From Octopus bimaculoides (lineage: Eukaryota): DNA of 64,000 nt. The notes under the pieces are model-generated. The model did not search any database and had not been told where the DNA came from. It saw only the letters and a program-made list of their open reading frames with translations. Each line of letters begins with the position of its first letter. The first letter of the stretch is position 1. Made by a program: the position numbers and the translations under genes. Positions 1 to 64,000 of the stretch are shown in pieces. The stretch spans positions 30,431,192-30,495,191 of the forward strand of contig NC_068997.1 of the NCBI RefSeq assembly GCF_001194135.2, given 5' to 3'.

Positions 1-599
1 TGAAGAAAAGAAAGAAAAAGAAAAACAAAGAACTCTTGTTAATTGTGACGTTAAATAGTGGAAAAGAAAATAGAGAACTTTGTTGTTACATGTTTTAAAA
101 GAAAAGAAAAACAAAGAAGCAAAAGAACTTTTAAATGACTCTTGATACACAAACTTTGCTATGTAAAAATGATTGAAAAACTTTGTAATTGTTTGGAAAC
201 TTTGTTGTTAAATGTTATTGAATGTTTTGTTTTGTTTTGAAAAAAAGGTAGTTTGACTACGCAACGTATTGTCTGTGTTATTTCTTCTTTTTGTTGTCAT
301 TGTTACGTGCTCCGCGGGCTTAGTGGCTGACATCCTGATTCACTGAACGTCGTCATCGCACGCGCGAGTTTTCTCGCCGAAGGTCTCGCGCAGGCGTTCG
401 TAACAATATGTATGTATCTATGTATGCAAATGAATATTTGCATATGTGGATGTGTATGTTAAAAATATATATTACATATAAATATATGTATATGTATGCG
501 TCTATGTATAAATATAAAACACTCATACATACATATATAAAATTTGACAATAACCTCAACATATTGTATAAGTTGCAATTACTTATGTACTGCTTGGGT

Positions 600-1600
600 A
601 AATAATCTATAATTGAATGGTCTGTCTAAATGCGTTAATAGAATACGAAAGTCTATGATTTATAATGTATAATATATAGAACATATATAATGTATAGAAT
701 ATGACATATAACGTGACCCACACCCTAGGGTGGTCGGGATTTATCCAATTTTTTTATGCGTACATTGGTACTTTTACATCGCACTAAAATCAATATTCAA
801 GAACAAACACACATATATGCAGGACACTGTACAAGTAGTTTTAATGTTCCTTTTAAACAGTATAGCAGGACCATTAGGTAATTCCGTGGTGTATCTTCAA
901 AGAGTGTATCACAGGATGTTTTCAGTTAGGGGAATTTAAGTTATCTAACTATTAAGTTTTTTGTAATAGATGTCTTATAATGATATACTGTTCCTATCGT
1001 ATTGTGAAAATGTACGTTTGTTTGTAGGCAAACAACTGATCAATCACTCCAAAAACCTATTAATAACCCTTTCCTTGATCAACAATATGCATAATGATTC
1101 CTTGGAACATAGTTGGAGTTTCCTGGAAAGAGTGTTATATGAATTAGGTTGTCTCATTATTGACCAAGTCAAGTCTTATTTAATCTTTTCATCTTTCAGT
1201 TTACAGACAAAACCTGTCAAAGATGTCGAATATCACATGTTTAATCTTACGAAGCTGGCAATGTGGTTTCTATAGTGTTTCATGAAAATGTCTGCAGATG
1301 CACCAATGTATGGGCCCCCTCTGGCTTTCACGATGCATTTGTATATTACATTGCAACTCGTACAAAAGTTCTGCAGAGGACATTTTGTTTTATCCATGTA
1401 TGAGCTTTTGTTACTGTCTGTCGTCTCTCAGTGTGAACTGCCTGTTGCCTTTGCTCCTATTTTAGGTCCGGGTTCACTGCTTCAGCTCTTGTTATTATTT
1501 TTTCCAGATTGGTTGGAAGTGTTCATTGTATTAGTGTGACTATTCCTGATGTAGATCCAAGTGACTCTTATATCATAACTGTGGATGACATCAGGTAGCC
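600..1600 (-). mobile_element. Penelope-like element 3' remnant (GIY-YIG endonuclease), degenerate
   Basis: Minus-strand frames with stops and frameshifts read KTKCPLQNFCTSCNVIYKCIVKARGGP/YIG...HIASF...LKDEKI...TWSIMRQPNSYN...LC, matching the PLE GIY-YIG C-terminus. Confidence 0.7.
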
Positions 1601-1649
1601 TAAATGGTGAAAGTGCTTGAATCAGCATACTACTAACCACATGCCCAAG

Positions 1650-1955
1650 GTCCAAATACTTACCTTGAGAAGAAGTTTCAAGTGTAGAAGCAAGGTCTAG
1701 AAACTGAGAAAAAACATTGCAGATGTGTGTGCAGCTCTGAGTAGAAATCATTGAATCACCATCTGTGAGTTATCAGAGGATGTGCAGATTAATTGCAGTT
1801 CAGTTCAGTCCATTATTACAGAAGATTTGGGTGTGAGTTGCATGCCTGCCAAATTTGCTTGCAGAACTGCTATCAGCTGACCAGAAAGACACTTGGATTT
1901 CAGTTGCACAAGATCTTGATTATGTTAAGAATGATGAAAACATTTTGAAAACTGT
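1650..1955 (+). mobile_element. Mariner/Tc1 transposase fragment
   Basis: Degenerate translation ...TICELSEDVQI..SSVQSIITEDLG...PAKF..ELLSADQKDTWISVAQDL.DYVKNDENILKT; typical mariner HTH-linker region. Confidence 0.7.
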
Positions 1956-2283
1956 GCATAGGCCTCTCAGCAGGTATTGCCAAGATATTGGCAAAATTTG
2001 ATGCAGATTCTCCACTCAACTGTCATGGTGAATGCAATGATCACACATTACACACCTTCCTTCCAAGCACTGCTGTAAACAGCGGAAGTGAGCTAGAATG
2101 TTAAAACTTAACACACATGCAGAGCAGAGTGTAAAGTCAATTGGTGCCAGGCGGCTTCACTCTGCTTGCCTTAGCTTCGTTACTATGGCAACAGAATGGA
2201 TACTTATTGATCAGAACATGTATAAACATGTACATGCTACATGTAATGTGTAATAAATATAAACCACTGATACATATAAACTA

Positions 2284-3516
2284 TTAGGTTGTCTGGAAAG
2301 TTCTGAACATTTTTAAGCTAAATGTTTTAATGCTTCATTGAACATGCCTGAAACGTAACACAATTAAAACATAGGCATTTCTTGAAGTGGTAGTACATCT
2401 TTTCTTTGATCCTGACTAAAAATAGTTATATTTCATTCTGGTTACCTTTTATTGACATTTGAAATGAATAACCAAAAATTTCATATTTGCGTTGTAATGC
2501 TAGTCTTTTTTTAAAGAAAGGAGAAAATGCTGCAAAGGCTTGCAAAAACATTTATGAAGTTTATGGTGATGATGCTGTAGGTGAATCAACTGTTCAAAGG
2601 CAGATTGCAAAATTTAAAGCTGGTGAGTTTAGCTTGGGAGATGACAGTCACAGTGGAAGACCTTCAAAATTGGATGAAGATGTTTTGAAGGCAAAAATAA
2701 CTAGAGAATTAACAGAGGAGTTGTAAATTTCTAAAAGTATGGCTCATGAACACCCAATGAAGCTAAGATAGATTTCTTGCTATAATATATTGGTCCCTCA
2801 CAAACTCTCAGAAAAGATTTGCATGGACCAGTATTCTTTTGGTGATATTCTTTAGAAATGGAATAACAACATGGTTTCTTTGAAACAGCTTGTAACTGGA
2901 GATGAGAAATGGATTGCCTATGAAAATGTAGTGCGAAGAAGATCCTGTAGTTTGCATAAGGATACCTCAAAACAGCAACCAAAGACAAAAAAACTATGCT
3001 TGTGTTTAGTGGGATCATAAAGGCATTATCTATTATGAGCGTCTCTCACAAAACCAGACCATTAATTCTGATGCGTACTGATGTCAGCTGGTTAATTTGA
3101 ACCCCAAAAGTCAAAGAGGTTGCCAACAAGAAAGGGATTCCAACAAAACAATACCTGACCACATGTGTCTTTGGCTACCCAAATAGAATTACATGAACTT
3201 AGCTGGGATCGCTTACCCCATCCACCATATTATACTGATATTGTGCCATTTTGCTACAACTTGGTTTTGTCTCTGCAGAACTCATTGAAGGAAAAACATT
3301 TAACAATTTAGATGGTGTCTAAATGCATCTAGGTAACTTTTTACTTCTAATCCAGTAAAATTTATGTTGATGGAATTTTTAAATTGCCTGATAGATGGGC
3401 AAAAATCATTAAAAATAATGAAAATTATTTTATTAAATAGAATGTTTTGAAAGGTCAGCTATTTATATCCCTTTTTGCATATTAAAAAATCACTCAGAAC
3501 TTTCCAGGCAACCTAA
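2284..3516 (+). mobile_element. Full-length but inactivated mariner DNA transposon (1233 bp)
   Basis: TIRs ttaggttgtctggaaagttctga (2284-2306) and tcagaactttccaggcaacctaa (3494-3516) match 22/23, each flanked by TA. Transposase remnants: KGENAAKACKNIYEVYGDDAVGESTVQR..HSGRP, TGDEKWIAYEN, PHPPYYTDIVP. Many stops and frameshifts. Confidence 0.92.
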
Positions 3517-3545
3517 TATATGATTCATATAAGCTATATACATTT

Positions 3546-3635
3546 AAAGTATATATGTAACTGAAATCATAAAAAGTATATATGTAACTGAAATCATAAA
3601 AAGTATATATGTAACTGAAATCATAAAAAAGTATA
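3546..3635. repeat. 27-bp tandem minisatellite, about 3.3 copies
   Basis: Unit aaagtatatatgtaactgaaatcataa with period 27. Confidence 0.9.
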
Positions 3636-3654
3636 TTATGTGGTATATGTTGTG

Positions 3655-4715
3655 TTCGAGGGAATCTGATCAAGCTCAGCCAAAGTCAGTAGTGGTGTCC
3701 CACGAAGTACTGTGTTGAGCCCACTCCTCTTCATTACCTACATCAATGACATAGTAGACATCTACATTGAAAATCTTTGTAGATGATTCCAAACTCCAGA
3801 AGACCATAAATGGTATGGGAGACCAAACATACCTTCAGTTGAATCTGTTTGCTGTTGTCCAATGGGTCGAAAAGAACAATATGCTTCTAAATGAAGATAA
3901 GTTTAATTTGATCCACTTTTGAAAAAAGGATACTATGAAACTACCATATGACCTTCCCTCAGGCGACTCCCTAGTGTCATCCAACAACACCAGAGACCTT
4001 GGAGTAATTGTTGATTACAATCTAAGCTGGAGTTCCCACATAAACAACAAGGTTGACTTGGCCTGCAAGATGTGCTCCTGGATTCTGAGAACTTTCTGGT
4101 CTAGGAATGTCCACACAATCATCCTTCTCTACTCTAGTTTTGTCCAATCCCACCTTGAATACTGTTTCCCACTGTGGTCTCTTCATACGAAGCAACTCAT
4201 TAAGAAAGTGGAAGCACTCCAGAGGTCAATAACAAGAAAGATAGATTACATGACAGGCATTGACTATTGGGGAGGAGTAAAAAAACTCAATCTCTACTCT
4301 CTCCAATGCTGCCAGGAGTGCTACATGATTTGTGTGATGTGGAAAATATTCCATCAATATTGCTCAAACGATGTAGGCATCAATTTCAAAATCCACCCAA
4401 GACTTGGCCCACATGTTATCTGCCCACCACAAAACTCGAACTTAGGACACATAACAACATTATGACACAACTACTTTATCTCAACTGGTCCAGCTCTCTT
4501 TAATACCATACCAAAATATATCAAAATGGAAATGAATCCCATAAAATTCAAAACTTCACAGGACAAATTTCTTCAAAAAATCCCAGACCAACCTCCTACA
4601 CTCAGATATGGCCCCAATAATAATAACTCTTTACTAGTGTGGGCTATCATACCCCATATATGACTAAACAGCTTTACCAAGTAGTGCTATTAAGTTAGAC
4701 ATGGCCTGGGCCTAT
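3655..4715 (+). mobile_element. CR1/L2-like LINE 3' fragment (RT and C-terminus)
   Basis: SGVPRSTVLSPLLFITYIND, FVDD, TRDLGVIVDYNLSWSSHI, LYSSFVQSHLEYCFPLWS, KVEALQRSITRKI. Confidence 0.85.
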
Positions 4716-4800
4716 ATTGGCCAAAAGTTATCAAAGTTATAATATACAAATGACACACATAAGCTTTATCATATATGAGAAGATAGTTTTAATTACCTAC

Positions 4801-5026
4801 CTTCCAAATGTTGTTCGTTTTATTTATTTTTCCCATCCAAATTTTGGTCAAAAGAGACTGACAGGCATCATGAGCCATAAAATTTTCATTGTTAACATTA
4901 AATGCTATTTGCATATATGAAGAATTGTCCCATGTTTTCTGCTGTAGCAGCAGTAAATCTAATGTCTGTTTTTCATCTGCATGCAAGCATTCATCCAAAA
5001 TTCCAATGGCATGGTTTTCATAAAAT
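4801..5026 (-). CDS. TRPM: TRPM exon (MHR4 / pre-S1)
   Basis: ttttag|A TTT TAT GAA... FYENHAIGILDECLHADEKQTLDLLLLQQKTWDNSSYMQIAFNVNNENFMAHDACQSLLTKIWMGKINKTNNIWK|GTAGGT; 226 nt, phase 2 to 0. Confidence 0.95.
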
Positions 5027-8000
5027 CTAAAATTAATAGAAAATAGGTAATTGACACAACTAATATTAACATTAATATTGATTGATTGAAGAAAGACTCA
5101 AATACATACTAAGCTGCCATTATAATTTTTCATCTTTAAATGAAATAGCATATGCATACATACATATTTATATATACTCACTCAGCCTGTTCTTGAAGTT
5201 GCATACTTGTACCATAATCTTTACACTTTTCTTGTAGTGATTTGACCAAATTATTCGCAATTAGAGCAGATGGTAAAGCACCCTAGTAAAATGACAATTG
5301 TATCAAAATACTAAATGTGAGCACATTTAATCGCAATATACATAAGATAGATTAAATTAAGAGACACAAGAAAATATTTAAAAAATATTTTACTATCTAT
5401 TCACTAATTATAGCTTTTAACATTCCATACTGTATGTGTTTGTTCTGTATTTGCCCAATACTGGTATTAAGAGAGACGATTTTTAGAAATAGCACTTTGT
5501 TGTATTCAGTTTCAATTTCTGCCAAAGTTTCATATGCTCAAAGTCATACCATACCATTGCAAATGAATAGCCTTGTGCTTGTATAAAAAATACTGGTAAA
5601 TTTACTTAACCTTGATCAATATGACTTAATTTGTGAAAAGACATCAATATTTTCTGCCACCTAATTTTTTAATTTTAGTAATATAGTTTAAAAGGATTAA
5701 TAGTTAAACAATAGAAGAACTGCATATAGCTGAGTCAATAAAATGTCAGGACAGCAGCTGAAAAATTGTTAGTGGTCAAAGGCTTGACTGTTTCCGTGTT
5801 CACTTTAATCTAAATGTAAATAAACGTACAATGGTGGAGTTAAGTATGTTGTAATCTTGGAGTTCTGTGTTTAACTCCTCCTTTGAGACTGAAGAATTTA
5901 ATGAGGTGTCAGTCCAATGTTTCAACCTCATAAAAGAGTTCTGATTACCTCTGTAAATCTCAATTTTATTATTGTTCTGCTTACAGACGACAAGTGATGT
6001 CTGATATCTAATAATCACTCCTACATTAAATTAAGCTAATATCCTTTAATAACTGCCATCCTTAGCTCTTTAAATGCAGGGAAGAACAAAGCAGTAGTAG
6101 TAGCAGTTAGATAATGTATGCATACTTATAAGTGTTAGTAAATGAACTTAGTTACTCTGTATATCTATGCTTGTTGTATTAACAAAAAAATTAGGATCTC
6201 ATTTGCCACTTAAGTCAATAAAGAAATTAGATCTTCGATAAGTACAAATTCTTGTTGAAAGAAGAGGTGTATATTAAATTTAATTTAACTTATACATAAC
6301 AAATATTTGTTTTATCAACCTTAGTCAAATGGAATGCAAAGTAGAACTTCAAATTTGAAATGGACAAGGATTTAACTAGAAATTATAATAAATGTTATTC
6401 AGTGGTCAACTGACTTGGCCATCTTCTCTTACAGTATTTTCTCCTTAAAAAATGACATAAACTAGAAACTATTGAGTTTGGTGTTATACTATCTTGGTGA
6501 TCTCAACTGTCTTTGAAACAACTTCTGTCTAAAGAAGAAACTGCTTGAAATGTAAGTTATCTAACAGGTACCTTACTAGCTTCAACATCTCAGCTATCTT
6601 TCCAATAATTTCTTCCAAAGGAAGAAGCTTCCTTGACTGAGCAGTATGTAGTCTGGTGTTCTCTCAAAATAATAAATATTCAAATTAAAATTTTATGCTG
6701 TACTGTGATCCAGTAATTCCTCAGAAGAAAAGAATTAGGGCAACAAGGTAGCAGGAATGGTAAGGTGCCAAGCTAAATGTTTTACAATATTTTAGCTTCA
6801 TTACTCTCACTCAGAGTAAAAGGCAGACTGTATGACGCATGTGTACGAACAACCATGCTACATGGCAGTGAAACATGGGCTGTGACTGCTGAGGACATGC
6901 GTAAGCTCGCAAGGAATGAAGCCAGTATGCTCCGCTGGATGTGTAATGTCAATGTGCATACCCGTCAGAGTGTAAGTATCTTGAGAGAAAAGCTGAGCAT
7001 AAGAAGCATCAGTTGTGGTGTGCAAGAGAGACGATTGCGCTGGTATGGACATGTGGTGAGAATGGATGAGGATAGCTGCGTGAAAAAGTGCCACACCCTA
7101 ACAGTTGAGGGAACCCGTGGAAGAGGTANNNNNNNNNNNNNNNNNNNNNNNNNNNNNNNNNNNNNNNNNNNNNNNNNNNNNNNNNNNNNNNNNNNNNNNN
7201 NNNNNNNNNNNNNNNNNNNNNNNNNNNNNNNNNNNNNNNNNNNNNNNNNNNNNNNNNNNNNNNNNNNNNNNNNNNNNNNNNNNNNNNNNNNNNNNNNNNN
7301 NNNNNNNNNNNNNNNNNNNNNNNNNNNNNNNNNNNNNNNNNNNNNNNNNNNNNNNNNNNNNNNNNNNNNNNNNNNNNNNNNNNNNNNNNNNNNNNNNNNN
7401 NNNNNNNNNNNNNNNNNNNNNNNNNNNNNNNNNNNNNNNNNNNNNNNNNNNNNNNNNNNNNNNNNNNNNNNNNNNNNNNNNNNNNNNNNNNNNNNNNNNN
7501 NNNNNNNNNNNNNNNNNNNNNNNNNNNNNNNNNNNNNNNNNNNNNNNNNNNNNNNNNNNNNNNNNNNNNNNNNNNNNNNNNNNNNNNNNNNNNNNNNNNN
7601 NNNNNNNNNNNNNNNNNNNNNNNNNNNNNNNNNNNNNNNNNNNNNNNNNNNNNNNNNNNNNNNNGAGCGTGACCGTTGCCAGTACCGCTTAACTGGCCTT
7701 CGTAAGGTTTTCGAGCGAGATCGTTGCCAGTGCCCCTGGACTGGCTCTTGTGCAGGTTGCACATAAAAGACACCATTTTCGAGCGTGGCCGTTGCCAGTA
7801 CCGCCTGACTGGCCTTCGTGCAGGTGACACGTAAAAGCACCCACTACACTCTCTGAGTGGTTGGCGTTAGGAAGGGCATCCAGCTGTAGAAACTCTGCCA
7901 AATTAGATTGGAGCCTAGTGTTGCCATCCGGTTTCACCAGTCCTCAGTCAAATCGTCCAACCCATGCTAGCATGGAAAGCGGACGTTAAACGATGATGAT

Positions 8001-11000
8001 GATGATGATGATGATTACTTTACAGTTTGTGTTGAAGAACCATTAAGGTTGACTTTACTCCTAATAAATTAAATATCAGTAAGGCTCACATGGATGGTTA
8101 AGTGACTATACCTATTCTCTGAAAATATATGCCCTCTGTCTTGATAAATAAGTTATTTATGCAGCTCTTACAACAATGTAACTTACCATGCCTTCTTTCC
8201 AAAATAGAAAAGCCATTTCTTTTCTGTTAAAAAATAATGCCCATAGGAACAATTTTGTTGCAAAGGAAAGATTAGCTGAAATAGGAAACAGTCAAGTAAA
8301 ACATGTGATACAATTAGTTCAGATGCTAAGAAAAAAACCCCCCCAGAAAACTGAAGGAAATTGGTACAGTCGTTATCAGACTAAAGTTTTCTTCACTGTT
8401 CTGATATTTTCCAAATTCGGCAATTTTCTGGAATCATCGAATGCAAAACAAAATGAAAAAATCTGGAAAATCAACTTCAGAAATATTCGACTTAATTATT
8501 ATGATCATGTTCTACAATTTCTGTGAAGTCAATGCATTAATATTGATCTCAAATTTTGGCACAATGCCAGCAATTTCGTGGGGACAGGATAAATCAATTA
8601 CATCAATCTCAGTGATCAACAGGGACTTATTTTATCAGCCCAAAAGGATGAAAGGCAAAGTCAACCTCAGTGGAAATGCTACTAAGCATTTTGCCAAGCA
8701 TACTAACAACTATGCCTGCTTGCCTCTTTAAGTCAATGCATTACTATTAATAATAAACACTATTTATTAGATTATTACAATCTTTGAGTAGAGGAGACAG
8801 CCAATTGAATTGACTCAATTAAAAAGAAAAACAAAGATGATGCCAGAATGATATGAAATAGGAGCAATGTTAAATGCCACAAGGTATTCACTCTAGTATA
8901 GGGATGATCCTACCACTCTACCCTTACAGGAAAACAAATGGATAATGTGATGTTCATACAAAAATGTGTCATAGAGTTTAATGGCCTCAATCAAATTTTG
9001 AAATAGCACCACCATTTTACTCACTGCAGTTTTACTCCTTTTTCCACAGTACCTTCCATAATAATAATCCTTTCTACTATAGGCACAAGGCCTGAAATTT
9101 GTGGGGAGGAGGATAGTTCATTACATCGACCCCAGTATTTGACTGGTACTTAATTCATTGACCCTGAAAGGATGAAAAGCAAAGTTGACCTCAGTGGAAT
9201 TTGAACTCAGAATGTGAAGACAGACAACATACTGCTAAGCATTTAACTCAGCATGCTAATGATCCTGCCAGCTCACTGCCTTGATAATGATAATAATAAT
9301 AATAATAATAAGCTGGAAACACTACTACAGACAGTACATGGATTTACCAAAGAAATAGAAATGAAATTTGGCTTAGAAAAATGTGCCAAAGCAACCTTGA
9401 AAAGAGGAAAACTAGTTAAGAGTAGCAACATCACACTAGATAAGGCCAATAAAATAAGAGAATTAGACCAAAGCCGGACAACACACAAATGAAAGAGAAA
9501 ATAAAGAAAGAATACTATAGACGAGATAGATCAATACTGAAAACAGAGCTCAATGCTAAAAACAAGATAATAGGTATTAACACTTTAGCTGTCCCAGTTA
9601 TAAGTTACAGCTACAATATCCTTAACTGGACACTAAATGAACTAACGAAAATAGACAGGAAAACGAGAAAAATAATGATAGGATCTAAGATGCACCACCC
9701 AAAATCTGACATAGAAAGGCTATATATACAACGTATAGAACATGGTAGAGGTCTTATACAGCTGGAAAACTATTAAAAAATAACCACCATAGGACTACAA
9801 AAATACCTACTCCAGAAGCAAGGAAAACTAATACAAATAGTCACAAAACATGAGTAAAACAAAAAACTGTTTGCAGTATCTAAGGAAGCCGACAAATACA
9901 AACAAGAAATCATACTACCTAACAAATATGAAGAAGAAGAAGAAGAAGAAACAACAAAAGCTATAAAACAAATGAAATCCAAACTAAAACTAGAACAGCA
10001 ACGGACCATGATAAAACGATGGCGAGAAAAGCCCCTTCATGGCAAATACTGGGCTANNNNNNNNNNNNNNNNNNNNNNNNNNNNNNNNNNNNNNNNNNNN
10101 NNNNNNNNNNNNNNNNNNNNNNNNNNNNNNNNNNNNNNNNNNNNNNNNNNNNNNNNNNNNNNNNNNNNNNNNNNNNNNNNNNNNNNNNNNNNNNNNNNNN
10201 NNNNNNNNTGAGAAGCTCAGGACTCAAAGCAGAGACTGAAGGATTTTTAATTGCAGCACAAGACCAAAGCCTCCCCCCCAGAAATTACCAAAAACATATA
10301 ATGAAAAGAAACATAACAAGTAACTGCAGAATATATGGTGATGGACAAAAAACAATAAATCATATTATCTCTGGCTGCCCAGTCCTGGCTAAGAAGGAAT
10401 ATATTCTCAGACACGACAGAGCTGGGACCTAGATACGCTGGAAGCTATGCCAACACTATGGAATAACAACAGAAAAAAGATGGTATAGGCACACACCAGA
10501 AAAGGTCACACAAAACGAGAAAGCAACCATACTCTGGGATATTCCAATACACACAGATAGAGAAATTTAGGCCAACAGACCAGATATAGTTGTCAGAAAT
10601 CATGAAGTAAAAAATGCTTTCTAATTATGTATCAATAGCAGCAGATGACAACATTTCCCTAAAAGAAATGGAGAAACTTTCAAAATACAAAAACCTGGAA
10701 ACAGAGGTAACTCGAATGTGGAACCTAAAAGCAGAAACATTTCCAATCATAGTAGGCGCCTTGGGTATGATAAAAAAATATTCAGACAAATACATAACAA
10801 AAACACCTGGACTTACAAATATATATAACATACAGAAAATTTCACTACTGGGCACTGCACACATCCTACACAAAACACTTTCAATACAGTAACCATAAGA
10901 GCATCACAGCAAACCACAGCACATACCCAAGGCACACAGAGCTGCACTCGGTAGTGAAGTGAAAGCCCGCTATAAAAATAAGACTACTGAATAATAATAA

Positions 11001-14000
11001 TAATAATAATCCTTTCTACTCTAGGCACAAGGCTTGAAATTTGGCAGGAGGAGACTAGTTGATTACATTGACCCCAGTGTTTCACTGGTACTTAATTTAT
11101 TGATCCCAAAATAATGAAAGGCAAAGTTGATCTTGGTGGAATTTGAACTCAGAATATAATGGCAGGCAAAATTCTGCTAAGCATTTTGTCCAACATGCTA
11201 ACGATTTTGCCAGCTTACTGCCAACAACAACAACGACGATGATGATGATGATGATGGTGATGGTGATGATGATGATGATGATGGTGATGGTGATGATGAT
11301 GATGATGATGATGATGATGGCGGCGGCGGCGGCACTCAGAGAGTGCAAATGAGAATATCTGAAATAAACTCGACTGCTCTCACAAATGAGAATACTAAAA
11401 ATGAACCCGGTCGCTCTCAAAATTTAAGTGAAATAACAGGAAAAATGATTCAGAGTCCTTGTCTGGTACTGGATCAATCCCAAAATCTATTCAGTTTGTG
11501 CCAGTCACAAGGTCAAACATCCTTGAAAGTTTCATTTGAATCCATCCAGCGGTTCTGGAGATATCCTGTCCACGGAAAAACAAAAAGCACAACTGAAACA
11601 ATACCTCCACCTTCGCTAAGGCGGAAGTAATAATAATAATAATAATAAAATTAATAATGATAATACTAATAATAATGGTTTCAAATTTTGCCACAAGGGC
11701 AGTAGTTTTGTGGGAGGGGATAAGTTGATTATATTGACCCCAGTGTTCAACTAGTACTTATTTTATTGATCCTGAAAGGATGAAAGGCAAAGTCGACTGC
11801 AAAGGAATTTGAACTCAGAACGGAGAGACAGGTGAAATACCACTAAACTTTTCATCCAATGTGCAAACGATTCTGACAACTCACCGCTTTCAATAATAAT
11901 AATAATGATAATTATAATGGATACAGTTGTGAAATGTCATTATTTTAGTAGATCTGTTGAGAATGAATGGAAGCCATAGGAGAACATAGAAAAAGGATGC
12001 ATGACATTTGGATGCAGAAAGAGGGCTCAGATATTACAAAGCAGAGACTCTGTGACCAGATATTGGCGACAAAAGAACAATAATTGCTTACAAAAAATTA
12101 CCAGGCTAACTTTTTTCAAAATGCAGTTTCTGAGACACATTTGATGAAACTAATAGACAATCTCATCTCAAGATGTTCTGTGCTGACACCAAACAAATAC
12201 AAAAATACAAAAATCATCATGATTTACAGTGGAAAATATGTAAGCACTATAAAATCAGCACTCCTGCTTGCTGGTATGAATATCATCCTGGGCCAGTCAT
12301 TGAAGGTAAAAATATCACTATCCTCTGGGATTTTCCAATCAACACCAACAGAACGATCCAGGTTAATCAACCAAACATAATCATTAAAGACAGAGAAGAA
12401 AATACCTTTAGACTAATAGATGTAAATGTTCCCACTGATATGAACATATCTGTAAAGGAATAGGGCAAATTAAGTAAATATACAGACCTAGAAATTGAAA
12501 TATAGATGTGGCATCTAAAAGTAAACTCTTCCTGTTATTCTTTTCTACTCTAGGCACAGGGTCCGAAATTTTGGGGAAGGGGGCCAGTTGATTAGCAACT
12601 GGTACTTAATTTATCGACCCCAAAAGGATGAAAGGCAAAGTTGACCTCGGCAGAATTTGAACTCGGGACGTAAAGACATATGAAATACAGCTATGCATTT
12701 CACCCGGCATGCTAACATTTCTGCTAGCTCACCGCCTTAGAACTGTTCCTGCTATTATAGGTGCCCTAGGTATGATACAAAAATGGATATTTAATGATGT
12801 CTGTGTTGTATTACATGAAGATATTTTGCTACTGCCCCCGCCCCCAAGCTTTCAATCATATGAAACATCTTTCATCCTTCACTTACCCTAGGATGCTGTG
12901 TGTGTCTTAGCAAGTGACTGTAACAAACGTGCAAATTAAAAGTAAATAGTAATAATCTTGATAATAATATTAGTACTTAACCTTGTTCTTGATGGATCTC
13001 ACTCAAGAATTTACTCTGTAAAAATTCTTCACAAGTAGAGTCAACTGTGAGGTTTGTATTTTTCTGAAAAATTCAAAAGAACACCATATGTACATGTTAT
13101 CATTTCAAGCTGGTATGTTTTAAATTATAATTTATGACTAATTAGTATACTGGGCATTGGTAATAATTTAATATGCAGAAATCATTCATTCAATCTATCA
13201 ACACCCTTAGCTCTCCTTCTCTCTCATGCTCTCAAGTTGGCTACATATTTCTTGTACTATCTCTTAATCCTTCCTCTCATTATGGCTTCTTGTGCTATTC
13301 TCTGCTACTCTCACTGCTATTGTGTTCAGCCTAGGGCGAAAGTGCCCATCCATTATGTTCACTTCTGGTCATAACATATATATAAAATACCTTACTCACA
13401 TGCTCCTTGCTATTTATTTACTTATATCTGCAGCGCTAGTAATGTTTAAATTTACAATGTCCAGAATGCTTATACTTACAAAGCCACTAACCCCTACTCC
13501 TACCCCCTGGTAGGAGCAACAATCTTATCACACTTGAATGTTTCAATGATGATAGGTTAAAAGGGAGGAGAGGTGTAGCATGTTTATCAAACGAACACGA
13601 AAACCTCCTCCTTCTACTTTTCTGGCACTAAATAACATCTTCCTTTCCCATGCCTCCTTCCACATTCCTTTCTCTGTTTTTAGAGTTGACACTGTCAATG
13701 TGGGTACCTTGAAAGGTAGGTCTAGTGAGATTGTAGAGATACTTGAACGGAGATGTGTTGATGTATGCTGCATACAAGAGGTAAGGTGGAGAGGAGCTTC
13801 AACCAGGGTCCTCACAAGCAAAACACATATGTATAAAATCTTCTAGGAAGGTAACAGTGATGAAGTAGGGGTGTAGGCATACTCCTTGCAGAGAAATGGG
13901 TGGATAAGGTCATAGAGGTAGCCAGGGTATGTGATAGAGTGCTAAAGCTGAGAGTAGTCCTGCAGAATAGTATAGCCGCAATTATCTCTGCCTATGCCCC

Positions 14001-17000
14001 ACAAGCGAGCCTACTCAATGATCAGAAAGATCACTTTTATGATACCCTTCTACATCCTACCTCAAAGACAAGTGGCAATGATCTCATCTTTGTGGCTGGA
14101 CATTTTAATGGGCATGTTGGACGGCAATCTAATATCTTCCATGGTGTTCGTGGGGCCATAGAATTGGTTCCCGAAACGAAGAGAGACCTAGGCTACTGGA
14201 GTTCTGTGATGCAAGCAACCTATTAATCTGCAACACTAACTTCAGAAAGCCAGACAGTCACCTGATAACATATCAATCAGGCGACTCTGCTAGCCAGATT
14301 GATTTCATTTTCACCAAACAGTGGGATACAAGGTTGCTCTTAAATACAAAGACCCTCCCTGGTGAAGAATGTACCCCACCTCAGCATAGGCTAGTCATTA
14401 GTGACTTTAAACTTGAGGCCAGAAGGATGCCAAGAAGCAGACCAATCCATAAAAGAAGGATTTGGAAGCTAAAGAACCCTTCACATGGTCAGAGATTAAG
14501 GGACATCCTCATTGAGAAATTTGATGAGAGTGATGAGGAGCTACAAACTTGGGACATAGAGGATAACTGGAAATTCCTACGGGAAAGCTTAATGAGCGTC
14601 ACAGACCAAATCTGCAGCTAGTGCAAAGTTCCTTCCAGACCTAGGGTAATGTGGTGGTGGAATAATACAGTAGACAAGGCCATTAGAGGAGAAAAACAGG
14701 CCTGGTAAACCTGGAAAAGTGAGGGTAGCAGGGAACTGTACCAGAAAGCCAGAAGGGAGGCTGGGCAACACATATACATAGCCAAGGAAGAAGCAGAAAA
14801 AAAGAAGTTTGCCAATGTTCAGAGACACGAGGGCCAAAGAGCTGAAATATCTGAGATTGCAAGGTAGTGTGTGAGAGAAAATTGTGATGTTACAGGAGAG
14901 AAATGTGTCTGCATGGATGATGGTGCACTTGGTTTTAATGATTCTGGAGAGAAAGAAGCTTAGAGAAGCCATTATAAAAGGCTGCTGAATGTGGAGAATG
15001 AATGGGAGGAGGAGAGCCTGCCAAATGTTTATCCAGTCAAAGGCCCAGCTACCCGAATAGAGACCACCCCGTTAGATAAAGTAATTAAGGATATGAAGTA
15101 AGGAAAAGCTCCCAGTCCATCAGGAATCATTGCTGAGATGCTTAAAATATCTGGTAGTATGGGTTATGGTCTAGTCACCTGTATTGTAAACCAGGTAGCT
15201 CATGAAGGAGTCATACCCAATGACTGGCATAGCAGTACCATAGTCAACTGCTACAAAGGTAAAGATGATGTTTTAGATAGAAATAGCTACAGGGGTATCA
15301 AAATGCTGGATCACATGAAGGTCACGGAGAAGGTCATAGCACAATTAATTAGGAAGAGAGTCTGCTTAGATGAGATGCAATTTGGTTTTGTGACAGGAAG
15401 AAACACCACTGATGTTATATTCCTGGTAAGGCAACTGCAGGAGAAATACTTAGCCACAGATAAACCCCTATACTTGTTTTTTGTTGACTTGGATAACACC
15501 TTTGATAGGGTCCCCTGATCCCTTATATGGTGGCGATGCAGAAACTAGGGATAGACGAGTGGTTAATAAGAGCTGTACAGTGATGCCGTCAGGAAGGTAA
15601 AGGTTGGCAATGAGTATAGTGAAGAATTCCAGGTAGAATTAGAGGTTCACCAATGATTAGTCCTCAGCCCCCTCTTATTCATCATAGTCCTCCATGCAAA
15701 AACCAAAGAATTCAAGACAGGCTGCCCCTAGGACCTCGTCTATGTTGATGATCTTGCTCTCATAGTGGAATCACTACCAGAACTAGGGAAGAAGTTTCAG
15801 GTGTGGAAGCAAGGTTTAGAATAGAAGTGCCATAGAGTTAACCTAGCAAAAAACAAAATCCTAGTAAGTAGGAAGGTTGACAAATCACAAACGCCTTCAG
15901 GTAGATGGCCCTGCTCAATCTGTAAAAAAGGTGTAGGTAGAAACTCCATAAGATGTACTCAGTGTAAGCTATGTGTGTATAAGTGGTGCAGCAAGATCAA
16001 TGGAAGGTTAACCAGGATGACAGCTTTTGTGTGTGGCAGATGCACAGGAGCAATAAACACCGTAGATACTCAGAAAGTGGATTCCATCACATGCCAGGGG
16101 GAGAAACTAGAAGGTTTTGATAGCTTCTACTACCTAGGTGACCAAGTATGTAGTAGGGGTGGACACTTCAAGAGCATTGCCGCTAGAATAAGAATAGCCT
16201 GGACAAAGTTTAGAAAGCTCCCACTTCTACTGGTGACAAAGGGCCTCTCGCTCAGAGTGAAAGGTGGGCCATGACTGCTGAAAACATGTCTAGGCTTGAA
16301 AGAAATGAAGCTAGTATGCTCTGCTGGATGTGTATTATCAGTGTGCACACACAACAGACTGTAAGCTCCCTGAGAGAAATGTTGGACATAAGAAGCATTG
16401 GATGTGGCATGCAAGAGAGACAACTGTGCTGGTATGGTCATGTGCTGCATATGGATAAGGAGAGCTGTGTGAAGAAATGTCACCCGCTAACAGTAGAAGG
16501 AATCCATATAAGGGGGAGACCCAGGAAGACATGAGATGAGGTGGTGAAGTATAACCTTCAAACGTTGGGCCTCACAGAGGCAATACCGAAAGACCAAGAC
16601 CTCTGGAGATACGCTGTGATTGAAAAGACCTGGCAAGTAAAGTGAGATTACAACCATAGCCTATACCAGTGTTGCATAACCAGCCCATTAAAAAGTATCT
16701 TTGGATCGTCGGGCAACACAACATGCTTGAGGAGACCTATTGAATCCAGTAAAATCAAAAATCAATAATCAAATCACAATCGAAAATGGAAATTGTAGTT
16801 GTGGCTGTTGTCAGTGCCACCTGACTGGCTCACGTGCTGGTGGCATGCAATAAGCACTATTCTGCATGGGTCATTGCTAGTGCCACCTGACTGGCTTCCT
16901 GAGCTGGTGGCATATAAAAAGAATCCACTACACTCTCGGAGTGGTTGGCGTTAGGATGCGCAGCCAGGTGTAGAAACAATACCAGATCAGATTGGAGCCT

Positions 17001-20000
17001 GGTGTGGCCTCCTGGCTTGCCAGCCCCTTGTCAAACCGTCCAACCCATGCCAGCATGGAAAACAGACATTAAACAACGACGAAGATGATGATGATGATGA
17101 TGATGATAAAGTTGTGACTGTGTGGTAAGAAGCTTGCTTCTGATCACATGGTTTCAGGTTTAGTCCCATTGCATGGAACCTTGGACAAGCGTCTTCTAGT
17201 ATAGCATTGGGGCAACAAAAGCCTTCTGAGTGGATTTGGGAGATGGAAACTGAAAGAAGCCTGCTGTATATATGTGTGGGGGGAAGGTGTGTGTGCGTGT
17301 GTATATATATATATATATATATTTATGTGTGTGTGTGTCTGTGATCTTGATGATTATAATGACGATGTTGATGAAAGCAATAAGTAACATGTCTGTATAC
17401 AATGGAATCTCCGCCTGTCACTCTCTTCAGTTTATAAATATCAGGCAACCGTCTTCCACCACCAGATAATCAATACATTGCATTCACAGATGACATTATA
17501 GTCAATATCTTCCAGACAAAAACAATCACAATCAGAACCAGTGAAGAAGCTGCAATATGGTTACTCAACTTGCTAGAAATAGCAGCTTAGCCTCTCCCAT
17601 ATCACACCTCTAAACAAAGGATATTTTGTATTCTGTTGTTCTATTTGTATTTTGTTAGAAAAAGAGATTCAAGGATTGTCACAGCCAAATGTATTTTTTT
17701 ATCAGAGTCCTGTGGGTTCTGAGTTGACTTGGGGCAAAACAATAACAAGAAGCTTCATACATGTGATTAAGTAGGCCTCTCAATTGTTTTATAACTGAAC
17801 ACTAGAAAACAACTCCGCATATTTTTCACCACACCAAGTGAAAAACACCTTTTCGTTCAACATACAACTTAACTAGGATACACAAGCCATAACAAAACGT
17901 TCAAATTATTGGTCCTCACATCCAACACTAGATTAACATTCTGAACACCCAAACCAGAATAAAGAAACCACTGGATAAACTTTAAATATTTATTACATGA
18001 TGATGATGCTGATGGCTGCATGGATAAAAAGTTCATTTTGCAAATATGTGGGTTTGGGATTTTGCTCACTGTATGGCACTTTGAGAAAGGTCTTCTACTA
18101 TAGCCCTGGGGTCAACCAATACTTTGCAAGTGAATTTCGGAGATGGGAATTTCACAAAAACCTTTCCTCTGTGTGTGCGTGTGTGTGTGTGTGTGTGTGT
18201 GNNNNNNNNNNNNNNNNNNNNNNNNNNNNNNNNNNNNNNNNNNNNNNNNNNNNNNNNNNNNNNNNNNNTGCAACTCACATGGTTTTGTTTGGAACCCACA
18301 TGGTTTTGTTTGCACCCCCATAACATAGTGGTTTGGTAAAAAGAAACTGACAGAAAAGTAGTATACTTAAAAATTTGTACTGGGGCTCATCATCATCATC
18401 ATCGTTTAATGTCCACTTTCCATGCTGGCATGGGTCGGACAGTTTTACTATGGACTGGAAAGCCAGTGGCTGCACCAGGCCCCAATTTGATCTGGCAATG
18501 ATTCTACAGCTGGATGCCCTTCCTAACATCAGCCACTCTGAGAGTGTAGTGGGTGCTTTTTACATGTCACCGGCATGGAAACCAGTCAAGGGATACCAAC
18601 ATTGGCCATGTTCGGTTAGTGCTTTTTACATGCCACCGGCAAGGGGGCTAGTCAGTGGGTACTGGCATCAGCCATGTTCAGATGGTGCTTTTTGCATGCC
18701 ACCAGCATGGGAGCAAGTCAGTGGACACTGGTCAGATCTACGATTCTCGTTTTACTTGACTCAACAGGTCCTCTCAAAGATATCATATCACCCGACGCAT
18801 CAGGGGTACTCTTAAATGGGCTGGACATGCAACACTAGTATCAGCCATGGCTGCAATCTCACTTTAGTTTCCAGGTATTCTCAATCACAGCATATCTCCA
18901 ATGGTATTGGTCTCCTGTCATTTCCTCAGTGTGGCCCAACTTTCGAAGGTCTTGCTTCATCATCTCATCCCATGTCTTCCTAAGTCTACCACTTCTGCAG
19001 GTTCCTTCCACAGTTAGGGAGTGGAACTTCCTCACACAGCTCTCCTCATCCGTACAAAACACATGACCATATCAGTGTAGTCATCTCCCTTGCACACCAC
19101 ATTTGATGTTTCTTATGCCCAACTTTTCTCTCAGGGCCCTACACTCAGTTGTGTATGAACATTGACATTACGCATCCAGTGGATCATGCTAGCTTCATTT
19201 CTTTCAAGCTTGCACATGTCTTCAGCAGTCATGGCCCATGTTTCACTGCTGTGTAGCAAGGCAGCTTGCACACATGCATCATATCATATCATACCATCTA
19301 CTTTTCATCCTGAGCGAGATGCCCTTAGTTGCCAACAGAGGTACGAGCAACCTGAACTTTACCCAGGCTATTCTTACTCTAGTCGCTAAACTCTCAGAGC
19401 AACTACTTCTAGTTTTACCCTCTGGAATGTTATGGATTCTGTTTCCTGAGCATCTTCAGTGTTTATTACCCCTGTGCATCTGCCACACACAAAAACTATC
19501 TTCCTTTCGAATGTCTTCAATCCAGCATATAGGAGTCCACTTTTGCTGGTCATTCCTCTTATTTTTGTATGTAATATAATTTTAATCTTAGGATTTTTTT
19601 AATATGCTAGACCACTGGATTTAATTGATTAATATCAATTTATACCCTTACTAATAAATTTTAAATAATGATGTTCCCAAACCGGTAAATTAGCTGCAAA
19701 AATTTATTAACTGCAGAGTTATTTCCGGACTCAGCGCGCCAGATTGAAGACATTCGAAAGGATACACTGAATGTAATTTGTAGAACTCTACATGTGCTCC
19801 CTTTCAGGTGGACGTCTTGTGTCTAGTTCTGGAAATTATATTTTATAAATCGACAGATTACACTGATGATCCTGCAGATATTTACTTATGTAGATTTTAA
19901 CAGGTGAAACCATGGTACGTAGGTTAATCATTTTTGTATTTAGTATTTTTTCATTTGTCTTGCCCTTTTACAGTCTGTTGTGTCGCTAAATTTTTACTGA

Positions 20001-20352
20001 GAACATATTTTTCGTGCTTAGATGATTCGGCATCTATTTATAGCATATAGGAGTCCAATTTTGCTGGTCATTTCTCTTATTTTTGTATGTAATATAATTT
20101 TAATCTTCGGATTTTTTTAATATGCTAGACCACTGGTTTTAATTGATTAATATCAATTTATACCCTTATTAATAAATTTTATATATATATCTATATATGA
20201 TGGGGTTCTGTTAGTTTCTGTCTACCAAATCCACTCACAAGGCTTTGGTTGGTCTGAGGTATAGCAGAAGACACTTATCCAAGGTGCTTTGCATTGGGAC
20301 TGAAACCGGAACCATGTGATTTGTAAGCAAGCTACTTACCACACAGCAACTC

Positions 20353-20385
<33 letters not shown>

Positions 20386-22926
20386 TCACATTGAAGTGTG
20401 AAAAGTTTTATTTAAGTATCTCAAATTTTGGAGAGGAGAAAAAACCGATGGGGGTTCTTCAATGTGTATATTAATGGTACAGTCGGCCAGTATGCTAGGG
20501 CAAATTTATGCTTATGAGGGTAGGAGCCAAAAAAACTTACTTTTACAATTTAGAGAGGTGTCCAGGTAAAGAGAGTCTTTTGGTATGATCCTTTTTCCAA
20601 TCAAGCAGAGCTTGTCCCTTTTGCGATTGTCAAGGTAAGGTTTACACTTTTCTAGTATCATCCATTTTATATTATAATGTACAGTGCTTTCAATGTCTAG
20701 ATATGCTTCATTGGAGTGTGACATTTCACCTTGCTTGGAGATAAAATGAGGATTTGTGTTAAATGTGATCCTAAAGGGACTTTCTGTCATGCAAGTCTAC
20801 CACCACCACCTCACATGCAATCATTTCTGTATTGCAATGACCATCCAGTTGACGTGATGTTATTTCTGTTTCAGTTTTGGATCTATTTACTAATGTTCTC
20901 TTTAGGCTTCAGCCACAGCTAAAAGAAACCATCCATGTGTGTCCATTAAATATTTTCCTGCACCTAAGTGTTTTAGGGGAGTGTTTATTACTTGAATTAA
21001 ATAAAACCATATGAACATGATATGTTTGCTTTCTATGAAAATGTGTATATAAGTCATATGACTTTATGATGTTATTTTCTCATGATGAGGTTAGGGATGG
21101 GTATATATCTAATCTAATCATTAAACCACACCTGATTAGGGTTTCTTTGTAATATGGAGTTACAACATGAAAAATCTCATTTGAAAATATATTGGTGATT
21201 CCTCAGCTAACATCTTGACCAAGTTCCTGAAACTATGGCTGAATGGCAGAAACCAATATTAATATATGGGAGCTTCTCATTTAATTTCTAAGAGGGTCTA
21301 TAGGTACCATTGTGGTAGTCTGATGTGACATGCAGGAAATTAACCACTTCCATAATTGTTTCTATTGTAATATTGAGCTCAAGAGAATTAAGGATATGGT
21401 TTACATTTTTTAAGCCTTGTTGCAGAAGCATGATTGTTCTGGAACTTTAGTTGCACACATTGTGGCTTTTTTACTTTTAACTATTCAGTAATGGTTGGAT
21501 TCATTTAGTTTTGCTTGGACTGTCCCCCTCTTTAACGTGATGTACTAGACTAGCATCTGTTCATCAGCTATGAAATGGGAAATTTTGGCTTGCTAAGGGA
21601 GGAGAGTTTTGCTGTGAGTGACCTGGGACTTTGATGTGAGAACAATTTGATTTCACTTTACAGTTCTCAACTTGAACAGAATTCAAACCAGAATCTTTGA
21701 CATTATGCTTCACATCTTACCAAAATTTGAATAGAATTGTAGCCAGAATATCTGTGAAGCTATTCTTCAGGTTTCTTAACCTTCATATCTTCATTTTTAT
21801 GAGCATTTAAATCTATATAATGTTTTGGCAATTATTAATGTTTGCTGTACCTGATTTTAGCAATAGTAATAAATATTTCTATGTGGTCAATTTCAAATTG
21901 TCTTTGAATTTGCTTATCATTATGCATCTTGAATTCATTAATCAGACCTTAAAACCACAATGCATACAACCACATATATACATTATCATTAAATTCCTAT
22001 TGAGTGCATGATTGTTTACTCTTCTCAGTAATGCCAAAAGCATTCTGTCTCTATGGAGGCCAAAGCTAGTTGAAGAGAATTTCTTACTGAGCATATCTAC
22101 AATAAAAAAGATCCTCCAATCTCATATGCATCAGCAATGTCTAATGTTCTTACCACAATATGGAAGGTGCTTTTTAGGCTGGTCCATTTGTCTAAGGTCA
22201 AACCCTTTTGAAAAACAAGGTTTTCCTGATTTGCATGATGCTGATTGATCTTTTCTTTCTCCTTTATTGGATTTTTCCAGGTTTTCTACAACTATCTGAA
22301 TGGTTTTTTTATGCAGGACAAATTTTCTATTACTTTATACTTTGAAATGTTAGTTGATGAGTATACTCTTACATAACTGTAATCTTTTGTAACAGCTCAA
22401 AAAGTACACATTAAAAGCATTTGAAATAATACCAACATGTGGTGTTTCATTATTTTCATATTATACAAATCCTATTCATAGTGTATAACATATTCTTGCT
22501 TGGAAGATATAGTTATAATGCAATAAGGATAGAGGTGTGGAATGTTAAATTGAACACTAAGTCAAAAACTTCTGGCAAATTGTATTGCATTAAAGCATTT
22601 TCACTGGATATTCATTTATAATGTTATTCTACATGTTAAGGCAGGAGGCTGACAGAATCATTACCATGCTGGGAAAAAAGGTTAGTGGCATTTCATTCAT
22701 CTCAACATTCTGAGTTCAAATTCTGCTGAGGTCGACTTTGCCTTTCATCCTTTTTGTGGTTAATAAAATAAGTACCAGTTGTACACTGGGGTTAATGTAA
22801 TTCCCTGAAATTGCTGGCCTTGTACCAGAATTTGAAATCAATGTTGTTCTAAATGTTACTGCATTACTATGTTTTCTCATTGTGTTATGCTTACACCATG
22901 GGTAGTAATAACTCAAATAGAGAACT

Positions 22927-22970
<44 letters not shown>

Positions 22971-25043
22971 ACACACATATATATATATTAGAGAGAGAGA
23001 AAGAGAGAGAGAGAGCAGGATATGGTGTCTATAATTCTACATTTGTATGTTCGAATCTCAGGCAAAGTCAAAATGTTTAACATGGTGAAACAGTGTCATG
23101 AAGATTTACAATTTTAATGACTAAACGATATTTTGAAAGACAGTTATATTAAAGTGAAATAACCTTAGCAAATAGCTGTGGATGTTACATTATTATCTTT
23201 AAAATGTTTCCTGTCAAAGGCTGTAGTCATGTCAGGGCCCCATTATTATTCTTTGTTTAATTTTGTTAGTTTTTTTTTTTGTTTGCTTTAAATACTTCTC
23301 AGTATTATGATAGTAGACAAAGACTGAATGGAATACAGATATGATGGTTAATAAGCTGGCTCACTAGAGAGATAGATAGGTATACAGGTGAGTTTAGAGG
23401 TATGCCAACACATATACAGAGAGAGAGGTATCTTAATAGATATACAAATATATGTGAACTAAAATGGAAAGAAGTGGAAATAATCTCAATTGCTAAATAA
23501 TTTTGATGAGCAAAAAACATGAATAAGATTTACCATTTTTATTCTTCTTTTATTTCCTTAGACTATAAAGCACATAATTTATCAAACATTAAAAGAAGGA
23601 AAAATGTAATATCTTCTAAGTTCATTTCAATTATATTTGAAAGTAAAGTTTTGATGAAATGGCAGGATTTCAAAAGAATATTTTGAAATTCTTTCCTTGT
23701 GTTTTCAAGTATGTTAACTTACACTGTGGATTTTCCACAGTACCTGCTAGTCTGTATAATGTTAGTATACTGTATTTTGTATTTCATATAATTATGTGTG
23801 TTTGTCTATTTACATGCATGTATGTATGTTTCTTTACAAACATACACATATATATGCCTGTGTGCATCTGGTGTGAGAGTATATGCATGTATGCAAGTTC
23901 ATGTACATATCTACAAGCATGTGCATATTTGTGTATGTATACATTTGTTTATACTTGTGCAAATACATGTGTATATGTGTGTGTGTGTGTGTTTGTATGT
24001 ATGGATTTTGTTTAATAAGGGAATGCTTTTGTAATTATTAAACCTTTACATCCATTCATACCCATCTCTTTCACACATTTATTCTTGTTATGATTCTCTT
24101 CTCCATTTTCTTAGTTCCTCTCTTCAGAAGACAAAATTCAAGTCTCTCTGTCTCTCATCGTCTCCTCCTTTATTCACCTTTTCACCTTTTTTTAAACTAA
24201 TTTCTTTTATGCTTCAAACTGACTAATTTCATGTTTATTCATGACTCCCAAGAGTCACCCTCTGCCAAATGCTACATTACTAAAACAGTGTGTTTTCCCT
24301 TCATCTTTTGAACTATGTCCCATGCTTTTTTTTTAAGTCAAAGCCATTTCCCTTCTCTCAAGCAACTCTGCCATCCGGGACCAAACTTGTGTAACATCAA
24401 TTACACAAAGGCGTTCTATACAGGATTAGTAGAAGGGAGGTGTGATGACGTTCATGTGGAGAATCTGGGAGTCGATGAGAAACACCTGACCCGCCTCTTC
24501 AAGACCACTTTCAGACCAGAACCTATGGACAATCACCAGAGATCCCTGGCCTGGCAGTGCTATCGGGAAGCATTGCCCATTCGGGTAATCTCTACAGGCA
24601 TGGTTCAAGATACTGGACCGACTTGCCTGAGATACGGAGAGAGCGACGAAACTGTTCTGTATGCACTTGTGCAGTGTCCAACCATTTTGGACCAGTGGGC
24701 TTATGTCAAATGGCTGCTGTCACATGTGGGACAAATTTGGTTATCAATTGAGTCTATCACGAAACTGCCCTGCTACCTTCCTTTAACAAGGAGGGCAAGT
24801 TAGTTTTCATTGCACTGGTGGCCATGGTGAAAGAATGTGTGTGGTGGACTCTAGCAAAATTTTATAGACATACACTTTCCTCTCTGGCCAATCGCTCATC
24901 AACTTTTCCAGGTACCACTTCAAAAGGAAGGTGAGAATAGAGGGAAATTTTGTCTCAAGTAAGATTCGATAAAAGGTGGTTGAATGTAGCAAAGAAGGTA
25001 CGCGCAAATGATGAAACCTCTTTGAGTATGATCCTGTAAATCC

Positions 25044-25079
<36 letters not shown>

Positions 25080-25373
25080 ATTTTAATCTCGTGTCTTTTC
25101 CCTCCTTGCCTGAGGTTACCATGGTCTTTATCGTCGGCTTTTCTTTCACAGGTAAACCTAATCGGTTTTTTTATATTTTTACTCTGTTCTGTGATAAATG
25201 ATCCCTTTTGATTGGAATTTTTTTCTTACACGATCCCTTTTGATCAGAATGTTTTTCCCCTTTTTTTCTATTTTCCTCATTATTTTGGAAAAGAAAAGCT
25301 CTACATTGTATTTGTTCCCTCTGTGTTCAGCTCTGTGTTGCTAAAAAATCTATCTGTCTGTCTGTCTGCCTGC

Positions 25374-25404
<31 letters not shown>

Positions 25405-28400
25405 TCAGCTGACGTGTTGTTGCATCGGCTCCAAAGGTAATCGTTTTTTTTACCATTTATAGCCCACATTTTGTTTACATTTTTGCACATAAGGTGTGTG
25501 AAGCGCCCAACTTTCGTTTCAGTGTCTTTCCAAGGGAGGAAGTGGCCCCTAGGTGCAGTTTCAACCTTAATTAAATTTGTATATTTTCTTCTCGACTTTA
25601 AAAAATGTCGAGAAATGTCATCATAGAACGTTGGTCAAATTCCTTCATGGACCAGTGTTTCCTTAGCCTTGAAATGCTAGGAGAAATAAAGAATAACTCC
25701 TGCACGTGCACACATACAGCTAGACATGAAAAATAATAAGAAATTAAAGGCAAACCTGAGTGAGGTGGAAGTGAATGCTGCAACTACAATTGTTAACAGC
25801 TCTGTCACCACCACCACCAAAACAAATTTCGCCGAAGCAATTAAGCAAAAGAGAACAACTGTATCTTTCACTGCACAACAGATCAAAGAAACAAAACCAC
25901 TTCTTACGAAAGAAGGCGAAAATTTATATTTACACATCCCTCAGAACATGTTAGAACAAACACAAAAAAAATCATCAGTTACAAAATATTGAGTACAAAA
26001 GCAAAAAAAAAAAAAACCCCGAAAACATAGCACAGGAAAAAATTGAAAAATGCCTTTGCCCTTTATGGCCACATAAGGAATACATCAATTGGTGGCATAA
26101 ATTTGCCACTGTTCAAGTTAGTTTCCACAGCGAAAAATGAACAAAGCAATTTTCGACAACTCACTCTTCGCACTGACCAGCTGATAATGATACCCAGCTA
26201 TCTTGGGCAAAGAGTGACGAAGGTCACAATAAGGTATGTGCCTGGAGAGGTAGAAACCTTATGGTTGTTATTTGCTATCTGCTTCGAAATGGAGGAAGCT
26301 AATATTTTAGAAATTGCTATCCTTGAACAGCAAAACTGGGTATGTAAAAAGCTAGAAATTCTGTTACAAATTGATCAAGAATCGATAAATAAATTACCTA
26401 CAAATATTCAATAAGCAAAAGGACACAATTTGGATGTGTGGTGGAGGGCAGGAGGCCACGGTGTTATTTGTGCAACAGCGAGACACATCTAAAAAATGAT
26501 TGTCCAACTGCCGCCAAAAAACAAGGACAGCAACAACAACAACCACTAACAAAACCTGGGAGAAAACCCCTGCTACCCACACCACCTTCAACACAAAAGA
26601 CAATAAAAGCAATACCAACAAACGACAACAGAGCAACCCCTGTAAAAACACCAAGAAGTGTAGATTCAGGAAAAGCAAAAGAAGATGCAAAAACTGATTC
26701 CCTCTCCCCTGTATCGCATACATTTAACACAAATAACCATCAACCAACACCAACGAAAACAACAACACAAACACTTACAGAAACACACACGGATGCTTAT
26801 GACAAGCCCTTACCCCCTTCCGATTCCTCAGAACTTTCTTCGGAAGAAGAAAGTAGTGAGGAATGGCAAATATCCAGAAAAGGAAGGAGGAAGAGGAGCA
26901 AAAAAAAAAAAAAGAACAAAAGAAACACCAACAAAGCAGGGAGATACACAACTCTTGAAGACATTTCCAACTCTAACACAAACAACATCAACAACAACAG
27001 CACGAAAACAATGCTCACAACCATTAACATTAATAATACAGTTGATGAAATACATCAACACGATGGGTGTGCTCTTTTACTCCTAGAAGTCTATGCACCA
27101 CTTTAGCAGGTCGTCTGGATTTCTTTCGACGTCTAGAAGTGTTCCTAGGAGCGTCTCGTCCTTTACTTTTAGTGGGGGGGTTGGAATGCTACCTTGGACA
27201 CGCATCTAGACTATGTGGGAAGAGACAGAAATAGACGGGGATGCAAATGCCTCAGAGACCTGCTCAGACGCTTTCAACTGTCTGACAGGTACCGACTCGA
27301 CCACCCAAATTCGCCAACGTGGACATGGAGCAACAGCAATGGGTCGTCGAGATCGTATCTAGATAGGAAACAGTGTAGGACAGTAGATAGTGATAGCTGA
27401 GGAAGTTCACAATTCCACATAGTAAGCTACACGGGTCTCAAAAGATAAGGCACATAGGCAGGGCCCCGGATACTGGAAACTAAACGCGTCTTTCCCATCG
27501 AGATAGGTTTTCAGAGACCGAATTAGTACGCTAGTAAAGAGGGCTTTGACGGGAGCCATCATCAACAACAAATGGTGGTTTGCCCTCAAGAGAGCAGTAA
27601 AAGCGGAGGCGATTAGATATAACAAAGCACTAGCCATAGATAAAAAGAGAGTAGTGGGTGAGCTAGTTAAGAAGTTAGAATAGGCGATAAGAAGCAGTAT
27701 CGCATCCGACATTTTGGCGGCAAGGTTGACCCACAACCAACACTTCAAAGCCAAACACGAAGGGTGTGTTGTAAGGGCTAGGATGCGTGCTCTAAGGAAT
27801 GAAGGTGTTGGAGCCACGTGAGAGGCCTGGGTGGCGGAGTTACAACAGGACAACAAAGCCACAATTCGGTCTCTGGTAGATGAAGAGGGGCGCTAATTGC
27901 TCGAGCCGTGCAAGGTATGCGAGGCGTTTCAGCAGCATTTTGCCTGACTGTTCAGGACGATTGGCGAGCGAGAACGCAGAGTAGACTTCAGTGCCTGAAG
28001 AAGACACAACCTACCCTGACTCTTAGTAAGAGAGGCAGAGTGCTGTGAAGGTGCCGTCATGGCGGCGGAAGTGAGGGACATGATAGCAGGATACTCGGGG
28101 GGTAAATCACAGGGTTTGGATGGTCTACCTTACGAGCTTTACAATTGTATGCCAGACTTGCTTGGAGACGTCTTGGCAGCAGTGTACTGCAACTGGCAGC
28201 AGAACGGGAACATCCCCGGTTTTGTGAGCCGAGGAGCCGTAACGCTGCTTAAGAAAGATCCAAACAAGGGGGACATAATAGATAACTTTAGACTCATCAC
28301 TCTGCTCAATGCAGACTTGAAAATTTTGGCCAAGGTGTTAGCCAAGAGGTTGGCGCTTGTCATCGAGAAACTGGTCAACAAGGCACAAATGTATGCCATG

Positions 28401-31400
28401 CCAGGCTGGAGCATCAATGGTAACCCCCATCTGATGCGCTACATCGTAGACAGGGTAGTTAAGGAACCTGGCATGGGTGGGACCCTGATTAATTTGGATC
28501 AATCTAAAGCTTTCGATAGGATAGACCATCGATACTTGGAGGCTGTCCTCATAGCAGCCGGTTTTGGTCTCATCATCCTTGGCTGGATGGCTGCCTTGTA
28601 CAGAGGAATCCGTTTGGAAATTCGCGTGAATAGGCATCTATCAAGACCTTTCGACATTGCACGTTTGGTCTGTCAGAGATGCCCTGTCGTGTCACTTCTG
28701 TACGTATTGACTCTTGATCCACTACTTCAGAAGCTGGCGACACTGAGGGGTATTCGGCGAGAATTGGGTTGTGGAACGAGCGTGTCCACATACGCGGAAG
28801 ATGTCACCATCATAGTGTCTAGCCACGAGCACATCGAGCTGGTTGGCGAGACACTGAAATTTAACGAAGCGGTGACAGGGGCGAAAATCAACCGGGAAAG
28901 GTCAGTGGGCTTGTGGCCTAGCACCTGGAGAAGCAAGCCCATGCCGTCCGGTAGCGCGTCAGTAATGGGACGCTGGACAGACGGGCCAGTCAAATTGCTC
29001 GGAGTCTGGTTCGGTCCAGACCTCCAAATGGAGAAGAACAGGGACGAGATAATGAGTAGGGTGGTCACTCTCTCCCAGCAATGAGCCGAGAGGAAGCTGT
29101 CCTGAAAAGGTCGGGCAGAGGTGGTAAACGTGTACATCACGTCCGTCATCAACTACCACCTGATCGTTGTGCCTTGTCCCGACCTTACTATCACCAAACT
29201 GGAATGCTTCCTCTTCCACTTCTTGTGGAAAGGAAGCGTTCTGATGGTCAGGCAATCCGTTTGCTGCCAACACCCGCTGAAAGGATGGCTGGGCATGCTG
29301 TGGATAATGATGTGCAGACATGCGCTGAGACTGCAACATCTCCGGCTCTATGTAGACGACGGTGGACAGGTGTGTTCACCGTTTGTGTGACGCACTTCCC
29401 ACAGCTCGTCTCCATGACCGAGCTGCAGTCGTGGATCAAGAAGCGGCCGAGGAAGGGCGAATGGCACGGCGAGTGTCATGTTGCTCTGGAGCAACTCAGC
29501 TGTCCCGAGTCGACCTGGAGCGACTGCATAACAACCAAAGCATTATATGGGGATTAGTGGAGGGGAGGTACGACGACGATCTCGGGGTGAACCTGGGTGT
29601 TGACGAGGAATACCTGACCCACCTGCTCAAGATGACTTTCAGGCCAGGAACTATGGACAACTTCCAGAGATCCCTGGACTGGCATTGCTATTGAGAAGCA
29701 CTACCCGTTCAGGATAAGCTCTACAGACACGGCTCGAGAAACACGAGGCTGACCTGCTCGAGATGTGGTCAGAGTGACGAAACCATTCTGCACACACTCG
29801 TGCAGTGTCCAACCATTTCCGACCTGTGGGCTTATGTTGAACGACTGTTGTCACGAGTTGGACGAGTCGTTTTACTAGCCGAGTCTATCGTCAATATTGT
29901 CATGCCTCCTTCCTTCAAACGGGAAGGAAGCGCTATTTTCATAGTACTTGTGGCTATGGCGAAATAATGTAACTGGTGAACGCGTCTGAAAGGATTAGAG
30001 ACAAACATTTTCCTTGCTGGTCAATCTCTCTTCAACTTTTTCAAGTATCACTTGAAAAGGAAGGTGAGATTAGAGAGGCAAGTTTTGTCTAGCGAATGTT
30101 CCAAAAAAAGATGGGTGAATGTAGCAAGGATGGCACGTGTGAATGACGAAGTCCCCTTGAGCATGATCCTATGAACCAGAGAAAAAAACCCAGCAAAATA
30201 TTTAAAACAGAGAGTTACTTACTTGTAAAGAAATGTGTTAATATGTGATATTATTGCCTGAGGATACCATGGTCTTTCCGTAGGTTTTTCTTTCCACAGA
30301 TAAACCTCCCCATTTCTTGGAAACTTATTGTATTATTTCAACTTTTTTTGTGTATGTCCCAAACGATTTCAATCCCTTTTGATCATTGTCCCCAATTGTT
30401 TTTACTTTATTTGTCTTTGCACCCCTCATCTCGAAAAGAAAAGCTCTACATTGTATTTGTCCCCTCTATGTTCAGCTCTGTGTGGCCAATAAAGAAAGTT
30501 ATCTATCTATCTATCAATCAATCAATCATAGCCATCAGTGAGACCAGACACACAACCCACAGGCCCTCCAGTACATGTTCAGCAGACAATTCAACATTTA
30601 TTTTCCTTCCTGTCTTTTGCTCTCATGTGTTTTTCTTTCCCTGGCCGAGGTTACTGATAACAGTTTATGCACCATCCTTAACAGGTCGGCCAGATTTCTT
30701 TCGACATCTAGAAGTTTTCCTGGGAATGTCTCGACCTTTACTTTTAGTGACGAATTGGAATGCTACCTTGGAAATGCATCTAGACTACATGAGTAGAGAT
30801 AGGATAGAAGGGGATGTAAATGCCTCAAAGACCTTCTCAGCAGTTTCCAACTGTCTGACAGGTACCGACTGGACCGCTCGAATGCGCCAATTTGGACATG
30901 GAGCAACCGCATCAGTTCATCCAAACCATATTTAGACAGAGTATTCTGTAGGACAGTGGATAGGGATAATGTAGGTTGTCCACAATTTAATATAGTCAGC
31001 AACACAGGTCATAAATTTACAGATGAACAGGGGCGTAAATTATTCGAGCCCGAAAGGATGTGTAAGACACTTCAACAGCACACTGGTTGACGGTTCAGGA
31101 TTACTGGTGGGTCAGAATGCAGGATGGACTTTAGTGTCTAACTGCATGACCTGCCACAACTCTCGGCAAGAAAGGCAGAAAGTTGTGAAAGAACCATCAC
31201 GGCCGTGGACATATGGGATGCGATGTCAGGCTGCGCAGGAGACAAGTCTCCAGGCTTGGATGGTCTGCCCTATGAGCTTTATTGTCATATGCCAGACTTA
31301 GTTGGAGGAATCTTAGCAGCAGTCTACTGCATCTGGCAGCAAAACAGGGGTATCCCCAGTTTTCTGAGCCAAGGAGTGGTGGCACTGCTAAAGAAAGATC

Positions 31401-33646
31401 CAAACAAGGGGAACATCATAGATAACTTCAAGCAAATCACTCAGCTTAACGCAGATTTAAAGATTTTGGCCAAGGCGATAGCTGAGAGATTGGCGCTTGT
31501 CATCAAGAAATTGGTTGACAAAGCATAAACATGCACCGTGCCATGTAGGAGTATCCACGAGAACCTCCATCTGATGTGCTACATCATAGACTGGGTAGTT
31601 AAGGAATCTGGCATGGGTGGTGCCAATTGATCAATTTGATTGATCAATTTGATTGATCAATTTGGATCAATCGAAAGCTTTTGATAGGGTCGACCATCAT
31701 TACTTGGAGGCTGTCTTTAGAGCGGCTGGTTTCAGTTCCATATCCCGTGATTGGATTGCTGCTTTATACAGCAGCATCCGCTTGGTAGTTTGCATAAATG
31801 GTCATCTATGCAGACCATTTAACATTACGTGTTCTATCTGTCAAGGATGTCCCTCTCATCGCTTCTGTACATATTGACTCCAGAGCCACTACCACGGAAG
31901 CTGGCAATGTTGAGGAACATCCCACGAGAACTGGGATGCAGGAGGAGTATGTCTGCATACATGGACGACATCACTGTCATAATGTCGAGCCACAGGCATA
32001 TCAATCTGGTCAGTGAGACACTAAACGCATACAAAGCGGTAACGGGAGCAAAAATTAACCCAGTAAAGTCAGTGGGCTTGCAGAATGGCACCTGGAGAAA
32101 TAAGCCCACGCCATCCAGCAGCATCTCCATCGTTGGACACTGGACTGACGGACCAGTTAAATTGCTTGGGGAAGAATTGGGATAAGATAATGAGTAGGGT
32201 GGCCACTCTCACCCAGCAATGGGCAGAGAGGAAGCTATTCCTAATTGGCTGGATGGAAGTCATCTATTACTGTCTGACTGTACTCCCTTGTCCCAACCCT
32301 ACTATCACCAAACTGGAACGCATACTCTTCCGCTTTTTGTGGAAAGGAAGTGTTACGATGGTTAGGCGATCCATTTGCTGTCAGCAACTGCTAAATGGAG
32401 GAATGGGCATGCAAGGGTTGATTATGCTCAAGTATGCGGTGAGACTGCAACATATTCAGCACTTCACAGATGACTGTTAACGGGTGTGGTGGCCGTTTGT
32501 GAGACACACTTTCCTGCAGCTCGTCTCTTTGGCCAAACTACAGTCATAAATCAAACACAGACCAAGGCTAGGTGAATGGCACCGTGAGTGTTGTCTTGCT
32601 CTCAAGCAACTCTGCCGTCTGGGACCAGACTTGTGCGACTTCAATTCCGCAAAGGCGATCTATACAGGATTAGTGGAGGGGAGGTATGATGACGTTCTTG
32701 GGGATAATCTGGGTGTCAACGAGGAACACCTGACCTGCCTCTTCAGGACAACTTTCGGGCCGGGACCTATGAACAATCACCAGAGATCCTTGGCCTGGCA
32801 GTGCTATTGGGAAGCATTGCCCATTCGGGATAAGCTCAACAGGCACAGTTTGAGAAACACTGGACCGACTTGTCTGAGATACAGTCAGAGTGATCAAACC
32901 TTTCTGCACACACTGATGCAGTGCCCAACCATTCCAGACTCGTAGGCTTATGTCAAACACCTGCTGTCACATGTGCGACAAATTCGGTTATCAGCAAAGT
33001 CTATCGTGAATATTGTTCAACCACCTTCCGGGAAGGCAAGGCAGTTTTCATTGTACTGGTGGCCATGGTAAAAGAATGTGTGTCGTGGACTCGTACAAAA
33101 GGTTTAGAGACAAACACTTACTTCTCTGGCCAATCGCTCATCAACTTTTTCAAATACCACATGAAAAGGAAGGTGAGAATAGAGAGGAAGTTTTGTCTCA
33201 TGAAAGATTCAATAAAAGGTGGGTGAATGTAGCAAAGATGGTATACGTGATTGACAAAACCACTCTGAGCATGATCCTGTAAATCCCAAAAAGTGAGACA
33301 GAGAGAAAGAGAGAGCCCTTTCTTTCCCTGCCTAAGGTTACCGTGGTATGTTTCGTAGGCTGTTCTTTCCACGGATAAACTTAATCTGTCTTACATTTTC
33401 AATCCCTCCTACTTTGCTGTTTACACGTCCCAAATGCATTTGATCCCTTTGTGTTGCTAATGAAATTATGCAAGTGCCAATGATGTTTTCATTTAGCTAA
33501 TGAACACAAACTGTAACCCTTTGTTTAAACAACAGTAAAATTAATTTTTCATAAATGTTGTTTCTTTTTCCTTTTGTCAACCTTTCAAATGTGGGAGGTA
33601 TTTCTGCCACAACCTGTATATATATATATATATATACATACATACA

Positions 33647-33685
<39 letters not shown>

Positions 33686-36600
33686 TCACACACATACATG
33701 TGTATATGTTCTTAAAAAGATATGTGTGTATATGTGAGATTCTACAAGACTCAAAATTTTCTCAAAGACACTGTTTTATATAAGTGAATGAATATGATTT
33801 TAACAAAGACTGAAATCAGGATGGAGACTCACCTCAACCGAAACTTAGTTCAATTTTAATATGACTCACCTCTCAATACTGATATCAATATCCTTTGTTA
33901 AAGAAACAAATCTGTAGGAAATGAATATAATCAGTTGACTGGGTTGCAATATGTTAGTAATATTTACCTTATCATACTTTGAATAGTGAATGGTACAACA
34001 GGCTCACATGTAACAAATTGGTATTCTAACCTGGGAGAGATTTATTACTCGCATTTAACATCATAAAACCAGCTGTAAATAACAGCCTTTAAAACCCCTC
34101 AAGGCCTTCAGAAAACTGTAGAGGAGAGTTTACTTAAAATTTACTTACCAGCTGGTATACAGTTTTAATATGTGGTTCAGTTAACCATTCTTTCAAGTTA
34201 ATTTCATATTCCTGAAAAAGTTTCACAATATTAGTCATATCTTCCTCTAGTACAGATATCATAAATTTATCCAACTTGCCAATCTGAAACGAACAAAAAG
34301 CAAAATGTATTTTGAGGAGGGTTACAGGAATCATAAATACTAACCAGACTATTAAAATCCAATTTTCAATGGAGGAGGGTAAATCTCTTCCTGGTAATAA
34401 AGTGCAGAATTTACTATTGTATGTCATGTTTGCTCCTATGATTATCACATTTCTATTTCAGAAGATTAAAGACTGTACAAGAAGTGGCATATGATACAAT
34501 ATTTTGTTTTTCTTCTTATTATTATTTTTTGCTTATCTGAACATTTTCCCTTTTTCTGACTTTCACTCTATGAGGTAGGTTGAAAGTATGAGGTAGGGAT
34601 CTGTATGTAGCTAATTTATACAGGGTTGGGTGGCGGAACTGGAAGTAAAACCCTCGGGTTTGCCAAAGCCCTTGTGGCCCTTATCCCCAAGAACTGCCAC
34701 ATTTTGTTGGCAAATAGCCTTTATAGAAATATATATATATATATATATATAAGTAAATAAATGGAGTTAAACGCAGATGTTATTCAAATCCTTTTACTTT
34801 TGACATATGTTTCGAAGACAACATTGGTTTTATTCCAAAGGAATAAACGGTGTAAAATAATGTAATCTCCTCATCAGTAAAGAAAGAGAACCAATCTCAA
34901 CAACAAGAAGACATTATAACAATTATGAAGACTGCACAAATAATAAACAGAATGCTATTAAGTATTTAAAAAACCGTTAGTAGATCTGATGTCAAAGGTT
35001 GACCATAGGAAGAGAAGGGGTAAAGAAATAATAAGTAGAGAACAAAGAAAGGAGAAATATAGAGCGATATGTTGGTTGGAAAAATGTTCAAAGGCTTGGA
35101 AGTGGATTTATCTATTGAAGTAGAGTGCAAGGTGAACTAAATGCTCAAACCATACAGACTGGTATAAATCATTCATATGAGCCAAAGGTGTGTTTCTGCC
35201 AATGCCTACATTTGTAAGATCGCTCTATAAGCGTGTTAACAAGGTGATTCTTAGGGAAGAGAATATGGAAGAGTTCAAAATTACAAATGTTACAGAATCC
35301 TTTGCCCTTATCGTAAGGGAAAGAGATGGGATGAACCAATCTAAATTAAAACTCTTATTGTCTTTAAGATACCAAACCAAAGACAACAATAAGAATTTTA
35401 AGTTAGATTTAGCTGTAATTTTGTGAGTGACTGCACATTTTGTCGTCATCATCTTGAAAATAGCATATGTTGTCAATATTTGTAAACAACACATATTATG
35501 TCTCTGGTAATTTTCTTTTATCTAAATAAATGTTTATGTTAATTTAAAAGAGAAAAACAGTTTTAAATCTCTGTGCGAGATGTTGACAAATTAACTTTAA
35601 TTTCAAAGATTTATCAAAAAAATTTTATTTAGCTGTTATTTTTAGCATACATCACAACCACCTCAATGCTCAATGACAAAAATAAATGAGTAAACAAGAC
35701 TGCTGTCAACATGTGCTTCCCCGCAGACTTTTCAAAGACTGTTACTATGGCAACAGGCAAAAAAGTTCTCATGTTTCAGCTTGTTACTCTTGAAACAGGC
35801 CAAGGAGACTGAATGGAGACTGACGAACCCAATGCTCAGATACGAGCTGGAGCCAACGATCAAAAACGGACATGAACGTGTCTTTGGCTTATGATTGGCT
35901 AAAATTACCAACATTTTCAAACTTAAATTACTAATAACTCCTTATTTATTGATTTATAGCAAAATTTACTTTCATGTCATTAATTAGCCTACAAAAGTGT
36001 AGTATCCTTACACCAAATATAAAGTCAATTTGAACTGAAAATTGACGCTAGCAGCCACTGGCAACCACACAGAAAAGATCCTTAAATTTCATTAACCAAT
36101 GGGAATTAATTGATCAATATGGATCTATATTAATTTCCTTTTAGGGGTGATGAGCATGACCAGGTGATGGTATGCATACATGTGTGTGTGAATGTGCCCA
36201 CATATTTATGAATGTATGTGTATGCATGAATATGTGTGTACACATGGATGTATGTGTACATATTGGCATAGGCATATATCTCTGTGTATTTTCGAGCGAG
36301 ATCGTTGCCAGTGCCCCTGGACTGGCTTGTGCGGGTGGCACATAAAAGACACCATTTCGAGCGTGGCCGTTTTCGTGCGGGTGACACGTAAAAGCACCCA
36401 CTACACTCTCTGAGTGGTTGGCGTTAGGAAGGGCATCCAGCTGTAGAAACTCTGCCAAATCAGACTGGAGCCTGGTGTTGCCATCCGGTTTCACCAGTCC
36501 TCAGTCAAATCGTCCAACCCATGCTAGCATGGAAAGCGGACGTTAAACGATGATGATGATGATGATATGTGGGTGTATGGACATGTGTGTGTGTGTGTGT

Positions 36601-39600
36601 GTGTGTGTGTATACATATNNNNNNNNNNTAAAGAGGTGACCAGAATATTGATATCTGACATATATTCCCAGAGAGCTAACCTGAAGACAGCTGATATCTT
36701 GAGTATTGAGGCAATGGTGCACAAGTACCGGTTATGTTGGACTGGACACCTTATTAGAATGAAGGATAGTAGGATTCCTAAACAGATGCTATATGGGGAA
36801 CTTGTGAATGGAAAGAGACCCCAGCAGAAACCAAGGCTGCAATTTAAGGGCTGCGTCAAGTCTTCATTAAAGGCCTGTGTTATGCAGGAGACTGACTGGG
36901 AGAACAGTACCTGTCATCACCACAGATAGAGGAAGCAGGTTAAGGAGGTGGGAGAGGTCAACACTTTTGAGAGAGCACGTATTCAGCATGAAGAACTTAA
37001 GCATGTTGCTCAAAAGCACACTGCGTGTGTAGTGAATGGGGGAAAGCTTGGTCTGCAATGTTTGCAGTCGTATATGCTTGTCAAGAGCAGGGCTCATTAG
37101 CCACCAACATATATGAATTTTCATAATTCCTTTTCATACTTTACTAGCCAATGAAAAATGCGGACGCATGCTAACAATATTCATAACAATTAAACCTGGA
37201 AATGTAGAGGACAAGAAAAATCTCATTAAAATTAGAGCTTAAAATATTGCTGCTAAAATCAAAATTAAATGTAACTCTTAGGTACTTTTTCATATTTTTT
37301 TAAAATTCAATTAATTTCACTTTTCCTTTTTTCATTTTGATTTTATTTTTGTACTAAATGAATTAATAAAAATTTAAAAAATTTAATTTTAGCAGCAATA
37401 TTTAAGCTCCAATTTTAAAGAGATTTTTCTTGTCCTCTACTTTTCCAGGTTTAATTGTTAAGAATATTGTTGGTATGCATTCAAATTTTTCATTGGCTAG
37501 TCCAGTGATTTTTACAGATATTGCAGTAATAGTAAAATTTTAATTGAAAATGTATAAAATTATCATTTTTTGGAGTCATTTCGAATTCAAAAATTTCCAA
37601 GGAAATTCAGACAAAATTTTGATTTTTTTCATTTGACTAATTCTCATTTAGAAATTAAATTAAAAATGAATGATAATTATTGCAGCTTTGCGTTTTCTGG
37701 ACATAATGTACATACTGTAATTTCAGTACTGTAAAGAGACATAGTTACAAATGAATATATTTAAAGAATTTTTAAAATTATGAAAAGAAAATAATATAAT
37801 TTAATAAAATGACTTTATTTTAAATAAAGTAAATTAAATCAATATTGAATAGAATATAATTACAAGTAGCATTTGCCTTTTCTGAACAGTCTTACTACAG
37901 ACTTCCGTACTGCTCATAGAGACAAAGCCACAAATAATCATATTCTATTTACTATACAATTAATAAATAAATTATAAACTAAGTTATTTTTAGCATGCAA
38001 ATAATTAGCACCATGTTTGAAAATTTTAAAATAGTGAAAATTGACTGTTAAAATATTTGAATTTTTGTCATTTGCCTTTTCTGAATAGCCCTACTACATG
38101 ATCCAGTACTGCTCATAGAGACAAAATCAAAAAAATGATATTTTATTAAATAATCTTGTTATTAAAATAATTTATTTAAAAATGGACTTTAAAAGGCCAT
38201 ACTACAAAAAACTAAGCAAAAAAATTTCATTTTTTATAAAAAATAGTTTATCAATTTGTGTTGTCTTTTAAATTTTGTTGTGTGTGCGTCTAAGAAATAG
38301 TTTAGTTCAACCCTACTACCTTGCATGGCAGGCTTGTCGGGAGCCCTCCTATCTCTCCTCCAGTGACCAAATCATCACCTCTCCCCCAGGAGTCCAACAA
38401 GGTGACCCATTTGGGCCCACTTTGTTCGCACTGGGCATTGATGACATCACCAAAATGGGTGTCGAGCCAGACTTCAACATCTGGTATCTCGACGATGCTT
38501 GTTTGAGGAGACCTCTGGACAGGGTTCTGCCATTGCTAACATGATAGTTGCGGAGCTTGGTTGCCGGGGTCTCCAAGTAAACAGCTCCAAATGTGAACTA
38601 TTGATCCACAACCACCCGGTTTCTCAACATCAACCAACTATTGACCTTTTTTGCAGAGTCCTTCCCTTCCATTGCAGTCCATCCCCCATCAGCTTGGTAC
38701 TCTCTAGGTGCCCCTGTCACAAACCTTGCCTTTGAGTCTATCTTCCAGTCGAAGGTGGCTACCATTGAGCAATTACTGAAAAATATTGAAGCTATCGAAC
38801 CCTATCAAGCTTTTTTCATTCTTAGGAATTACCTCTCACTCCCTAAGCTTCTATATTTATTCAGAGTCAGCTCATCTTACTGATTCTCATTGTGCCTCCA
38901 ATGCTTTGACAATCTCATTTTTGAGAAACTCGAATGCTTAGTCAATGTCAGACTCACTCTCTCCAACGTCCCACAATCAGGTTGCATTGCCCATAGATTT
39001 AGAGGTTTTGGTCTTTGTAAGTGTTTGTCCTTCCCTCTCCCCTGCTTCCTTTCTTCCACCCATGCCTGCTCCAACCTGGCAAGCAACATCCTCTCCAACA
39101 GGAACCAGTTCCAACAGGGAATTGGATGAAGCTCTCCAACACTGGAGGGAATTGGGCATGTCTGCTCCTGAGAAGGTGGAGGACTGTTGGAGTCAGAGAG
39201 CTTTGGACAACATAATTTCGAAGGCTACTTTCAACTCCCTCTTCATCCAGTCGGACCAGTTTTCAAGGTGCTGCTTACTGTCTGCTAGCGCCACATATTC
39301 AGGTGACTGGATTGGTGCCATCTCTGTGGCTAATGTTGGTGGCCTACTCAGCTTGCACGAACTTCATGTCTCCATTGCCCTCAGAGTGGGAGCTGATGTA
39401 TGCACGGGTTTGATTTGTCATTGTGGCAGGCTCCTCAACTTCACAGGCCTCCATAGCCTTTCTTGCTGCCTGAATGCTGGTTGCTTCAGGCATCATATGG
39501 AGCTGAACCTGATACTCAAGAAGAGCTTGACCCAGAGAAATGACCCCCTCCATCTTGGAACTATCTGGATTGTCCAGATGTGGTGGTAAGAGACCTGACG

Positions 39601-41437
39601 GCCTCACCCGTGCCCCTGATCACAAGGCAGATGCCTTGTCTGGGATGTCACAGTTAGGGACTCCTTTGCTTCTTCTCACATCTTGCATGCTGCGGTCAGG
39701 GCAAGATCCACAGCTTTTGCAGCCGAGCAGAACAGAATCCTGAAATACTGTGATCTGTTTGCCAATTACATTGTCTATCCTGTGGAGTTTGAGACATATT
39801 GTGGGGTCAGACCACTTACTGCAAGATTCTTGTCTTCACTGGCAACTTGTGTTGCAGAGGTAACTGGTGAGGCTCGTGAGGGTGCTTGGCTGTTCCCGCG
39901 CATCAGCCTCGCCATCACCTGCAGCAATGCTGCAAGCACGCTGGTGTGTCTCAATAGCCATTAGAAAGGTTTCCAGTGCCTCTAACTTTTCAATCCAAGG
40001 AGGTGAATTGTTTTTTTTGTTTTTTTTTTCCTTTTTCTCTCACTTCTTTCACTCACTTTTTTTCTTTTTAATTTTTAAAATTGTGTTCTCTGTTTTGTCC
40101 AGTTTTCTAGTTTGATTTTGTAAAATGGTAAACACTGTGACGGCAATAAAAATTTTACTGTTCATACACGGAAACAAATTAGCGATACAATTGCTATATG
40201 CCAGCCAGATGTCCAATAAAAGCTTTCACTGTTTAGTTCAGATATGTGTAGTATCCCTTTAATATCATGCAAAAATTGATAAAAATTTGAGAATTAAAAT
40301 TAAATAGTTATATCGCACGTGCAGATGACCTCTACTCAACTCTCACTTCCGACAACTCGACTCTACAGAACTCGATGTCTTGTCTCGACGGCTCCTTACT
40401 CTGGCTTGCCCTTCTTCTCTACTTCACGATGCTTTTTGTCTAGCTATTTATACATATTGGACTAGTCTACTTATCGCCTGGGGGTGTCCACACAACAAAT
40501 ACCTTCTTTTTCTAATGAATAAAATTTTACGAAATCTTTACCAATATATTCCTTTAACATTTCTCTTTCATATTAACACCAATATAATAATTCTTAATCA
40601 AAATTAAAAGAATGGTGTGGATTCAAAATGTCGATGTTGGGCACTACTACCCATCAGTCAACCAGTTTGGTCTGTACATTTTTTCTCTTAACTTTTGTTC
40701 TACTTCACCAGGTTTTAAGTATTTTAAGTATAAATATAGCTTATCACAAGTCAAAAATAATTTAAAAAACGAGATTTGATTTCGATTAAAACTGAATTAG
40801 TGAGACTACTTGGAAGACACTGACTGCATCAAAAAAGCTACGTTAAGAATATTATTCAACTGTAGTAGTAGTTGAATGATAAACGAATATTTCATTCTTT
40901 TATTAACTTACCTTATATATTTAACTTTCCTCTGTCATCTCTATTTACTTTATTTATTGTTCTAATTTCATTTACCTACTTTACTTTCTCTAACCAACCT
41001 GTAAACCTGAGCATATAACAATACAAATCATAAACTGTAACATTCAGTCTGCTAAAATGAACTCATAAGTACACATAAAACACCCAAATATTGTGCGCAT
41101 GTCACATAAATGGAAGTTTAATGTTTATTGAGTATTAATTGAAACAGCTGTAAGTGAAGATGACCAATTTGGTGCTAATAATAAACAATCAACTTCCCAA
41201 TCTCCATTTTCTGTTTTTCCTTTAAATGAATATAAACTATATGGTTTTTTTTATATATACCTATTATTTTAAGGAAATTCATTCCCCCAAAATATTAGGT
41301 ATTGAACCAGTATTTCCTTGGATGAAACCATCCCTTCATGAAGTTAACACAACTTCGAATTATATATATANNNNNNNNNNNNNNNNNNNNNNNNNNNNNN
41401 NNNNNNNNNNNNNNNNNNNNNNNNNNNNNNNNNNNNN

Positions 41438-41468
<31 letters not shown>

Positions 41469-44400
41469 TTCCTTGATAACCTTTAGTTGTAAATTGCCTA
41501 AAAAACCTGTATATACCCACAAGCAAAACTCAGAGAAGCAAGAGACTGATGTTGCCTAAATATGAATATTAATCGGTGCTCCAGCATGGCCGCAGTCAAA
41601 TGAGTGAAACAAGTAAAAGAGTAAAAGAGTAAGGTAATGAATACTTATTCTTCTCACAGTCAACATTAAAGGGATATTTGTGAATGCATGCATGGGATAT
41701 TTATGAATGCATGCATGCATACATACATACAAACATACATACATAGGAAAATGGCTCCCTCCTCGGTGGAAGATTTATAATAAGTAAAAAATAGAAGAGA
41801 CATACACACATAAGAGAGAAAAAAACTGCTGATTTACGGAAGACTATCAGTCATGTGATGATGCTTATAGCTTGCTAACAAGCAAATCAGTATACTTCAC
41901 ACCACAAAAAGTGAAGGAGATAGAAATGATGACAGACGATGCAAAATGAGGACACTTGATTGCAAACTGCTCACTTTCAAGTAGGAGTTAAAAGCTGTCA
42001 GTGAGAAACTCTAACATCACAAGGGAATAACTGAGAGATAAACGATAAACAAAAAATTTAACGAGAACAAGGCAACAGAGTACAGAGACATGAGAAGAGA
42101 AGCAGTGAACATGATAGAAGCCCCTTCATGAGAAGACATAGAGACCTTCTGGAGGAAAATTTGGAGCGAAGAAATGAATTGAACCAAGATGCCTTTTGGC
42201 TGTAAGAAATTCAAAGAATTTATTGTACCTACATTACACTCAAGACATACAACACTGATGGTAATACTCTTATGACTGTAATCAAGAAACTTCAGGGTGG
42301 TAAAGCACTTGGAAGAGACTTGATTGTTGGATACTGGTACAAGAAGCTAATCTTCTACTGACCACATTTTATCAACCTGCATCAGCAGCCTCTCAATGGG
42401 AATAATAGCATACCAGACTGGTTAGCTCTGGCAAAGACAAAACTGATCCCCCAATGCAGAACCACTCACATTGCAAAAAACAACTGGCAAATTGCATTCC
42501 AGAACTTAATGCATAAATTATATACAGCAAGTTTAAAAATCTTTCTCCATGATCATTGTGAAAGTCAAAATATCACTTCATCAGAACAAGTAGATGGGAG
42601 GAAAGGGGTCTGGGGATGTGCCAAGCAATTGTTCATAAACAAAACTGTAATGTCAGAGGTGTAGAGCAGAGATGGAAACTAGTGTCAATGTGGCTAGATT
42701 ACAAGAAAGCTTTTGACTCTGTCCCCCACTCATGGATGCTAGAAGCCCTTCAACTTGATAAGGTTCCAGTGAGCATAGTCGAAGACATAGCTGATTTGAC
42801 TTCATCGTGGGCTAACATCTTGTATTCAAACACAAAGAATGATTGTATTATCAGTGATAAAATACAGTATTGCAGGATGTTGTTTAGACTTGTCATTCTT
42901 GTTAAGGAAGTCTGAAGGATATCTCACAGGTTCAAAAGGAAACAGAAATACCAAAATTATACACTGCTTCTTTGTGGATGACTTGAAACTATATGTCAAG
43001 AATATTCATGAGATGAAAAAGGGCTTTGTTCTGGTTAAAATATTCTGGAGTTTGATCAGGATAAATGTTGCTATATCATTGTAAGAAGTGGAAAAATTGT
43101 AAACCAGACTAACAACATCTCCATCAATGATTTCACTGTTTCCCCCTATATATGATGAGGAATGTTACAAGTATCTAAGGGTGGAAAATATATCTTAAAA
43201 TGGCACCTGTAACAAAACACATGTCACTAAAGAATATTACAGGCAAATAAAGAAAATTTCGACTTTGGAACTCTCTGCATTCAATAAAACAGTGGCCAAC
43301 ACTGTGTTTGCAGTGCCAGTGCTCATACCAACATTTGGGCTTCTTGATTGTATGCTTGATGAGATCCGAGCCATTGATGTGAAAACCCAGAAGATACTAA
43401 CAAGCACACATAGTTTCCACATAAACAGTAACGTCGACCGCCCCTACCTAAAATGAAAACAAAGTGGCAGAAACTTAACATCAATCCAAACTATCTTTGA
43501 ATGTCGTCTCATATCCCTTTGGCAACATCTTTTAACCACCGAGTGTTGAAGTGCATCCCTTGACCAAGTTTGCACACATGAGGCTGATAACATCATAAGA
43601 CTTGGAAAGCAGCTCCTTGAGCAGTATTCCTTGTCTGATAATATTAAATACATGTATCATCAGATGAAAAGATGAGTCTGTATGAGCAGAAGATCATGTA
43701 TGATATGTTAGTTGAATGCTCAGAAATGATAGTAACATTCATGATTGATAGTAACAATCCACGAACAAGAAATATCAACCAAATACCTGATTCACAAAAG
43801 GGACAGAAATACAGGAAAAACATAAAATGTGACAACTGATGTAGACTTTGTGGAGTTAACACCGAAAATATCATGCACATCATAAACAGTTGTCCAAATA
43901 TGTCAACACAGCATTATCTACTGATGAGACATGATACCGGTTAGGATACTGTATATAATGAGATCCATTGAAAGGATAACCCCAAGGACAAAGAGACAAG
44001 AACCCACAGTATGGGGGAAGCCATGGCCACTCATAATGAAAAAGGAGTACTGGTAAAATGTCTCTGAAAATCTCAATAAAATGTAAACAAAATAAACACA
44101 AAAGACTTGATATAATGATTTGGGATAGATAAGAGAAACTGTGTACAGTTGTGGAAATCAGCTGCCCAGCAGATGTTAATATAAAGCTGAAGATCAGTAA
44201 TAAAAAGAATACCTGCACTGAAGTATTGAGAAATCTGTAGTTACTCTATCCATATTACAAGTTCAGGTTATTATTGGGGTTCTGGGATATGTAACACACT
44301 GCCTAAATACCAACCTTGAGAAATTAAACTTCTTAAAACCAGAAAGGAAAAAGCTGATTTGAAGACTACAGATCCAATCCATCACTGGAGCTGTAAAAAT

Positions 44401-45466
44401 CTGTAAAACTTTTCAGGAGTTCATCATTTAAGTATATATGAGCATGTCTAGATATGCAAATATACAAATCTCACATATACATACACGCATGTTGATGTTG
44501 CTGAAATTCCAAGGAAGAAGCCTTGAATGTAAGTTAGAAACTGGCTTTCTCTATATTGGCAAGAAATGCTAAAATAAAACTGCATAATGATATACATGCA
44601 TACATATATGCATACATGCCTACTTTTTATGCATGCATGCATGCATATATGTCAATATCTTTCTGTATATCCTATTCAGTGTGGATATACTTTGGCATTC
44701 ATCTGAACAACCATCAAGAACAAGCTTTTACCCAGCCTGCCAACTTCTCAGTATCAATAGAGACTAAATTTACCCAAGCACGTATCTCATAAGATTTGTA
44801 TATTTAAGTGAGGCTGACAGTCTTTGAGTATTCCTTTATGGCTAACTTGTGTCTTTTGTCATATAATTGCATGTAAAGTACTAATCCATAATATACATAA
44901 ATGTAGATATACATGTAGTATAAGTGCAGGCAGGTACCATAGGTGTGGCCATGGGATTCTGAGGAGTCGTCTATAAAGCTAAGCACTTATAAATGTAAAA
45001 TTATTGGTCACTCTATGACCGGATATATATTTCACTGCATATAAATTACATTAATGGTCTAACTTTTTTAGAGTGTACTTCTTTTACAGATATATGATCC
45101 ACTGATGATATATATATATATATATATATATGTGTGCATGTTTGTAAAGAGGCCGAGAGAGAGGGGAGAGGCTGATGAAAAGTCAGACAAACAATTAGTA
45201 ATATTTTACAAGTATTCAAATTATTAAAATCTACTTTTACTATAAACAATATCTAAATACATTTCTTGACAGTGTATTTTTAGTTGTCACCCTCCAAAGA
45301 AGGAGAAGTAAAAATCAATTTATCAATGACTCACAATATGAACTGATGAAATAATAAATATATTATCTTACTTGCCAGGAAGTCCAATCTGTAAATAATT
45401 TATTCAGTGCATTATCAATTCTTTGCCACTTCAATGTAAGCTTCAAATTTCTACATTTGTTCTTTG
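4801..45466 (-). CDS. TRPM: Partial multi-exon TRPM-family (TRPM2/TRPM3-like) cation channel gene; 9 exons in the window, gene extends beyond both ends
   Basis: Manually spliced exons 45466-45372, 34283-34149, 22295-22154, 21947-21851, 21751-21721, 13063-12982, 8275-8187, 5282-5182, 5026-4801 total 998 nt. All have AG/GT boundaries and compatible phases, giving 332 stop-free codons. Motifs LKWQRIDNA, LFLWALFFNRKEMAFLFW, SALIANNLVKSL and FYENHAIGILDEC...QSLLTKIWMG align by eye with TRPM MHR3/MHR4/pre-S1. Symbol is family-level only. Confidence 0.9.
5182..5282 (-). CDS. TRPM: TRPM exon (MHR4)
   Basis: tactag|GGT GCT... GALPSALIANNLVKSLQEKCKDYGTSMQLQEQA GA|GTGAGT; 101 nt, phase 0 to 2. Confidence 0.92.
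6790..8013 (+). mobile_element. RTE LINE 3' fragment with repeat-containing 3' UTR and (GAT)n tail; spans gap 7129-7664
   Basis: RVKGRLYDACVRTTMLHGSETWAV...RRLRWYGHVVRMDEDSCVKKC..VEGTRGRG; tail ...ggaagggcatccagctgtagaaac...gttaaacgatgatgat. Confidence 0.88.
8187..8275 (-). CDS. TRPM: TRPM exon (MHR4 start)
   Basis: tttcag|CT AAT... NLSFATKLFLWALFFNRKEMAFLFWKEGM|GTAAGT; 89 nt, phase 1 to 0; matches the TRPM LFxWAxxxNRxExAxxxW motif. Confidence 0.93.
8560..8720 (-). mobile_element. tRNA-type SINE family A, degenerate copy
   Basis: Shares aaaggatgaaaggcaaagtcaacctcagtggaa with the other family A copies. Confidence 0.65.
9063..9285 (-). mobile_element. tRNA-type SINE family A
   Basis: Reverse complement contains B-box-like gagttcaaattcc and core gtcaactttgcttttcatcctttc...agtaccagt. 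Confidence 0.8.
9312..10990 (+). mobile_element. R4/Dong-like RLE non-LTR retrotransposon, 5'-truncated, flanked by (AAT)n
   Basis: MKFGLEKCAK (RT end), INTLAVPVISYSY, HPKSDIERLYI, CRIYGD..TINHIISGCPVLAKKEYILRHD (zinc knuckle), ANRPDIVV...KE.EKLSKYKNLE (REL endonuclease); (AAT)n on both sides. Confidence 0.9.
11005..11222 (-). mobile_element. tRNA-type SINE family A
   Basis: Same core as 9063-9285. Confidence 0.8.
11236..11330. repeat. (GAT/GGT)n then (GGC)n microsatellite
   Basis: Direct reading; source of the poly-M and poly-I ORFs. Confidence 0.9.
11340..11632 (+). mobile_element. Short non-autonomous element with 3' terminal hairpin (possibly Helentron/DINE-1-like)
   Basis: gtttcatttgaatccatccagcggttctggagatatc core and terminal stem-loop acctccacctt-cgct-aaggcggaagt followed by (TAA)n. 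Confidence 0.4.
11672..11890 (-). mobile_element. tRNA-type SINE family A
   Basis: Same core as the other copies. Confidence 0.78.
11900..12530 (+). mobile_element. Old R4/Dong-like LINE fragments
   Basis: WYEYHPGPVIEGKNITILWDFPINTNRTIQVNQPNIIIKDREENTFRLIDVNVPTDMNISVKE (REL domain). Confidence 0.75.
12538..12738 (-). mobile_element. tRNA-type SINE family A
   Basis: ggcaaagttgacctcggcagaatttgaactcgg core. Confidence 0.8.
12982..13063 (-). CDS. Probable TRPM exon (variable linker)
   Basis: tttttcag|AAA AAT... KNTNLTVDSTCEEFLQSKFLSEIHQEQ G|GTTAAG; 82 nt, phase 0 to 1 fits neighbours; no conserved motif. Confidence 0.7.
13500..17107 (+). mobile_element. Near full-length degenerate RTE LINE (APE + RT + 3' UTR)
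   Basis: VGTLKGRSSEIVEILERRCVDVCCIQEVRWRG (APE), SAYAPQ, NCYKGKDDVLDRNSYRGIKML, QFGFVTGRNTTDVIF, FVDLDNTFDRVP, VYVDDL; 3' tail ending in (GAT)n. Confidence 0.92.
17110..17275 (+). mobile_element. tRNA-head SINE family B
   Basis: tgtgtggtaagaagcttgct...ggtttcaggtttagtcccattg A/B-box-like head; reverse copy at 20200-20350. Confidence 0.75.
18385..19500 (-). mobile_element. RTE LINE 3' fragment with 3' UTR
   Basis: Reverse complement matches the 15975-17107 family (EESCVRKFHSLTVEGTCRSGRLRKTWDE); tail tcatcatcatcgtttaatg. Confidence 0.88.
19502..20181 (+). mobile_element. Non-coding Penelope-pLTR/retrozyme-like element: 518-bp unit, partial tandem repeat, 21-bp inverted end
   Basis: About 140-bp direct repeats at 19524-19663 and 20042-20181. 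19502-19522 is the exact reverse complement of 19742-19762. Contains a hammerhead core; no ORF. Confidence 0.7.
19852..19925 (+). ncRNA. Type-I minimal hammerhead ribozyme motif
   Basis: CTGATGA (19863-19869), stem II CCTG/CAGG plus distal ATTTAC-ttat-GTAGAT, GAAAC (19906-19910), palindromic loop CATG, cleavage triplet GTA (19915-19917), stem I TTAC/GTAG. U-U replaces G10.1-C11.1 and 2.1/1.1 is an A-C mismatch. Confidence 0.65.
20200..20350 (-). mobile_element. tRNA-head SINE family B
   Basis: Reverse complement of the 17110-17275 type. Confidence 0.78.
20460..21100 (-). mobile_element. Penelope-like element 3' remnant (GIY-YIG)
   Basis: MTESPFRITFNTNPHF...VHYNIKWMILEKCKPYLDNRKRDKLCLIGK matches the PLE endonuclease C-terminus; upstream boundary approximate. 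Confidence 0.7.
21721..21751 (-). CDS. Probable 31-nt TRPM micro-exon
   Basis: cttcacag|A TAT TCT GGC TAC AAT TCT ATT CAA ATT TTG|GTAAGA (YSGYNSIQIL); phase 2 to 0 is what is needed to join 21851 to 13063. Confidence 0.55.
21851..21947 (-). CDS. Probable TRPM exon
   Basis: ttttaag|GT CTG... LINEFKMHNDKQIQRQFEIDHIEIFITIAKI AG|GTACAG; 97 nt, phase 1 to 2; only open frame. Confidence 0.72.
22154..22295 (-). CDS. Probable TRPM exon (low-conservation insert)
   Basis: ccattcag|ATA GTT... IVVENLEKSNKGERKDQSASCKSGKPCFSKGFDLRQMDQPKKHLPYC G|GTAAGA; 142 nt, phase 0 to 1. Confidence 0.72.
22637..22840 (+). mobile_element. tRNA-type SINE family A
   Basis: gagttcaaattctgctgaggtcgactttgcctttcatcc (B-box plus core). 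Confidence 0.82.
24350..25348 (+). mobile_element. Tx1/L1-like LINE copy 1, 3' fragment
   Basis: SLAWQCYREALPIR, CLRYGESDETVLYALVQCP (C-terminal zinc motif); 3' UTR matches 30180-30500; followed by (TCTG)n(TCTA)n. Confidence 0.85.
25407..30500 (+). mobile_element. Tx1/L1-like LINE copy 2, apparently full-length (about 5.1 kb), degenerate
   Basis: ORF1 from 25726 with CCHC knuckle CYLCNSETHLKNDC. ORF2 from about 27010: MLTTININ (APE), KSQGLDGLPYELY, NFRLITLLNADLKILAK, LDQSKAFDRIDH, YAEDV, C-terminal CSRCGQSDETILH. AATAAA at 30488; (ATCT)n at both ends. Confidence 0.93.
30528..33480 (+). mobile_element. Tx1/L1-like LINE copy 3, 5'-truncated at APE, internally deleted
   Basis: IAISETRH, VYAPSLTGRPDFFRHLEVFL, KSPGLDGLPYELY, LDQSKAFDRVDH, AYMDDI. 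Confidence 0.9.
34149..34283 (-). CDS. TRPM: TRPM exon (MHR3)
   Basis: gtttcag|ATT GGC... IGKLDKFMISVLEEDMTNIVKLFQEYEINLKEWLTEPHIKTVYQL|GTAAGT; 135 nt, phase 0 to 0; resembles the TRPM stretch [38 protein letters not shown]. Confidence 0.9.
34750..35500 (-). mobile_element. Penelope-like element 3' remnant (GIY-YIG C-terminus plus pLTR with hammerhead)
   Basis: VWYLKDNKSFNLDWFI / GKGFCNICNFELFHILFPKNHLVNTLIERSYKCRHWQKH at about 35190-35400, followed on the same strand by a hammerhead core. Confidence 0.75.
34791..34890 (-). ncRNA. Type-I hammerhead ribozyme motif with extended stem II
   Basis: Minus strand: TTTCTTTA CTGATGA GGAGATTACATT ... TTTATTCC ttt GGAATAAA ... AATGTTGTCTTC GAAAC ATAT GTC AAAAG. 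Stem II pairs 11/12 including canonical G10.1-C11.1; palindromic ATAT loop; GUC cleavage between 34802 and 34801. Confidence 0.75.
36290..36565 (+). mobile_element. RTE 3' UTR-only copy (SINE-like tail)
   Basis: Near-identical to 7720-8010; ends gttaaacgatgatgat. Confidence 0.88.
36630..37110 (+). mobile_element. RTE (BovB-like) LINE 3' fragment, second family
   Basis: HKYRLCWTGHLIRMKDSRIPKQMLYGELVNGKRPQQKPRLQFKGCVKSSLK. Confidence 0.85.
37143..37501. repeat. About 360-bp foldback inverted repeat (MITE/DNA-transposon-like)
   Basis: Arms actagccaatgaaaaat...ttaaacctggaaatgtagaggacaagaaaaatctc...atattgctgctaaaat and its reverse complement ending atttttcattggctagt. Confidence 0.85.
37870..38150. 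repeat. Pair of about 70-bp direct repeats in AT-rich DNA
   Basis: atttgccttttctgaa...tactac...gtactgctcatagagacaaa at about 37870 and about 38070. Confidence 0.75.
38290..39990 (+). mobile_element. CRE-clade RLE non-LTR retrotransposon 3' fragment
   Basis: GVQQGDPFGPTLFALGIDDI, IWYLDDA (RT); CHCGRLLNFTGLHSLSC (zinc motif); KRPDGLT, AAEQNRILKYCDL..YPVEFETYCG (REL endonuclease). Confidence 0.8.
42000..44430 (+). mobile_element. Old R4/Dong-like LINE, heavily degenerate
   Basis: WLDYKKAFDSVPHSW, FFVDDLKLY, NTVFAVPVLIPTFG, HINSNVDRPYL, REL-region remnants near 44040-44200. Confidence 0.82.
45372..45466 (-). CDS. TRPM: TRPM exon (MHR3 start)
   Basis: tattacag|CA AAG... KNKCRNLKLTLKWQRIDNALNKLFTDWTSWQ|GTAAGA; 95 nt, phase 1 to 0; resembles QLSLALAWNRVDIARSEIF. 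Confidence 0.88.
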
Positions 45467-45589
45467 CTGTAATATAGATTTTACAAGAAATAATTCAATT
45501 GATATTAAAATGTTCTTTTACGAAATCAAAATACTTAATATCATCAGCATGACTAATATGGTATCTTATAATTCCTATACACATCACTT

Positions 45590-45760
45590 CAGAAGGCAAT
45601 GACCTGGTAGAATCCTTAACATGCTGGGCAAAATGATTATCTGCATTTCTTCCAGCTTTACATTCTGACTTCATATTCCACCGAGGTTAACTTTTACTTT
45701 AATCTTTCTCAATTCAATGAAATGAATATCATTTGAACACTGGAGTTGATGTACTTAACT
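45590..45760 (+). mobile_element. tRNA-type SINE family A, degenerate
   Basis: aaggcaatgacctggtagaatc...ccaccgaggttaactttt. Confidence 0.65.
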
Positions 45761-46049
45761 AACATCCTCCACACTAATTTCAGGCCTTGTCACTATAGTA
45801 GAAAGGATGATTATTTGATGAAAACTCTCGCTTATTTTGATGGGTATGATGGAAAATGTCAGCTGTCCTCACGCAGAAGACTAGGGAGGCACTTGTTTAT
45901 TGAAGAACCTGGACCTTGCAGAGAACTCTTGCAGTTCCAAACAATGCTGATTTCGTAGGTGTTCTGTCGTTACATTTGTACAAATCCTTTTTGCGCTATG
46001 TTGGTTGTTGAGTGCTGATACTTCCAATTGCATCAATTACTCCTGGTAT

Positions 46050-46420
46050 CACATTCACTCTCTTCATTGATTAAAACCTGTTTATTTCCAACTTCAAATT
46101 GTCATAGTTGTTTATTTTTTCTCCTTTTTCTTCAATCCTGTCATCACCAGGATATACTCTGTTAATTTTCATGCAAGTCTTTTCTTTTTTGTTCACCACC
46201 ATAATGTCAAGTGTTTTAGATGTCTGATCTGGTGGTCGCACTGAAACACTGCATCCTGCAGGAATTTGCAATCATCATTCTCAGTAATTTCTTCTGTGAT
46301 TTGAACATACCACAACCTTACTCTTTGTAGGCCATAGTTTCCAGAAAGCTTCCAATGGATCATTCCCACCATATTGCCATGTCATCTTTTATATTCATGT
46401 TGTACCAATTTCGAGGATCT
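46050..46420 (-). mobile_element. R4/Dong-like REL-domain fragment
   Basis: LDIMVVNKKEKTCMKIN..PGDDRIEEKGEKINNYDNLKLEI. Confidence 0.7.
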
Positions 46421-47282
46421 TCTGTATCTAACCTGGTCATGAGAGCCAATTTCAGGCATCCTCTGTATCTGTCTTGGCTATAAGAGCCAGTGCCTGGTAC
46501 AGCATCAGCATATTTATCATTATTGTTGTTGTTGTTGTTGTCATTGTCATTATTATGCTATAATTGTTCAATATTTGGTAGATTGAGATAAATTTCTACT
46601 GCATCACGTGCTACACCTCTGTGTTGCTGGGGTGTGTGCAGCATTGCATGTTCTTTTATGCTGTTGGGTGTGTAAAAACTTTACTTGGTATTGTATTGTG
46701 TTAGTCTTTTTTTTTCTCTTGAGTTGTACTGCTTGTATTGTGTGTTGAGTGTGTAAGGTATTGGTTAACTAGATAGTGGTGAAAGTTTATTTCACTGGTC
46801 AATTGCTGTATAGAGTGTGTCTTATGTTTATGGGTTGTTATGTTTAGGTTGTATTATGGAATTGATAGTGTTTTGCATAAGATGTGGGTTGTTCCTACCA
46901 GGGCTATATTTCTTTGATAGTGTGTGTGTCTCACCAGAAAAAAACTATAGTGTTCTGGCAATAAAAGGATGTTTACATTTCGAATACTCAGGGAGAAAAG
47001 AAAGGATATATATTCACAGTGAGTTCTAGATATTAAAGTTTCAACATTTTTAAAGCTGATTCTTTGTGTTCAGCCAGAGAAAACTGAAGATAAGCAAGTT
47101 TTAAAACTTATTTTGAAGGAAATTTAAAATACTCACAGGAAATTATAGATATTCGAGTTTTTGAGAGTTATTTTTCAGTTGTTCTACTGGGTTGTATTAG
47201 TGTTTCTGTGTCTTCAGTTGCTGACTGGTCAGAACAGTGAAGATCACATCCGGCTGCTGCTATTATTACTATTATTGTTGTT

Positions 47283-47313
<31 letters not shown>

Positions 47314-47335
47314 CTGTTGTTATTATTATCATTAT

Positions 47336-49884
47336 TCAATAGTTTTATTTTTATAACGTGTTTTCACTTCACTACCGAGCTCAGCTCTGTGAGCCTTGGG
47401 TATGTGCTGTGGTTTGCTGTGATGCTCTTACGGTTAATGTATTGAAAGTGTTTTGCATAAGATATGTGTAGTGCCCAGTAGTGCAATTTTCTGTATGCTA
47501 TATCTATTTGCAAGTCCTGGTGTTTTTGTTATGCATTTATCTGAATATTTTTTATCATACCTAATGTGCCCACAATCTGTTTTTAGATTCCGTGCTGTGG
47601 TTTGCTGTGATGCTCTTATGGTTAATGTATTGAAAGTGTTTTGCATAAGATATGTGTAGTGCCCAGTAGTGCAATTTTCTGTATGTTATATCTATTTGCA
47701 AGTCCTGGTGTTTTTGTTATGCATTTGTCTGAATATTTTTTATCATACCTAATGTGCCCACAATCTGTTTTTAGATTCCACATTTGAATTACCTCCATTT
47801 CCAGGTCTTTGTATTTTGAAAATTTCTCGATTTCTTTTCGAGAAACGTTGTCATCTGCTGGTATTGATACATCAATTAGAAAGCATTTTTTTCCTTCATG
47901 ATCTTTGACAACTATATCTGGCCTATTGGCCTTAATTTCTCTATCTGTGTATATTGGCATATCCCAAAGTATGGTTACTTTCTCGTTTTCTGTGACCTTT
48001 TCTGGCGTGTCCTATACCATCTTTTTCCTATTGTTATTCCATAGTGTTGGCATAGCTTCCAGTGTGTGTAGGTCCCAACTCTATCGTGTCTGAGAATATA
48101 TTCCTTCTTAGGCAGGACTGGGCAGACAGAGATAATAGGATTTATTGTTTCTTGTCCATCTCCACATATTCTGCAGTTACTTGTTATGTTTCTTTTCATT
48201 ATATGTTTTTGGTAATTTCTGGTGGGGAGGCTTTAGTCTTGTGCTGCAATTAAAAATCCTTCAGTCTCTGCTTTGAGTCCTGAGCTTCTCAACCATTGCT
48301 AGGATTTTTCTCTGTCTATTTCTTTTGCATTTAGTTTAGCTCAGTATTTGCTATGAAGGGGCTTTTCTTGCCATCATTTTATCATGGTCCGTTGCTATTC
48401 TAATTTTAGTTTGGATTTTATTTGATTTATAGCTTTTGTTGTTTCTTCTTCTTCTTCTTCTTCTTCATATTTGTTAGGTAATATGACCTCTTGTTTGTAT
48501 TTATCAGCTTGCTTGTGTTTTGTAGCTATTTGTATTAGTTTTCCTTGCTTCTGAAGTAAGTATTTTTTCAGTCCTATGATTGTTATTTTATAATAGTTTT
48601 CCAGTTGTATAAGGCCTCTACCACCTTCTACACGTTGTATATATAACCTTTCTATATCAGATGTTGGGTGGTACATCCTAGATCCTGTAATTTTTTTTTT
48701 TTTTGTTTTCCTGTCTATTTTGGTTAGTTCATTTAGTGTCCAGTTAAGGATATTGTAGCTGTAACTTATAACTGGGACGTCTAGAATGTTAATACCTTTT
48801 ATCTTGTTTTTAGCATTGAGCTCTGTTTTCAGTATTGATCTAACTCGTCTATAGTATTCTTTCTTTATTTTCTCTTTCATTTGTGTGTGTTGTATCCTAT
48901 CTAGTTCATCGATTTCTAAATATTTGTATGTCTAGCTTTGGTCTAATTCTCTCATTTCATTGGCTTTATGTAGTGTGATGTTGCTACTCTTAACTAGTTT
49001 TCCTCTTTTCAGGGTTGCTTTGGCACATTTTTCTAAGCCAAATTTCATATCTATTTCTTTGGTGAATCTATGTACTGTCTGTAGTAGTGTTTTCAGCTGT
49101 TTATCTTTTGTAGCGTAGAGTTTTAGATCATTCATATATAAGAGGCAGCTGATTGTTTTGCCATAACATTTCTATCCACATCCAGTTCTATTTAGCATGT
49201 CAGATAAAGGTGTCAGTGCCAAGCAGAAAAGGAATGGTGAGAGCATGTCTCCCTGGAATATTCCTTTTCTAATAGGGATGGCTTTGGTCTTCATGAGTTC
49301 CTCTTTTGTTTGGAGTTGTGGCACTATCTACCATTTATTCATAGAGTGTCTTATGTATTTCATAATTATTGGTACTACCTTGTTCATGGCTAGTGTTTCG
49401 AGGATCTATGTGTGGGGAATACTATCAAAAGCCTTTTGGTAGTCAATCGAGGCCATGCTGAGGCCTTTCTTCTTTCTGCAGCTGTCTTCAGTTATGGCTT
49501 TATTGATCATTAGTTGATCTTTGCGGCTGTATGATCCCTTGCAGCATCCCTTCTGCTCTTCTGGAAATAGGCTGTTTTCTTCCTGATGCTTGCTCAATCT
49601 CTGCAATATTATTGCAGTAAAGGATTTGTAAATTGTAGGGAGACAGGTTATTGGACTGCAGTTTTGTGGTTTTGCTGTTTCAGTTGATTTGGGAATTAGG
49701 AAAGTTTTCCCTTGCGTGAGCCATTCAGGTATTGTCTCTGGCTCTGCTAGCATGTCGTTAAAGTTTTCAGCCAGCTTTTTGTGTGTTCCTGTCAGATATT
49801 TTAACCAGAAGTTGGGGATCTTGTCATACCCAGGTGCCTTCCAGTTGCTTAGTCTTTGCAGTGCCTGGGTGACCTCTTCAGTTG

Positions 49885-49885
<1 letters not shown>
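47336..49885 (-). mobile_element. R4/Dong-like LINE (same family as 9312-10990) with 188-bp tandem duplication at the 3' end
   Basis: PEEQKGC, IDYQKAFDSIPH, QGDMLSPFLFCLAL, MNDLKLY, CRICGDGQETIN, KANRPDIVV; (TTA)n flanks on both sides. Confidence 0.92.
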
Positions 49886-49926
<41 letters not shown>

Positions 49927-49929
49927 TTA

Positions 49930-50725
49930 TGTTTGACTTTTGTTTTGCATTTGTACAAGTTGGATCCAAGTCTCACCCAGAGACCTCAAGAGACAACAAG
50001 TTAGAAGTTCATGTAGGTGTTATGCCTAGGGTACCATATATNNNNNNNNNNNNNNNNNNNNNNNNNNNNNNNNNNNNNNNNNNNNNNNNNNNNNNNNNNN
50101 NNNNNNNNNNNNNNNNNNNNNNNNNNNNNNNNNNNNNNNNNNNNNNNNNNNNNNNNNNNNNNNNNNNNNNNNNNNNNNNNNNNNNNNNNNNNNNNNNNNN
50201 NNNNNNNNNNNNNNNNNNNNNNNNNNNNNNNNNNNNNNNNNNNNNNNNNNNNNNNNNNNNNNNNNNNNNNNNNNNNNNNNNNNNNNNNNNNNNNNNNNNN
50301 NNNNNNNNNNNNNNNNNNNNNNNNNNNNNNNNNNNNNNNNNNNNNNNNNNNNNNNNNNNNNNNNNNNNNNNNNNNNNNNNNNNNNNNNNNNNNNNNNNNN
50401 NNNNNNNNNNNNNNNNNNNGCGTCTATCTTTCCGTCAGTTTGAATGGTGAAGTTCCAGAGGAGTGCAATGTGATCATTTTCAAGTACTGGGGATGGTTTG
50501 TGTTCCCACCAGTTTTTATCATGGGGCAAGTACAGGTTTTTGCATATTACCCAGTGAATATATTGTGCAGCTCTATCATGCCTGTTGAGATACTCTGTAG
50601 GTGCAAGCAGACTGCACATGGAAACAACATGATCGATGGTCTCAATTTGTTGTTGGCATATACGACATAATGGGGAGCTGCCGTTCTTTAATATGTTGGC
50701 CTGGTAGTTCTTTGTAGGTAGGCAT
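49930..50725 (-). mobile_element. R4/Dong-like LINE 3' fragment, second subfamily, spans gap 50042-50419
   Basis: CSLLAPTEYLNRHDRAAQYIHWVICK...LLWNFTIQTDGKID; flanked by (TTA)n. Confidence 0.85.
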
Positions 50726-50775
50726 TGATCTTATTATTATTATTATTATTATTATTATCATCATTATTATTATTA

Positions 50776-51318
50776 CTGAGTGAGAGAGCAGTACATGCCA
50801 TCAATGTGACACTAGGTAAAATATATGAAGCCTATTACACAAATCATGACTACTCGTCTGATAAGGGCACACCAAGTACATGCATCACAATCATATGTGC
50901 CCGACATGGTGATCTTATATCAAGATAAACAGTGCATAACCTTGCAGGTGGGGCCCAGTTAGAATTTTCTCCAGGCCAAGTAGCCCAGCCTGCTCAAAAA
51001 GTCCCTGAATAAGGGCTGTTTAAGGATGTTGAATGAAACACCCATGTTTCCAGAGGTGAATTATTCAAAGTCCAAAGAATTCCTCTCAAAACATGACTAT
51101 GGTGTTCCCCCACTACTTCTGCTTATGATCAGCGATGCACATATCGTCAGTCACTAAGGAACATACTCAAATGGTTAAGTAAATCTGTGGTATTGAGAAA
51201 GAATATTTGCTGTAGCCCATCTTTTATACCAAGACAAAATAATGTACGTGATAGCACTTCCAATCAGTTAAGATCAAAAGCCATGAGATCCACTGCCTGA
51301 TACTGCATCAGGGCATTC
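50776..51318 (-). mobile_element. About 540-bp non-coding interspersed element embedded in (TAA)n
   Basis: Homologous inverted copy at 62672-63140; no ORF. Strand inferred from the orientation of the (TAA)n flank. Confidence 0.7.
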
Positions 51319-51331
51319 ATCATCATCATCA

Positions 51332-51378
<47 letters not shown>

Positions 51379-51389
51379 GTTATTGTTCT

Positions 51390-54300
51390 TGCCTTGGTTA
51401 GACGTGTTTTGAGCACTCTGTAAGTTGGAAATGTTGTTGTGTGTTTTTGAAGTTTGTTGACTGTTTTTGTTTTCTGAACCCCCTTTGGTGTGCAGAAGGG
51501 GTTCTTTTGTTAAAAGTTCCTCCCTTTTAGGGGCGAAGTTTGGACAATTAGTCCTTTTCTACACAAAAAATTATTTTTCGTTTTCTCAAAGAACAATATG
51601 GAGCCTGTCATGGAGGTAGGGTTCTTGTTGTTGTAACAGCCAATACACTGGTGAGTTTCCTCCTCTTCACAGCACTAGCATAAAAGTAAGTACCAGCAAT
51701 ATCAGCACCAGCACCATCATCAACAACAAAGAAAACAAAGAAAACAAAGAAAATAGAGAAAACCAAGAAACCACCATCATTGTTCCTGAAATAGAAAAGG
51801 AGGAAGGAAGGAAAGATGAAAGAAAGAATGACACTGAGGCCACCACCACCACCACCACAAATATGCATGGCAACAAATAAAGTGGCAACGGTTTCACCTC
51901 AGCAGCAAATCAAACAAAAGAAATGTTGAATTTAACAACAAATGAAATAAAAAAATATAAAGGAGTTGTTAAGGAAGGAAGGAAGGAAGGAAGGAAACAA
52001 CGTCTTCCTTAACACTCCTCAGGAATTAACAAAGGAAACGAATCAAAAATCAGTAATATACAGAGTTTTAAACATCAAGACGAAAAGAGTAGAAAGAGCC
52101 ACTCAACAACAGTTGGAGATGGCCCTGAAACCAATTTGAACTTACAAAACTCATGTGACAAGAGGAAAGCACTTTGGCATGGTGGGAGGGTATTTTTCAA
52201 CAAAGCAGGGGGCAAGGCAGCACTCCATTATGACCCTAAAAACGGAGGAATGGCTGCTCATGCTGACATACTTTGGTTAGAGCATGACAAAAATAAAAAT
52301 TGGGGGGGTACCCGCTGAAACAAATATATGTTGGCTGGTGACAGCTGTCCTCTTTGATATAGAGGACACTGCCAAAATACTGGAGGTGCATAAATTGCAC
52401 CAACAAAATTAGACAGGTCAGGAGTTGGTACTCCTTATTCAAATTGAAGTAGAAACCTTAAATTCAATCCGTGACTCAATTAACCTACCTGATGGCACCA
52501 AATTACATGTGGCTGTGGAGGGCAGAAGACCAAGGTGCTATAACTGTGGTGACCAAGGTAACCTCAGGGTCGACTGCCCTAAGAAGGAGAGATGATCAGC
52601 CCTTCTGCCAATACCAGAACTGTGGGTACTTTCAATATAGCAGCAGTAGCAGCAGCAGAAACCAACCCAAACACCAAACACTCGGACTGCTCGAGTACTG
52701 AGGTTGAGAAGGGGGAATGGCAGACAATTCCCACCCACCCCAAAAAGAAGGAAAAAGATGCCAAACATGAAGGCTGCATTGTCAGAGCTAAAGTACATTC
52801 TAAATGGGGAAGGAACAAAAGCATCATGATGGGCCCATGTGGTGGAGGCAAAAAGTGGCAGTAAAGCCAGCATTTGGTCTTTCATGGACCAGAACGGATG
52901 TGAGGTGTTCAAATCAAAACAGATATGTGTGGCCTTTCAGCAGCACCTGCTTGACTGTTCGGGATGAGAGGTTGGTTGAAAGACAGGGCAGACATCGGAG
53001 TCTACCAAGACAGCCTGTCCTGACTCTCAGCGAGCAAAGGAGAATGTTACAAAAGGTTGATAACAGCCATGGAAATACAGGAAGAGATGAAGAGCTGCAT
53101 GAGAGGCAGATGGCCAGGTTTGCATGGTCTGTCCTACGAGCTTTATATTTTGATGACAGACTTGCTTGTGGGCCTCTTATCAGATGTCTACTGCAACTTG
53201 CAGCAGAATGGGAGAATTCCCAGTTTTGTTTGTCGAGGGGCAGTGGTAGTGCTGAGAAAGGACCCAAACAAGGTGACGTTATAGAAAATTGCAGGCGCAT
53301 CATTCTCTTCAATGCAGAGTTGAACATTTTGGTCGAGGTGTTAGCCAATAGGTTAGCACTTGTCATGGACAAGCTGGTTAGTGAGGCACAAACATGTGCC
53401 ATCCCAACCAGGATTATTCATGACAACCTACACCTCATGTCTTACATTACAGAGAGGGTGGGTAACGAAGCTGGCATGGATGGGACTCTGATCAATTTAG
53501 ATCAATCTAAAGCCTTTAATAAGGTTGACCATCAATACTTGGCAGCTGTCCCCAAGGCAGCCAGTTTCGGTCCAGTTTTCCACAGTTGGATTGCTGCTTT
53601 GTAATGCGGCATCTGCTTGGTTGTTCGGGTGAATGGTTACCTGTCAGAACCATTCAGCATCTTACATTCGGTCCATTAAGGGTACCCTCTCTCCTCCCTT
53701 CTGTATGTACTGACTCTTGAGCCATTACTGCAGAAGATGGAGGCTTTAAGCAGTGTCCCGCATGATCTAGGATGTGGGAGAAGTGTGTCTGCTTATGCTG
53801 GTGATGTCACCATCATAGTGCCTAGCCACAGGCATATAGACTTGATTGGCGACACACTACAAGAATATGAAATAGTGACTGGAGCAAAAATTAAAGTGGA
53901 AAAGTCAGTGGGCTTGCAACTTGGCACCTGGAGAGGCAAGTCCATGCCGTCCAACAGCATTCTGGGGCACTGGACGGACAGTTCACTTAAATTGCTCAGA
54001 GTCTGGTTTGGTCCAGGCCTCCAGGTGGAGAAAAACTGGGACAAGGTGATGAGCAGGGTAGCCAATCTCATGCAGAAATGGGCTGAGAGGAATCTGTCCC
54101 CGAAAAGTCGAGCAGAGGTGGCAAATATATACATTGCATCCGTCATTTATTACCATTTGACCATCGTCCCTTGCCCCATTTTCTGGTTGATCAAGCTGGT
54201 GCACTTAGTCTTCTGCTTTCTGTGGAAGGGGCGCATTCCACTGGTCAGGTTCTGCTGTCAACAGCCACTGAATGGAGGGCTGGGCATGCCATGGTTGCTG

Positions 54301-55260
54301 ATATCCAGACATGCACTCAGGCTATGGCATCTCCAGCGTTTCTTGATGATGAGCAAGTGTGGTCGCCGTTTGTAAGACTCACTTTTCCCAAGCTCGTCTC
54401 TTCGACTGAACTGTAAATCTGGATTAGGTATAGACTGAGGAGGGGCGCTTGGTACCTTGAGTGCCATGAAGCACTCACAGCTCTCCACCAGACTGGCAAG
54501 GCAGTCAGTGGTAGTTCCTTTCTAGCGTTCTATAGAGGGATAGTGAAGTGAAAGTGCAATGACGTTCTTGGAGAAATTCTAGGTGTCGATGAGAATCAAC
54601 TAATTGGTCTGTTTTGGAAAACTTTTGGGCCTGCGCTTATGCTTAACTTCCAGACATCTCTTGCCTGGCAGTACTACCAAGCGGCATTGCCTGTTTGAGA
54701 TAAACTCTACAGGCTTGAAAGTGCCATCAGCCTGGTCTGTCCAAGGTGTGCACAGAGCGATGAAACTGTTCTGCACGCCCTCGTCCAGTGCCTGAGTATT
54801 GATGACCTGTGTGGTTTTGTGCTGAACACCTGCTGTTGTATGTAGGATGGAACTGGCTATCAGCTAAATCCAGGGGTAGGATTGCCATACCTCCCTCCTT
54901 TGGCCAGGAGGGACAGGCAGCTTTTATTTCTCCGGTGGCTGGAGTGAAAGAGGTAGTATGATGGACTCGTCTGAAAGGGCTACAGTGAGACACTTGCCTC
55001 TTTCACCAAGGGCTCATCAACTTCAAATTTCACTTGAAAAAGAAGTTGAGGGTGGGGAGGGAAGTTGACTTCTAGTAAATTTGTTGAAAGGTGGGTGAAT
55101 GTTGGAAGAATGACCAGTGTGAAACGACCAATTCAGAGCGTACACCTGTAAAAAGAGGGAAATAAAGGAGAAGGGCTCTTGCTCTGTTGATCAAGCACCT
55201 GTAGATTATGTGACTTTTTCCACAAGGACCCTTGAGCAAATCCTCTTTTAAGAGTTTTAT
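51390..55260 (+). mobile_element. Tx1/L1-like LINE copy 4 (5' UTR, ORF1, APE deleted, RT)
   Basis: VAVEGRRPRCYNCGDQGNLRVDCP (degenerate knuckle) joined directly to the post-APE linker KHEGCIVRAK; LDQSKAFNKVDH, AYAGDV. Confidence 0.88.
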
Positions 55261-55374
55261 TATGTTTCATTTTTTATTGTTATACTAGCAGAGATACCTG
55301 GTGTTGCTCAGGTTTTAAGTGGCATAGTTTTTGATTGTTTTACTTGTTTTGGTCAAGTGAATGCAGCCATTCTG

Positions 55375-55480
55375 GAGCACCGCCTTTAGTCGAAGAAATA
55401 GACCCCAAGATTTGTACTTAGTAGCCCTAATACATATTCTATCAATTTATTTTGCCTAATGGCTAAGTTATGGGGTACAA
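55375..55480 (+). mobile_element. SINE 3' fragment (third family)
   Basis: tggagcaccgcctttagtcgaagaaatagacccc...ggctaagttatggggtacaaacaaac followed by a (CA)/(TA) tail. Confidence 0.6.
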
Positions 55481-55647
55481 ACAAACACATACACATATGC
55501 ACACACACATACACATATATACATATATATATATTTATACACACACATATATCTATATATATATGTATGTTATATACACATATATATATGTCTCTATAAC
55601 ACACATATATATATATATATATACATATATATATACATGTATGTACG

Positions 55648-57548
55648 TAGGAAGGGCATCCAGCTGTAGAAACTCTGCCAGATCAGATTGGAGAGAGTTA
55701 GTTTAGACAAGATGCAGTTTGGGTTTGTGCCAAGAAAAAGCACCACTGATGCTATATTTCTAGTAAGACAGCTGCAGGAGTATCGCCTAGCCAAAGATAC
55801 ACTTCTGTACCTGGCTTTCATTGACATACAGAAAGCAGCCTTTGAAAGGGTCCCCCAATCCCTTATCTGGTTGTCATGGTGGAAACCAGGGATAGATGTG
55901 TGGTTAGTGAGAGTTGTACGAACCATGTATAGGGATGCTGTCAGTAAAGTGAGGGTTGACAACGAGTATAGTGAAGAATTCCGGGTAAGTGTAGGGGTCT
56001 ACCAAGAATCAATCCTCATAGTTCTCCAAGCAATAACAAAGGAATTCAAGACAGGATGCCCCTGGGAGCTCCTCTATGCAGATGACCTTGCTTTAATAGC
56101 TGAGTCACTATCAGAATGAGACGAGAAGTTTCAGGCATGGAAGCAAGGTCTAGAATTGAAGGGACTTAGAGTCAATCTAGCAAAAACCAAGTCTTAATAA
56201 GTAGGAAGGCCAACAAATTACAAATCCCTTCAGGTAGATGGCCCTGCTCAATCTGTAGAAAAGGCGTGGGTAAAAACTCCATAAGATATATCCAGTGTGA
56301 GCTATGGACACAAGAGCTGCAGCAATTTCAAAGGAAGGCTAACTGGGAAGATAGCTTTTATCTGTGACAAATGCTCAGGGGCAATAAACTCTGAAAATCT
56401 GCAGAAAACGGCTTCCATCACCTAGAAGTAGTTGATAGCTTCCATTACCTAGGTGACCAAATAGGTAGCGGGGTTGAATGCTCTGAGAGTGTAGCAGATG
56501 GAATAAGACTAGCCTTGGCAAAGTTCAGAGGGCTCCTACCTCTGCTAGTGACAAAAGGTCTCTCAATCAGAGTAAAAGATGGACTGTATGACGCATGTGT
56601 ATGAACAGCCATACTATATGGCAGTGAAACATGGGCCATGACTGCTGAGGACATGCGTAAACTTGCAAGAAATGAAGGTAGTATGCTCTGCTGGATGTGT
56701 AATATCAGTGTGCATACATGACAGAGTGTAAGCGTCCTGAGAGAAAAGGTGGCCATAAGAAGCATCAGATGTGGTGTGTAAGAGAGATAACTGGGCTGGT
56801 ATGGTCATGTGTTGTGTATAGATGAGGAGAGCTGTGTGAAAAAGTGTCACACCCTAGCAGTAGAGGGAACCTGGGGAGGAGGCAGACCCAGGAAGACCTG
56901 AGACAAGGTGGTGAAGCATAACCTTCAAACGTTGGGCCTCACAGAGGCAATGACAAGTGACTAAGACCTCTGGAGATATGCGTTGCTCTGAAGATTCGCA
57001 AGCCAAGTGAGACCGTAACTGTGGCCTATGTCAGTCCACCATAACCAGCCCATTTAAGAGTACCCTTCAAACATTAGGTAATAAACTGTGCTTGTGAAGT
57101 CCTGTTGAATCAAGTGAAGTCATTGTCATGGCCGATGCCTGTGCCACCTGATTGGCACCCATACTGGTGGCACATAAAAAGCACCATTCGAGGGTGATTG
57201 ATGCCAGTGCTGCCTGACAACTCCTATGCCGGTGGCACATAAAGAGCAACACTTCAGTATGGTCATTGCCAGTGTTGCCTGACAGGCTGCCATACCGGTG
57301 GCACACAAAAAGCACCATTCACGCGTGGTCTTTGCCAGTGCTGTCTGACTGGCGCTCGTGCCGGTGGCACATAAAAAGTGCCCACTATGCTCTCGGAGTG
57401 ATTGGTGTTAGGAAGGGCATCCAGCTATAGAAAATTTGCCAGATGCGATTAGAGTCTGGTGCAGCCTTCTGGCTTGCCAGCCCTCAGCCAAACCATCCAA
57501 CCTATGCCAGAATGGAAAGTGGATGTTAAACGAGGGCGACGATGATGA
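55648..57548 (+). mobile_element. RTE LINE 3' half with four-unit 3' UTR array
   Basis: QFGFVPRKSTTDAIFLVRQLQE, FIDIQKAAFERVP, ELLYADDLAL; tail ends gttaaacgagggcgacgatgatgat. Confidence 0.9.
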
Positions 57549-58501
57549 TATATATATATATATATATATTTGTTTTGCAAGATTTTTGATGTAAAATCGT
57601 GTGTTGAAACAGATGTTGTTGTACTTGGGGATGGTCATATTGCCAGTTTTGCCAATAAAAACACACGCACTGNNNNNNNNNNNNNNNNNNNNNNNNNNNN
57701 NNNNNNNNNNNNNNNNNNNNNNNNNNNNNNNNNNNNNNNNNNNNNNNNNNNNNNNNNNNNNNNNNNNNNNNNNNNNNNNNNNNNNNNNNNNNNNNNNNNN
57801 NNNNNNNNNNNNNNNNNNNNNNNNNNNNNNNNNNNNNNNNNNNNNNNNNNNNNNNNNNNNNNNNNNNNNNNNNNNNNNNNNNNNNNNNNNNNNNNNNNNN
57901 NNNNNNNNNNNNNNNNNNNNNNNNNNNNNNNNNNNNNNNNNNNNNNNNNNNNNNNNNNNNNNNNNNNNNNNNNNNNNNNNNNNNNNNNNNNNNNNNNNNN
58001 NNNNNNNNNNNNNNNNNNNNNNNNNNNNNNNNNNNNNNNNNNNNNNNNNNNNNNNNNNNNNNNNNNNNNNNNNNNNNNNNNNNNNNNNNNNNNNNNNNNN
58101 NNNNNNNNNNNNNNNNNNNNNNNNNNNNNNNNNNNNNNNNNNNNNNNNNNNNNNNNNNNNNNNNNNNNNNNNNNNNNNNNNNNNNNNNNNNNNNNNNNNN
58201 NNNNNNNNNNNNNNNNNNNNNNNNNNNNNNNNNNNNNNNNNNNNNNNNNNNNNNNNNNNNNNNNNNNNNNNNNNNNNNNNNNNNNNNNNNNNNNNNNNNN
58301 NNNNNNNNNNNNNNNNNNNNNNNNNNNNNNNNNNNNNNNNNNNNNNNNNNNNNNNNNNNNNNNNNNNNNNNNNNNNNNNNNNNNNNNNNNNNNNNNNNNN
58401 NNNNNNNNNNNNNNNNNNNNNNNNNNNNNNNNNNNNNNNNNNNNNNNNNNNNNNNNNNNNNNNNNNNNNNNNNNNNNNNNNNNNNNNNNNNNNNNNNNNN
58501 N

Positions 58502-59093
58502 GTTCATTTGCCCGCTCCCCTATACTCCTTGCAGTTTCGCCTACATATGTTGTTGTCTTGTTACTGCATCGTCCCTCTGTACATCTTATACTATAGACCA
58601 CATTTCTGGTTTTACAGTTTGTTTGTGTGCTAAATCTACATACGGTACAGTTTTTGTCAGTGCAGGGGGTTCTACTAAAGGGTATGTTCTACTGATAAGG
58701 GATTTGATAGGGTTGCCTGGCCTTTAAACAACCTTAATTCTTAGCTTAAGTTTGTCTAGGGCCCTTCTAAAGCGGTACGCCAGTTCGCCTCTAGGGGTGG
58801 TGTCGACGAACATGACGCTCTGGTATTTGTTGCTATCATACCATGAGCTGGCCTTCCCTATTTTCTTCTTAATCCATGATTTGCTTCTATAGAGTGGGCA
58901 AATCCCATTCCTATCATTATGTTTGATTGTTTCAAACTTCTTCATGGCTCCTTTGCATACCCTGCTCCTTTCTTTATGGCTGTAACCTGAGAACTGCATG
59001 CGGTGAACGAAATGTTGTATATGTCTCTTTAATTCTGTAGGGTTGCACATGCAGGAGACATTTCGCATTACGCATTACTCTGACGTCAGAGTA
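58502..59093 (-). mobile_element. Penelope-like element fragment (RT C-terminus/linker plus GIY-YIG N-terminus), truncated by gap
   Basis: RMQFSGYSHKERSRVCKGAMKKFE..GICPLYR...WYDSNKYQSVMFVDTTPRGELA; CKTRNVVYSIRC...TTYVGETARSIGERANE (GIY-YIG). Confidence 0.88.
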
Positions 59094-59249
59094 TATATAC
59101 ATATATATATACATCAATTGTCATCATCACCAATACAATTGGCATCAGCGACCATCATGGGAACATTGAGAGGGAGAGCCATTCTTCCCACCAGCCCTCG
59201 CATAGAAGATTTCCACTCCACCTAATATTACTCACTCCCAGCAAGAACA

Positions 59250-62200
59250 ACAATAACAGTAACAACAACACCTTAAGTAATATGAAAGCTCACGAAGCAT
59301 ATGAAATCAGCAGCAGCAGCAGGAATGAGAAGATGGAAAAGAGAGAGACAGAAGAGAGTAGAAATAAGAGCAACACCACTACAACTACTATTGATACCTG
59401 AAAAACAGAAATCACCAAAAGAATGAATGACAAAGTTAAATAACAAAGAACACTGATCAAAAGAATAATTCCATGAATTAAAAAAAAATTCCCGACGTAC
59501 CCAACTTAAAAGAAAAAAAATGTTTCCCCTGGCTCTTGATGGAAAAGCAAAAGAATTGGCCCATACCAACACAATTATAAATATTGAGTGGGGTAATTCT
59601 TGTTTGGGAATGAAAAAAAACCACTATTTATCTTAGATGTGTCTTACACAAGAGTAGGTGGGCGAAAATAGCATCTATATGTCAAGTGGAGGAAATTGTG
59701 AAGGACATCTTAGAAGACATGGCCTACTTACAAAGAGGCAGAGAGTATGTCAACATCGAAATCTTCTTCCAAAAGTGAGGAACTCACATATTAACATGTC
59801 CCAATGGAATGAGGAGTGCGTCTTGTAGCCAACCTACCTTTCAAAATGAACTGCCAATAATAAAAAATACCAGGTGTCCCACCAGATCTGAACAGCTGGT
59901 TGACTGCAGCATGTTTGATAGAAGATCTGGAGTCAGTCCTAGGGGTGAAACGGAGCAGCAGGAGAAACTGGTCTGGGATAACCATTGAAATCCTGCTCCC
60001 TGTGAAAATGGAAAATATGGGAAAAAATCCTGGATTTTATACAAGTGCCCAATTGGGTTTACTTGCATGTTACATTAGCAGACAGAAAGCCTAAGTGTGA
60101 CGTTTGTGTGGCCACATGACACCTCAGGGCTTTCTATCCCCAAAAGACAGGAGGCATGAGACCACTTGCACCACACAAACAAAGCCCTCAACAACAGCAA
60201 CAACTGAGACAATATGCCACACATGCAGCCTCATTTTCAGCTGAAGCACAAAGGCAATAGAGATAACCACACAGGATGTATCTCAAACCAGCACTCCATT
60301 TTCCTCTCTCTCAAGCACAAACACACAATAACACTCACACAAACACAAACAGACTCACACACCTTAAGACTGATCCCACAGACACTGGTGCCTTCACATC
60401 ACATAGCAAAGACAAGGAGGAACCACAAAAGTAAAAAATGAAAACTAATGGACAACATCATCATCATAATAATTTAATGCTAGCATAGGCAGGACAGTAC
60501 CACAAGAGCCAGCTAGGCTGAAGCCTGCACCAGACTTCTGTGACTGTTTTGGCAGGATTTTTACAGTCAGATGCCCTTCCTAACACCATCCACTCAGCAG
60601 AGTGAACTTAGTGCATTTTATGTGGCACAAGCACAGGTGAGGTCAGCTTTGGCAAGGTTTTTACAGCTGGATGCCCTTCCAAACACCAACCACTTTTAAG
60701 TATGGACTTAGTGCTTTCAAGTGGCACCTCCACTGACAGAGTCACCAAGAACTTGCAAGACAAAAACTTTTAAGAGGGGAGGAGGCATTGGAGGAGATGA
60801 TGATGAAAAGGTTATAGTGAGATAGATACAGACAACACAAAAGAAAAGGACCTGGCTCCACACCAACAATAGAATGTTCCAGTAGAAAGGCAACAGACAT
60901 ATCTAAAACAACACCAGCCATACCATCTACACCAACACAATTGCAACACCAACCCACACCCCCAAAATCGCACACACACACAAAAGTCAACTGCAGAAAC
61001 TCCTATTTTCATGCTGGTGAGGAGAGCCAACAAAAATTTGATGGACCTCATAGCTGGAGATCAAAAAATTGAGAGGGAGGATGCAATACACGACACTAGC
61101 ATGTTTAGGGTTCTGGAAAGTTAGATGTTGGTATGGACGCCACTAAAGACCTACACAGATATTTGAGAGGCTTCCTCAAACGATGTAGGAAATCCTCATG
61201 TCAAGGCCATGAAGAGACTTGAAGGGTTTCTCAGAGGAACCACAGCTAGATCCAGAGTCCAGGTCACAGGGCTGCCAACAGCATCAAGAGGAGAAACTCC
61301 CACCAGATCCGAAGGCCAGGCCATCCGGCTGACAACCACACTGGCAGGGTAAGTAACCTCACTCTTTTTCTTTCTCATAGCTCTTTCTGATCGGCATGGG
61401 ATTTAAAGAATTTAATCACTACAGTGTTTAGCAGCATCTGTTCAGTGGTCAAAGCAAACAGCCATCTATCAGAATCATTTAGCATCATTGACGTATAACT
61501 TTATTGACAGGCAGGAGTGACAAAGCCTTCAAGGAGACTCTGGGTGTCAAGAGGCATCAACTAACTGGCCTTTACAGAAGGACTTTTGGACCAGAGCCTT
61601 TGGATAACTTCCAGAAATGCCTGGCCTGGCAGTGCTATTGAGGAGCTCTGCCAGTGCTAGACAAGCTCTACAGACATGGAAGTGCCGTCAGACAAACATA
61701 TCCGAGGTGTGCACAGACCAATGAAACTGTCCTGTATGCAGACAACCAGTGTCCATACATTACTGACTTGTGCAGCTTTGTCAAACAGCTGTTATGTGTA
61801 GGATGAATCTGGTTATTAGCTGAGTTCATTGCGAAAATCATACCACTGCTTTTCTTTGGCCTGGAAAGAAATGCAGTTTTCCTCTGGTGGCTATGGTGAA
61901 GGGGGTTGTGTGGTGGACGAGACTGAAAAGACTGGACACAGATACTTTCCTCTTCAGCCACGCCCTCAGCAACTTTTTCAAGTTCCCCTTAAAAAAGAAA
62001 GTTAGGGTAGGGAGAGAAGTTCTGCCCTTCCAGGAAATTTGTGGAAAGGTGGGTGTATGTGGTGAGAATAGCCCATATAGATGGGCTTACTTTGAATTTT
62101 TGTTTATAAACCAGAGGAGTTGAGAAGAAGAGAGGTACCTGTAAAGCTGCACCTGGCAGTTGGGATAACCCAGTTGTGTGGGGTTCTGCAGTTGTCCCTG

Positions 62201-62290
62201 TGAGGAAATCCCCCTTTTGGGGAACTTTTATCATTTAATTGTTTTGTTAGTTGGTTTTTGTTACTTAATGTATAGCCAACATTGTACAAC
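59250..62290 (+). mobile_element. Tx1/L1-like LINE copy 5, heavily deleted, interrupted by an RTE tail
   Basis: ORF1-like low-complexity region; 3' part GLAVLLRSSASARQAL (frameshifted LAWQCY..ALPV.DKLY), LVAMVKGVVWWTRLKRLDT. Confidence 0.75.
60470..60760 (-). mobile_element. RTE 3' UTR fragment nested in Tx1 ORF1
   Basis: ttttacagctggatgcccttccaaacaccaaccac is the reverse complement of the RTE tail; partly duplicated (about 60555 and 60655). Confidence 0.75.
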
Positions 62291-62299
62291 ATGCCACTT

Positions 62300-62560
62300 A
62301 TTTCTTGTATTGGAACAGCAATGGATTATGATAAAACAATAGCAAGAAAAGCCCGTTCATGACAAATACTGGGTTAAATAAACTAAACAGGAAAGAAATA
62401 AACAGAGCAAAATCCCAGCAATGGCTGAGAAGCTCAGGGCTAAAGCAGAAACTGAATGATTTTTTAAACCAGTTGAAGACACACAAGATGTCAAAATATC
62501 GTTCACTAGATAACAATGGCACTCTTCTGTTAATTTTGACTCTATATCTTCAGGAGGAGT
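62300..62560 (+). mobile_element. R4/Dong-like fragment
   Basis: KPVHDKYWVK.LNRKEINRAKSQQWLRSSGLK matches the 9312/47336 family. Confidence 0.75.
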
Positions 62561-62593
62561 TACCTCAATCCTTCCAATATTAATAATAATAAT

Positions 62594-62671
<78 letters not shown>

Positions 62672-62674
<3 letters not shown>

Positions 62675-63140
62675 CTTTGTTTTCTCTTGGTATAAAAGAT
62701 GGGCTACAACAAATATTTTGCTCAATACCACACATTTACTTGTCAGTTGTTTGACCATAACTAGTTGAGTAATTCCCTTAGTGACTGACAAAATGTGCAT
62801 CTCTGATCACAAGTAGAAGTAGTGAGGAAGCATTATAACCATGTGTTGAGAGGGATCGTTTGGGGTTTGGATATGGGTGTTTTTCTCAACATCCTTAAAG
62901 GGCCCTTATTCCAGGACCTCCTGTGTGGGACGGGCTACTCACCCTGAAGAAAATCCTAACTAGGCCCCACCTGTAAGGTCATGTACGTTTTTTTTTTTAT
63001 ATGGGAAAATATCGTGCACATATGGTTGTGATGCATGTGCCTGGTGCACCCTTATCAGACAGGTAGTCACGATGTGAATACTGGGTTTTGTGTATTTTAC
63101 CCCCGTACCACTTTGATGGCATATGCTGCCCCCTCACTCA
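62672..63140 (+). mobile_element. Second copy of the about 540-bp (TAA)n-embedded non-coding element
   Basis: Reverse complement of about 50780-51250 (cttggtataaaagatgggctac..., cccttatcagac..., cctcactcaataa). Confidence 0.7.
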
Positions 63141-63159
63141 ATAACAATAATCATAATAA

Positions 63160-63395
63160 TCTTTTCTGCTAAAGGCATAAGGCCTGAAATTTTGGGAGAG
63201 GGGACCAGTTGATTACATTGACCTGAGTGTGTAACTGATATGCAATTTATCAACCCAAAAGTATGAAAGGCAAAGTCAACCCTTATGGCATTTGAACTCA
63301 GAACAAGAACACAGACGAATTACTGCTAAGCATTTCTTACAGTGTGCTAACAATTCTGCCAGCTCGCCTCCTTCATAATAATAATAATAATAATG

Positions 63396-63445
<50 letters not shown>

Positions 63446-63662
63446 CCTGTCTACTATAGGCACAAGGCCTGAAATAAATTTGGGGGAAGGTATGAGTCAA
63501 TTACATTGATCTCAGTGTTTTACTGATATTTAATGTATCGACCTAGAAAGGATGAAAGACAAAGTCAACCTCAGTGGAATTTGAACTCACAATGTAGTGA
63601 CAAGCAAAATACCGCTATGCATTTCATCTGGCATGCAAAACGATTCTACCAGCTCACCACCC
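63160..63662 (-). mobile_element. Two tandem SINE family A copies separated by (AAT)n
   Basis: Cores at about 63160-63370 and 63445-63662. Confidence 0.8.
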
Positions 63663-63719
63663 TAATGATAATAATAATAATAATAATAATAATAATAGTA
63701 ATAATAATAATAATAAAAA

Positions 63720-64000
63720 CGACAACGACAACACTCCCACAAAAAGCCTTCTTGGCAAGAGCGCATTCAACACCAAATTAAGCTACTTAGATCTAACATA
63801 GAATGTTTGAAAAACCTTAAATTTGATAAGAGTATCAAACCTACAAAGACCCAAAAACTAAAGAAAAAATATAATGTGAAAACCATAGTTGACATTGATG
63901 CCACTATAGAAACCATCAAGCAAAAGGTATGTGCTAAAGCTGCCTGTATAGCAAGGTATGAAAAGCATGTTAGATTCTTCAGAGATAATAACATGTTCAA
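63720..64000 (+). mobile_element. R4/Dong-like LINE N-terminal fragment, runs off the window
   Basis: TIETIKQKVCAKAACIARYEKHVRFFRDNNMF, typical of the R4-clade ORF upstream of RT; preceded by (AAT)n. Confidence 0.65.

What the first reader, a model, noticed from the sequence alone, without database searches (positions are those of the whole stretch)
34791..34890. Hammerhead ribozyme motif on the TRPM sense strand, about 510 nt upstream of an exon acceptor
Seen in sequence: the minus-strand core CUGAUGA / GAAAC-AUAU-GUC has an 11/12-bp stem II (canonical G10.1-C11.1) capped by a second hairpin (UUUAUUCC/GGAAUAAA). It lies about 300 nt downstream of a Penelope GIY-YIG remnant on the same strand. 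That strand is the TRPM pre-mRNA, inside the 11,088-nt intron ending at 34284. Established knowledge: PLE pLTRs encode HHRs, and intronic HHRs are known in vertebrate genes. Inference: if active, it could cut the channel pre-mRNA co-transcriptionally and affect splicing. A monomer with a 2-bp stem III and an A-A mismatch at 1.1/2.1 is probably slow.
Basis: partly seen in the sequence, partly recalled or inferred. Interest (0 to 1): 0.72.

Follow-up and report, generated by a model that had tools for sequence, protein, structure and literature searches.

The report
Retrotransposon hammerhead relic in TRPM intron
The motif is a genuine hammerhead-ribozyme sequence, but it is the leftover 3' end of a broken Penelope-like retrotransposon that landed in a (TA)n repeat inside a TRPM channel intron; this is an ordinary kind of genomic relic and nothing indicates that it cuts the channel's pre-mRNA.

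Summary
On the minus strand, 34890-34789 holds a complete type I hammerhead core: CUGAUGA, GAAA, A15.1-U16.1 and C17. It has an 11/12-bp helix II with G10.1-C11.1, a 2-bp helix III inside the perfect palindrome ACAUAUGU, and a 10/13 helix I. No such motif appeared in 1000 dinucleotide shuffles.

It lies about 290 nt downstream of the stop codon of a decayed GIY-YIG endonuclease tail (35345-35172). It lies 50 nt upstream of an (AT)11.5 repeat. Independent copies found in public assemblies show the same order: RT-like ORF, endonuclease, spacer, hammerhead, 43-50-nt tail, (TA)n. The endonuclease motifs match the published 'Hydra' clade of Penelope-like elements.

Four copies of the window's own subfamily give the consensus CUGANGA...GAAAC-AUAU-GUC, with compensatory changes in helix II. 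The strand is the TRPM sense strand, inside an 11,088-nt intron.

Against function here:
- Rfam hammerhead models do not score it.
- It is a lone copy with no partner for the dimer that these ribozymes need.
- Positions 1.1/2.1 are A-A, where relatives have C-G.
- The canonical monomer fold is 6 kcal/mol above the predicted minimum.

Verdict: a new member of a known kind (PLE hammerhead relic). An effect on TRPM is unsupported.

The parts
35172..35345 (-). C-terminal tail of a decayed PLE GIY-YIG endonuclease: ...FCNICNFELFHILFPKNHLVNTLIERSYKCRHWQKHTFGSYE, followed by the stop codon at 35171-35169.
   Evidence: A profile of independent endonuclease sequences matches at E = 2e-9, profile positions 113-161 of 164. 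The exhaustive HMMER search returned relatives P0002 and P0004-P0007.
35346..35430 (-). Probable upstream continuation of the endonuclease remnant in another reading frame (...LSLVWYLKDNKSFNLDW...). It is separated from the tail by a frameshift. Further upstream the element is truncated or unrecognisable.
   Evidence: Joining the two frames raises the profile score from 34.8 to 40.9 bits and extends the match to profile positions 83-161. On its own the upstream piece scores only 2.4 bits.
34891..35168 (-). Spacer (3' untranslated / pLTR-like region) between the endonuclease stop codon and the hammerhead.
   Evidence: It is colinear with copy L001/L002. A spacer of about 270 nt is seen in copy L012.
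34878..34890 (-). Hammerhead helix I, 5' strand (UUCUCUUUCUUUA).
34871..34877 (-). Catalytic box C3-A9 (CUGAUGA).
34814..34870 (-). Helix II, 57 nt. The proximal 12-position stem is 34870-34859 with 34825-34814. The distal 8-bp hairpin is 34847-34840 with 34836-34829.
   Evidence: present in the predicted minimum-energy fold. Four pairs change on both sides among the four copies.
34802..34813 (-). G12-A14, helix III (A15.1 C15.2 - AUAU - G16.2 U16.1, inside the palindrome ACAUAUGU) and C17. The predicted scissile bond is between 34802 and 34801.
   Evidence: Cofolding predicts an intermolecular helix III in a dimer.
34789..34801 (-). Helix I, 3' strand (AAAAGUAAAAGGA). A1.1 faces A2.1.
34752..34801 (-). 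50-nt 3' tail of the element, running from the cut site to the target repeat. It overlaps the helix I 3' strand.
   Evidence: The tail is 50 nt in L001 as well, and 43-45 nt in L006, L008 and L014.
34729..34751 (.). (AT)11.5 microsatellite, the presumed insertion target.
   Evidence: Tandem Repeats Finder. Hydra-clade PLEs insert into (TA)n (PMC8557442).
34285..45372 (-). TRPM intron that hosts the insertion.

Best explanation
The site is the 3'-terminal hammerhead of a 5'-truncated, decayed Penelope-like retroelement of the Hydra-like clade. The element inserted in sense orientation into a (TA)n tract of a TRPM intron.

In the living element the hammerhead sits between the endonuclease stop codon and a 43-50-nt tail. 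By analogy with other PLEs (inferred from the literature) it processes element transcripts. It works as a dimer formed through its palindromic helix III when two copies are on one RNA, and possibly with help from the element's protein.

In this locus only one copy survives. It has kept all core nucleotides but has a mismatch at 1.1/2.1. It is therefore most likely an inert passenger of the intron, or at most a very slow self-cleaver.

Shown here: the motif, its non-random nature, its colinearity with the endonuclease remnant, its presence at the same place in independent copies, and its orientation within the TRPM intron. Inferred: its role in the element's life cycle, and its inactivity here.
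For: Motif and statistics.

Endonuclease remnant upstream on the same strand.

Intact relatives from marine metagenome contigs:
- They carry a CxCx5C linker, IIY...YTG with no Cys between the two motifs, and CNLC..E...LNSRNE..CRH. Pfam GIY-YIG hits are just below the cut-off. This matches the description of the Hydra clade in PMC8557442.
- Contigs L013 and L014 show an RT-like ORF with a YRDD box (precomputed RVT_1 hit 'weak'; group II RT E = 0.007). This is followed by the endonuclease, about 75 nt of spacer, a hammerhead, a 44-nt tail and, in L014, (TA)n (L013 has no (TA)n after the tail).
- L005, L007 and L008 carry the same hammerhead. Helix III stays quasi-palindromic through an A-U to G-C double change.

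Copies of the window's own subfamily:
- L012 reads CUGAAGA...GAGAC-AUAU-GUC.
- L001 reads CUAACGA...GGAAC-AUAU-GCU.
- L004 reads ...GAAAC-AUGU-GUA.
- Core identity between the window and L012 is 13/15, against 61% at non-core positions.
- The structure pairs 66.9% of cells, against 35-50% when partners are slid. Helix II pairs 75% of cells and has four pairs changed on both sides.

Other support:
- The dimer cofold is -43.8 kcal/mol, against -36.8 for two monomers, and forms an intermolecular helix III.
- (AT)11.5 lies 50 nt downstream of the cut site.
- The literature places hammerheads with a short palindromic helix III and a long helix II in PLE pLTRs, mostly as single motifs in truncated copies, with single motifs inactive in vitro (PMC4209133).
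Against: - No Rfam hammerhead model scores the site, even at E up to 10. Rfam also misses the relatives.
- A covariance model built from the metagenome hammerheads (L005, L007, L008) does not detect the window's motif. The link between the two subfamilies is therefore positional and architectural, not sequence-level.
- No RT remnant is recognisable upstream in the window.
- RT identity in the relatives rests on weak hits and a motif read by eye. My own Pfam scan and a PDB search found nothing.
- Only four diverged copies of the window's subfamily were available. The shuffle control for covariation is modest: 22 to 111 of 500 shuffles reach the observed values.
- Inactivity in vivo is inferred, not measured.
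Confidence: 0.8

Rival explanations
1. An active intronic ribozyme. The hammerhead self-cleaves within the nascent TRPM pre-mRNA and lowers or modulates channel mRNA output. It might act alone, with a protein chaperone, or by pairing through ACAUAUGU with transcripts of other copies. This would resemble the conserved intronic ribozymes of amniotes.
For: The core is complete and G10.1-C11.1 is canonical. It is in sense orientation within a confirmed intron, about 518 nt upstream of the acceptor. All 15 core positions are retained in an otherwise decayed copy. A PLE hammerhead can be protein-assisted (PMC11167929).
Against: - Helix III is 2 bp, and the canonical monomer fold (-12.3 kcal/mol) is 6 kcal/mol less stable than the predicted minimum.
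- Positions 1.1/2.1 are A-A, where L012 and the metagenome copies have C-G.
- There is no partner copy in 64 kb.
- Single PLE motifs were inactive in vitro (PMC4209133).
- Chance retention of the core is plausible in a family that probably has many copies.
- No evidence of conservation at the orthologous site was obtainable.
- Vertebrate retrozymes are depleted from introns, which argues that active sense copies are selected against (bioRxiv 10.64898/2026.07.22.740005).
Confidence: 0.05
2. A chance match to the hammerhead consensus in AT-rich intronic sequence.
For: Rfam is silent. The fold energy is ordinary, z = -0.55. A loose CUGAUGA...GAAA...UH pattern is as frequent in the window as in shuffles. 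One relative, L001, has a mutated core at the homologous place.
Against: None of 1000 shuffles reaches the observed helix II plus helix I quality. The motif sits at the same place relative to the endonuclease stop codon and the (TA)n target as hammerheads in independent copies. The four-copy consensus is a hammerhead, and helix II shows compensatory changes.
Confidence: 0.04
3. A solo unit of a non-autonomous retrozyme (a small hammerhead-bearing tandem repeat mobilised by PLEs) rather than the end of an autonomous PLE copy.
For: Animal type I hammerheads are often carried by retrozymes that share pLTR sequence with PLEs (PMC7229834 abstract; bioRxiv 10.64898/2026.07.22.740005).
Against: The hammerhead is colinear with an endonuclease coding remnant in the window and in three other copies (L001/L002, L012, L013/L014). 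There is no tandem unit or second hammerhead nearby.
Confidence: 0.05

Closest known systems
[quoted passage not shown]
   Same: Type I topology with helix I open. Helix III is very short and embedded in a palindrome, implying a dimeric active form. Helix II is longer than usual, and G10.1-C11.1 is present. It lies downstream of the PLE ORF. It occurs as a single motif in a truncated copy, which that paper describes as the commonest situation.
   Different: Helix II is far longer (57 nt, a 12-position stem plus a second hairpin) than the 6-8 bp reported. [quoted passage not shown] Helix I is long (13 positions) rather than 4-5 bp. Positions 1.1/2.1 are mismatched.
Hydra clade of C-terminal EN+ Penelope-like elements (Craig et al. 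2021, PMC8557442)
   Same: [quoted passage not shown] The insertion abuts (TA)n. A hammerhead is present. Relatives carry the CxCx5C linker and lack Cys between GIY and YIG.
   Different: The window keeps only about 80 residues of the endonuclease and no RT. The clade's RT markers (DKT, RWK) could not be checked. The paper calls the clade's hammerheads 'canonical', whereas Rfam models detect neither the window's motif nor those of the relatives.
Conserved intronic hammerheads of amniotes (Rfam HH9 and HH10; named from my own knowledge, reviewed in PMC6155905, not read here)
   Same: A hammerhead on the sense strand of a protein-coding gene's intron.
   Different: Those are stable monomeric ribozymes with tertiary contacts, conserved at orthologous positions. 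This one has the dimer-type helix III, is tied to a decayed transposon, and has no demonstrated conservation.
Metazoan non-LTR retrozymes (PMC7229834)
   Same: A type I hammerhead with a short palindromic helix III, related to PLE pLTRs.
   Different: There is no tandem array and no second ribozyme, and the motif is contiguous with coding remnants of the autonomous element.

Membership tests
Hammerhead ribozyme (type I) | Conserved core: C3 U4 G5 A6 N7 G8 A9, G12 A13 A14, A15.1-U16.1, H17 | tested here: met
   CUGAUGA at 34877-34871, GAAA at 34813-34810, U16.1 at 34803 and C17 at 34802.
Hammerhead ribozyme (type I) | Three helices around the core, with helix I open | tested here: met
   Helix II has 11/12 pairs plus a distal hairpin. 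Helix I has 10/13 pairs but is mismatched at 1.1/2.1. Helix III has only 2 bp.
Hammerhead ribozyme (type I) | Score at or above the gathering threshold of an Rfam hammerhead covariance model | tested here: not met
   No hit at gathering score on the window. No hammerhead hit at E up to 10 on 34500-35200.
Hammerhead ribozyme (type I) | Covariation supporting the helices among homologues | tested here: inconclusive
   With four copies, 66.9% of cells pair, against 35-50% when partners are slid. Helix II has four pairs changed on both sides. The shuffle control reaches the observed values in 22-111 of 500 shuffles. The structure was derived from the window sequence.
Hammerhead ribozyme (type I) | Site-specific self-cleavage 3' of position 17 | not testable with these tools
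   Needs an in vitro transcription and cleavage assay.
PLE-associated hammerhead | Located in the repeat region flanking a PLE RT-EN ORF, on the same strand | tested here: met
   It lies about 290 nt downstream of the endonuclease stop codon. The same order is seen in L001, L012, L008, L013 and L014.
PLE-associated hammerhead | Short helix III with palindromic 15.2-16.2 and loop 3, compatible with a dimer | tested here: met
   ACAUAUGU is a perfect palindrome. The dimer cofold gains 7 kcal/mol over two monomers. Relatives keep quasi-palindromes ACAAUUUGU and ACAGACUGU.
PLE-associated hammerhead | [quoted passage not shown] | tested here: not met
   The best register pairs G10.1 directly after A9. 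The bulged register pairs worse (read).
PLE-associated hammerhead | Second copy nearby (pLTR-ORF-pLTR or tandem arrangement) | tested here: not met
   There is no second motif or repeat of the region in the window.
Hydra clade PLE | [quoted passage not shown] | tested here: met
   CNIC...E...LVN...CRH in 35345-35172, aligned to the profile of intact relatives.
Hydra clade PLE | CxCx5C linker and no CCHH cysteines between GIY and YIG | tested here: inconclusive
   Present in relatives P0008-P0014 and P0019. This part of the protein is not preserved in the window.
Hydra clade PLE | Insertion into (TA)n | tested here: met
   (AT)11.5 at 34729-34751, directly after the 50-nt tail. The same is seen in L001, L006, L008 and L014.
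Hydra clade PLE | PLE-type RT with the clade's DKT and RWK motifs | tested here: inconclusive
   No RT remnant is recognisable in the window. Relatives L013 and L014 have an upstream ORF with a YRDD box but only weak RT hits. The clade markers were not identified.
Conserved intronic hammerhead (HH9/HH10 type) | Conservation at the orthologous intron position across species | not testable with these tools
   The host organism and its relatives are not in the searchable collections.
Non-LTR retrozyme | Tandem repeats of a short non-coding unit, each carrying a hammerhead | tested here: not met
   Tandem Repeats Finder and the repeat search found only the (AT)n tract. The motif is contiguous with coding remnants.

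The most novel reading that the evidence does not exclude
The relic is not inert. It retains every catalytic nucleotide, so the sense-strand hammerhead might cleave a fraction of nascent TRPM pre-mRNA. It could be helped by a chaperone, or by pairing through its ACAUAUGU palindrome with transcripts of sister copies. That would make a transposon-derived ribozyme a brake on expression of an ion-channel gene in an invertebrate.
Probability: 0.04. Interest if true: 0.55.

Novelty: new member of a known kind. Interest (0 to 1): 0.2.

Why it matters
As found, this is routine repeat annotation. PLE-derived hammerhead motifs occur by the hundreds to thousands in many animal genomes, mostly as single motifs in truncated copies.

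Two points have modest practical value.
- Rfam hammerhead models miss this subfamily and its marine relatives, because helix III is short and helix II is long. Genome annotation that relies on them will under-count such motifs.
- The fixed layout (endonuclease stop, spacer, hammerhead, 43-50-nt tail, (TA)n) is a convenient signature for recognising 3' ends of Hydra-like PLEs.

It would matter for TRPM biology only if cleavage were demonstrated.

Tried and rejected
- Rfam scans of the window, the local region and seven related loci gave no hammerhead hit. The only local hits were sub-threshold noise: SNORD15 at 11.5 bits against a gathering score of 75, HSUR and snoZ40. I considered a C/D-box snoRNA because CUGAUGA contains a C box. 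I rejected it because no D box (CUGA) follows and the score is far below threshold.
- Word-indexed protein searches found nothing, either with the 58-aa endonuclease tail or with the spliced TRPM peptide. The host's proteins appear to be absent from that collection.
- In the exhaustive search, the two top hits (P0001, P0003) are zf-met zinc-finger repeat proteins that match only the G.GFCN.C stretch. I rejected them as unrelated.
- A metagenome scan with a 20-mer from the relatives' hammerhead returned three chance hits, two of them (L009, L011) on contigs encoding RHS-like repeat proteins, with no endonuclease.
- A covariance model built from L005, L007 and L008 did not recover the window's hammerhead, with or without filters.
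- An exact look-up of a 214-aa window ORF, meant to identify the organism, found nothing on record.
- A Pfam scan and a PDB search of the relatives' RT-like ORF gave no hits.
- The other endonuclease remnants in the window (1427-1047 and 20796-20515) showed no recognisable hammerhead downstream.
Full report
**The motif.** The minus strand of 34890-34789 reads as follows:

UUCUCUUUCUUUA | CUGAUGA | GGAGAUUACAUU...UUUAUUCC-UUU-GGAAUAAA...AAUGUUGUCUUC | GAAA C AUAU G U C | AAAAGUAAAAGGA

- Every invariant hammerhead position is present: C3-A9 at 34877-34871, G12-A14 at 34813-34811, A15.1-U16.1, and C17 at 34802.
- Helix II pairs 11 of its first 12 positions, starting with G10.1-C11.1, and ends in an 8-bp hairpin.
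- Helix I pairs 10 of 13 positions, but 2.1/1.1 is A-A.
- Helix III is two base pairs closed by AUAU. Together they form the perfect palindrome ACAUAUGU.
- Helix I is the open helix, so this is a type I hammerhead.

**Is it more than chance?**
- A loose pattern (CUGAUGA...GAAA...UH) is no commoner in the window than in shuffles.
- A descriptor that also demands the helices finds this site and only one other candidate. That other site pairs just 2 of 12 helix I positions.
- Among 1000 dinucleotide-preserving shuffles of the window, 16 contained a site with helix II of at least 8 pairs. None had helix II of at least 10 together with helix I of at least 9/12.
- On the other side, no Rfam hammerhead model scores the site, at gathering threshold or at E up to 10 in a 701-nt scan.
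- The predicted folding energy is ordinary: z = -0.55.
- The predicted minimum-energy fold keeps helix II and most of helix I. The full canonical monomer fold evaluates to -12.3 kcal/mol, against -18.4 for the minimum.

**Host gene.** The peptide obtained by joining the minus-strand exon that ends at 45373 to the one that starts at 34284 aligns without a gap across the junction. It matches residues 410-478 of TRPM7 and the equivalent parts of TRPM5, TRPM8, TRPM3 and TRPM2 (E = 1e-7 and weaker). The splice sites are gtaag and tttcag. The hammerhead is therefore on the TRPM sense strand, in an 11,088-nt intron, about 518 nt upstream of the acceptor.

**The neighbouring coding remnant.**
- The reading frame 35345-35172 on the same strand ends in ...FCNICNFELFHILFPKNHLVNTLIERSYKCRHWQKHTFGSYE, followed by a stop codon. 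Pfam does not recognise it.
- An exhaustive HMMER search of 1.84 billion representatives gave five small proteins with the same tail: P0002 and P0004-P0007, E = 2e-8 to 5e-4. It also gave two unrelated zinc-finger repeat proteins.
- A profile search with these sequences returned P0008-P0015 from marine metagenome contigs.
- The intact members read ...CxCx5C..G.C...IIYQATI......YTGLS.N.FK.R.TQH.S.FR....TTLSKKVW.LK....V.WKI....Y....CNLC.SE..HILF....LNSRNE...CRH....SNFKT.
- Pfam GIY-YIG hits fall just under the cut-off, at 17-20 bits against 22.6.
- These features match what Craig et al. 2021 describe for their 'Hydra' clade of C-terminal-endonuclease PLEs (PMC8557442). Those features are a CxCx5C linker, no CCHH cysteines between GIY and YIG, CxxC and CxH on either side of the catalytic E and N, hammerheads present, and insertion into (TA)n.
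- A profile built only from the metagenome sequences finds the window fragment at E = 2e-9.
- Joining it across a frameshift to the upstream frame raises the score to 40.9 bits and extends the match to profile positions 83-161 of 164.
- No RT remnant is recognisable further upstream. The copy is 5'-truncated or decayed beyond about 35430.

**The same layout in independent copies.**
- Contigs L013 and L014 carry an upstream ORF with a YRDD box and weak RT hits (precomputed RVT_1 'weak'; group II RT E = 0.007). My own Pfam scan and a PDB search found nothing for this ORF.
- After that ORF come the endonuclease, about 75 nt of spacer, the hammerhead CAGAC|CUGAAGA|UUGGUAAAG-UGUUAA-CUUUGCCAU|GAAAC-AAUUUGU-A|GUGUGAAUG, a 44-nt tail and, in L014, (TA)n.
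- L008, L007 and L005 carry versions of the same ribozyme. L006 has helix II deleted.
- Between L008 and L007, helix III changes from ACAAUUUGU to ACAGACUGU. This A-U to G-C double change keeps the quasi-palindrome.
- Helices I and II also stay paired despite sequence changes.
- In these copies 10.1/11.1 is U-U. Rfam does not call them either.

**Copies of the window's own subfamily.** These come from Logan assemblies of runs SRR11869390, SRR11869391 and SRR11869394.
- L012 has the endonuclease, about 270 nt of spacer, then C|CUGAAGA|helix II|GAGAC-AUAU-GUC|GG. That is one core change, and 2.1/1.1 is C-G.
- L001 and L002 read CUAACGA...GGAAC-AUAU-GCU, followed by a 50-nt tail and (TA)n.
- An inverted partial copy in L004 reads ...GAAAC-AUGU-GUA.
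- The four-copy consensus is CUGANGA...GAAAC-AUAU-GUC.
- The window and L012 agree at 13 of 15 core positions, against 61% elsewhere.
- On the four-copy alignment the hammerhead structure pairs 66.9% of cells, against 35-50% when partners are slid.
- Helix II pairs 75% of cells, and four of its pairs change on both sides. Examples between the window and L012 are A-U to U-G and U-G to A-U.
- The shuffle control is only moderately exceeded (22-111 of 500 shuffles), and the structure was taken from the window sequence. I count this as supportive, not decisive.
- A covariance model built from the metagenome hammerheads does not find the window's motif. The two subfamilies therefore share position and architecture, not detectable sequence.

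**The 3' end.** (AT)11.5 occupies 34729-34751. The stretch from the cut site to the repeat is 50 nt in the window and in L001, and 43-45 nt in L006, L008 and L014. There is no direct repeat, tandem unit or second hammerhead within 33800-36800, or elsewhere in the window.

**How it most likely works.** In PLEs the hammerhead lies in the pseudo-LTR. The metazoan forms have a minimal, palindromic helix III.
- Single motifs showed no detectable cleavage in vitro. Dimeric or helix-III-extended constructs cleaved weakly (PMC4209133).
- The Anolis Poseidon ribozyme cleaved only in the presence of the element's protein, and no cleavage ends were seen in RNA-seq (PMC11167929).
- For the window RNA, cofolding two molecules gives -43.8 kcal/mol, against -36.8 for two separate monomers. 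An intermolecular helix III forms and both helix II arms stay intact.

I therefore read the site as the processing ribozyme of the element's own transcript, preserved in a dead copy. In the TRPM intron it has no partner copy and has a broken 1.1/2.1 pair where the relatives have C-G. The probable outcome is no cleavage, or negligible cleavage. Retention of all core positions in one copy of a multi-copy family needs no selective explanation. A recent preprint reports that vertebrate retrozymes are depleted from introns (bioRxiv 10.64898/2026.07.22.740005). That finding fits the idea that active sense-strand ribozymes in genes are selected against.

**Comparison and novelty.** This is a PLE hammerhead relic, a known kind. 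Its unusual points are the 57-nt helix II, the long helix I, and the absence of the bulge between positions 9 and 10.1. Rfam models do not detect it. These are variations within a class described as extremely variable. The functional idea of cutting TRPM pre-mRNA remains possible but has no support. I put it at about 4-5%.

**Limits.**
- The host organism was not identified.
- The orthologous intron could not be examined.
- The RT of the family is only weakly recognised.
- The subfamily comparison rests on four diverged copies.

Noticed in passing
window 1427-1047 (minus): A second decayed endonuclease remnant of the same Hydra-like family: CPLQNFCTSCNVIYKCIV...YIGASADIF.KHYRNHIASF (profile E = 1e-5) and a C-terminal piece at 1175-1047 (E = 0.02). 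No recognisable hammerhead follows it.
   Followed up: partly
window 20796-20515 (minus), with (TA)n at about 20354-20381: A third endonuclease remnant (..VHYNIKWMILEKCKPY..., profile E = 0.006). About 130 nt downstream lies a (TA)n tract. This is the same element-then-(TA)n layout, but the hammerhead core is not recognisable.
   Followed up: partly
window about 58688-58500 (minus), beside the assembly gap 57673-58501: A weak match (E = 0.2) to a different, canonical PLE-type GIY-YIG: NVVYSIRCTEGRC...TYVGETARSIGER, with cysteines between GIY and YIG. This suggests a Penelope-, Poseidon- or Neptune-type copy interrupted by Ns.
   Followed up: no
window 38275-38544 (+) and 36567-36929 (+): LINE-type remnants in the same intron on the opposite strand. 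One is an RT fragment with an (Y)LDD box. The other is a C-terminal tail of the ...LRW.GH..RM.DSRIPKQ.LYGEL... type, which I recognise from memory.
   Followed up: no
window about 20350-20230 (minus): A tRNA-derived SINE-like sequence directly after the (TA)n tract. From memory it resembles the abundant octopus SINE, which would make the host a cephalopod. This was not tested.
   Followed up: no
window 2843-2910 (+): The covariance model of the metagenome hammerheads gives its only window hit here (16.3 bits, E = 0.41). It contains UGAAACAGCUUGUAAC, which resembles the GAAAC-palindrome-GUA half of a hammerhead, but it has no CUGAUGA box. It is either a decayed relic or chance.
   Followed up: no
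loci L005, L007, L008, L013, L014: The hammerheads of the intact marine-metagenome elements have U-U instead of G-C at 10.1/11.1. No Rfam model calls L005, L007 or L008 (L013 and L014 were not scanned), although all five keep all other core positions and covarying helices.
   Followed up: partly
locus L004 1-150 (minus) and 402-1034 (+): An inverted partial copy (hammerhead 3' half plus tail) lies just upstream of another copy of the endonuclease remnant. This is the inverted-truncated-copy arrangement described for PLE insertions.
   Followed up: no
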